DNA of 64,000 nt from Octopus vulgaris. Taxonomy: Eukaryota. Location of the stretch: contig OX597831.1 of the NCBI GenBank assembly GCA_951406725.2, positions 20,522,001-20,586,000 of the forward strand. Reading direction: 5' to 3'. The position numbers were made by a program, and so were the translations under genes. The stretch's first letter is position 1, and every line of letters starts with the position of its first letter. A model generated the notes under the pieces. The model ran no database searches. It saw nothing but the letters and a program-made list of their open reading frames with translations, and had not been told where the DNA came from. Positions 1-64,000 of the stretch are shown here, in pieces.

Positions 1-532
1 TTAGTACCCATATATTTTCACTCCTAACCATAGATAAATATTACCTTAATTAATCTCTTCCCCTCATTGTTAATACTCAGCAATTAAATATCTCGAAATA
101 GATACGCCAGTCTCCATCTCAAGTACAATAACTTACTTTTAGCACTTCCCCCAAACAATTAAACACTCTTCTTACGTAACAAATAAATATCCACTTTTTA
201 CTCTTATGTAGGTACGTACTTATCTTTCTTTTTATATTTATTCATACATAACTGTGTATATATGTGTGTATATGAATCTGTATCTATATGGCTATTTGTG
301 TATATGTAAATACATCCATGAATATATGTATGTAAATTTACAAGTACCCAAATGTATGCAAAGAGGCTTGGCATGATAAACATGCATCTGCATAGATATA
401 CACAACATCTTTCAAGATGGTCCCACTAGACCACTCCTTATTTTATGTTATGTGAAAAACTATATTACCACTTTACTTTATCTATTTAGTTATTATCATT
501 CGCATAAAAATATATATTATAGAATATTATAC

Positions 533-712
533 GGAGTGGCTGTGTGGTAAGTAGCTTGTTCACGAACCACATGGTTCCGGGCTCAGTCCCACTGCGTGGC
601 ACCTTGGGCAAGTGTGTCTTCTACTATAGCCTCGGGCTGACCAAAGCCTTGTGAGTGGATTTGGTAGACAGAAACTGAAAGAAACCAGTCATATATGTAT
701 ATATTTATACGC

Positions 713-757
<45 letters not shown>

Positions 758-960
758 CGCATGTGTCTGTGTTTGTCCTCCCATCATCGGTTGACAACCG
801 ATGCTGGTGTGTTTACGACCCCGTAACTTAGCCGTTCGGCAAAAGAGAACCGGTAGAATAAGTACTAGGCTTACAAAGAATAAGTCCTGGGGTCGATTTG
901 CTCGACTAAAGGCGGTGCTCCAGCATGGCCACAGCCAAATGACTGAAACAAGTAAAAGAG
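533..960 (+). mobile_element. tRNA-derived SINE, family A (CORE-like), full length
   Basis: A-box TGGCTGTGTGG, B-box-like GGCTCAGTCCC, CORE-like ACCTTGGGCAAGTG, internal (TA)n/(TG)n tract, GTAAAAGAG tail; close match to the copy at 1573. Confidence 0.85.
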
Positions 961-1572
961 TATACATATATAATATAACTAAGATAGATCGATAAGTGTT
1001 ACCCATGTACCTTCACATGCATAGAATTGATATAGCTCGCCCATCAATACATATTACATAACATAATACATTATATAATACATAAATAACATTGGTCAAA
1101 CTTTCTTAACAGCTTGAGAAATACATATTAATTATGTATTTCTGAAGTTGTGAGAAAACTTAGATATTACTTAACCACAAATATTCCTAACTGTTTCCTA
1201 CTATATTATGCATTTCTAATCTGCATGGATATAAGCGACCTATTACCCCTTACGACAAATATTCATTGTTTACCTATTTCCGCTCCATTGATTAACGGTT
1301 TTTAATGATCATCCTTTTGATTTTGAAATTAACTGACCAATAGTATCCTCGTACTGGCCGAACCATTCCTACTCCAGATTCGGGGTTGTTTCAGGTATGT
1401 CTCCCACATATAGTACTGAGTAAAATACATAAGAAATAACTGCTAAAAAAGTAAATTATAGTTAACTGTTATCATTTTAGTTATGTAACTACCGGTATTT
1501 TCAATTCTATTTCTTACATTTTATATTTTTATTTTTATTTTATGACCTAATCAAGATACTTAGGAATTCTTC

Positions 1573-1983
1573 GCAGGAGTGGCTGTGTGGTAAGTAGCTT
1601 GTTTACCAACCACATGGTTCCGGGTTCAGTCCCACTGCGTGGCACCTTGGGCAAGTGTCTTCTACTATAGCCCCGGGCCAACCAAAGCCTTGTGAGTGGA
1701 TTTGGTAGACGGAAATTGAAAGAAGCTCGTCGTATATATGTATATATATATATGCGTGTGTGTGTTCGTGTGTCTGTGTTTGTCCCCCTAGCATTGCTTG
1801 ACAACCGATGCTGGTGTGTTTATGTCCCCGTTACTTAGCGGTTCGGCAAAAGACACCGATAGAATAAGTACTGGGCTTACAAAAGAATAAGTCCCGGGGT
1901 CGAGTTGCTCGATTAAAGGCGGTGCTCCAGCATGGCCGCAGTCAAATGACTGAAACAAGTAAAAGAGTAAAAGAGTAAAGAGT
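1573..1983 (+). mobile_element. SINE family A (CORE-like), full length
   Basis: GGAGTGGCTGTGTGG...GGTTCAGTCCC...ACCTTGGGCAAGTG; repeated GTAAAAGA tail. Confidence 0.85.
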
Positions 1984-2283
1984 TTGGATAATTCACTTTT
2001 GGAAACATGGGTGGTTCCTTCAACAACCTTAAACAACCCTTATCCAAGGACCTTTTGAGCGGGACGGGTTACTCGATCTGAACAAAATTCTAACTGGGCC
2101 CCACCTGCAAAGTCATGCGCTGTTTATCTTGATATGTGATCACCATGTCGCGCACATACGGTTGTGATGCATGTGCCTAGTGTACCCTTATCAGACGGGT
2201 AGTCATGATGGGTATACTGGGCTTCGTATATTCTACCCCAGTGTCAATTTGATGGCATGCACTGCTCTCTCACTCAATAATAA
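1984..2283 (+). mobile_element. Interspersed repeat family C, 3' part ending in TAA repeats
   Basis: Matches 5069-5350 (reverse) and 49990-50133; ends CACTCAATAATAA. Confidence 0.75.
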
Positions 2284-2554
2284 CTCCACCTGCCTTCGTT
2301 TTTTGTTTATTTTCATAAAGCTTCCCGTTATATATCTGCCTCTCTGTCTCTCCCTCTCTGTCTGTCTTTCTCTGTCTGTCTGTCTCTCTCTCTATATATA
2401 TTGTTAGGCGTAGAAATGGAGGAAAAGACAAAAATTCCTAGGTGTAAGACATAAAAATAGGAGGTGGAATTTTAATGTACATATGCTAGACATATTTATC
2501 TGTATTCAAGATTACATAAAAAATTCTGTAGTATATAGTATACATGCATACATG

Positions 2555-2650
<96 letters not shown>

Positions 2651-3029
2651 CATGTACACTCTCTCTAACGCACATATGTATACACACAGTTACATACAGT
2701 TACACACACACACAGACACCTCCCCCTTGTACTTGCGCAGTAGCTGGTGAAGACATTTGAAAGTAACGAAGTACTAATATACATATTTTTATCGGTTATT
2801 TTTTTCTCTATCTTCTTTTCATATCGTTAGACTAAACTGTCTTCTACAAAGTTGAGGCAATAACATTTTTTTTATTTTATTACATTTTCTACTTTATTAA
2901 CTTATTTCTCTATTATTTAATTAAAAAAAAAATTTCCTTGTTGCTAAAGTTTAAATAGCTTCAAATTATAACAGCTGTATTTTACTGAATTATTAAATGA
3001 AAAACTATTCAAATCCGAACTGTCAAATA

Positions 3030-3421
3030 ATGGGAATGGAAGCACTCCGTCGGTTCCGACGACGAGGGTTCCGGTTGATCCGAACAACGGAACAGCCTGC
3101 TCGTGAAATTAACGTGTAAGTGGCTGAGCACTCCACAGACACGTGTACCCTTAACGTAGTTCTCGGGGATATTCAGCGTGACACAGAGAGTGACAAGGCC
3201 GGCCCTTTGAAATACAGGTACAACAGAAACAGGAAGAAAGAGTGAGAGAAAGTTGTGGTGAAAGAGTACAGCAGGGATCACCACCACCCCCTGCCGGAGC
3301 CTCGTGGAGCTTTTAGGTGTTTTCGCTCAATAAACACTCACAACGCCCGGTCTGGGAATCGAAACCGCGATCCTACGACCGCGAGTCCGCTGCCCTAACC
3401 ACTGGGCCATTGCGCCTCCAC
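3030..3421 (-). mobile_element. tRNA-Arg(TCG)-headed SINE, family B, tail type 1
   Basis: Minus strand GTGGAGGCGCAATGGCCCAGTGGTTAGGGCAGCGGACTCGCGGTC...GTTTCGATTCCC; head shared with 20215, 24664 and 60109. Confidence 0.85.
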
Positions 3422-3426
3422 TGTCA

Positions 3427-3458
<32 letters not shown>

Positions 3459-3464
3459 TGATGA

Positions 3465-3670
3465 TGGCTTCAAATTTTGTTACAAGACCAGCAAGTTTGA
3501 GCAGGGGTGTAAGTCGATTATATCGTCCCCAGTGTTCAACTGGTACTTACTTTGTCAACCCTGTAAGAATTAAAGGCTAAGTCGAGGTCGGCGCAAGTTG
3601 AACTCAGGTCATAAAATCAGACGAAATACCGCGAAGCATTTTGCACAGTGTGCTAACGATTCTGCCAGTT
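3465..3670 (-). mobile_element. SINE family D (Meta-domain type), diverged
   Basis: Homologous to 33824-34054 (CTGGCAGAATCGTTAGCAC...AAGTACCAG). Confidence 0.7.
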
Positions 3671-4686
3671 TTGTGTAATAATCCCACACATAAAAAAAAA
3701 AACAAAGTCAAAGAACAAACAGAAAACACTGGGCTGTATCTCGGAACCAGAATTTAACGACAAAGGAGCATGTCACCTTCCGACCCAACCCGATCTATTA
3801 TTATCTTAGGAGCATAAAATAGAAGTTGCTGGGAGAGAGAGAGAGAAGAAAAGGAAAAGACAGGACTTGACGGGTAAAAGCAAGGAAAAGACGAAGAAGG
3901 AGAAGGGAGAAAATAGGTGGAAGAAGGAGGAGGAGAAGTAGAAGGAGAGGGAGGAAGAGGAGGAAAAGAAGAAGAAAAAGGAGGAGAGTTGATCGCGGTG
4001 ATCACAGATGAAACGCCTGAGTAATTAAGCCTATTGTTTTGTTGTTGCTATTGTTGTAATTATGAATTTTTCCCATGATTATTCGAGTTAGAGTACTGTA
4101 AAGAAGCTAAGAACAGGATCACTACGTGCACGCTTGAACGGCTAGAAATGACAACTAAATCTCCCTCATAAAACATTCTAACGACTTGAATGATGTAGGT
4201 CGGAGTTCCTTTGACCACTGTTGCCCCTTATCACTGCCTCAGCAAACAGAGAGAATTGTATGCTTAGCTGAAGATGATAAACACAGCCGAAACATATCTT
4301 GAGTCATTTCCCATACATGCTGAATTAAAATGTCCTCTTCACCGTATTATTTTTTTTAAAAGAGACCTTTTGCTTATTTGTGCTACATTAAATATGCTTA
4401 TTCTTATGTAACATATTATAAAAACTAGTTTGTTATTATCTTCTTGACTCGGGATTGATCTTTATTCCTGATATATTTTAAGTGGATGTTGAGATGCCAC
4501 CAGTGACCTTAGATATTCTCATGATTTTAATAAGCCATCAAAGGATGATCTTCCCTGTTCCTAAGAGATAAACATTCTGTTCAGAAACACTCCGGGACAC
4601 TTCATTCCAATCTCATTCATTCATTTCTCTATTTCACCACAAGTAAATTTCATTATCTAAATTTCCTCGTGGAATCAAAGTTTATT

Positions 4687-5055
<369 letters not shown>

Positions 5056-5068
5056 CAATCATCATTAT

Positions 5069-5626
5069 TGAGTAAGGAAGTAGCATACACCATGAAAGTG
5101 ACGCTGAGGTACAAATAAACGAAGCCCAATACACCTATCATGATAAGCCGAATGATAAGGGTACACTAGGCACATGTATCACAACCATAAGTGGGTGACA
5201 TGATGATCTCATATCAAGAGAAAAAGCGCATGATCTTGCCGATGGGGCCCAGTTAGAATTTTCTTCAGGTTGAGTAGACCATCACGCTCAAAAATGTCCC
5301 TGAATAATGGTTGTTTAAGGATTGTGAACGAAACACCTGTTTCCAGAGGTGAATTATTCAAATCCTAAAGAAGCCTTCTCAACACATGGTTATGATGCAC
5401 CCACCACTACTCCTGCTCATGATTAGAGATGCACCTATCATCACGAAATTAAGGGACATACACGACTGGTAAAGGTAAAGCAACTGACAAGCAAATATGT
5501 GGTATTGAGAGGAATATTTGCTGTAGCTTATCTTTTACACCAAGACAAATCATGTACATAATGATACTTCAAATCAATTAAGATCAGAAGCGATGAGAGC
5601 CACTGCCTGGTACTGTATCAGGGCAT
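5069..5626 (-). mobile_element. Interspersed repeat family C, near full length (about 550 bp)
   Basis: Minus strand ATGCCCTGATACAGTACCAGGCAGTGGCTCTC...CTCAATAATGA followed by (TAA)n; two other copies in the window. Confidence 0.75.
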
Positions 5627-6149
5627 ACGTGCGTAATGAGTGTTCTGTGCATAATCATTCTTAAGTATAATCTAGTTGATGATTAAAAAATTATATTAAT
5701 CACAAATTAATATTATCTTAATTAAGCTTTTACTGCATATTTGATCTTTAACTTTTTAATGTTCTAATCATTGAAATTACTTTTATTCAACTTTAACATC
5801 GTTCATGATGCGGTTGGGGCATGAGAATAAGTTAATATTTTTAGCCTCGTTTTATATTTTTACTTGTAATTATTAAAATATTCAGTGAATAATTAGATAA
5901 TTAATTTTGATTAATTTTTGCTCTTTCGTTTTGTGCATCAGTATAAATTACAAAATTCTGTATATTAACTTAATGACACAAATACTAAATATTTCGTTAG
6001 CTATGGCGTATTTATGTTTTCGTTAAAGAACACAAATATGACCAAAAATATTGATATTATCTCCCCTATGTATCAATTAATATAATTTATATTTCTTCAG
6101 TGACTGCAACTGCTTAACTTCCTAAACTAACCTGTTATATCTATCGGCC

Positions 6150-7320
6150 TTTCTTTCTTCCGTATCGCATACTTTGTTGTCAGCTGGGTATGCTATATCT
6201 ATGATCCACCATCCTTTGCTTTCTTTCTCAATTAACACTATGTCTGCTTTCCTATTCTCTATCTCATGGTCGCACTGAATCATAAAATCCCATAGGATCT
6301 TTGCATTATCATTTTCGATGATGCCTTCGGGTTTATGCTCGTATAAGTTCTTTCTGTCATATCCATACTTTTTGCAAGGTATCCAATGGACAATCCATGC
6401 TATATTGTCATGACGTCTTTTTCTTGGCTAGTGGAGTAAATTCTGGTAATATGCCATTCGGTTTCTCCATCTTGACCACAGATCCTGCATTTATCACTTT
6501 CTGATTTCTGTGTTGTCTATTTTGTAATTTGATGTAATTGATTTTAATGCTTGCTCTTGGGAAGCACAATTTTGAGCCTCCGTTTCCAGTTTTAAATCAC
6601 TTTTAGTCATCCATAGCTATCGTTTTTGTCTATTTTTTCTTCAACATCCCTATGAACTTGTCCATATATCCTTTTCTTTATCCACCTATTTTCGGTTTTA
6701 TTCATTCTCAAGTGCTTGCACAGTGCCTTATCTTCACAATCCTCTATCCCACACACGCCTTGTCTCCTTACTTCCAATAATAACGGTTCCGTGGCATTTT
6801 TTACATACCATGCTAAGTTGTTTTCTTCTGCTCTAATGCCGTGTTCGCTTCCAATCAGTCCTCTTCCCACTCTTTTTCTTGGTAGCTTCGGGCTCTACTT
6901 CTGTGAACCAACGAGTTTTCCTTATTACTCTAACTTAATCCTCTTTCTCTCCATTGATCATACATATGTTTTCGGTATCCCCTAATATGAGCACCATTTT
7001 AGTCTACAGGGTTGTTCAGGTAGTAACACTCCATGACCACAGCATTGACATGTTTGTTCCATCTACGCCGTGTGGGCAGGTCCATTGCTGGATAACGACA
7101 GGCTGGAGATGGACCAGTGTCTCTGAGCCTGCCGGGTGCAACACTGTCACTATTAAGGTCTTTAGTTTCATTACCACCGTTATTCACAATATTTTGTTTT
7201 TTCATTGTCACTCATATGAGGCAGCGACTATCAGATTGCGCAATTACCAGTGTTTTATTGTGTCACCATCACAAGTTGTATCATTGATCAGGACATAGGG
7301 AGATTCCAGCCGCTTCCTTT
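6150..7320 (-). mobile_element. R4/Dong-clade non-LTR retrotransposon relic, internally deleted
   Basis: N-terminal RRRWNKHVNAVVMECYY, post-RT GRGL...YGQVHR, Cys/His finger region (KCRICG...RRHDNI) and restriction-like endonuclease region (ILWDFMIQCDHEIENRKADIVLI...WIID); frameshifted, RT core absent. Confidence 0.8.
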
Positions 7321-7599
7321 CATTATCATTATTATCATCACTGATATTATTATTTTCATTCTTTTACTATTTGTCATTGTTAATATTTCCTCTGATCCAA
7401 CATGAGTTTTGACTAATTGTCATTAACACTTTCGTGTTAGTACTAGGTTCCGGATCTTATGTATTAGCGTGGATGGAGCATCGCTTCTATAATTATAAAC
7501 AAATAAATGTAGTTAAACGATACAAAGAGGCTAACAAAAAACTACATCCACCCCTATTTTTCCGTGGGAGGTATATATTTGTGTAATTTCGTGGTGGGG

Positions 7600-7635
<36 letters not shown>

Positions 7636-8047
7636 ATGCTTTCGAGAGCAATAATGACTAGTCTTTGTCGTTTGCTTTTATCGATTCGCTTATGTATGTG
7701 TGTGCGCTTGTTTATACATTACTTAATATTACTTTGCAATATTAAAATGTGTTCATGTAAAACTGAGGTGTATACGTAATTAATTAGTTTACGTACTTAC
7801 GTGTTTGAGATGTCTATTTAAACGGATATAGTCCAATATGTACTTACTCGGATATAGTCCAACACTTTTAATGAGTATTATTTACTCGGGTGTAGTCCAG
7901 CGCTTTGTCAGTGTGGCGGAAAATAGAAATAAATTTTAATGTGTATTCCTTACTCGGATATATTCTGACACTTTGTCTGTTATTTTAGGCTCCATTTGTT
8001 GCCTTTAATCCCGATGTTTTTGTCACTTTCACATATCAAACGTTTTG

Positions 8048-8164
<117 letters not shown>

Positions 8165-8787
8165 ACAACAGTTTCTTACGTGAAAACAAATACAATACGA
8201 AAATAGGTTGACTGGCAAAGAAAGTTCGAGAATTTTGGAAAAAAGTTTTTTTTTCTTTATTAAAAATACAGAAAAAGAGGAGAAAAATAATATTGGAAAC
8301 TTAAGTCTTTTCTTTCTTCTTTGCTCAATAAAACTTCCCGCCTTATTAAATAGATGACAAGGTGAGGTTATTTTTCTTATTCCTTGTTCTACTCTTTGTC
8401 TCCAGTGAGATATCATCTACAGCTTTAGGATAGATATATATATAGGTGTTGTTTTATATGTTTTGTATGCATTGCGTTGATCACGCATACACACACACTC
8501 GCACACACACAGAAACACACACACTTACACCCCCCCACACACAACTATGTTGTATTATATGTACATGTAAAGAAACATATTTCTGTAAACATCCGTTCAT
8601 GCACATTTACGAATTATATATACATTTAAACATAATTATATGTTTATATATCCACTCTCATATATATTCATGATCATATAGATTTACATACTTGAGTCTT
8701 AACGTATATATATATCAAAGAAGAAAAACGAAAATGGTGAGTGGGAAGTTAATAATTTTGTATTATCAACAACTTATCAATCATCAT

Positions 8788-8869
8788 CCCTTACAGCTGT
8801 TTAAATTAATACTCAGTGACTTAATTAAATATTAAATTCATATTACCTGAGCATAAAATCTTCAGAGGG
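8788..8869 (-). ncRNA. Minimal type-I hammerhead ribozyme motif (G12 mutated) in a PLE 3' region
   Basis: CCCT-CTGAAGA-[ATGCTCAG...CTGAGTAT]-TAAAC-AGCT-GTA-AGGG; stem I CCCT/AGGG, palindromic stem III ACAGCTGT. Confidence 0.7.
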
Positions 8870-8994
8870 GTAAAATATGCCATTGAATGTCTTATATATG
8901 TGTTTATGGATTCATTATAACACACTGAACCAGTATTTCCTTGGATGAAATCATCCCCTCATGTGGCTAATACACACAGACACACAGACACACA

Positions 8995-9070
<76 letters not shown>

Positions 9071-9159
9071 AATACATATAAATATAATTTTTAATATTTT
9101 GTAAAAAGTGGCTATATGAATACTCTTTTCCCATTGTTTTTTATACGAAGTGTTGACTA

Positions 9160-9610
9160 TTTTTTAGTTTAGGCTTTAGAATTCTTATAAAGTATTCTTC
9201 TTTTGCCTTTCATAGTTGATAATTTTCATCGTTCATTTTGTAAAATGGGAATACTTTAAATTTTCTATTTGCACAAATATCTAGATGTTCACTACATGGG
9301 ACATTCATAAGCGATGAATCCCTAATTTGTTGTTTATGTACATTTATACGACTGGACAGTTTCGTTCCTGTCTCCCCTATGTAGTTTTTATGCGCATTTT
9401 AGGCACGTGATGCAGCAGATGAGGCTTTTTGTTTTGCAATTCATGGTTGCAATCACTTTTAATTCCTTCCCATTCTTGAATCTTCTGGTTGTTCCTTGCT
9501 CAGTTAATCCACATGCCCCACGACGGAGGTCTCCGAAGTTGGTTACTTGCATCGTTTCTTTTTCAAATGTGAGTCGCACCTTTGTTAGAAGTCTCTTGAG
9601 GTTTGGTTGT
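9160..9610 (-). pseudogene. Penelope-like element GIY-YIG endonuclease C-terminus, degenerate
   Basis: QPNLKRLLTK...MNCKTKSLICCITCLKC, frameshift, then NYIGETGTKLSSRINVHKQQIRD...SEHLDIC...KEEYFIRILKPKL. Confidence 0.85.
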
Positions 9611-10261
9611 TGCCTGTCTGTCTGTCTCTGTCTGTCTGTCTGTCTGTCTCTCCCTCTCTCTCTATATATATACATATGTATATTATTGTTTTACAAGGAT
9701 TATGGAATAATGTTGATTGTGGCTTCGAAATTTTGGCTTGCCTAGCTTTTATCGAACAGACTAAGTTAAAGCTTGAAATCATAATCAACACGGTTCTGGT
9801 AAGATAATGATTATGAATATATATATTAAATATGTTATTAAATATGATGCAGCACGGATTTTTGTCAGTGAACAGGTCGCGGATTTTAGCGACGAAAATA
9901 TTTTGACAAATTAAACTTAAATGTTGAAGTGAATCGAACGGCTTTTGTGTGTTTCTTAAATGGCTTACAAACACCTACAAACACTTTCCACGCTACAATT
10001 GTTTTCGTTTCAGCACACGATCTCAGATCAAATCACTTGCTATGCGAGTACATCTCCGTAATATATATATTTTGTTACATGTATTACGTATTTAGTTATA
10101 TACTATATATTTGTCTGTATATTAATATGCTTGATTTATATGCTACTGCACATATGTATTTTAGTATTATATATTAAGTATATTCTTATTATATTTTATA
10201 TATGTTGTTGTATACACTCTATGTCATTTCTCTCTCTCTCTCTTTATGTATATATATGTTT

Positions 10262-10632
10262 CTTTTATTTCTTTCAGTCATTTGACTGCGGCCATGGTGG
10301 AGCACCGCCTTCAGTCGGACAAATCGATGCCAAGACTTATTCGTTGTAAGCCTAGTACGTATTCTATCGATCTCTTTTGCCTGATCGCTATGTTATCGGG
10401 ACTTAAACACACCAATATCGGTTGTGGGGGGACAAACACAGACACACAAACACACACACATATATATATATACGACGGTCTTCTTTCAGTTTCCGTCTAC
10501 CAAATCCATTCACATGGCTGTGGTCGGCCCGAGGCCATAGTAGAAGACACTTGCCGAAGCTTCCATGCAGTGGAACTGAACCCGGAACCATGTGGTTGGT
10601 AAGCAAGCTACTTACCACACTGCCAAACCACG
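10262..10632 (-). mobile_element. SINE family A
   Basis: Reverse-complement match to 1573-1983. Confidence 0.85.
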
Positions 10633-11125
10633 CTTTGTATATAATATTGTGCATTGCATTTGGTTACTATATGTTATAATACTCTGTAGCCAGTCTGTAT
10701 GCAATTAATTATTTTGGTGAGTACTTTGGTTGCCATAGTTACCGTTTGTAGCTGTGAACTGACGACCGAATAGTAGGCAACACAGAGACGTACAGCCACG
10801 TGACTGGTTTGGTGTTGTCTAGTCTGAGAAATACTGTTGTCAGGCGGCGTCTTTCCATATTTCTGGAATCAACAAAAGTGACTCTGTGCTAGAAATAGCA
10901 GTTGAAACTCCACCCACCCCGTATCATGCCTTATATTCTAAAAAAATTGAGGAATACATTGGAGTATTTAATATTAGATCTACCATAGATGTGTCGTTAA
11001 GAAGTTCGCCTCTCAATAACGTGGTTTTAGATTCAGCCCCAGGACATGAATCTTTGAGCAAGTACCTTTTATTTACAGACTCGGGGAAGCAGAAATTAAA
11101 ATGGGGGACTCATTCGAAGCTTGTT

Positions 11126-11126
<1 letters not shown>

Positions 11127-11203
<77 letters not shown>

Positions 11204-11208
11204 GTCTA

Positions 11209-11245
<37 letters not shown>

Positions 11246-11321
11246 TTGTCTGTGTCTGTCTGCCTGCATGTATATTTACAGACACCACACAAGTCTCACG
11301 CACGCAGACACACATACATAT

Positions 11322-11417
<96 letters not shown>

Positions 11418-11430
11418 CTATATATATATA
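11127..11430. repeat. (TATC)n/(TGTC)n/(TA)n compound microsatellite
   Basis: Seen directly. Confidence 0.9.
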
Positions 11431-11449
11431 AGTATATGTTCCACACAGT

Positions 11450-11540
11450 CATGGCTATGTGTTAAGAAGCTTGCTTCCCAACCATACGGTTCTGGGTTCA
11501 GTCCCACTGCGTGGCACCTACGGAAACTGAAAGAACCCCG
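11450..11540 (+). mobile_element. SINE family A head, internally deleted
   Basis: GGTTCAGTCCCACTGCGTGGCACCT joined to CGGAAACTGAAAGAA. Confidence 0.7.
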
Positions 11541-12104
11541 TAGTATCGGGGCCAGTAAATATATCAAATGTGATTTAATGTATGAAGTGTATCCGTCAGA
11601 GAATCCATTTTACTGTGCTTTTTAATAAGCGTGAATAAAGAATGTTGAGAAAGCAGTTCATTTACAACGAAACATTGCTGACTGTATTTGAATAAAACGA
11701 GTTCTGGCAAGTAGTAACAACGATTAATCTGCATGTGTATGCGACACAGGAAAAAAATCTCATAACTTACTTTTAATACAGAAGGGTTATGTGGAAGCCC
11801 TTCAAAGCTAATAAGAACAAGTATGTACCGCTCATTTTGAGGCAGAGTTATAGCAGATATCATTCAAGTGAGTTGAACGCAGTTGGTGATGAAAATAAAA
11901 ATTGTGGCAGGTCAAAGGGAGATATTGTTTCGAGGTCGTCTTTCCACCAACTAACGTCGAAACTGCTGCTTCACTGTTAAGGCCGATCACTGCCCTTTGT
12001 TATTCATACGCCTCCAGCCCTGATTGGATGGAGTCTGCCACAACACAACTGAACAGTGCCACGAAAATAAATATGTGTGTGTTTGTGTATGTATATATAT
12101 ATAT

Positions 12105-12310
12105 TGTTGTGGGGATAATAGTAATAATGGTACACCCCTCCCACGTGACGAGTGGTATGTGCTAGTCGCTATATATAAGGTGATGTCGGTTAGTATAGGG
12201 GAGAGTACGAAGTAGACAGTCATAGAAAGTCGTGTCTTTACTTGTCTAAGGAGCTTCACTACTACACCAGAGTGGGCGTTATAACACTCTAACATGCAAG
12301 GATTACAACA
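12105..12310 (+). mobile_element. 5' LTR of a Gypsy-type retrotransposon (206 bp)
   Basis: TGTTGT...ACAACA inverted termini, internal TATATAA, followed by PBS-like TGGCGACGAGG at 12312-12322. Confidence 0.8.
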
Positions 12311-13395
12311 GTGGCGACGAGGAATTAAGAAACTCACAAATTTTTTTGTTCGAATATTACGGAAAAAAGTACGGAAAATTTGTTGGCCGGTTTGCCACAA
12401 CAGCAACTGGAATAACAACAACAGCGGCAGCTACAACTGCAAGAACAACAGCAGAGGCAACAACAACAACAACAACAATTATTATTGCACCAAAAAATGC
12501 TGCGACATAACCAACGCTAAAAAGTTAACCTCGGCCAAAAGTAGAAGTTCCGTGGTCGGGATTGCACATCGATTTCGTTGGTCCTTTAAACGGTTCATAC
12601 TACTTGGTAGTAGTTGATAATTTCTCTTAGTGGCCAGAAATTTGTAAGTGTAAAACGCCTACTTCCTCAACTGTGACACATTTTTTACACGAGCTGTTTG
12701 CAAAATTTGGCATCCCAGACGCGATACTGTCTGATAAAGGAACACGATTTGTGTCTTTTGAATTTAAAAAAGTTTTGTGAAACATTCACGGTAGAACATG
12801 TAACTACGGTGCCATGCCATCCCAGATCTAACGGACAAGCAGAACGCTTTGTCGATAGATTCAAGAAAGCCCTAAAAAAGTCGAATAAAGAAGTCATGGA
12901 TGAGGTAGCTCTACAACAATTCTTAAGAGTATACCGTGTGACATCAAATCTAAATACACCAGCAAGTATGTCACCAGTGGAGCTGATGTTTGTGAGGAAA
13001 GCAAGATCAGTCTTCGACTAATTACTACCTGGCAAGAACGGAAAATTTACAATGGAAAATACAGCAAGATTTTTCAAAATTGGTGAAAAGGTATTTTTGA
13101 GGGCATACAAGAAAGGAAAAGTGAGTTGGGAAAGATGGTGTGATTACCAAACGCATAGGAAGAATGCTATACTTGGAAAAAAGTAGAAAAGGCGTATAGA
13201 AAAGATACATGGACCACCCGAAGAAAAGATTCGTTGAGGGTGGACCGGAGAGAATAGAAGAACCAATGGAATGGTTATATGATACTTTTCAAGTACCAAC
13301 GTCGCTACAGGTGATTGAACTCAGATGCACAAGAGTAAGAAAAAGAAATGTCCAGAGATCCTAGAAGTCGATGCCAAACGAAAAAATATATCAAA
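12311..13395 (+). pseudogene. Gypsy internal region: Q-rich gag start fused to an integrase relic
   Basis: HIDF-GPLNGSYYLVVVD...LFAKFGIPDAILSDKG, frameshift, HPRSNGQAERFVDRFKKAL (rve DDE domain); stops and frameshifts. Confidence 0.85.
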
Positions 13396-13409
13396 TGTGT
13401 AACTCACGC

Positions 13410-15240
13410 TCTACCTTCATCTTCTTCAAAAGGTCTATATTCATGAAAATGAAAACTAAATTACTGAGTCGCTCTTTACTTTGGGAACACCTCATACAAT
13501 TATTTATTCGCTTTAATGAAGAAAGTTATATATTACAGGAAGCAGATGTTGTAGTTATTGCCAGAATCAGATGTAATTTTGTTACTCCCACCAGAGCTTC
13601 ATTTAGTTCAAGAATCTGTATTATATCTGCCACTTCTTGAATGTTTGACACTTGCTTTTCAAACTCCGCAGCATAAATTGGTTTTAGCTTGCATTTAAAT
13701 CCATCCAAATTTAATGTCTTTACAGACATTTAAAGATGAATATGCTTCCCTCAAAATTTTCAGATTCAACAATCCAAATAATCTGAATTAAAAAAAATTT
13801 AATCAATGGTGTTTTAACTTTTTTCTGTCTTTACTGACATCAACGTATCCCAAAAACCCATTTCCTGAGGCTTTTCCTTCTCATCGACAATTAAAAAATG
13901 TGTGACAATTGAGATTTCATTCGAAGGTCTATACTCTCATCAAACATAATTTCATGCAAAATGTTGTTAAACAAAGTTTTTAAAGCATCTTCTGGTAGTT
14001 CAGCGACACCACCCAGAGCCCGGCAGAAAAATTCTTCAAACTTGTTGTTCCTGATATTGTGATGAGCCTTATGATTTGAACCCTTTTCATTAAATTATCA
14101 GTTCACTATCATGAGTGAGTCATAGTTGGGGCACGTAATCATAACTTGAATACTTTTCTTTCGATCAGTTGGTTTGAAGGAGATCAGACTATCAGTTAGA
14201 ACATCATCACAAATGTCCTTGAGATTCGCTTTTTTCCCCAGTTAAGCATTTTAGCGTTAGAAATCAACCAGAGTTCTCATAGCATTCGAAGAGAACACAA
14301 CTCAGTTCTCGTCAAGAAAATCATAGACAAAATTTCAACAAGATTTGTCGGTCTCGTATCTTGAAGATAACTAATGGCCGAGCAATTACTGTTACGTCGA
14401 TCCCTATATCCTAGTCTCTCGACCAGTGAAGATTTAATAATTTATGTATTTATTGACGTTCTGCCTTTCTTTAAATGAATCTAATGTTTAATATTTTCTG
14501 CTTGAAATATATGCAGCGAGTCTAATCTCGATTAATATAACAATTACACCTACCTCTACAATATACACTAATTGCTTTTTGAATTTCTCAACCTCAAAAA
14601 TACACCGGGAAATATCAAGCGAAATATTTTGAAGAATCGAAAACAGAATCTCAGCCACTGAATATGGTTTGAAAAATCACAAAAAAATCTTCTAGGATTG
14701 CAATGAATGTCTCTACTCTTGGAAACTCAGAAGCAATCCATCGACGCGGATTTTGTAATATGGTTGAAAAAGTAATTTTGTTGGACGAAATGAATAATTG
14801 TCGAGATGAATAATTTGAATTGGGGTAACTTTGGAAAGCACTTTCCAACGGTTTCATCCAGTAGGGGTTATTCAAGCCGTCGACTTTGAGAAAAAAATCG
14901 AAATTCTTTTTAAAGTTTGGAAGAAAATTCGACATTCACAAACTCTTGAAACTGATTGAGTTCCAAATTAAGTGAATGTTTATAACAACTTACATCTTCT
15001 GTTAATGATGCAGCTTTTCTGTCTTTACTGACATCAACTTATCTCCTAAACCTTTCTTGAAGCCTTCCCTTCTCATCAACAAATAGCAAAACGTGTGACA
15101 GTTAAGATTTCACTCGATGGTCTGTAGTCTTACCAAACAACACAGCAACTATGAGGAAAGCCTCAAGAAAGTCCTCTGAATAGGCCAGTTTTTGATTTCT
15201 GCTACACAGGACGGTAAAAGCATCAGCACTTCAAGAGAAA
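13410..15240 (-). mobile_element. hAT transposase relic (ZMYM1-like), rearranged
   Basis: C-terminal dimerisation motif TTSASC...SSLKRINNCMRCSQSKERLSNL; TTD...VDEKGRLQERF..VDVSKDRK segment at about 15015-15140, with a second copy at about 13820-13945. Confidence 0.7.
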
Positions 15241-15299
15241 AAAGGTTGACAATGTGTCTGCTGGCTTAACACAACTGGAAGACAAGCAGTAAAATATCT

Positions 15300-15690
15300 G
15301 CTTTCTCTGTCTTTTTATTTCTTGACCACTCACTCACTCAATTTTTTTGTTTTTTCCCTCTTTTTGATTCGCCCTTCTCAAAAATAATAGAATACAAAGA
15401 AAATGACACCACTGCTCTTATTCTTATGACTGAAAGCAAACAGGAAAAAATATTTACTTTAATTTGCTTTTCTTTCTGTTGACCACTCACCCGTTTATTT
15501 TCTCTCTTTTGACGCTCCATTCCAGGAGAGAATAATAGAAAACGAAGAGACTAATACCATTGCTCTTACTGAGAAATTCACCTTTCTCTCTGTTGACCAC
15601 CCACTCGCTTGTTTTGTCTTTCTTGTTGACGCTCTCTCCTCAAAAGAACAGGAAAGCAATTAATTCACATCTTTTCTTGCAAAGCAAACC
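15300..15690. repeat. Three diverged tandem units (TTGACCACTCAC...AATAATAGAA...TGCTCTTA)
   Basis: TTGACCAC motif recurs at about 15321, 15479 and 15593. Confidence 0.6.
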
Positions 15691-16071
15691 GGAGCTTCCA
15701 CTACTTATACGCGTTAAATAATATCGATTGTTTACAATCTATACTAAGAACTGAAGGAATGCGAAATAAAAGTGAATATGACTGCAATGAATCTAGTGAA
15801 AATTATCAATAAGCAATTATATATAACCCCAAAATTATTTATCGTGGAAAAATAGTAAGGCATGCAGTGCCCATTGCCCCTGAACATACCTACCTCCCTC
15901 CCTCCCTCCCTCGCTCCCTCCCTCGCTCCCTCCCTCGCTCCCTCCCTCCCTCCCTCCCTCCCTCCCTCCCTACCTACCTACCTGCCTGCCTGCCTGTCTG
16001 CCTATCTGTCTGTCTGCCTACATGTATATATACACCCCACACGTCCACACACACTTAGAAACATACATACA

Positions 16072-17055
16072 TATTCACGAGCCCAACAACCCTGGCCGCC
16101 CCATCATATCCGCCTGCATCTGCCTCACGAAAATAACCTCCAAATACCTCGACCGTGTACTTGCTATTCTAGTGGCTTCCCTCCCCTCACATCCACGACA
16201 ACAATCATGTTCTCCGTCTGTTTAACTCGTTCTCGTTCCCTTCTGGGCCCCTCTCAACTTCTGTTCACTCTTGACATTAAAAGTTTGTATACGGTCATCC
16301 CACGCAACGAAGGGCTTCTCGCGCTTAAACACGTCCTTGACCTTCGGCTTCACCCTCAGCCCAATACCTTCACACTTCTTCGTCTGGCCGAACTTGTCTT
16401 CTCCCTCAACTGCTTCTCATTTGCGGAGCAGTTTTACAACCAAGTCTCGGGAATGGCCATGGGAACGAGAATGAGCCAACTATGCTAACTGTTCGTTGGC
16501 TACGTTGAGGCCCAAATATTCTCACAATTTACTGGTCCCACTCTCGAGCTATACCGTCACTATATCGATGACTGTATCGGTGCGACCTCACTCTCCCGCG
16601 AACATCTGGACTCCTTTCTCCCCTTTGTCCAGTCCTTCCATCCTGCTCTCGAATTCTACTGCACTATCTCTAACTCTTCCATCAAATTTCTCGACATTTC
16701 TGTCAGCATAAACCACTCCACTCTCACTACCTCCATACATTGCAAACACACTGACTAACATTCTTACCTTAACTTCTCTTCTGCTCACCCTACCCACACC
16801 AAGTTCTCCATCCTCTACTCTTAATTCCTCCGTCTCGCAGGCTAAGCAGTGATGACCATAACTTTGAAACTCAGTCTCAACTCATGGCTCAACACTTCAT
16901 CCAACGTGGCTATCTCATCACCATTATCCACACTTTCCTTTCCCAGGCACGATCCACAGATCGTGCCTCTGCTCTTTCACCTTGAACCCGCCCCACCATT
17001 ACTCCTCTCCCGTTCCCCTCACCTACTACTCCTCCATCCTACCCCTCCAGCACAC
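16072..17055 (+). pseudogene. Penelope-like element reverse transcriptase relic
   Basis: IHEPNNPGRPIISAC, LFTLDIKSLYTVIP, YNQVSGMAMGT, YANLFVGYVE (frameshifted), YRHYIDD, FLDISV, FIQRGY. Confidence 0.9.
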
Positions 17056-17074
17056 CATTCATTGAGGGGCTTCT

Positions 17075-17440
17075 ATCGGGAGTATACGCCCCCAGCAGCC
17101 AGACCACATTTACGGTTGATCTCTGGGGGTCCAGTCAGAGTGGCTGCCATAAGGAGTACACATCATCCGCCTCCAATTAGATCATACTACCAGAGCTTTA
17201 CCCTCATTCGACGCAGCAGATGCTGGCTGGAAGAGGCCTTGCGTCAGGTCTCGCACCGGATGTCTGTTCGTTTTATGGGAAGATTTCCTGAAGCTCAACG
17301 TCACCTTAGACGTTGCAGAAGGGCTGGCACATGACCGCCAGCAATGGAGAGAGCACTAGTGGATCTGGTCGGCTCTATGCATGATAGCACTTTTGGGATC
17401 ACTAACTTAGAATGACCTCAGCTCCATCAAGTAAAACCAT
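17075..17440 (+). mobile_element. RTE-type LINE 3' end
   Basis: AGWKRP..RSRT...EDFLKLNVTLDVAEGLAHDRQQWRALV, typical of an RTE ORF2 C-terminus. Confidence 0.65.
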
Positions 17441-17481
17441 GAAGCGATGGCAAACCAAGCCTAGCCAGAAGCGATATATAG

Positions 17482-18035
17482 AGGCGCATGTGGATGTGTC
17501 GTAAGATGTTTGCTTCTCAACCACATGGTTCCGGATTGAGTGTTACTGCGTGGTACCTTGCGTAGGTATCTTCTACTATAACCTCGGGCCGACCAAAACA
17601 TCTTGAGTGGATCTAGGAGACGGAAACTGAAAGAAACTCATCATGACTCTTATTTCTAGCAATGCTCTGGTACTACTTAGTACCCTCTGTGACTTTAGTG
17701 ACGTCTATAAATTTACCTTTAGGTTGTTAAATTGTTAATGATCCACACATATAATTTGTATGTATATATATATATATATTTATATACACATATATATTTA
17801 TATACCCATATAATTTGTATGTATATATATATATATTTATATGTGTGTGCATGTGTTTGTGTTTGTGTTTGTGCCGTTGTCTGTTTGTCTTTTTGTCTTT
17901 GTTTGTCCCTCACCACTGCTTGACAACTGGTGTTGGTTTATTTACGGCCCCAATAACTTAGCTGTTCAGCAAAATAACCGATAGAATAAGTACCAGGCTT
18001 TAAAAAATAATACTGGGGCCAATTTGTTCAACTAA
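17482..18035 (+). mobile_element. SINE family A, diverged and interrupted
   Basis: Head 17482-17640 and tail 17890-18035 match family A. Confidence 0.75.
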
Positions 18036-18049
18036 AATCTGTCTCTCTG

Positions 18050-18400
<351 letters not shown>

Positions 18401-19359
18401 ACATATTTTTGTCTCAGGTGGGAAGGGATGTGCGCATGATCCCTCATATGGCCTCTGAGACTTGTGGAAGCGAAGGAGGAAAGGGCATGGTCAAATTTAG
18501 GAATGAAGCTTCATCTTTAAACCTGCGATCTGGCCTTTAATGCTCGCAACAACAGATACAGGTGGAGGGACCTCTTTAAATGTCCCCCATCCACCACCAA
18601 AGTGCCAGATGTTGATATTAAACAAAATCTCGTATTATTTAGTCTACCAACAAATCAGTCACACTTTAATGTTAATGTTACCTTCAGTTTTTGTTTTTTA
18701 AATTAGTTTAGTAATTAGTTTTCAGAGAAAGGATATATTAATTTGTTATTCTTTTCCGAAATGGCCATCAAAGAATTGACCCCCCCCCGCCCGCGCCGGC
18801 TCTTCCTCCCCAGGCAACCAAATAACCAACCGCTTGCCGTCTGTATGACAACAAAGAAGACTTATATAATAGAAAACAACGACTATTTGCAAAACATAAT
18901 AAATATTCTTTGATATATTGTGGTAATACAAAATATGTCAATCGCTTCGACGAACTGTTCCCAGAACGAAAGAAACACATTGTTATTGCTGTTGTTTCTT
19001 TTTTAAATAGAAATATCAGTTTTGGTAATTATGTAATCTTTCCAATTAATTTTTTTAATAAAGAAAGAAAAAAACAAAAAAAAACAAAAACAAAAACAAA
19101 AAAAAACAAACAAAACTAAACCATAAAAATAAAAGCATAAGCAAAACAAAAAAAAAATCAATAATGACTTAGAAAGCTAAACTTATTAAAACACTCTAAT
19201 GGATTCGATTGTTAAAAGCCAATATCGATATAGTGTCTCGTCTCGTAGTTTTTATTGTCTTAGTTTCGTGTCAAGTCGAACAATTTGAATTTATTATGAT
19301 TTAACTGTGACGATGTTTCGTCACGCATCTAACGACGGCAATGAGCTGAGATCGAATTG

Positions 19360-19797
19360 TATTGGGTTGTCCGGAATGTTCGTGCCGATTTTAAAAGAAA
19401 GAAAAAGGTCAATAAATACTTGCTATTTGTTGCGTCTCCATCTTTCCTTTAACTTGAAAATACCCTCTTCCCAGAACTGAGGTGGTTTCATGGTAAAGAA
19501 TTCATCAAGGTATCTTTTTACGTCATCCAAAGAATTGAAATTTTTTACCATTAAGACTATTCTGCAGAGACCTGAATAAGTGGAAATCCGAAGGAGCAAT
19601 ATCTGGTGAATATAGAGGGTGGGGTAACACATCCCAGCCGAGCTGCAGCAATTTTTGCCTGGTTCCCAAAGGATCAAGCGCCGAAAATAAACTTTTTTGT
19701 CTTCCATTTTAAAGGGTTATAGGATTAACACAGGTTATAGGAACATAAACCTTCTTCCACGAAAAGACAGCTTAAACTGTGCCCTAAATGGAGGTGC
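19360..19797 (-). mobile_element. mariner transposon relic with 3' TIR
   Basis: TA-TTGGGTTGTCCGGAA TIR-like end; YSPDIAPSDFHLFRSLQNSLNG and FNSLDDVKRYLDEFF...FWEEGIFKLKERWR. Confidence 0.85.
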
Positions 19798-20214
19798 ATT
19801 TTATTCATTCGAGATCGATAAAATAAGTACCAAGATGAGCGCTGGGATCAATGTAAGCGACTACACTATCCCCTGATATTACTGTCCTTGTACCAAAATT
19901 TGAAATCAATACATTATTTATTTTACAACATCGAATGGGTATGAGGATGAGCCCAAATAAATTTAATGGCGGCTATAGGTAAAAAAATGGTTGAAAACTT
20001 CTGGTTTAACCTTTAAACGGCGAACATCGTCAACTGATGTTCCATTAGTGTACATAGGAAATCACTAACTGATGTCTCAAAACTTTTACATTGGTGGGGC
20101 CATTAACAGAAGAGAGTGAACTTGTCACAGCAATAATCCAAAAAGAGATTTTAAATTTGACTGCGTGAGAGAATAAAAGATTATTATAGTTTTGTACTTA
20201 TTTAAAGTAAAAAT

Positions 20215-20514
20215 GTGGAGGCACATGACCTAGTGGTTAGAGCAGCGGACTCGCGGTCGAGGGATCGCGTTTCGAATCTCACCCGAGCGATGTGTGTGTT
20301 TATGAGCGAAACACCTAAGCTCCACGCGGCTCCGGCAGAAGGTAATGGCGAACTTCTGCTGACCCTTTCGCCACAACTTTCTCTCACTCTTTCCTCCTGC
20401 ATCTTGCAGCTCACCTTCGACGGACCAGCGTCCCATCCAGGTGGGGAACCTATACGCCAAGGAAACCGGGGAACCGGCCCCTATGAGCCAGGCGTGGCTT
20501 GAGAAGAAAGAAAC
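20215..20514 (+). mobile_element. SINE family B, tail type 2, with TSD
   Basis: tRNA-Arg-like head; tail GACGGACCAGCGTCCCATCCAGG...GAAACCGGG; AAAGTAAAA duplicated at 20204 and 20515. Confidence 0.85.
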
Positions 20515-20862
20515 AAAGTAAAAGTAGGTATAAAATATACCCTTAAAAAAGAGATTTTTTTTGTTTGCTTTTTATCCGTTTGGAGCACACATTCAAGCAA
20601 AACTCTCTCGTTGTTTATGAGTTAAAATGTAAACATTAGAATTGTTTGCGTTCTTTAAAATGAGATACAGAACGTTTCGCTGTTATTTAAGCTAAATAAT
20701 ATTTACCTGAACAGATTAATACTAATAATATTAACATAATGATGAATAAGAAAAAAGAGCAGATAGTAATAAAAAAAAAAACACTCTTTCCTTTATAAAC
20801 TATAATCAATAAAACTACCTAATATAGCAAAAGTAATACTAAGTTTGTCCCTGATTCGAATT

Positions 20863-20908
20863 ATATATATATGTATGTATGTGTGTGTGTGTGTGCGTGT
20901 ATCTATAC

Positions 20909-20984
<76 letters not shown>

Positions 20985-21222
20985 ATATGTATATATATAC
21001 TTATATACATACTGGCCTACGTGCACATGTATCTATGTGCAATAACAAGTTAGATATTAGTAATACTTTTAGATCTGAACAAACTAAAGTTGATTATGGT
21101 AATTCGAAACTGCATATAAACTTAATAAATACATTATATTACATTTTAATTTAATATATATACTGCATCATATATAAACTTCAGATGATAATACTATACT
21201 ACATCCAATTCAATCAGGCATG

Positions 21223-21299
<77 letters not shown>

Positions 21300-21368
21300 C
21301 ATTTATATATATATGTATATATACATATATATATATATGAATATATACATATATACATATACATATAT

Positions 21369-21413
<45 letters not shown>

Positions 21414-21446
21414 CATACATACATATATACATATATATGTATACAT

Positions 21447-21498
<52 letters not shown>

Positions 21499-21541
21499 GC
21501 ATATTTACATTCAAACACACACACACACACGTATATATATA

Positions 21542-21577
<36 letters not shown>

Positions 21578-21670
21578 TACATATATACATACATACATAT
21601 ATGTATACACACACCACACACACACACGCATATATATATATAGACATGCACATTTACATGCAAACATACA
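20863..21670. repeat. (TA)n/(TACA)n/(CA)n microsatellite field
   Basis: Seen directly; source of the many YI-repeat ORFs. Confidence 0.9.
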
Positions 21671-21974
21671 TACTTGAATTTTCTATTCAGATTAGAAAAC
21701 GGAAAAGGGAAATGAAATTGTATGTAAATCGTTTCGTGGTTAAGAAGTTCGCTTCGCAATTACCTGGTATTGGGTTCGATTCCTCTGCACAGCAACTTGA
21801 GCAAGTCTATTCTCAATACCTGTGATTGGAATTTGATAGATGGAAATGTGCGGCAGTTCGTCGTACATACTCATATACATACACACACACGCAAGCAAAA
21901 AACACGTACAAATACACTCACACACCCACGCACTCACATATTCGATACACATACACACATATAACACACTCGAC

Positions 21975-22089
21975 GAAAGGAGGCAAATCGGTCGACTTTT
22001 ATACGGGGTCTGTGGATAAGTCCCAAGTTTTTGGTCAAAAATAGGAGGTCGGCTTTTACACGAGATCGGCTATAACTCAAGTATATAAG

Positions 22090-22090
<1 letters not shown>
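21975..22090. mobile_element. Tc1/pogo-like DNA transposon end fragment
   Basis: Repeated GGTCG(A/G)CTTTTA(T/C)ACG motif ending CTCAAGTATATAAGG. Confidence 0.4.
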
Positions 22091-22142
<52 letters not shown>

Positions 22143-22166
22143 TGTATCTATGTGTATATAAAGACA

Positions 22167-22410
22167 TACCACATGATCACGTGACCGACCAGACTATCAG
22201 ATTCTGCTACATATCGCTGGTCAAAATACGCTTTGCATTGTTTTAACCATCGAATGGCGCCACCCCGTTGGTTAGACGAGCAGGCCACCACGCCCTCTTG
22301 ATCGAAAAGGGATTGGAGCGACGTGAAATGAAGAGTTTTGCGTAAGAACACGACGCACCGCCCAGTCTAGGAATCAAACCCACGATCGTGAACTACCCAA
22401 GTGCTTAATG
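22167..22410 (-). mobile_element. tRNA-derived SINE (head type 2), diverged
   Basis: Minus-strand CACGATCGTGGGTTTGATTCC B-box, then GTGTTCTTACGCAAAAC...TTTCACGTCGCTCCA. Confidence 0.6.
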
Positions 22411-23008
22411 CACCATGGATCTGAGAGTACATACATACATACATACACAGATATATATTTACATATATATACACGCACACATACATTAACATGTATGTAC
22501 CTATCTATATATATAAGTATATAGAGACTCACACACATTAAAGAAACAGTAAACAACTTAGAATGATGTAAAAGCATTTACAATCGTTGGAACATGTTAA
22601 ATATGATTGTACTCGCTTACATTTCGGTCAACACCGCTAAATGCGCCTCTATTTAATTAATTCGAGCTTGATAAAGCTTAACGCACATCGGCAAAGGTAC
22701 AGTTTGTAGTTGTAATATAAGAACAACCTGTTCTTAGTTGTTATGAAAGATGCGGTGTCCGAAACTCACGACGCGCAACAACGCAGAAACGAATGCATTC
22801 AGGGATCTGACGACATCGTTCAATCGTGCCTTTTACAAATGAATTGCATATGATGTCTGCTAGGAGAACTTTTTCACAGTTTCTACAGCGTTTATCATTC
22901 AAGGTCGGAATGTATTGGAACATATATTAAAAATGATTGTACAGCCTTATGTGAAACCCTTAATCCAGACACGTCTTTTTCGTTTTCCTTTTTTTTTTCT
23001 TTCTCAGT

Positions 23009-23171
23009 TTGCTTGCTTCGTTCCTTTCTGTCGAAGACCGTAGGCTCGAAACGTCAAATAGATTTTTTCAAACTAATATACCTTGTTTGTTGATCCCTCA
23101 CCTCTCTATGTCTCTGTATCTTTTGTGTTTTGTACATTTGAACCACACACACACACATACGCACCCGCGCC

Positions 23172-23255
<84 letters not shown>

Positions 23256-23375
23256 ATGGGAAAGTTTACGAAAATAAACATATGACGAAGGCAGGTGGTG
23301 TACAAACAAACAGATGTATTAGTATAGCGCTCAGGAATAGAAAAAGTCTTTTACGTTTCGAGCCTACGCTCTTTC
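23009..23375. mobile_element. Tail-to-tail pair of PLE pLTR-like units with hammerhead-like motif
   Basis: CTTTCTGTCGAAGACCGTAGGCTCGAAACGTCAAA on plus (23024-23058) and an inverted partial copy (23258-23375) flanking (CA)n(TA)n. Confidence 0.6.
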
Positions 23376-23393
23376 TTGGATTATATATATATA

Positions 23394-23714
23394 GTGAGGG
23401 CGCGTGGCTTAGTGGTTAGGGCATTCGGCTCATGATCGTAAGGTTGTGAGTTCGATTCCCGGCGACGCGTTGTGTCCTTGAGCAAGACACTTTATTTCAC
23501 CTTGCTCCAGTCCACTCAGCTGGCAAAAATGAGTTGTACTTGTATTTCAAAGGGTCAGCCTTGTCACTCTCTGTGTCATGCTGATTATCCCCGAGAACTA
23601 CGTTAAGGGTACACGTGTCTGTGGAATGCTCAGCCATTTGCACGTTAATTTCACGAGCAAGCTGTTCCGTTGATCGTATCAGCTGGGACCCTCGTCGTCG
23701 TAACCGGCGGAGTC
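23394..23714 (+). mobile_element. tRNA-derived SINE, head type 2 with tail type 1
   Basis: TGGCTTAGTGG...GAGTTCGATTCCC, CORE-like TGTCCTTGAGCAAGACACTT; 3' part (about 180 bp) matches the tail of 3030-3230. Confidence 0.85.
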
Positions 23715-23718
23715 TTTA

Positions 23719-23790
<72 letters not shown>

Positions 23791-23960
23791 CTCCAAGAAA
23801 GTTAGGGGTTGTGAATCTAACCCACTAAGGGATAATATCTATCCAATATACTGCTGGTAGAATACCCAATTGTTAATACACAAGTGTTTTTTATTGCATT
23901 GCAATTACATTACCTAGTGTATTAAGTGGGTGAAGGTAAAGAGATATTTTACTATTAATT

Positions 23961-24064
23961 TATATCGCAAATAAGAAAATGGAAGAGAACAATAGGTGGT
24001 TCATCAACTTTTGGACGTTGATAAACCACCTATTGTTCTCCTCCATTTTCTTATTTGCGATATA
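23961..24064. repeat. Near-perfect inverted repeat (48-bp arms, 8-nt loop)
   Basis: Arms 23961-24008 and 24017-24064, two mismatches. Confidence 0.95.
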
Positions 24065-24068
24065 TATA

Positions 24069-24139
<71 letters not shown>

Positions 24140-24390
24140 TGTATAAGGCCTGCTCATATAGGCGCCAGCGGGGCGTCATTTGAAACTAAACAAAAGCACT
24201 ATGCGGAAGTACATTGTAATCAGTAATTATAACAACAATCATGACAATCTGATAGTGAAGGGTGAAATTAATTAATTTGGAATAATTATCAATTAGTAGT
24301 CTCCTTTAGTAGAAGAAATAGCTATAACTCTTTGACTGCTATTTCTAAATTCGGTATAAGGCAATTCGTTGCCAAACCCTTTATTGCTTA

Positions 24391-24425
<35 letters not shown>

Positions 24426-24426
<1 letters not shown>

Positions 24427-24600
24427 CGGGAAGATTTACGAAATTCAACTAAAGACGAAGGCAGGTGGAGTACAAACAAACAAATGTATTAGTATGGCGC
24501 TCAGGAATAGATATAGAACATGTCTTTTACGTTTTGAGCCTACGCTCTTTGACAGAAAGATACACAGAAAAAACAAGGAGAGAAACAAGGAGAGAAAAAA
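24426..24600 (-). mobile_element. PLE pLTR-like unit with degenerate hammerhead-like motif
   Basis: Minus strand TCTTTCTGTCAAAGAGCGTAGGCTCAAAACGTAAAAGA; 3' end abuts (TA)n. Confidence 0.6.
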
Positions 24601-24663
24601 AAGGAGAGAGGATATTTATATCTATACCCCCCACACATATATATACATATGTATATATACACG

Positions 24664-24970
24664 CGGAGGTGCAATGGCCCAGTGGTTAGGGCAGCGGACT
24701 CATGGTCGGAGGATCGCGGTTTCGATTCCCAGATCGGGCGTTGTGTGTGTTTATTGAGCGAAAACACCTAAAGCTCTACGATGCTCCGACAGGTGGGGGG
24801 GGGGCGACCCCTATTGTACTCTTTCGCCCCAACTTTCTCTCACTCTCTATTCCTGTTTCTTGAACAACGGTGCGACGGACTGGCGTCCCGTCCAGCTTGG
24901 GGGAACACATGCGCCACAGAAACCGGGAAACCGGGCCCATGAACCTGACTAAGCTTGAAAAGGGCGCATA
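24664..24970 (+). mobile_element. SINE family B, tail type 2
   Basis: Head as at 3421/20215; tail GACGGACTGGCGTCCCGTCCAG...GAAACCGGGAAACCGGG. Confidence 0.85.
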
Positions 24971-25014
24971 AATAATATATATATATATACATACATATAT
25001 AACATATATATGTG

Positions 25015-25063
<49 letters not shown>

Positions 25064-25199
25064 GTGTGTGTGTGTGTATGTGTGTGTATGTGCGTGCGTG
25101 TGTGTGTGTGTAGTGATAAATTACATAGTTATTGACGTTATGTCTATTTTCGGCATATTTTGGCATTAGAAATTTTTTCTTTTGCCCTTACTTATAAAT

Positions 25200-25240
<41 letters not shown>

Positions 25241-25244
25241 TAAA

Positions 25245-25326
<82 letters not shown>

Positions 25327-25329
25327 TAA

Positions 25330-25402
<73 letters not shown>

Positions 25403-25416
25403 GTATTTATATAATT

Positions 25417-25992
25417 ATTTTAAAGGGATCAGGAAAGAACCTTTCCGAACATGCTGAAAGAAAATGATAAAGGCGCCAAAAATCCACTGTGTTCTCCCCA
25501 AAACACGTGTTGTAAGGGAGGAAATCAAAAACACTAAAAACTTCACAGTAAATTGTGTATTGGGTCCAATTTTGGGATTATCTGGTGCATAAGCACGTAT
25601 GGACGTACGCCTTTGCTTCGTCTGCGTATGCATAAGTATCTGTGATTATATTTCTTTGGATATTGTTCTGAAGAGATGGGAAATAAGCTTTGTTTATTGC
25701 TATAATCCCGAAATTGAACCAATATGCAATTTACTGTGAAGTTTTATTTAGCATTTTTCATTTATTCGCTTACAACCAGTGTTTTGTAGGAGTGATATAA
25801 TGGTTTTTTTAGCATCTTTGGTGTCTTCTTTCAGCATGATGGAGATGGTTCTTTCGCGATCCTTTTAATATAATTTTATAACTGAATATATAAATATTAA
25901 TTTAGTATATAAATTACCTACAAGGTTTTATTTCATGCTGGCCAGTCGATATAATCATTAACGTGGTTTTATCCTGAATTCTATTAAGAATA

Positions 25993-25995
<3 letters not shown>
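25417..25995. mobile_element. Fold-back PLE-derived element in (TA)n with a hammerhead motif at 25662-25730 (+)
   Basis: Diverged inverted arms about 25417-25582 and 25702-25870; ATTGTT-CTGAAGA-GAT-GGGA...TCCC-GAAA-TTG-AAC-CAA-TA-TGCAAT. Confidence 0.65.
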
Positions 25996-26045
<50 letters not shown>

Positions 26046-26074
26046 CACATATACACACGCACAACATGTATGTA

Positions 26075-26225
26075 TATGGTTAAAATGTACTGAAAATAAA
26101 TGGACAACAAGTGAGGGAAGAACAAGCAGGAGTATTAGTTTGACGGTCGGAAAAAGTAGAAAAGTCTCTGACGTTTCGAGCCTACGTCCTTCGGCAGAAA
26201 GGGATGAGAGGAAGAAAATGGAAAG
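26075..26225 (-). mobile_element. PLE pLTR-like unit with hammerhead-like motif (CTGCCGA core)
   Basis: Minus strand CTTT-CTGCCGA-A-GGAC-GTAG-GCTC-GAAAC-GTC-AGAG at 26166-26201. Confidence 0.6.
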
Positions 26226-27223
26226 TGTGTGTGTGTGTGTGAGGGAGAGAGAGAGATAGATAGATAGATAGATAGATAGAGTGAGAGGGAGAGAAAAGAC
26301 AGAGAAAGATTGATTAACGGTTTCCACCTACACACATGCATACACACGTGCATACATTCATACATGCATACACACATATATACATACATATATATAGTTG
26401 CGTATTCAGTGTGTATCGTTGACTCCTTATCTCCTTTTCATCCCTTTACCTCATTGTATTTCTTGGCCTTTCTGGAACACTTGTTTCTTCTTTCCATGAT
26501 GCAACGCTATAAATTTTCTCAGTAAAATTAAACTCATCGTTGCCCGTAGATGTATTAGCATTTTTGTTTCCTACCACGTACAGACAATTCTTAAGAAATA
26601 TATTCTCCTCAGCATATCTCTGTGTAAAGGCATAAAAATGCAAATTCTGAATTATAATATAAGATTTGAAAACCGTCTTACTTTTTTTTTTTATTCTTCT
26701 ATTTTCTGAGAAAGGAAAAAAAAAAAAGCAAAAAGAAAACGTACGTTATTGAAAGAAAGAAAGAAAAAAGATAATTATCTATGAACTTATGAGGATATAT
26801 AAAATGGTTGTTGTTTCTTGTATGGAAATATATATTACGTAAGTTTGACTGGAATAAATAATGAACAGAATAAACACTAAGCAAAATGAATTCTAGCAGA
26901 GATTAAGGCTTCTTTCTTATCTTCATTTTTAGCAAACTTATGTCACATTTTTACCAAATTTGGTTTTATCCTGGAGAAATCCGTATTTTTACTGAGATAT
27001 ATGTATGTATGTATGCATGTGTGTATGTATGATGGTAAGTTGGTAGTAGGCATTTCAGATCATTGCCAGTGTATTTTAAAAAGTTCACTTCACAACCACG
27101 TAATTTCGGGTTCACAGCCAATATGCGGTGACACCTTCGACAAGCGTCTTCCACAATAGCTCCAAGTTGATCAGAGCATTTCGAGTGGGTTTAGTAGACG
27201 ACAACCGTACGGAAACCTATGGA

Positions 27224-27309
<86 letters not shown>

Positions 27310-27371
27310 CCTGTCTGTCTGTCTGTCTGTCTGTATGTATGTCTGTCTGTCTATCTATCTATATGTATATG

Positions 27372-27493
<122 letters not shown>

Positions 27494-27929
27494 TCCACAC
27501 ATGTATATATTGTTCTTGGGTAGCCTACCCATGACGCTTCGATGCTAGATGTGTCGAAACAATTGTCGTGATTAATAATAAATTCTTATATTCCATCTTC
27601 CGGTTTTCATTTGCCATATACATTTATATCATTGTCAACGCTTAGAATCATCAAACAAATTGTTGGCATCCCCATCGCCCAAGGGGCCATTCCTGATACC
27701 CTAGCAGATGAAGCCACATGTCGCAACCGCCCACTCTTGCTTTGCTTTAAATGCTAAGGTACTTGTTTGAAGAAATTCTGTAATCTTCGAAATTTAATGA
27801 GACAATTTTCTTGAAATTAATAATTGTGATGCGTTTTTCATTTCTCTTTCTGTCAAAATATATGTTCTTCCTGAAACAATTCTGGGGTCAAATTTACAAA
27901 GGATGTCTAATTAACCCAGAATTAAAACC

Positions 27930-28140
27930 TCTGACTTTCTAGGATACTGAAATTTTGATTTCAGGATGTTTTGATTTAAACAATTGGAAGGCTTCCGAAG
28001 GTACCCTATACCTTGTATGGGGTACTTTCGCGCATGGACTCTTTTGCTATTTTGTTTGATTTGTAATCCATTTTCCCTGGCATAACTCTGCTTACTTCAT
28101 TTTATGAAACTGAGAAACACAACTGGTAGTTTCTTGAGGA
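27930..28140 (-). pseudogene. DNA transposase fragment (SRxMPGKxD motif; superfamily uncertain)
   Basis: Across frameshifts: NEVSRVMPGKMDY...KRVHARKY...EAFQLFKSKHPEIKIS. Confidence 0.5.
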
Positions 28141-28150
28141 AATATGCTTT

Positions 28151-28181
<31 letters not shown>

Positions 28182-28275
28182 ATATAAACACATAAATATA
28201 TATCAAATACCAGTGGTAGAGTAATATATATATATATATCAGACAGTTTTTGCTAGAATATGATGAACGGCAAAG

Positions 28276-28340
<65 letters not shown>

Positions 28341-28374
28341 TGTACACACACACTCACACATTTATATATATTTT

Positions 28375-28737
28375 ATCTTTTATGTGCTTCAGGCATTGGA
28401 CTGCGGCTATGCTAGTGAGCCTCTTTGAATTTTAAGTCGAATGAATCGACCCCATTTTTTCATAAAGCCTGGTTTTTATTCTATCGTTCTCTTTTTGCCG
28501 AGCAGCTAAGTTAAGAGGATGCAAAAACACCAACACCGGTAGTCAAGCGGTGGTGGTGGGACAACCACAAAGACACACACACACACATATATACGACAGG
28601 CTTCTTTCAGTTTCCGTCTACCAAATCCAGTCACAAGGCTTTGGCTGGCCCGAGAGTTTAGTAGAAGACACTTGCCCAAGTTGCGACACAGTGGGACTGA
28701 ATGCGGAATCACATGGTTGGGAAGCAAGCATCTTACC
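28375..28737 (-). mobile_element. SINE family A
   Basis: Reverse match to 1573-1983. Confidence 0.8.
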
Positions 28738-29034
28738 GTATACATTTATCCTTGTATATACATTGATATCAGTCTCAGAGACTTTTGAATTGAGCCTGAG
28801 CCCCTGATAAAGAAGTGGGATGGTATGACGTCACCTTCATCGCAGACACACCCAAAGACAAATCACAGTTTTGAGGAACTTAGTTTCCATGATGTGTCCA
28901 TCTCACGTCTTACGTACAGCATTTACAGTTTTCACTGTAAAGTATTGAGCAGCAGTCATGATGTCGGCATTTTGATAATTGGTGCGAATCATCGTAATAC
29001 AGGTATATCTTTTCCAATATTCAGATGGTTTAAG

Positions 29035-29250
29035 GCGGGAAGCCTACGAGATCGTTAGCACGCCGGGCCAACTGCTTACCAGCATTTCATCGGTCTTCAT
29101 GTTCTCCGTTGAAATTCCACCGAGGTTGACTTTTCCTCTCATCATTTCGTGGTCGATAAAATATGTATCGCTTGAACACTGGGGTCGATGTAATCGACTC
29201 ACTCCTTCCTCCGAAATAGCTGACAACGAGCGAAAATTTGAAATCAATAT
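29035..29250 (+). mobile_element. SINE family D, diverged
   Basis: ATCGTTAGCACGCCGGG...CCGAGGTTGACTTT...GGTCGATAAAAT...CACTGGGGTCGATGTAATCGAC. Confidence 0.7.
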
Positions 29251-29799
29251 TCAGATGGCTTCCAGTCCTCCACGTCAGTTAACTTTTTCTCAGCTACAAC
29301 TTTAATGTTCGTGCTCTGCAATGTTGTTGACTGTTTACCAATACATCAAGCTGTTTCTGAGAAAGGGAGACATAGAATATTGTCATATTTAGTGTGAAAA
29401 CCCTGCATCTCTGCCGGTGTAATTTTCGATACGAAACCTGATCAACCACATATTCCAATTTCGATAAAAATCCGTTGCGATACTTGATCCGCTCGAGTTT
29501 GCCCAGACAATCTATTCTCACTTTTGCTATCGCAAATGCTGTAAACCTGTGATCAACACCAATAGGCGCCTGTAAATATCCGGCTCTAATGTACACAAAT
29601 TGCGATACAAAATAATCAAGAATAAAGATACAATTTAAGCAGAACTTTAAATCATATACGCTTATGAACTCTAGCAAATTAGGTTGAAATTATGAACGAA
29701 TGAACCAGAAAACAAAATCTCATTAGAGAGAAGTTAATAGAAAAATAATTTTATGAATATTGAATTTCATAAAAAGAATCATTATTATATACGAAATGG

Positions 29800-29865
<66 letters not shown>

Positions 29866-30006
29866 ATGTGTGTCTATATGTATATACATCTATGTATATG
29901 TGTGTCTATATGTATATACATCTATGTATATGTGTGTATATGTACATATATATATATGTATATGTGTGTGTATATGTATATACATCTATGTATATGTGTG
30001 TGAATA

Positions 30007-30057
<51 letters not shown>

Positions 30058-30589
30058 TTGAATGTACACACACACACACACACATATGTAACCTATTGGA
30101 AATATAATAAAAATGTTTTATAAATATATTTAGAGGTGATATAAACTTGATTCAATCTCATGGATATAGAACAATTTTGGTTAAAAAAATTAATGAAAGC
30201 TAAAGAAATAAAACGTGTTAATAAATCTTCAGAGAATTGTATATAACTTTTACGAAAATATTTAGCAGACTTTCTGGCAACAGTCCAGACGTTTTATGGC
30301 GTTACAATTCACCGTTGAAATATATTGGTGCTAAATCTGGTGGGTAATTATAATGTACTCCAGTATATATTGATAATGTTGTTTTTGATGTCAGTTGTTT
30401 TAAATTTTATAGACACTTGACCGTCTATCTAGGTTTATCTCACACATGTGTGTGTGAGTGTACACGCACATACACATACATACATACGTACATACATACA
30501 TACATACGTATATACATACATGCCTACTTACGTACATACATACATACATACATACATACATACATACATACTTAACTGTATCGTTGTAT

Positions 30590-30885
30590 TACTGTTTCGA
30601 ACAGACTACCGGATGTTGTCATGCACAGCTCGCCACAATGTGCTTCCGAGCAACGGTGTTAATTTCGCTCCATGTCCTCACGTCTGTGAGACAAGTAGGC
30701 CAACATTCCCCAGGAACGGGAATGTAGCCTATCACATGGTTACTCATCTACTGCTGAGTGGACTGGAGCAACGTGAAACGAAGTGCTTGGATAAATACAC
30801 AATGTACCATAGATCAGGGAATCGAAATTATGATCTCCCGAGCACAAGATCGTGATTGCCACACCCTGACCACTAGGCCATGTGA
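30590..30885 (-). mobile_element. tRNA-derived SINE (head type 2), diverged
   Basis: Minus strand TGGCCTAGTGG...TTTCGATTCCC...ATCCAAGCACTTCGTTTCACGTTGCTCCAGTCCACTCAGC. Confidence 0.6.
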
Positions 30886-31407
30886 TGATTGCTTCATCTT
30901 GTCAGATGGTAGCCATCTTGCATTCGGTCTCATTGTTATGATTTACTTTCATCCTTACATGTGCGCGGATAGGACTTTTCACGCCAAACAAGAAATAGAA
31001 AGAATAGTTAAACATGTGTGCATCATTGGATTTAAGTGACAAAAGATTGTACAACACTTTTGCCACATTCTTGGGCGTCGCCTAAGTAGATTCTAGTGGC
31101 AAGCGCTTCAAGATAACTGGTACTGTTTTAACTGCTAGTTTTAAATCAGATTATCTTTCTCCTAGAAGAGCCACCTTCCACAAGGCTTTGTTAAAAATAA
31201 CGAGAGCTTCCTCTATCCCTAGGAAATGTATTTGACTCATAGATGGGACCCTGATAGGAACTACTGTTTCGGATCAGAATGGGTTTGGGATAAATGGTAA
31301 TTACTGTAACCCTAACCCATGCTCCCCATGACTCCAGAACTCCCGAACTGGAGTCTCGCCACCTTATGCAATTTAGTGTCATATTCCGGACATATAAATA
31401 CATCCTT

Positions 31408-31512
31408 TCATAAGGCTTTGGTTGGCCCGGGGCTATAGTAAAACACTCTTGCCGAAGGTGCCATGCAGTGGGACAGAAGCTGACGCCACATGGCTGGGAA
31501 GGAAGCTTTTTA
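31408..31512 (-). mobile_element. SINE family A fragment
   Basis: GGCTTTGGTTGGCCCGGGGCTATAGTA...GGTGCCATGCAGTGGGAC. Confidence 0.7.
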
Positions 31513-31792
31513 AACGAAAAATACTGATTCGTGACAAAGATATACGGAAAATAAACTGTTTCTGTGCCAAGAGACATTTATGGGAGAAAAATATTGACAA
31601 AATAACGTAAAAAAAGATGAGTGGATTTACTAGCAATAATGTCAGAATAGACACATACGCACACGCATACAGAGGTACATACATACACACACATGAACAT
31701 ACACACACACGCACACAAATACACGTACATATATTCATACATACAGACACGTACATACCTGTGCACACATATAAACACAGACACACACACAC

Positions 31793-31840
<48 letters not shown>

Positions 31841-32646
31841 GGTTTTGGGAGTGAATCTGCTGTCGAGTTAGACATTTATATTCCTCCATTTTGAAACGTC
31901 ACTAGCAACACTAAAATATATATACATTCGTGGTGTTTTACGAAAAAATAGTATTGACATGGAAAGATATAACTAAAGAATATGCTATTCTTCACGTGAA
32001 AAACAAATCTATATTTGTCTCACCAAGTGCCCGGTTGGTGGGGAAGAGATGCGTTCTTTTTGTTTTATCGAAAAATCCATTACTCATTTATCCATTTTCG
32101 ATCACATTATTCTTTACATTAGTCGTATTCGGATACGACACGTCGTAACAAATCAATGCTGGCTGTAATTTCTTCGAAAAATACGAAGAGGTAATCTTAA
32201 CAAGTTATGGAAACAAGTTGCAAGTAGCGCTGGCTGCCGATTTTTTTGGGGGAGAATGAGACCTCACTTAGTCAAAGTAAACTGTAAGGGTCTGTATCTG
32301 TTATTTTCAGGATTGAGAACGAAGGAAGTACACAGGCTGAGCAGCTGCAATGCAGTATATTGCTGCCTGCAGAGCTGTAACACTGTGGAGATGTTGAAAT
32401 GTGAGTGTTGGTACTGGGTCAAAACAGTGGTTCAAATTTTGGCTCAATGCCAGCAATTTTGGTGACAGGGTAAGTCGATTACATCAATCCCAGTGTTCAA
32501 CTGGTACTTATTTTATCGTCCCTCAAAAGAGTGAGAGGCAAAGCCGACCCCAGCAGCAGTTGAACTCAGAATGTAAAGATGGATGAAATGACACTAATGA
32601 AGAATCATCACTGGTGCCAAGCTGTATCGGCATTTGCCTTTCCCTT

Positions 32647-33435
32647 GGGCGAAGTACCTCACCAGAAAACAAACAAATTGCTCTCAGTACCAAAACTGAT
32701 TAAGAAGCCGACGGGCCCTTTCTTCCGATGATGCCCAGTAAGGATTAGGGGAAGAAGGGGGAGGTGATTTGTCCATATGAGCAACAGCTCACCGCCTTCT
32801 TTAAAAAAAGTACCAGCAGGCAGCCACAGAGAATCGAACCCGGCACCAATCAGCTACAGGCTGTGCGCTCTGTAACATTAAAATAAATGACCCCTAACAC
32901 CGGGTCAAAATATTGATAACGACATGGGCCTTGATTCAAAGTTATCCTCGTTGGGTAGTATGAAATGATAGAGAATGCTGAGGTGAATAATAACGATGCG
33001 TGATCAGTTGGGGTTTCAAGAGACACACAAATTCAAGCGACGACCGATGCAGAACATCCTCCTGGGACTGTTCCCAGTCGTTGGTGCTAAAGTAAAAGTA
33101 ATGAGCACTGTAGTGGAGGACAGGAAGTCCAGCTCTAATTAACTAGATTTCATGTCCTTCACTACTAGTATCACAATAGCCAAAACCACTTGAGGGCTTT
33201 TAACCTACATAAACAGCGAAGACCATAGTAAAGAAAAACGCAATAGAATAATCGACAATGGACCTCAGAATATACAGCTGTTTCCAAAGCTCTACGGGCG
33301 AAGTACCTCACCAGAAAAGAAACAAATTGCCCTCAGTACCAAAACTGATTAAGAAACCGACGGGCTCTTTCATCCGGTGATGCCCAGTAGGGATTAGGGG
33401 AAGAAGTGGGAGGTGATTTGTCCATATGAGCAACA
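32647..33435 (+). repeat. 140-bp direct repeat (32647-32786 and 33296-33435)
   Basis: GGGCGAAGTACCTCACCAGAAAA...GTCCATATGAGCAACA twice with few substitutions. Confidence 0.9.
32822..32875 (-). other. tRNA-like fragment (probable SINE head or pseudo-tRNA)
   Basis: Minus strand AGAGCGCACAGCCTGTAGCTG...CCGGGTTCGATTCTCTG with a T-arm/B-box; 5' half missing. Confidence 0.45.
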
Positions 33436-33823
33436 AGTTCCTCTCTCCAGTGAGTTACTGTCACGGAGATAATGAATGAAGCTACCTCATGCCCAATCCT
33501 GGAAACCCACGGCCAGGTATTCCGTCACCTTACCGCAAGTTGTTGCACTACGGCGAGGGCGGGAAGGAGAAAAAGAGGAAGTAGAATGGCGACACCCAGC
33601 AGAAGACAAACAGAAAAGTAACGGAGCTCTCTTCTCAACATGTCGACAACGAAGACAACATGAAGCCCCTACTGTCCCTCAAAAGCCTAATCCTAACTCA
33701 AATAAATAGAATAAAAGACGTGCGGAGGATATTGTGTAAAAGGGTTTAGAAGCAGCCGTCTATGGGTATACATTGTAACAGCCCGTCGCTGAATCCTCCA
33801 TTTGTTGGTGGTACCCTACTCCT

Positions 33824-34054
33824 GGCGGTTAGCTGGCAGAAACGTTAGCACGACGGGCGAAATGCTTAGCAGTATTTCGTCTGCCGCTACGTTCTGAGTT
33901 CAAATTCCGCCGAGGTCGACTTTGCTTTTCATCCTTTCGGGGTCGATTAAATAAGTACCAGTTACGCACTGGTGTCGATATAATCGACTTAATCCGTTTG
34001 TCTGTCCTTGTTTGTCCTCTCTGTGTTTAGCCCCTTGTGGGTAGTAAAGAAATA
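33824..34054 (+). mobile_element. SINE family D (tRNA head + Meta-type domain), young, with TSD
   Basis: GAGTTCAAATTCC B-box; GGTCGACTTTGCTTTTCATCCTTTCGGGGTCGATTAAATAAGTACCAG resembles the MetaSINE domain; GGTACCCTAC(T/A)CCTGGCGG at 33810 and 34055. Confidence 0.85.
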
Positions 34055-35286
34055 GGTACCCTACACCTGGCGGATGAAAACTTTGTACTTCTCAGGTGAC
34101 AACCCTCCCAACCCTTAGGTTTGTTTGGGTTGTCGTTGCTAGTGATGGTTTTACAAGATCGGAGAGCTAATCCCACTTCAATTTCTTTTAATTGCCTTTT
34201 ACAACACGCAAAAGAAATGATGGGTCTATTCTTTGACGTGACGGTTCCCACACAGCACTAGAGCAATGTAAAATGAAGTGCTTTGCTCAAGAACATAATC
34301 CGCTGCCCGGTCCGGTAACCGGGCCAACAACCTGGCTACCGTCAGTGCAACGTCCTAACCACTTGGCCACACGCTTTCACATGCGTTTGATAACAGGAAA
34401 CCAGTCACAGACCCAAAATACAGAATATATCGCATAATCTATGTTGTGTCTTCTTTGTAGAACGTCTCACATTTAACTTCTACGACTACTATCTTTCTTA
34501 AATAATTTTTTCAGAAATTCTTTATTATTTAACTTGCTTTTTTTTTGTAAAGTTATTTTGCGAGGCAGACTTATTATTTGTATGCTATCTACACATTAAA
34601 CTTCTTCCCATATTTAATGGTATAGAATATTTATGTTCTCCACTTCGCTTATTTCTTCCACACGTCTTTGTAATCCGCATATCTAACGTTCATTGTGTGG
34701 TATTGTATGTTTCTTACCCTCCTGGCTAATAAACAACCAGCCATTATTGGTGTATTGTTAAATTCTGGTGCATCCCAGAATTGTGTCTTTGAATTTTTTT
34801 TTGTCTATCTGTGTCTCCTTACAATTTGGTCCTACATTTCTGCACTCTACCCGAAGCGTTTCCGAACACTGTAGTTAGACCTATCATCGTGAAAAAAAGC
34901 CAGACGTAATTATCAAACTGAAGAATATGAAGATGTTGCGAGTGAGACGTGTAAATGGTCTCAAACGTTCACATTTAAGTCTCTGTCGTTGATGAACTAT
35001 TATATTCTTATCGATTGATAAGAATTATCTCGAAAGGTCAAGCAATTGGATCCCATTATTATAGGTGACCCGGAGGGAGGTGAATGCAAAAGAAAAGACT
35101 CAAATACCTACACACACAGACACACACACACACAGAAACAGACATGCGCGCGCGCAACACACACACACACACGACTGTGTTCTTGTGGGCGTATATCACT
35201 TTCTAAAAAGTTATATGTGTATTGTGTATATATGTGAGCCTGTGTACGCGCGCGCGTGTTTACAGGAGGGTGGGATACATGCATCT

Positions 35287-35462
<176 letters not shown>

Positions 35463-35537
35463 ATGTTGTATGTACATGCATTCATGTACTTACATATACT
35501 TACGAAACATAAAAATATGTACATTCACCTATAGATG

Positions 35538-35697
35538 TGAGCGTCGTTGTGCGACAGAAGTTTGCGTCCGAACCAGTTGGTTCTGTGTTCAGCCCCAGTG
35601 CGTGGCACTTTGGGCTGGTTTCTTGTACTATTGTCTCGGACGGGTCATAGCCATGTAAGGGAATTTCGGAGACGGAAACTGAAAGAATCCCGTCGCA
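35538..35697 (+). mobile_element. SINE family A head, diverged
   Basis: TGCGTGGCACTTTGGGC...GACGGAAACTGAAAGAATCCCGTCG. Confidence 0.65.
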
Positions 35698-35713
35698 TAT
35701 ATATATGTTTGTG

Positions 35714-35781
<68 letters not shown>

Positions 35782-36020
35782 CGACATTCCTCACTATTAT
35801 TGGCACAAAGCCTGAAAAACTTGGGGAAGGGTGCTAGACGATTACAGCGACTCCAATACTCTGCTGGTACTTATCTTATCACTCCCGAAAGGATGAGAAG
35901 CAATGTCGTTTTGACCTTGGTGGTATTTGAACTCAGAAAGTAATGACGGACAAAATGCTTAAAGGCATTTTGTCTAGCACGGCTCGCCGCTTTAGATAGA
36001 TAGATTGAAAGAGAACGAGA

Positions 36021-36089
<69 letters not shown>

Positions 36090-36204
36090 TATATGAATAT
36101 AAAGGGAGGGTTGCATGCGAGGGCTTAGCAAATGTAGAGGTAAAAAGAAACGTTTAGGTCATCTTCATCCAAATGCTGCACTGCATATTTTCCACTTCAA
36201 GATT

Positions 36205-36437
36205 CTTATTTCTTTATTGCCCACAAGGGGCTAAACATAGAGGGGACAAACAAGGACAAATAAAGGGTTTAAGTCGATTAAATCGACCCCAGTGCGTAAC
36301 TGGTACTTAATTTACCAACACCCAAAAGAATGAAAGGTAAAGTCGACCTCGGCGGAATTTGAACTCAGAACGTAATGGCAGACGAAATACCGCTAAGCAT
36401 TTCGCCTGGCGTGCTAACGTTTCTGCCAGCTCGCCGC
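36205..36437 (-). mobile_element. SINE family D, young
   Basis: Reverse match to 33824-34054. Confidence 0.85.
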
Positions 36438-36464
36438 ATTTACAATTCTGCCAACCAAAAGGTC

Positions 36465-37020
36465 TCTATCAGTCAAAGTTGACCTTGTTTATGCAAGTGT
36501 AGTTGCAGGCCTTGGAAAGATGTACTGGATGAAGACTAGCAGTTGGCCATACATCCAAGTCTTCTTTCCTCGTGAAAGTTATACGGAGATACCTGAAAAT
36601 TGTGCCATCGAGAGTTTCCAATGCATAGACAAGTCCAAAATATCTGTCAAAGTATCAAGATAAACATAGATTACCGACGGATGCATCTAAATAATAGATT
36701 CACTCTCCATGATACTGAACTTAGAGATTTTTATTATGTGAAACTCATGGCCTCTGGGTATATAGCCCATAGGAATTCTGTTAAATTTCAAAGCGTTAAG
36801 GTAAAAATACTCAGTTTTAGTTAGGATAATGGATAACACATGCCTTTTGTATAAACCATGTGAAGGTAGAAAACTTGTGCAGGACTACATGCACCAAATG
36901 CAGTTCTAAGGCTGCCATGTTGCTGATTAGGGCTAATACAGCCTGGGGCTATTGTCGTTGCACGTTCTCACATCAGAACACAAATAACCTGAAGAAACAG
37001 CCCAAGGTATCATGCCTGAC
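36465..37020 (-). mobile_element. Possible old LINE (RTE-like) fragment
   Basis: Coding-like composition with HWKLS...RGKKTW remnants; heavily degraded. Confidence 0.3.
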
Positions 37021-37796
37021 CCTCTTACAGTTCTGTAGATATATCATCCTGGATTTAGGAAGAAAGGACGAAAGGCGAAGCTGACTTCGATGTAATTTGG
37101 ACGTAGAGTGCAGAAATGAGAATAAATATTTTGAGGCGTTTTATCAAACGACTCTAACGACTCTACATATCCGCCATCTTACATACAGTCTGTACAACTT
37201 TACAGAAGAAGAAGAAGAAAACAAAGGAGAATGAAGACGAAAGAGAAATTGAAGAAAGATGGAAAGGAAGACAGAGGAGATGAACAAGAATAGTAATAAG
37301 AAGGCGAAAGAGTAGAAGAAAATAAAAGCAAAGAAAGTAGAAGAGTAAAGGAGGGAGAGATGTAGAAGAAAAGGTAAAGAAGAAAAAGAAAACGAAGAGG
37401 AAGACGTAGAAGACACAAAAGACAAAACATGTAAAAGATAAAGAAGAAGAAAAAAAAAAAGCAGCTTTAGTTTAGTTTCAACACACGATATTTCATAAAC
37501 ATGCACCATAGCAAAATAACATAGAAAAAAAAAACCTTAAGATACAAATTTTATGGAAACAACAACAACAACAACAACAACAACATATACAGCAATAAAG
37601 AAAAGTAACAGGAAGAAAGAGTAGTAGTTAGAGTACAAAGATTATTATGAACAGGAATAGATATACGGTAAATATCGTGGCATGTATTGAACAGAGCAGA
37701 GTGGAGAGAATTAGAAGGTAATAGAAAGTATTGTTACTGGCAATGGTATTAGAAAAAAGCAGCGTGAAGTGTCTAGTGAAACCATTCGCCAAGTTA

Positions 37797-38006
<210 letters not shown>

Positions 38007-38095
38007 TCACACACACACACTCATATATATATATATATATATTTGAAAGGATAAAAGAATAAAAGTATATCTATATCTATATCTATCTATCTATC

Positions 38096-38181
<86 letters not shown>

Positions 38182-38227
38182 GGTGCATGAGTGGCTGTGT
38201 GGTAAGAAGCAAGCTTCTTACCACACA

Positions 38228-38452
38228 GGCGATCTGGCAGAATCGTTAGTACGCCTGGCGAAATGCTTCGTAGTATTTCATCTGCCGCTACGTTCTGAGT
38301 TCAAATTCTGCCGAGGTCGACTTTGCCTTTCATCCTTTCGGGGGTCGATAAATTAAGTACCAGTTACTCACTGGGGTCGATATAATCGACTTAATCCGTT
38401 TGTCTGTCCTTGCTTGTTCTCTCAGTGTTTAGCCCCTTGTGTGTAGTAAATA
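38228..38452 (+). mobile_element. SINE family D, young
   Basis: Close match to 33824-34054. Confidence 0.85.
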
Positions 38453-39049
38453 AGTATTTATAATATATACGTAGTCATAAACTATTTTGCTGACACGGCT
38501 GCATTAATACATTTAAGACTTAAAGACGAGCGACATGTCCGAATGCGAGCTGTCCTGATCGATTGTTGTTAATGGTCTACAGGTGTGTATAAATAGCGAT
38601 TAGAGGGATATGAACGTGGTGGTGGCGGAGGTATAAAAAAAACAGAGATAAGGGAAAAGAGAGGCTGAGAGAGGGAGCAGAGAGGAGAAGAGAGAGAGAG
38701 AGAGAGGAGAGAGAAATTGTGATTTTGAGTGAAAAGAAGATGAATGCTGCTGCTGTGAGTGGAGAGAAGGAACAGATAACAAGGAGAGGGAGAAATAGTC
38801 AGATTAAGAGTGAGACAGGGAGAGGGAAGAAGGGAAGGAGGCGGCGATTGTATATGGGAAATGATGATGATGATGATTCTGAGAGAAACAAAGTTGTCTA
38901 TGCTTGTGTGTGTGTGTGTGTTTGTTTATGATTTTGTGTCAATGTCTTAGTTGTAGGTAAATGAAAAGAAAATGGAACAAAAAAACACCTGTTATTGGAT
39001 GTGGACGTATTAAATCAGTCTCTTTTGACGGCTGTATTTATCTTTAGTA

Positions 39050-39317
39050 CTTTGTTTCAATCATTGTTTTGTGGCCATGCTGGGGCACTCCCTTGAAGTA
39101 CTTAGTCGAACGAATCGATCTCTGTGCAATTTAAAAAAAAACAAAACCTGTCAGATAGACTGACAGATAGGCCGAACCGCAAAGTTACATGGACATAAAT
39201 AAACCAACACCAGTTGTTTCTATACCCTGTAAAAGAGCTCGGAAGGTTGGGTCTCCAGTCAGGCCTTTCGCCGCGATATCCTTAAAGCGAGGAACTTTTA
39301 AGCCCCACCCTCGTATT

Positions 39318-39360
<43 letters not shown>

Positions 39361-39500
39361 CGAACTCTTTTCACTTCACGTCTACGAGGTCCACTCCCAA
39401 GGCTATGGTCGACTCGGAACTATATTAGAAGATACTTTGGGATTGAACCCGGAACCATGTGGTTGGGAAGCAAACCTGTTAGCATACAGCCACGCCTGTG
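39050..39500 (-). mobile_element. SINE family A, diverged and interrupted
   Basis: GAACCCGGAACCATGTGGTTGGGAAGC head and GGCCATGCTGGGGCAC tail. Confidence 0.7.
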
Positions 39501-39601
39501 CCTTTTTTGTTTTTACATACACTTTTTTGTATTTCCTTGTGACTCTGTATTCGTCGGAATGTGTTTGTATCTATTTCCATGCGCATGTACGTATAAATAT
39601 G

Positions 39602-39685
<84 letters not shown>

Positions 39686-39765
39686 CATATATATATACAT
39701 ATATATGTATATATATGTGTACAGGTTCGAGATATGAGATTCTGGAAATATTAAAAATCAACCTA

Positions 39766-40165
39766 TTAACCCTTTTGAAATATTTATGTTGAAATTCATT
39801 GCCTTTGACTTACGTAATTAATTTTAGGAATAATGAAGAATTTAGAAAAATAAGTTTATCGTTTTATGTTCATTTATGTGCCAAATACTAACTTAATTGT
39901 TAGAATTTGGGACATAAATTAACACGAAATTTTGATGGATGGCTTTAATTAAAATAACTTCAGCGCTTTTGATACCAACAACCCTCTTGAGACCAGCCCT
40001 GGTTCTATGTTATAAACAGCTTAGCCCTTTTGCTACCATATTTCTGCTGAAATGCACTGCCGTTGTTTTAATTAATTTCGAAAATAATGAAGAATTTATT
40101 CCAATAATTTTCTCCTCATTAAGCCGGTGTTTTAATTATAAACCTCGAAGAAATCTTGATGGAAG
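39766..40165 (+). mobile_element. Tandem units starting TTA(A/G)CCCTTTTG (piggyBac-like end)
   Basis: Units at about 39766 and 40021 share AATAATGAAGAATTTA...TTGATGGA. Confidence 0.45.
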
Positions 40166-41439
40166 GTTTTCAGTTCCAGGAAAGTTGATGTCAAAAAGTC
40201 TAAGGAACGTCTGTACAGTGGGCGTAGAAAGTTTGTTGTTAAAGAGACATTAGACATAATAACGATGAATGCCGGGAATTCAGACACAAGGTATATGTGC
40301 GTGAAGGAAATTATACATATGGTCTAAGTGCAGAAACGAAATTTGCTTAGTGGTTGCAAAACCAGATCTAAGGTTTTTTGCAAGCGAGGTAGACATTTTC
40401 CCGTCGAATGGTACTCAGTGCTCGGACAAAGAGATGAAAGGCAAAAGTCGATCTCGGCAGAATTTGATCTCAGGACGTAAAGAAGGTGGAAATGTTGCTA
40501 AGCATTTTGCCCAGCGTGTTAACGATTCTGCCAAGTTTTTTTCCTGACGCTCTAACAATTCCGTCGTCTTTGATTGTTGTATTTACAATAAGTCTCGGTC
40601 ATTTAATCGCATGGCCATTCCTTTGGAGGGAAGAGGGTAAGACGAATATATCGACTGCATTACTTGACTGGAACCCTTTGGTGGGGAACCTATACGTCAA
40701 GGAAACCGGGAAACCGGCCCTTATGAGCCAGGCGTGGCTCGAGAAGGAAAGAAACCCCAATAAAAACCATAGAAATAAATCTGAAATTTTGGGTAAAGGG
40801 GCTAGTCGATTAACATCGGCTGCAGTATTTGACGGGTTCTTATTTCATCGACCCCAAAAGGATAAAAAGTAAATTCGACCTCGGCGGAATTTGAACGGAA
40901 GTATAATCTTGTATGACAGTAATGAAAAGAACAATTATTCAGTATGTATCTTAAAAAGCAGGCCCCACTTAACGAATATGGTGCTGGGAATAATTAACAT
41001 GCCGTTCAACATGTATCCATTATAATTAATCGGATACATTTGCAATTCACACTAATTACGGGGCCGAAATTTTATTTCTGATTAAGTAATTCCATTCAGT
41101 TTGAGACTACAAATATTAAAAGGAAATGATAAACTGTTGAATGAAAATGTTTTATTTATGCGTATAACACTGAAATAAAATTTTAATGCAGATTTAAATT
41201 GCAACTGCATAGTTAAACCTTAAATATTTCAAACATAGAAGTTCATTAAAATCTTGCATAATTACACAGTTGCTAATCTTTAGCACTAAATAAACCTTTT
41301 TTTTAAAATCATCACGGCGAACGATAACATTATTCCGGACCTCTTTATCATCGCTGCCCGTAATTATGGTTATAGATAGGCTGGTCGTAACTATAGGCTT
41401 GCTCATTATCTGTTGTTTCCGCCTTCTCTTTCATTTCAC

Positions 41440-42162
41440 CTTCCTCATTGTCCTCCTCCTATTCCTCCTCCTATTCCTTCTCCTCTTTCTTCTCTTCCTC
41501 CTCCTTCTTCCTCCTTCCTCCTCCTTCTTTCTCCTCCTCCTTCTTCCTCTTTCTTCCTCCTCCTTCTTCCTCCTCTTTCCTCCTCCTTTTCCTCCTCTAC
41601 TTCCTCCTCTTCATTTTCCTCTTCATCCTCGTCGTCGTCGTCGTCCACCTCACCACCACCACCACCACCACCACCACCACCACCACCACCACCACCACCA
41701 CCACCACCACCACCACCACCACCACCAACACCACCACCAACACCACCACCACCACCACCACCACCACCACCACCACCACCACCACCACCACCACCACCAC
41801 CACCACCATCATCATATTATTGTCGCCGTAGCTGTCGTTGACGTCCTCGTCATCATCATCGTCGTCGTCGCCATAGTCGTTGTCACCACCACTGCCACCA
41901 CTACCATCACGATCATGATCATCAAGATGATGATGATGATCATCATCATCAAAATCATTGTCAACAACCATAATAAAAAAACAGTGACCGTAATAATTAC
42001 GATACGACAACGTCTATTATTATCGTCGTTTTCGTCGTCGCCGTAATCGTCGTCATCGTCGTCGTCGTCGTTGTCATCATCGAAAACCATCGTCAACAAT
42101 AAGAAAAAGAACAACAGTAATGATTACAACATAGCATCGTCAATAATCACCATAGTCATCAT

Positions 42163-42193
<31 letters not shown>

Positions 42194-42331
42194 AGCAGCG
42201 TCATCATTATCATCATCATCATCATTATCATTCTCATCACTATTGTTGTCGTCATCACAATTATCACCATCAACGTCGTTGTCGTCGTCATGCAATCGTC
42301 TTCTGTAGCGTCAAATGCTATACATAATACT

Positions 42332-42382
<51 letters not shown>

Positions 42383-42395
42383 GTAATAATAATAA
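41440..42395. repeat. About 1 kb compound trinucleotide array (TCC/TCT, CAC, CAT/CGT, CAG, TAA)
   Basis: Seen directly; produces the poly-H/P/T/V/I ORFs. Confidence 0.95.
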
Positions 42396-42597
42396 TGGGA
42401 ATCTTTATTTTCTACAGCGAGAAATTAATGTTCCGTTTGCAGATCAGAGGCATTTAGGGAACCAGAAAAGTGCCTTCATTTGCGCATGACTAAACTCCAC
42501 CAATTCTCAGTTACGCCATTTAATCCAAACTGTGTATTTAAATGGATTATCGATATGAAAATTTAAGGCTGACAAACGCTTGTAAATTTGCTAGAAA

Positions 42598-42748
<151 letters not shown>

Positions 42749-42763
42749 TATATACACATATAC

Positions 42764-42818
<55 letters not shown>

Positions 42819-42949
42819 TATATATGTACATATTAGTATATACACACAAATATATATATATTTATTTATGCTTGCATATATATGTATATAACGGTGCTTT
42901 TATTTCGTTATTAAACACACATATGCATACATATGTGTATATATAATAA

Positions 42950-43812
42950 TAACTTTATCAAAAAATACTATGAGGATAAAAATAAACCTTCTTTTCTATA
43001 ATGTTATTCAATAAAGCCACTTTCAGCTTCAACAACTGCTTCTATATGAGATCTAAATCATCTACATGCTCGAATCAAGTGGACCTGGTTCATTTTGGAC
43101 ATTACTAGGACTATGGCAGCTTTCAAAAAATCTATGGCGTTACGGGCGTGTTTATTGACATCTCACTCAACAACGCTCCACATGTAATAGTCCAATGGAT
43201 TGAGATCTAGGCAATTAGGAGGACAAATGTTAGGGGTTATTTTCAGCCATCCATTCTTGTGTTACTAGAGCCATGTGTAATAGCGCAGAGTCTTTCTGAA
43301 ACAAATATGGCCTTCCACTGTCTTAACAATTATTTCCAGGACCTCAATGTGGGCGGCATAGTTAACTCTAAGGCCTTGTGGAAAGAAGTAAGGAGGCGTT
43401 ACATGTCCTTCATTGCTGGCAACCCTTAAAACCATGACAGTTGCAGGAAGGTTTGTATGCATAACACTTGGAACTTCAGAAGGGTCTGACATAACCATCT
43501 ATAATTTCTTCTGTTAACCTTTTGATCTTCGTCGACGTTTTTCTCGTTTTAGAAAAAAAAAACTGATCAAATTTTCTTCCTCTAGATGTTTCAATTTTGC
43601 TCAAGAGCCTTTTACATCTGATATAGTGATTTTCTTTTGCTTTTTGTGACAAATTGACCAATTCTCATCATATAAGACTTATATCTGATGTCTTCGTGGG
43701 CAACATTTCTGACTGTTCCTTCTGACACATAGATATATCTATTGCAATTGACTTCATGCACTTTCTGGGATTGTAATCGATGATCTGTTGAACTTGCGCT
43801 GAATAAATTTGA
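42950..43812 (-). mobile_element. Tc1/mariner (maT-like) transposon, truncated second copy
   Basis: Homologous to 50870-51730; PPNCLDLNPLDYYMWSVVE. Confidence 0.85.
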
Positions 43813-44084
43813 GGTATAGAATTATCCACAATTTTGTATATTTTCTTGCTGATTCCCTCGCGTTCGTACCTGTAGTTGAATATAGAGAGCAAATTTTAGA
43901 ATGGATTGTAGGTATTTGACATCTACTTCTAGCGCAGGTGCTGGTTATTTCCAGTAGCCCTTAACTATTAATATAATTATACTTTTATTATTATATATGT
44001 AAAAGAATTAATATTACCTATACGGTCATTTTTATGCGCTAGGCCACTGATATCATTTTTATGATTATATCCCTATTTTATATA

Positions 44085-44961
<877 letters not shown>

Positions 44962-45589
44962 GCATATACAAAGATGTATGATGAATACATATACACACAC
45001 GTACGCACGTGCACACACGCACGTGCATACACGCTCACATACACAAGTATATACATATATAAAATGTATACATACTTTAGTTTTAAAACAGAACAAACAG
45101 CGAGGGATTATTAATCCGGGCAAAATACTTCATAAGCTCTTTGTTGGCACATAAGGTTGACAATATTTCTTAGATTAGTGAAGAACTCCAGGTAATTTTC
45201 TGGTAGGCTCCAAGGTTATGGTTCATCACAATTCTATATTGTAAATCCGTGGATGGGCTCAGACAAACTGGTTTTTAGACAGAGTGTTAGATAAGAAACA
45301 AGTTAAAAATAGTGGTCATTACATATTCCTCTATTGCAGTAAATTTGGCTTACAGCTGTTTCCAGTAGCTATTATAGATACGTTACTGATAGGTTTACTC
45401 AGTTGGTCTATTGATCAATTGAGGCAAATTGAACTACCTAAGAAAATTAATGCTACTTTCATCAGAGCCATTTCTGGTTATAACGAGTAGAGACTGGAGG
45501 AATGGCTATTGTGTAAGGAAGGTGGGAGGAGAAGATGGGAATGTTCAAGTAGAAGAGAAAACTTTAATTTTAAGTCGACTAGATTATTT

Positions 45590-46080
45590 TTCATAGCTTT
45601 TGTCTCCAAACACGCCCGCTCACATTGAATCAGTTCAAAGTTTACAGAAAACGTTCACTCGTGAGATAACTTCGCTCTAAAGACTTGATTATTGGAAACG
45701 ACTCGAACTTTACGTTGCTATTCCTTTGATAGTCGTAGAGAGAGATATGTTGTCTTTTTTATGTATACGAGATCTTAGAAGGTCATATTCCAAACTTCGG
45801 CATGAAAGAAAACTTTAATGCAAAAACTGGTAGATACTGCCAGCTTTCACATATACTGTCTCAAATATCACAAACAAAAGCATTTTAATACAACAATCTA
45901 ATATTTCAAGGCTCTCAAGTGTTTAACTGATCACCTAAGCAAATCAGACACGTAAAAGGGACTTCTATCGAAATATTTAAGAAATCATTGGATGGACTAC
46001 TCGCCAAAATTCCAGCCCAGCAAAAAATATACAAGTTTACATTAAAGGAAGGTCAGCTGCTTCTAACTTAAGTATAGAGT
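45590..46080 (+). mobile_element. CR1/L2-type LINE 3' end relic
   Basis: LQKTFTR...LDYWKRL...RRERY...ILEGHIPNFG...PKQIRHVKG..IEIFKKSLDGLLAKIPAQ. Confidence 0.75.
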
Positions 46081-46257
46081 AACTTCCAGCTACAAAGCTC
46101 CTACAAAATTGAGAAGTTGTAATAAATAAATAAATAAATAAACGAATAATTAAATAAATAAATAAATAAATATAAATCTGGAAACGGCAGCGCTTTTGCA
46201 TGACCGCAATCTATTGACGGAGACAGCATAAATAAACAAAAGAATAAGGAATACTTA

Positions 46258-46694
46258 TCTATTATATAAAATCCGTTCTGTATGTCTGTGTGTGTGTCTT
46301 CTAGGATCTCGGGCATCCTCCATCCGATTGCGCTCAAATTTGATATGTACATATCGACGGTATCAGGGCGTGTGTAAGTCTTGAAAAAATTACAAAACTC
46401 GATTCCAGGTGAGAATGCGATCGATAAAGTGAATAAAATCGTTTTTCTTTGGAACAGGAAAAAAGTCTATCTTTATTTCTTCTTTTGCTGGTGTCTCAAA
46501 TTTAGGTTAAATCAGTGTTTCTCAAAGGGGATGCCTATGGGACGGTCGGACAAGTTGTTTTGAGTAAATTTGGTTTAAATGTTTGACAACTCAGCACCAT
46601 CCATTGGACGCGGGGGAGGGATTTTTCTCGTGTATATATAAGCACACATATACATGCATTTGTAATTTTGAAGGGGCATCCTGCCGCATACTAG
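46258..46694 (+). mobile_element. Non-autonomous Helitron
   Basis: A|TCTATTATATAAAA 5' end, subterminal GGCA-TCC-TGCC hairpin, CTAG|T 3' end; inserted between A and T with no TSD. Confidence 0.75.
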
Positions 46695-47264
46695 TTCTAT
46701 TCACTTCAGTTTTATGATAAATTAATTACATAATTATTTAGATAATTAATTGATTAATTGGCTTGTTGAAGTTCTTATTTTTAACGATGATGATTTTCCT
46801 CTTCTGTACACTTTGTTGCACCCACGCCATACTATGTGTCACTTGCTTGGAACATGATGTGGATTTCGAGAAACCAAACAGTCAATTAACAGATTACTCA
46901 ATTAATCATTTATGTAATTATATGATAATAAACCAGAAACGAAATAAAATCAGTGTATTTCAGTTGTTTGATCCTTCTTACGCTGTCTACATCGAGAAAT
47001 TTTCATGATAAATTATAGTGAATGTACACGTATGTATGTATGTATGCATGCATGCATACCTGTATGTATGTATGTATGTATGTATGTATGTATGTATGTA
47101 TGTATGTATGTATGTATTTATGCATGCATGCATGCATGTATGTATGCATGTATGTATGTATGTATGTTTGTATGTATGTATGCATGTATGTATGCATGTA
47201 CACACACACACATATATATATATACACATATATAAATTTAAAATAATAGGAGGAGGAGGAGGAA

Positions 47265-47599
47265 GGGACCCCTTCGGTCATGAATGATCATGGGATTGCA
47301 CCTACAAAGTTACCCTCTGAGGTACAAGTCCGGGCAAGGTTGTTTGTGGAAGGCCAGCAGTCGCCCATGCATACCAGCCTCCCCTCTGCACACCACTGAT
47401 GTTATCCAAGGGAAAAGCAAAGGCCGATACTGCTTGGCACCAGTGATGTCACAACTCATTTCTAAAACTGAGTGAACTTGAGCAATGTGAAATAAAGTGT
47501 CTTGCTCAAGATCACAACACGCAGCCCAGTCCGGGAATCGAACTCACAACTTCACGATCGTAAGCTCTACGTTCTAACCACTGAGCCATGCGCATTCAC
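47265..47599 (-). mobile_element. tRNA-derived SINE, head type 2 with tail type 3
   Basis: Head matches 23394; tail ...GGTGCAATCCCATGATCATTCATGACCGAAGG matches 59622-59790. Confidence 0.85.
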
Positions 47600-47729
47600 A
47601 AATTAAAAATAATAAGGATGAAAAATTGAATATTAATTTGATTCATATCAATTTAAAACCAGTGGTCTAGTATATTAAAATCTGAAAATTCAAAAAAATT
47701 ATATTACATACATACTACATGGAATGACG

Positions 47730-47801
47730 ATCATACTGATGAGCTATGGACAATTACGTAAGTAATTTGCCTAAGTGGTAATAGCGAAACTACTTTATGA
47801 T
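47730..47801 (+). ncRNA. Type-I hammerhead ribozyme motif, one stem III mismatch
   Basis: ATCATA-CTGATGA-GCTAT-(AATTAC GTAA GTAATT)-ATAGC-GAAAC-TA-CTT-TATGAT; lies in element about 47615-47920, homologous to 44135-44605. Confidence 0.75.
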
Positions 47802-47914
47802 TAAACTATATTTTGTTTATTTTCATTTGTCTTGCTCGCTTACGTTCTGGCGTTTGGTAACTTTTCTTGAGAACATTCCTATCATAATGGATGTCCACGT
47901 AGTGGTCACCCCTG

Positions 47915-47952
<38 letters not shown>

Positions 47953-48240
47953 ATAGTATGAGGGTTATTACGCAAGTAAATTTCAGAAATCGTTAAGAGG
48001 GATATATAATCCAGGCAGGTACCGTGCTCGCTCTTATTGGTTAACAGTGCTGAATGTAGATAAACTCCGGTTAGTTAAATTTACTCTGCTCACTTGATCC
48101 TCACTTCGGTAAATCCAAATGTCCTTATAAAGACTGCATAGTGCCGGTAGAGAAGAAATAGGAAATTAATAAATATCATGAGAACAAAGATTTACACATT
48201 TAAGTTTTATTATATAGTTAATCACATCTTTATTTGTCAG

Positions 48241-48326
48241 GAGCTACGCGCGTTTCCGCTGCAAGCCGGTGCAAACTGCAAAGTGTGCATCTTGGTGTTA
48301 ATTACCGGTGCTGCTTTATCAGGTTC
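48241..48326 (-). ncRNA. Degenerate hammerhead motif (PLE type)
   Basis: GAAC-CTGATAA...GAAAC-GCGC-GTA-GCTC; palindromic stem III ACGCGCGT, G8 mutated. Confidence 0.55.
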
Positions 48327-48489
48327 GGATATAACTGTAGTTCAGATATCATCTGAATTGTGTATAAGCTCAACCAAAATTATTCTTTTGTGTGGTGTTA
48401 GCGTTACTATATATCTTGAACTTTTAACAGAGCCAGAGTATTGACTTAATTTAAGAGAGTAGGTTCCAGTAAATTCCTAACTGAAATTA

Positions 48490-48590
<101 letters not shown>

Positions 48591-48878
48591 CAGAGGCAGA
48601 TAACGTTTCTTATTGTCAGAGTTGAGATATATCACCAAAAACAAAAAACAACTCAACTGAAATGTGTTTTGTTACTGAAAATTATAGAGATGGTGGTGGT
48701 GGTGATGGGTTGATAGCGAAAAATTACGGGGAGAAGATATAATAAAAAGAGGGAAAAGACAACACCGATGTTTAAAGACAGCTAAATTACGAGTGCCATA
48801 AAAATGCAAATCATCCTTTCGTTCTAAAAATAGCTCCTCTTAATTTTTCATTCTGTGGAATTTACACGGGGCCCACTA

Positions 48879-48946
<68 letters not shown>

Positions 48947-49444
48947 TTGTGTGTGTGTGTATGTGTGTGTGTGTGTGTGTGTGAATGTGTGTGTATCTAT
49001 ATATAAATCCCCAAAGCGGAATAAGAATGTAACGGATGACAATAAAAACATACGGACAGAGATAGACAATACAAAGACTGACAGGAAAGAGCAGGACGGA
49101 TCATTTGTGGTGCTCTGTTCATCAGTCAAGCTTCCAATTATCATTACAGTTTCGGCCTGTTATACTTGAGACTGTTAAAAATTGGTAGGCCCAAAAAATC
49201 CAAGCTAAGAGCATTAAACTTTCGGAAGAAAGCAAGCGAATGTGCACGAAAACACAGAAAAAGAAACGAGAAAACAGAGAAAATGTTACACGATTACAAA
49301 TACAAACAACAAAAGAATAACAAGAGGTATCTTTCGACTAATAAGGTTAATTTAAGTTGAGCTAACGAGTGCAGTGAAAGCCTTGAGGCACAAACATAGA
49401 TGAAAGTCAGGAGACATGAAAATAAGGTGTTGTAAGTTATATAC

Positions 49445-49738
<294 letters not shown>

Positions 49739-50133
49739 TGCAGTACCAGGCCGTGGCTTTCATGACTTTTCATCTTAACTGATTGCAAGTGTTATCATGT
49801 ACATTGTTTAGTCTTGGTATAAAAGATGGGCTACAGCAAATATTCTGCTCAGTACTACAGATTTGCTTGTCAATTGTTTGACCATAAGCAGCTGAGCATG
49901 TCCCTTCATGGCTGACGATATGTGCATCTCTGATCACGAGCAGAAATAGTGAGGGAGCATCATAGCCATGTGTTGAGAGGAATTCTTTGGGGTTTGGATA
50001 ATTCATCTCTGGAAACATGGGTGTTTTGTTCAAAATCCTTAAACAACCCTTATTCAAGGACCTTTTGAGCGGGATGGGCTACTCGAGCTGAAGAAAATTC
50101 TAACTGGGCCCCACCTGCAAGGTCATGTGCTGT
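49739..50133 (+). mobile_element. Interspersed repeat family C, 5' part directly after (TAA)n
   Basis: TGCAGTACCAGGCCGTGGC... reverse match to about 5225-5615. Confidence 0.75.
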
Positions 50134-50801
50134 TAAACATTGAATTTTTTTTCGTTGTACATGCTATTATTCTATTTGTTCGTTTGCTATAAATGTTTGC
50201 TTTAGTTTATCATACATGACTTTCATTGAAATAAGCTTCAATGCGGTTGTGTCATGCATCACGAGAAAAATAACCACATGCTACAGAACGCTTAAGGTAT
50301 GATATAGGATCCCTAATGCCTACTGCAATTGCGATCTCATTTCATGGGCTTTCATTTCTTACTAACTGCCAAATTTGTGTTAGAAAAACTCAATTCTTTA
50401 TCATATGATTAACTGCAAACAAAATTGGTAAATATACATTTTAAGTTTATCAACTTGAAACGACTTCTAATTACAAGCGAATTCACCTTAAACCGTCCAA
50501 AGTCGTGCGCCATTATAATAAATTACACCGTCCAAAGGACTGATGAGTTTGTATATGTATATGTATACACACACACACACACACACACACTCACACACAC
50601 TCACACACATATTAACGTACATATGATTTGCCCATAATACATACATATATGCATACGTACATGCATGCGTACATATATACAAACATAGTACATGCATACA
50701 TGCATACACACGTACATATATAATTCATACATGCATACATACATACATACATACATACATACATACATACATACATACATACATACATACATACATACAT
50801 A

Positions 50802-52037
50802 CAAGGTGCATAAGATATTTGAGGATATATTTATGCTTATAAAAATAGATATATAATAACAGATAACATTAGTTTTAAAAAAATGCTATGAGAATAAAAA
50901 TATACCTTTTCTATAATGTTATTCAATAATGCCAACTTCAGCTTCAACAACTGCTTCCATATGAGACCTAAACCATCTACATGCTCGAAATAAGAGGTCC
51001 TGGTTCATTATGGACATTATTCTGACTATGGCAGCTTTCAAAGAATCTTCATTGACCTCTTTCTCAACAACGCTCCACATGTAATAGTCCAATGGATTGA
51101 GATCTGGGGAATTAGGAGGCCAAATGTTAGGGGTTATGTGATCATGAACATTTTCAGCCATCCATTCCTGTGTTACTAGAGCCATGTGTGATAGTGCTGA
51201 GTCTTACTGAAACACATATGGCCTTCCATTGCATACACTGTCTATCCAGTGCTTAACAATTATTTCCAGGACCTCAATGTTGGCGGCAGAGTTAACTCTA
51301 AGACCTTGTGGAAAGAAGTAAGGAGTCATGAGATATCCTTCATTGCTGACAATCCTTAAAACCGTGTCAATTGCAGGAAATTTTGTATGCTTAACACTTA
51401 GAACAGCAGAGGGGTCTGCGCATGACCATCTAGCATTTGTTTTGTTAACTTTTTGATCTCAGTTGAAGTATTTCTTGTTTTAGAAAAAACTAAATCAAAT
51501 CTTCTGCTGGATTTTTCAATTTGATTAAGATCCTTTTAGACCTGATGTAGTGATTTTCTTTTGGCCTTCCTGACAAATTGACCTTTCCTCATCGTATAAG
51601 ACTTATATCTGATGTTTTCGTGGACAACATTTCTGGCTGTTCCTTCTGACACATGGAGCTCGTTTGCAATTGACTTCATGGTCTCTCTGGGATTGTAATT
51701 AATGGTCTGTTGAACTTGCTTAATAAATTCAGGTGTTCTAATGATTTCAGAGCGTTTAGAATACTTTTTATGATTTGATACCGGAGATATGTTTTTGTCT
51801 TCAGTCTCTCGCTCCTTACAAACTTTGTAGGTTAAAGATCTGACAAAATTTAAAAATCGAGATATTTGTAAATCGCTATGTTCCGCCTTTATAAGCACAA
51901 TACCAACACGACTCTTCATTTCTTGGGTAAGCTGAGATTCTAGCATTATTATTTTCTGAAACAAAGATTATACAGAGTTAGCAAAAAATGCAGCAATAAC
52001 CCCAAAAGTTATGTCCTCAAATAACTTACGCATCCTG
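50802..52037 (-). mobile_element. Full-length Tc1/mariner (maT/DD37D-like) transposon with disrupted transposase
   Basis: Imperfect 28-bp TIRs CAAGGTGCATAAGATATTTGAGGATATA / TATGTCCTCAAATAACTTACGCATCCTG; HTH region in ORF 51536-51964; WPPNSPDLNPLDYY in ORF 50919-51185; stops and frameshifts between them. Confidence 0.9.
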
Positions 52038-52369
52038 AACATATATATATATATATGTATGCACACACACACATATATCTATAAATACACACATACACAT
52101 ATATATGTGTGTGCATATATATATATAAATATATATATACATCTAAAATAGGATAAAAATTTTCGAAATAACTTTTATCAATGGCCAGCATATTAAAAAA
52201 TACCTTTAAAGGTTAAATTTATAAATAACTTTATAAAATAAGGGCAAAAGAAAAAAATTCTAATGCCAAATATGCCGAAAATAGACAAATTGTCATTAAC
52301 CATTATAATTTATCACAATTAGAATACATCTCGAAACAAACCGATAGAAATTTCTAAAAAATTCCGTTA

Positions 52370-52430
52370 TTACCGTATTGGTCCCAATTTCAGAGTTAAT
52401 TCATAAGAATTTTCTCCTCCTCAGCGATAA
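52370..52430 (-). ncRNA. Type-I hammerhead ribozyme, apparently intact
   Basis: TTATCG-CTGAGGA-GGAG-(AA AATTC TTAT GAATT AA)-CTCT-GAAA-TTGG-GA-CCAA-TA/CGGTAA; all core nucleotides present, AUA cleavage triplet, G-U at the base of stem II. Confidence 0.8.
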
Positions 52431-52597
52431 ATACGCTCTTATTTTATAAGTTATATATATATATATATATTATATTAAGTTAGAGATAAAACCACTATTA
52501 GGCAAATCAAACAATGAAAAACATAAGCCAATACATAAAATTAATTAATATATATTATTTTAAATATATATCAAAAGTATTAAAAGTTTAATAAAAG

Positions 52598-52631
<34 letters not shown>

Positions 52632-52633
52632 TA

Positions 52634-52697
<64 letters not shown>

Positions 52698-53106
52698 ATA
52701 TATATATTATATGTATATGTGTATGCAATATATCCGTATGCAAACAAACATGTATGAAAAGATTTTTTATAGAAAAAAATCAGAAATGATTTCCATGCTA
52801 TAATTGATATTAATTGAAGGTAAATTACTTTCGTGTGATAATATTTTGAATAATTGAATTGAATTTTTAATAAGAGCACATATGTAAGACTGTTTTGTAC
52901 ATAGTTTTTAGATATGAATATATATATACACGCACATATCTATGTATGCATATATATGTATGCATGTTGGTGTGCATATATATATATATATATATACATA
53001 CATATATAAATGTATATATAGATGTATGTATATAAATATATATGTATTTATATAGATATAGGTATATATATGTGCGTGTGTGAATATTTGTGTGTGTGTG
53101 TGTGTA

Positions 53107-53158
<52 letters not shown>

Positions 53159-53409
53159 TGTGTTTATATTAATGCTTGGTTTTATGCCGAGTTACAATAG
53201 GAAGAAATTTACATTAAACTGAGGGATTACAAAATATTGTTTTTTAGAGCATATGTTTATTAATGTTTAACAATGTGCTGATAGTAAGTTCAGTATTTCG
53301 GCCTGCTTAGCCTTCATCATGTATGTATGTATGTATGTATGTATGTATGTATGTATGTATGTATGTATGTATGTATGTATGTATGTAGCACTTGCGGTAG
53401 CACTTGCGG

Positions 53410-54185
53410 AATTTAGGCTTCTATTCCATTCTTCCCCGATGTCAATGAAGAGGTTGACAATCCAGTCAGGAACTCGAAGAGCAAACAGATCATGAAATCG
53501 ATTCTCCATATCTTCGTGCAGTTTGGTGAGGTGGGAGCAAAAGACAAGCAGATCCTCGTCTGCAGGTTTTCCGTCCTTTACAAAACCAGTCAAGCAAGGA
53601 AGCTGGAATAATTCCCTGCGTCCAATATTGCGTTTATACATAACAAGTTTCGCTTGAAATGTTCAAATGGTTGACTTAACTTGGATGAGATTTACACCAT
53701 CTCCTTACAGCTGCTTACTCACTTCGTTGACTTTAGTGAATAAGTCAAACAAGTATGCAATATCATTCTTTATACTTTTAAGCCTCACACTAAGTTTCGA
53801 GAAGGCAGTATCAAAGAACTTCGTTACTGAATCAAACAAAGCATAAAAGCGATACAGACAATTTCCCCGTGAAAACCACCTCACCTCTGTGTGGAACAGC
53901 AAGATTTGAGTCTTCGTCGTTTTCAAAGCAAATCTGTTGAAACAAGCGAGAGTTCAGAGCATGAGATTTGATTTTATTCACAGCGGTGAGGACCGTGTTT
54001 AGGGAATAGTGAAGACGGCCACTGAGGTTTCGTGCAAAAAGATGTTGTCAGTGAACCATGCAGTGCATCGGGAAGACATCAGGTAGACTGACTTTGAGAT
54101 AACTGAGGAAGCCGCGATGACAGCCAGTTGCAACGAATGCATTGAGATTATTGGGGATAGTGAGCAAACAATATCTGTATCCATT
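53410..54185 (-). pseudogene. hAT (Buster/Charlie, SCAND3/ZBED8-like) transposase relic
   Basis: MHCMVH, NSRLFQQ, LLFHTEVRWFSRGNCL, IAYLFDLF, HLTKLHEDMENRFHDL...PDWIVN. Confidence 0.9.
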
Positions 54186-54430
54186 TATACACACACACAC
54201 AGAGACACAGACACAGACACACACACAAACATACACACACACATACACACACACACATACACACAGACACACACTGACACACACACAAACTTGTTCGTGT
54301 GTGTGCGTGTGCCTCGTTTTGGGTACAGAAGGAATTTCGTCTCCAGTATTTATTGCCTACTGAGGTCAAAGGCTATTGCTCTGGGTACAAAGTGAAAGTG
54401 ACCAGCTTTTCAACAACGTCAAATAACAAC

Positions 54431-54476
<46 letters not shown>

Positions 54477-54629
54477 AATACATCTATACACAGCTAAATC
54501 AAAACCGTCTGGAATCTTAATAAAAAGAAATATGACCACATCCATACAAATATTCTCTCTCCCTTAAACTAATGAATACAAAAGAATTAAGAAAAGGAAG
54601 ACCATGAAATGTAATTGTAATTCTTACTG

Positions 54630-54836
54630 GTTCATCTATCACGGTTTACATACCGCGGTTCATCTGCTGCGGTTTGTTAAGCTTTCGCCGATTTATCAGT
54701 GGTGTTGTTTCGCATTTATAAAAAAATAAATCTATACAAATTATAAGAATAATGAAAAAATATAAGTTCTGTTTCTACTTTCACCTATCATAGGGTGGCT
54801 TGGAACGTAGCATTCGCGATTCCGAGGGATTACTGT
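54630..54836. mobile_element. pogo/Tigger-like MITE fragment
   Basis: Terminal CGCGATTCCGAGGGATTACTG|TA (reverse CAGTAATCCCTCG) and repeated CGGTT motifs. Confidence 0.55.
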
Positions 54837-54890
54837 ATATGTATATGTGTATATATATATGTGTATATATATGTATATATATATGTATAT

Positions 54891-54956
<66 letters not shown>

Positions 54957-55068
54957 GTGTACTCCTTATTCAATCCGAATTAGGGACTTTGCAGCCTTTG
55001 AAACATATGTAGAAAATAATAAAAAGGAATTTTGTTAAATCTTCGTTCAGCTCCATTTCTTCCTATAC

Positions 55069-55129
<61 letters not shown>

Positions 55130-55140
55130 GTATATAAATA

Positions 55141-55192
<52 letters not shown>

Positions 55193-55193
55193 C

Positions 55194-55256
<63 letters not shown>

Positions 55257-55745
55257 CATGCGTATGTTACTGCGAATAAGTACTTGCTGTTTTTAATACA
55301 TATTTTATATGCATTGAGTAATAATCCATCCCGTAATTTACCACAGATTTGTATTCTATCGTCTTGATGATAAGAATTTTTGAGTAAGTACATTAATATA
55401 AGACAGACTGTTACATAAACCTACGTGTGTTAGCGGAGAGAGACAGACACAGGCTGAAGCAGTAAGTAGACGCCTGCTAGCCAGAGAAATATATAGATAT
55501 ACAGATTAGTTAGATTCAATACATATTTAAGTAAAGAGTTATATTTCATAATGTCTATGTAGTTACTGTCATAAGTATATGGTTACCGTAAAGACTTAAC
55601 ACCGATCGTGTACATAAAGTCTCGACTTAACAATCTATGTACGAACACATACACACTCCTACATACATGTATGCACACACACACACACACACACATACAC
55701 ACACACACACAGCCATATATATTTTATTATTACTATTATTATTAC

Positions 55746-55935
55746 GGCTAGCTGGCAAAGTCGTTAGCGTGCCGGATAAAATGATTAGCGGCATTTCGGT
55801 CGTTATATCACCGAGGTCGATTACGCCTTTCGTTATTTCGAGATCGTTGAAAGAAGTGCCAGCTGAACGCAGGGGTCAATGTAATCGATTTACTTTCTCC
55901 TCACAAATTGTTGCACTTGTGGCAAAATTTGAAAC
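55746..55935 (+). mobile_element. SINE family D, diverged
   Basis: AGCTGGCAAAGTCGTTAGCGTGCCGG...GAGGTCGATTACGCCTTTC. Confidence 0.65.
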
Positions 55936-55989
55936 CATTATTATTCTTATCCCTTCGTAACACAGTGATGGTAAAAATGCAGCGTCTGT

Positions 55990-56750
55990 CAAGTCACAAC
56001 AAATAATACTTTCCTTAAGATGTACGCTGTGCCCAATCAGGCTGCTTTTTGCAAGACATGAATCTTGCATGGGAATTCCAGTTGCCTTAAGAAGTTTTGA
56101 AGTTTCAATAGGAATGAGCTCCGATCACCACTGGTATCACTTTTACATTACCCTCTCATATTCCATACAGTCTTGCTATTTCCACTTTCAATTTGGAGTA
56201 CTTGGTGATTTCTTTCGACCTCTTTACTCACAACATTCATGTCTTTTGGTATGGCTACATCAATAATCTGACAGTATGTGTCTCTCTTATTCAATATGAA
56301 AATATCTGGCCGACGGTGTTCGATTAACCGATTCGTTTGAAAATCATAGTCCTAGAGTATCGTTACTTTTCCATCCTCCTGCATAACTTTACTTGGTACA
56401 TGCTCATACCAGTTCTCTGTTACTTCATATTGGCATTTATGGGATAAAAGCCAATGAAGACACACACACACTCTTTATCATGGCAGTGCTTGTATTCTAT
56501 TTGTGCAAGGCTCTCACTTCCACTTACCAAGTGGGTCACATTTTCCACACTCTTTCCACAGAGTCTGCATTTCTGGCTGCTAGAAGTCTTATAGATACTA
56601 TACTTCACTGAATTGGTAGCGAGAGCTTGATGTTGTGCAGTAATGATCAGGCTTTCAGTGGTACGCTTCAAATCACCTCGCCCAAGCCATGCCCACGATG
56701 CTGTATTATCCTTGTGTATTTCTTTCAAACTGTGTATTTGTTTGAGCACA
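55990..56750 (-). mobile_element. R4/Dong-clade LINE 3' relic (finger + restriction-like endonuclease)
   Basis: SWAWLGRGDLKRTTESLIITAQHQAL, KCRLCGKSVENVTHLVSG, IEHRRPDIF, IIDVAIP, LQKAALIGTAYILRKVL. Confidence 0.88.
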
Positions 56751-56917
56751 AACTGTTAAACCCCACCAAAAATGTTTTTCCTCTCTGACTCCCACCAAAA
56801 TTCTTTCTAATATTTCTAATATTTGATAAGATGAATACACCGAAAGCGGTAATATTTTATTAAACATTCTCTAAAACATACTTCTGTGCCTTTACCAACT
56901 GTATTTACTTTTCTTAA

Positions 56918-56987
<70 letters not shown>

Positions 56988-56991
<4 letters not shown>

Positions 56992-57176
56992 TGTATATTT
57001 AAATACATAAGAGGTATCCATCTGAAATCATTGGTCCAGGAGTTAGATGGTAAATGTTTTAATTTTTCATTCCCTTCGAAATTTTATCCCCAAGAGTTGT
57101 TTAGAATTTAACTGTCCCCTCTAGCGTGCAAGGATTCCTATGATGGATACCTCTTATGTGTTTAAATGTATACTGT
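56988..57176. repeat. Short fold-back element with 35-bp inverted ends abutting (TA)n
   Basis: ACAGTGTATATTTAAATACATAAGAGGTATCCATC (56988-57022) versus GATGGATACCTCTTATGTGTTTAAATGTATACTGT (57142-57176), 3 mismatches. Confidence 0.8.
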
Positions 57177-57696
57177 ATTTATATGAATAATATATAGTTT
57201 ATTGACTAAATTTCTACACGCTAGGCCACCGATAATAGAAATTTCTAATATATCAGATTACCCTTTGATATCATATATATATATATATGAATATTTCCGG
57301 GTGCTGTCGCATAATTATAAATTTTAGAATTAAGTGAACATTCTCCGATTTGGTATAGTAAGTTTTAACACTGAATCCGAATTGCTTCAGATGGTTAGAA
57401 TTGTATAATGTCAACTCAGTTAGAAAACAGGAATCGGAAACCGCACATTTTCTGTCTGATAGGTCTCTGTCACAAAATCTTAGGTAGAAATAGGCTCCTA
57501 CCAGAATGAAGCTCATGTCATTGAAGATCAATCTGGCTTGAGAGATGATGTGAAGTTTCTGTTCCATTTAACCTCTGCTTTCAGGTTCTTCCATAAAAAC
57601 GGAGACCTACTTTTCATCAAATTTTAGAAAATTCCGAACATCAGTAATGCCAGATGGAATTCGTGAATAATCTTAGCCCTTCTTGCATTTTTCCTC

Positions 57697-58014
57697 ATGT
57701 CACATATGAGAGAAAGATTGCAGATGGTCTGCCAGTTCAACTTATATGACTGGGCGGAATACTGGCTCAGTGACCAAATGTATAGAGCTGAAGATTATGC
57801 AGAGCTATCGCAAGGCTTACTACACTACAAGACTGCTTTGAAATACTTGACAAATCACTGGAAACAAGAGCTATCAAAACTAAACATCAGCAGAAGCAAT
57901 CAATGCAATGAGCGAGCAATTAGAATCATGCAAGAACTACATGCCACATGCAAGAACAAAGCCAACATGCCATTGCGATTCATTCTCTCAAATGACTTAC
58001 CGCAACTAATTTGA
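57697..58014 (+). pseudogene. DNA transposase fragment (hATm-like motifs), internally deleted
   Basis: YRAEDYAEL and SNQCNERAIRIMQE resemble the RxDYxEL and NDxAERxxKL motifs of hAT-related transposases. Confidence 0.45.
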
Positions 58015-58435
58015 CTTTGTATGTATGACTTACCTTCTTTTTATTGTTCTGGAATGCAAAATAGAATTCTTTTAACAGTTGTGGATTAAACGTTTTGGAT
58101 CTTTTCCCCTTTCTTTTGTGTATTACCCAACCGTGGTTATAATTTTTCGAAATCTACCCAAATGCAACCGAGTATAAATAGATGAACTTTTTTGATCAAA
58201 TGAAAAAAAAAAGCACATTGATTTTCATTGTTTTCTCGCCAATGCTCATCAGAATATGATGCAAACAAGTTGTATCCTTGTATATATACATATATACATA
58301 CAAACATACATATACACATGAAAACATACACACATACATGCATGCAGACATGAATATATAGATGCATGCATGCATACATATATACATACATACATATATA
58401 TACATAAATAACACATGCATATAGGGACTTTCGCG

Positions 58436-58456
<21 letters not shown>

Positions 58457-58469
<13 letters not shown>

Positions 58470-58794
58470 TTAGAGACAAAACCACTATTTTGCAAAACAA
58501 ACAAGGCAAGACTTAATCAATACATAAAATTTTAATAAAAGTCAAAAAAACCCCCACTCCAATTGTTTCTTATCCGGATCGACAATCTTCTGGTGGACTA
58601 CCAATCAGTCAGTTTCAAATTATGAAGTCCTTTGAAACTGACTTATTGGAAGTCCACCTGAAGATTGTCGATCAGGACAAGAAACAATTGTAGTGGCGGT
58701 TTTTTTGACTTTTTATTAAAATTTTATGTATTGATTAAGTCTTGCCTTGTTTGTTTTGCAAAATAGTGGTTTTGTCTCTAATTAATATTATATA
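58457..58794. repeat. Long palindrome (about 163-bp arms, 11-nt loop) of a PLE pLTR-like unit in (TA)n
   Basis: Arms 58457-58619 and 58631-58794; 7 substitutions and 1 indel, outer about 80 bp identical. Confidence 0.95.
58654..58696 (+). ncRNA. Minimal type-I hammerhead ribozyme, intact
   Basis: CCAC-CTGAAGA-TTGTC-GATCAG-GACAA-GAAAC-AATT-GTA/GTGG; perfect stems I and II, palindromic stem III, predicted cleavage after A58692. Confidence 0.85.
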
Positions 58795-59274
58795 ATATTT
58801 TACTATAAAATTGGATTTAATCCTAAATCTGATTTTTCCCTGTAAATTTGGATTTATTCCCTAATATTTATATATATATATATATATATAGATATGTGAA
58901 ATTTATGTGTGTATATGTGTGTATATTAAGTCAACAAAATAATCGGGAATTAGTTCTATGCCATAATTGATATCAATTAGAAACAGGATATTTAAAATTA
59001 TAAAAATAATTAAATTTTAACTTCCATTACATCAATGCAATTATAAAACCAGCATTTGTATCTAACCGTGGTTGCTTTTTAATCTATTTTCAATTATGCA
59101 CACACGAGCACACAAACATGAACACTTACAAATGCACACACAGAGGCACTCACACACACGCGCACACATACATACAAACACACACACACACACACACACA
59201 CATACGCATACACACAGGTGTCACTGTTTTTAAAATATGAATACCTGTATGTATGTTTCATGCGTTAGATATTC

Positions 59275-59545
59275 TTCTACTTAATCCCTTTTTCCCCTTG
59301 TGGAGCATAGGGCCTCAACAGTTGTTTTTTCACTTTTTGCAGTCATTGGCGTGTTTCTTGGCTGCTTCCCATGTCAGGCCGGTGGTCCTGAGCTCGTCCA
59401 AAATGCTCCGCTTCCATGTCTGCTTCGGGCGTCCTCGCTTCCTTTTCCCCTACGGGTTCCAGTCAAATGCTTGTCGTGTCACATTTGAGGGTTTTTCTGC
59501 AGTGTGTGTCCGATCCATCTCCTTTTCCTTTGTCTAATCTGAACA
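59275..59545 (-). mobile_element. RTE-clade LINE 3' end
   Basis: RKRRWIGHTLQK...WNP.GKRKRGRPKQTWKRSILDEL...VEALCST, followed by an AGTAGAAGAAT tail. Confidence 0.85.
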
Positions 59546-59621
59546 TGTATAAGCTCCTGTTTGGCCTAGGAGCCCATTCATGTTCGGATATAAGCGTTAG
59601 ATATAACAGTGTTAGATACTG

Positions 59622-60109
59622 TGACCTCCTTCGGTCATGAATGACCATGGGATTGCACCTAGAAAGTTACCCTCTGAAGTACAAGTCTGGGCAAGGTTGT
59701 TTATAGAAGACCAGCTGTCGCCCACGCATACCAGCCTCCCCTCTTCACGCCACTGATGTTATTCAAGGGAAAGGCAAAGGCCGATACAGCTCATTTATTA
59801 ACGTGCAAGTGGCAGAGCACTCCACTGACATGTGTACCCTTAACGTAGTTCTCGGGGAGATTCAGTGTGACACAGAGTGCGACAAGGCTGGTCCTTTGAA
59901 ATACAGGTACAAAAGAAACAGGAAGAAAGAGAGAGAGAAAGTTGTGGTGAAAGAGTACAGCAGGGTTCACCACCATCCCCTGTCGGAGCCTCGTGGAGCT
60001 TTAGGTGTTTTGGCTCAATGTACACTCACAATGTCCGATCTGGGAATCGAAACCGCGGTCCTACGACCGCGAGTCCGCTGCTCTAACCACTGGGCCATTG
60101 CGCCCCCAC
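59622..60109 (-). mobile_element. Chimeric SINE (family B head/body + tail type 3) flanked by about 25-bp TSD
   Basis: Junction at about 59790; AGCGTTAGATATA(A)CAG(T/C)GTTAGATA at 59593-59618 and 60113-60137. Confidence 0.8.
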
Positions 60110-60320
60110 AAGAGCGTTAGATATACAGCGTTAGATATAAGAGAACTCAAAGAACAAAGCGAGTTATAAATATGGTAATTTCGAGGCATGTAAATATATA
60201 TGAGAACGCTAATGTGGCTGGAATGACTTCAATATGTATTTTAGAAAGTTACTTTGTCAAGCTACTTTAAGAAACGTGCAATTTGTGATTAGAGTAGTTC
60301 CCGACGATTCAAGGGGGGTG

Positions 60321-60535
60321 GGGGGTGCTGAAAAGTTCCCAGCTTTGGGTAAAAGAAAATACAAGAGGATTAGTTAATCATTATGTTTTCCAACGTATTC
60401 CCCTCTCAGATTCACACATTTGGTGCAGTGGTCCTTCAGTTTTTCTAAGTGCTGTAAAAGAACTCGGAAGTTTGGGCCTCCAACCAGGTCTTTTGGGATA
60501 CCCTCAAAGCCGAGAACATTTTAGTACCCCTCGGA
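60321..60535. mobile_element. mariner-derived MITE
   Basis: Imperfect TIRs GGGGTGCTGAAAAGTTCCCAGCTTTG / CAAAGCCGAGAACATTTTAGTACCCC. Confidence 0.7.
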
Positions 60536-61034
60536 TATGAATGGTTCCGGTAACTCCATAAGGTTAATCTATCAGACCGTAGAAAGCAGAAGAGGTTCGC
60601 AAAAACAAAAATTTAGCGGGTGTTTCTGTAGAACGATGTAGAATGAAACATGAATAGGACTATCATACACATTTTATTTCGTACATTGAGATTCACGCGA
60701 GAGCTAAAAAATAATATTAATTAAATCATACTTCTATACAAATTTCTACGTGGTAGAACTCAATGAGAGTGGGGGGAATGATATTAATATATTCATAGAA
60801 ACACAGAGGGACAGAGAGAGAGAGAGAGAGAGAGAAAAATTACAACGATAGAAAGATACATAGATATAAACACGCATTAATACATACACCTGTATATGTA
60901 ATATGGCTATGCGTACCTATAACTGCATATAATTATGTCTATATTATATATATGCATATAAATACATTACATGTATATATCTTTATGTGTCTGTTAGTAT
61001 GTGTTTTATATATTATAGCATATCTATCTATATT

Positions 61035-61158
<124 letters not shown>

Positions 61159-61169
61159 AAAAAAAGAAA

Positions 61170-61520
61170 TATAACATGTGACTTCATTGACCGAGGTTAC
61201 CGTGGTCTTTTCCGTAGGCTTTTCTTTCCACGGGTAAACCTCACCTGTCCTCCCCTTTACACTTCATATTGACATTTCTGTGATAACGATCCCTATTGAT
61301 CAATTTTTTTCCTCTCCCCCTTTTTTAACCCCCCCTTTTTTTGTCCTCTTTCTCTCCTTTTACGATCCCTTTTGATCGACCCCCCTTTTTTATTTTATTT
61401 TTATTTTATTTTTTATTTTTTTTATTTTTTATTTTTTTAATTTTTTAAACCTTCAAAAGAAAAGCTCTACCTTGTAATTTGTTCTATCTGTGTGCAGCCC
61501 TGTGTGGCTAATAAAGAAAC
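61170..61520 (+). mobile_element. Putative LINE 3' UTR inserted in (TATC)n
   Basis: Pyrimidine-rich tract ending TGTGTGCAGCCCTGTGTGGCTAATAAAGAAA, flanked on both sides by (TATC)n; end resembles the SINE D tail. Confidence 0.5.
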
Positions 61521-61521
61521 A

Positions 61522-61575
<54 letters not shown>

Positions 61576-61624
61576 CCTACCTATTTATTTATTTATCTAT
61601 TTATTTATCTATCTACCTACCTAT

Positions 61625-61685
<61 letters not shown>

Positions 61686-61686
61686 A

Positions 61687-61729
<43 letters not shown>

Positions 61730-62629
61730 CGTTCCCTATATAGGAACTAGTATAAATGTAGAGAGCTTTTCACTTACCCACAGGCTTTCATATTCTTTGC
61801 TTTCTTATTTTTCGAATAGCATTGACGAAACAGGAAGCATGAATTTTCGATGTATATTCACAAACGGACTATACTACTGTGTTCATATTTCATCTGCAAT
61901 GTCACTGCGTACGCAGTTTTGGTTCATATAAGAAAGCATTACTTAAGATATATGTGCATGTGTGCGTTTGTGTGTTTGTGTGTATGTATGTGCGTGTGCG
62001 TGTGTGTGTGCGTATGTGTATGTGTCTGTGTGTGTATGTGTGCGTGTGTATGTCTGTGTGTGGAAGTCTAAAAGAATATGTAGATACATGTGTGTGTATA
62101 ATCCTTCTCACTCTCTATATATATGTTACAGTATGCATATTTACTATAAAGATTGCATTCGTTAATACGTAATATGTATGATTGTGTGTATTGTACACAT
62201 ATGTATGCCTGTATATCTATGCATGTACATGTATGTTTATATGTATTTGCGCTAAGTGTCTATACATACATACATACATGTATATATACATAATAGCATA
62301 AATGTGGGTTTATATGCACTCAGACACAGACACGCACACACACGCAGGAGACAACCACACCAACTCAGACACTCACACACACGTACAAATATATATATAT
62401 ATATATGTATAATGTATATATACTCATACATACAAAGCCATACATGTGAAATTCACGCGTGTGTATTACGTCTACAGAACAATCAGGAATTATTTCAATG
62501 CCATAATTAATGTTAATTAAAGGTAAATTATTTTCATGTGATAAAAATAATATATCTAATTAAATCAATTAGATTTCTAAACGAAAATACGTATCTAAGT
62601 CAGTTTGTGGTTAACACTTCGCTCGAAGA

Positions 62630-62715
62630 TATATACATATATATATACATTTATACGTGCATGTATGTATGTATGTATGTATGTATGTATGTATGTATGT
62701 ATGTATGTATGTATG

Positions 62716-62770
<55 letters not shown>

Positions 62771-62865
62771 ATACAAAGGGAGGGAACTGTGCATTCATAA
62801 GTGTGTAACGTAGTATGTATATATATGTGTATAGGCATGCACATGCACAGAACAATCCGTTCGTG

Positions 62866-62936
<71 letters not shown>

Positions 62937-63006
62937 ATATATATATATATATTTATACATATATATATATATATACATTATCTATCTATCTCTCTCTCTA
63001 TCTATC

Positions 63007-63045
<39 letters not shown>

Positions 63046-63772
63046 CTCTCTCTCTCTCTCTATGTATGTATGTATCTATCTATATTTATATATCTGTTTG
63101 TCTGTCTGTATGTCTGTCTCTCTGTCTAGTTGTCTGTTTATCTCTCCATTTCTCTCTCTCTCTCTCGCTGTGTCTCTGTCTCTCCCTCTCTTTGTATATA
63201 TATATTTATATGTATATTTATATGCATTTATGAATGAACCAAAGTACGTACATTTAAAGCATTCTTTTTGAAGTGAATAATGTCAAGATAAATGGGTAAT
63301 TAGTTGGATGTCTATTAAATTCATCCGACTGATAAAATGGTGTTTTAAATGAGTTTTTGTAGCAATGCTTTATGTAATATTCTTTTACTTCCCGGTAACG
63401 CATACTTATGTTTCTATGTACGTAATATTTGTGCCACCAAACATATACTTACAGAAACACACACGCATGCACCCCCCGCACACATTGACAAGCTCACACT
63501 GACAAACACACACATATATATATATGCAAGCCTATATACACGCATACACACATTCACCTCTCTCTCTCTTCCTCTCTCTCTCCTTCTCTCTCTCTTTCTC
63601 CTTCTCTCTCTCTCTCTATATATATATCCATCCACTACCTCATGTATACCACCATGCATATATCCATACATATATATGTATACATGTGTATACATGTATA
63701 AAATATATATTCATACTAACTTATGCAGACGTACGTATAAGTATATATATACATACGCGCACACACACACAC

Positions 63773-63815
<43 letters not shown>

Positions 63816-63930
63816 TATATATATGTATATGTATATACATATATTTATAAATATATATATATATGTATATATATAAATATGTATATATATGTATATATAT
63901 ATATATGTATATATTTATATACATATACAT

Positions 63931-63972
<42 letters not shown>

Positions 63973-64000
63973 GTATATATATATGTATGTATATATATAT
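62630..64000. repeat. Dense microsatellite field (TATG, TA, TATC, CT, CA)
   Basis: Seen directly. Confidence 0.9.

Follow-up and report, generated by a model that had tools for sequence, protein, structure and literature searches.

A large palindrome in the octopus genome is most probably a spliced 5′ UTR stub of a young Hydra-clade Penelope-like retrotransposon

The Hydra-clade EN+ Penelope-like elements (PLEs), as described in the account of Craig et al. (2021, PMC8557442), insert into (TA)n, carry hammerhead ribozymes and have a unit of less than 3 kb. An inverted, 5′-truncated copy together with a tail at one end is given as standard for PLEs in the cited passages (PMC8557442; PMC3846280), and minimal hammerheads on opposite strands, 100–700 bp apart, have been known since 2014 from Schistosoma (PMC4209133). 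The latter source, whose naming of the hammerhead stems is used here, describes minimal PLE hammerheads as not cleaving as monomers and cleaving little as dimers. For Penelope of Drosophila virilis, spliced forms are reported as RNA, while the genomic copies described keep the intron (Schostak et al. 2008, PMC2377424; Cervera and de la Pena 2014, PMC4209133). The purified Penelope protein PAc, from the Poseidon element of Anolis, cuts and extends both strands, and two internal RT start sites flank the tail; the hammerhead of this element needed protein for its activity, and was dispensable for insertion in vitro (Frangieh et al. 2024, PMC11167929). Two matters are presented as open in these accounts: the significance of intron retention by PLEs is described as unknown (PMC8557442), and whether the template is an antisense RNA or an unspliced sense RNA is left undecided (PMC3846280).

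We analysed a palindrome in a 64,000-nucleotide stretch of Octopus vulgaris DNA (the window). With a probability of roughly 0.85, it represents two head-to-head copies of the spliced 5′ UTR of a young Hydra-clade Penelope-like element, left in (TA)n by one dead-end insertion; neither the Penelope-like origin nor the splicing had been recognized in the original prediction. The right arm and its tail (58631–58870) were defined as family positions 1–240, and the features of the locus are listed below.

58436–58462, no strand: left side of the (TA)n target, read from the sequence; the point where it meets the arm is hard to place exactly, as the arm is AT-rich there, and nearly all printed family copies lie in (TA)n.
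58457–58628, minus strand: left (short, inverted) arm, a copy of the spliced 5′ UTR from the presumed transcription start (family position −8, at 58628) to the short end (about 164–167).
58507, minus strand: variant base common to 58744, with two matches in the whole assembly, both at this palindrome.
58553–58606, minus strand: cluster of seven private substitutions (13% per site), absent from 256 other arms.
58554–58596, minus strand: mirror hammerhead, containing four of the seven private changes.
58605–58606, minus strand: joint between the two exons in the left arm, with one of the seven changed bases at 58606.
58629–58630, minus strand: two G at the joint of the arms, explained by the template of neither arm and possibly cap-derived.
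58631–58870, plus strand: right (long, direct) arm, a copy of the spliced 5′ UTR that starts 9 nt short of the presumed start and runs to the long end.
58644–58645, plus strand: exon–exon joint of the right arm, where long copies have a 1.83–1.85-kb GTAAGT...TTTTAG intron.
58654–58696, plus strand: minimal type I hammerhead with a palindromic stem III; predicted cut after 58692.
58744, plus strand: variant base, present only in the two palindrome arms by family alignment and assembly search.
58795–58870, plus strand: one-arm tail with two 37-nt repeats and a predicted 13-bp hairpin at 58807–58836.
58871–58890, no strand: right side of the (TA)n target, read from the sequence.

When reverse-complemented, the left arm aligned with the right arm over 163–164 bp (58457–58619 and 58631–58794), in agreement with the original prediction of about 163 bp. 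The outer 84 bp were identical, where about 80 identical bp had been noted, and the seven reported substitutions, six of them transversions, all lay in the inner 67 bp; in addition, a T run near 58540 differs in length by 1 nt between the arms, which had not been included. The 11-nt stretch described as a loop was present, but it is not a spacer, as nine of the 11 nt belong to the 5′ terminus of the left arm itself (minus strand) and the other two are the untemplated G. Beyond the arm homology, the right arm extends about 76–90 nt as the tail, to approximately 58870, and is followed by the TA repeat. Such a palindrome is far beyond chance, yet it is common in the Octopus genome, with 125 short ones among the fetched loci, and its head-to-head layout with a one-sided tail is the known footprint of PLE insertion.

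Several other features were detected in the window. A related fragment, previously placed at about 52480–52550, was recovered at 52452–52550 with 86% identity; it is an older, 5′-truncated pLTR fragment covering family positions ~84–178, of the short-end type, in (TA)n and without a hammerhead. At 56975–57189, a small inverted repeat with 48-nt arms (88% complementary, 119 nt apart) adjoins (TA)n and may be a MITE or a fold-back stub. Broken transposase-like frames lie on the minus strand at 50919–51967 and 53267–53662, and by eye we take them to be Tc1/mariner-like and hAT-like. A motif scan detected CTGATGAG...CGAAAC at 47744 on the plus strand, which may be a further hammerhead-like core. 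No host gene was evident by eye among the ORFs of at least 90 aa at 44000–64000.

To describe the family, we used the right arm and tail as a query and obtained 1040 first-look candidates, the 40 scored among them being 96–99% identical. The 35-nt hammerhead core had 693 exact matches in the genome, against 0 for the control. An inverted partial copy adjoined 25 of the first 30 loci (the palindrome's own locus counted and a spurious alignment at L020 left out). By following pairs of hammerheads on opposite strands, separated by a few kb, we reached an ORF, many copies of which are 97–99% identical, several being open over 828–862 codons. In one locus (L130), the order is GTAAGT donor, 1845-nt intron, TTTTAG acceptor, hammerhead, ATG (family position 302), 840-aa ORF and 1.7 kb, and the ORF is followed by a second pLTR with donor, 1828-nt intron, acceptor and hammerhead, which terminates at the short end; the full-length unit is 6310 bp. 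The pLTR repeat flanks the ORF on both sides in four loci (L130, L133, L134 and L136). Within the pLTR intron of L107 and L104 (1.8–2.4 kb), we observed internal repeats of promoter-side sequence.

The 840-aa protein contains YRDD (residue 359), YIG (733), DKT, CxCx5C, CxxC and CxH motifs, and RIKWK at residue 41 occupies the position of the RWK motif of the Hydra clade. Pfam and PDB searches with the parent ORF gave no RT or GIY-YIG match, and a homolog search returned 40 unnamed or mis-named relatives, none with a clade label. Look-alikes in a protein atlas scored 0.95–0.98 and belong to clusters in which GIY-YIG and RVT_1 are present in 18–50% of members. Based on the motifs and atlas clusters, the element has the single ORF with RT and C-terminal GIY-YIG of an EN+ PLE; in addition, it has partial tandem pLTRs, the inverted 5′-truncated copy, the tail at one end, and a pLTR hammerhead together with a spliceosomal intron in the 5′ UTR. 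The DKT motif, the CxCx5C linker, CxxC/CxH around E and N, and the (TA)n targets are those of the Hydra clade. The parent thus appears to be a Hydra-clade Penelope-like retrotransposon, its clade being assigned by motifs and not by a tree, and the locus is an ordinary stub of a new Hydra-type family; the RIKWK reading, the longer unit and the negative Pfam and PDB searches speak against this assignment. The parent ORF (L130:2410–4929) also carries an asparagine-rich insert between the RT and the endonuclease, as reported for Penelope families of rotifers (PMC3846280).

Compared with the Hydra-clade EN+ PLEs in the cited account (PMC8557442), the octopus family has the same C-terminal GIY-YIG, DKT, CxCx5C linker, CxxC and CxH, as well as the pLTR hammerhead, (TA)n targets, inverted 5′-truncated copy and one-sided tail. 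It differs in its 6.3-kb unit with a 1.8-kb intron (against less than 3 kb), in the N-rich insert of its ORF, in its tail of ~76–90 nt (against 30–40), and in the splicing of about half of its hammerhead-bearing arms. With Penelope of D. virilis, it shares the start site in the pLTR, the 5′ UTR intron ending just before the hammerhead and the small palindromic stem III, whereas spliced DNA copies are abundant only in octopus, as far as the two descriptions go (PMC2377424; PMC4209133). The description of PAc (PMC11167929) matches in that the tail lies between two internal RT start sites, in the cutting and extension of both strands and in the AT-rich targets; however, these start sites are inside the ORF in PAc, while both precede the ATG in the octopus family. 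Animal non-LTR retrozymes are likewise short, non-coding, PLE-related and equipped with a type I hammerhead, but they are defined by a tandem arrangement in which every unit contains a hammerhead (bioRxiv 10.64898/2026.07.22.740005), whereas the octopus locus carries a single hammerhead on each strand and is itself a fragment of an autonomous parent.

We then analysed how the two arms of the palindromes are paired. Arm ends clustered at two sites, ~167 and ~240–257, both AT-rich with the exact base blurred. Where both arms of a head-to-head pair contain a hammerhead, a short end is combined with a long end in 95 of 100 cases. Three subfamily markers agreed between the arms in 74/74, 85/85 and 98/98 cases, indicating that both arms come from one source, and the splice state agreed in all 67 informative pairs, only one of which carries the GTAA form (the other 33 pairs were truncated). 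Nine longer head-to-head insertions (L104–L109, L132, L136 and L137; 1.4–9.1 kb) keep the intron acceptor on both arms; seven of them follow the short/long rule and two have another end.

The full agreement in markers and splice state would also suit a palindrome of the same element formed from one cDNA that folded back or was recopied, by self-priming or later arm conversion, instead of from two primed cDNAs. The variant base shared by 58507 and 58744 and by nothing else in the assembly points in this direction, and self-priming has been proposed (PMC3846280). In 14/91 palindromes, a variant found in no other sampled locus was present on both arms, which fits arm-to-arm copying as well as two cDNAs from one source. 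However, which arm reaches further 5′ varies among palindromes, the joints show overlaps, gaps and inserts, and the short arm has a fixed outer end of its own. Self-priming on an antisense template, moreover, does not suit the spliced arms. We therefore regard an origin from one cDNA as possible but distinctly the less probable, and prefer two primed cDNAs.

The state of the 5′ UTR intron was next compared among copies. In both arms of the palindrome, the donor-side exon is joined directly to the acceptor-side exon (58644/58645 in the right arm). Genome-wide, exact matches numbered 314 for the spliced joint and 296 for the retained acceptor. The loss coincides with the GT-AG sites, and the ends of the intron carry no repeat. 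Some spliced arms have 4 extra nt (GTAA or GAAA), as expected if the GT at +5 served as the donor, and among the long copies there are some in which the first GT has become GA (donor GAAAGT). These observations argue for intron loss by splicing of sense RNA.

The 5′ ends of spliced arms piled up at family position −8 (44/152, in a sample partly enriched for that end). This position lies inside TCACTT, which contains TCACT, a sequence called initiator-like in a rotifer pLTR (PMC3846280), and is presumed to be the transcription start from where the copies in this partly preselected sample end. The intron was kept in 0/60 of the examined copies that start exactly at −8 (30 of the 47 with G in front and 30 of the 36 with A or T), 56 being cleanly spliced and 4 diverged or odd. 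Conversely, with a templated C in front of −8, and leaving out GAAA donors, 95 of the first 100 copies listed (of 110) keep it, as do 9/9 of the ORF-linked downstream pLTRs in view (10 loci). Eight spliced arms extend upstream of −8, so that the sorting rule is not absolute. This near-perfect sorting of spliced and unspliced copies by their start at the presumed promoter favours sense templates, and it points to sense-RNA templates with position-dependent splicing. We also considered a cap-derived G before the start; it precedes 47 copies, against 36 with A or T, but many of these G may come from the opposite arm, and the excess is a hint at most.

The short copies in which the hammerhead is intact, nearly identical and numbering in the hundreds, might instead constitute a self-propagating, non-autonomous family, retrozyme- or SINE-like, that descended from one spliced founder, and animal retrozymes have been argued to derive from PLE pLTRs (bioRxiv 10.64898/2026.07.22.740005). 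Spliced and unspliced arms, however, have the same marker haplotypes, suggesting that spliced stubs arise repeatedly from long sources; the two donor choices likewise point to repeated birth from several long sources. The 5′ ends pile up at the presumed start of the parent, and most short copies are not in tandem arrays. A self-propagating family is thus an improbable account of the short copies, which we ascribe to the long parent. At one place (L208–L210; G000:C5:64451597-64451836), three spliced 5′ ends stand in tandem about 107 bp apart, possibly the start of a retrozyme-like array.

These observations can be joined in a reading that we hold at slightly better than even odds, in which sense RNA is the template and the pLTR intron is spliced only as the first intron after the cap. 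The pLTR promoter would produce a capped RNA in which the first intron is spliced and that of the downstream pLTR is retained. The element's enzyme would cut both strands of the (TA)n target, and each end of the target would prime copying, at two AT-rich sites that flank the tail and are separated by about 90 nt, much as PAc does in vitro (PMC11167929). The two arms may be templated by one RNA, by two RNAs of a single locus or by one cDNA that is copied twice. Where reverse transcription starts in the unspliced downstream pLTR, it would give long, intron-keeping copies and seed full-length insertions; where it starts in the spliced 5′ UTR, it would give stubs of 175–260 nt that run off the 5′ end of the RNA, and the two cDNA ends, joined head to head, would form a dead-end mini-palindrome. 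Each insertion would use one pLTR with two RT starts, one for each target strand, the short/long pairing being fixed. For the present locus, the left arm (58457–58628) would be a full run-off product and the right arm would have stopped 9 nt short. By itself, this model leaves the near-strict short/long rule of the genome (95/100) unexplained; the two start sites of PAc showed no strand preference in vitro as described (PMC11167929).

With regard to the ribozyme, the right arm contains at 58654–58696 the elements CCAC-CUGAAGA-stem II (5 bp)-GAAA-C AAUU G-UA-GUGG, with GUA at 58690–58692. The intact minimal hammerhead and its GUA site were thus correctly recognized in the original prediction, as was the altered mirror copy, with its CAGAAGA core and GGA triplet. 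Of the hallmarks of the minimal type I class, namely, a core of CUGANGA and GAAA, an NUH site, stems I and II and a stem III that is short and palindromic, the right arm has every one, and the left arm departs in core and site; at gathering thresholds, Rfam gave no match anywhere in the window. The forced monomer fold scored −5.5 kcal/mol, against −6.6 for an alternative fold, while two copies gave a double hammerhead, sharing a stem III of 8 bp, with a score of −22.2 kcal/mol. The hairpin of a read-through transcript scored −229. Because the head-to-head layout leaves one sense ribozyme per strand, the predicted need of a same-strand partner and the folding of read-through RNA into a long hairpin make cleavage unlikely, and on these models the intact hammerhead probably does not cut at the locus. 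There would then be no motive for selection against the mirror copy. The proposal of a designed switch between hairpin and ribozyme is not sustained, since this is the arrangement that insertion of the element ordinarily produces.

Finally, we examined the seven substitutions, which lie at offsets 14, 20, 29, 44, 48, 61 and 67 from the palindrome centre (58606, 58600, 58591, 58576, 58572, 58559 and 58553). Four are within the mirror hammerhead, namely, 58591 (core U to A), 58576 (loop II), 58572 (stem II wobble) and 58559 (GUA to GGA), and three fall outside it. Polarized against family copies, all seven sit on the left arm, and their alleles were present in 0 of 256 other arms (offset 14 being readable in only 18 of these). 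The right arm departs from the family majority only at the base shared with the left arm and at two common markers. No donor subfamily for the inner part of the left arm was detected among the 40 scored of 369 candidates, the next best being 91% identical.

For comparison, 265 fetched loci were merged by context into 125 short palindromes, including the present one; they were picked by similarity or exact patterns, which favours young copies and under-counts damaged ribozymes. Over 13,787 bp, the arms of the other 124 showed 67 differences (0.49%), of which 31 were assigned to the short arm and 34 to the long. No difference was present in 78 and one in 35 (113/124 with at most one), the highest counts being 4 and 5, the latter (L038) taken from the count and not inspected. 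Against this background, the left-arm cluster is an outlier, with a Poisson P of ~9e-6 for the single locus and ~1e-3 over 125 loci. That the cluster is truly outlying, and that both core and cleavage triplet are altered, would be in keeping with inactivation of the mirror ribozyme by selection at a hairpin/ribozyme switch. However, 2/7 changes at conserved hammerhead positions are expected by chance (P = 0.49, counting 12 positions as conserved), and three lie outside the ribozyme. Core and cleavage site are intact in 94/98 other inverted arms (97/105 direct arms), and the right arm, within one base of the family majority, allows little time for seven selected changes. Selection against antisense cleavage, as suggested in the original prediction, is accordingly very improbable, and the seven changes are likely unselected.

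The two other causes offered there fared no better. Homogenization of the arms is at odds with the location of all seven changes on the left arm beside a right arm close to the family majority, and systematic error-prone synthesis of the inner arm with the equal rates in an earlier set of 90 palindromes (17/3634 bp inner, 34/6691 bp outer). An origin by RNA editing or deamination was rejected, as there was no A-to-G on either strand and only one C-to-T. A general assembly error at hairpins was also rejected, given that 113/124 other palindromes have at most one difference, and any artefact would be local. Read contigs from four runs (three studies), matched at 99% to 58465–58650, covered the common outer part and not 58542–58604, and none bridged the joint at 58627–58630; an assembly error and absence of the insertion from those animals would both give this pattern, which therefore favours neither. 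Failure of base calling is described at inverted duplicates (PMC7229812), and 13 mixed changes per 100 sites, on one arm beside a hairpin turn, resemble such failure, if reads of this kind built the assembly. We give a consensus error at the hairpin, an artefact for which the original prediction had allowed, a little over an even chance; a real, one-off clustered mutation comes somewhat short of even, and anything else has a slim chance. The knocked-out mirror ribozyme is real in the assembly and private, and is most likely meaningless noise in a single insertion among hundreds like it.

The kind of element, its inverted layout, its tail and its hammerhead were already known. In the literature searched, which lacks most subscription papers, we found neither abundant spliced, promoter-anchored genomic copies of PLEs nor the rule by which copies are sorted. 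The short/long rule offers an in vivo counterpart to the two RT start sites seen in vitro. The pattern of short, spliced copies and long, intron-keeping copies likely explains intron retention by PLEs; it makes this question testable at the level of the family, and outweighs the mirror ribozyme for which the locus had been flagged.
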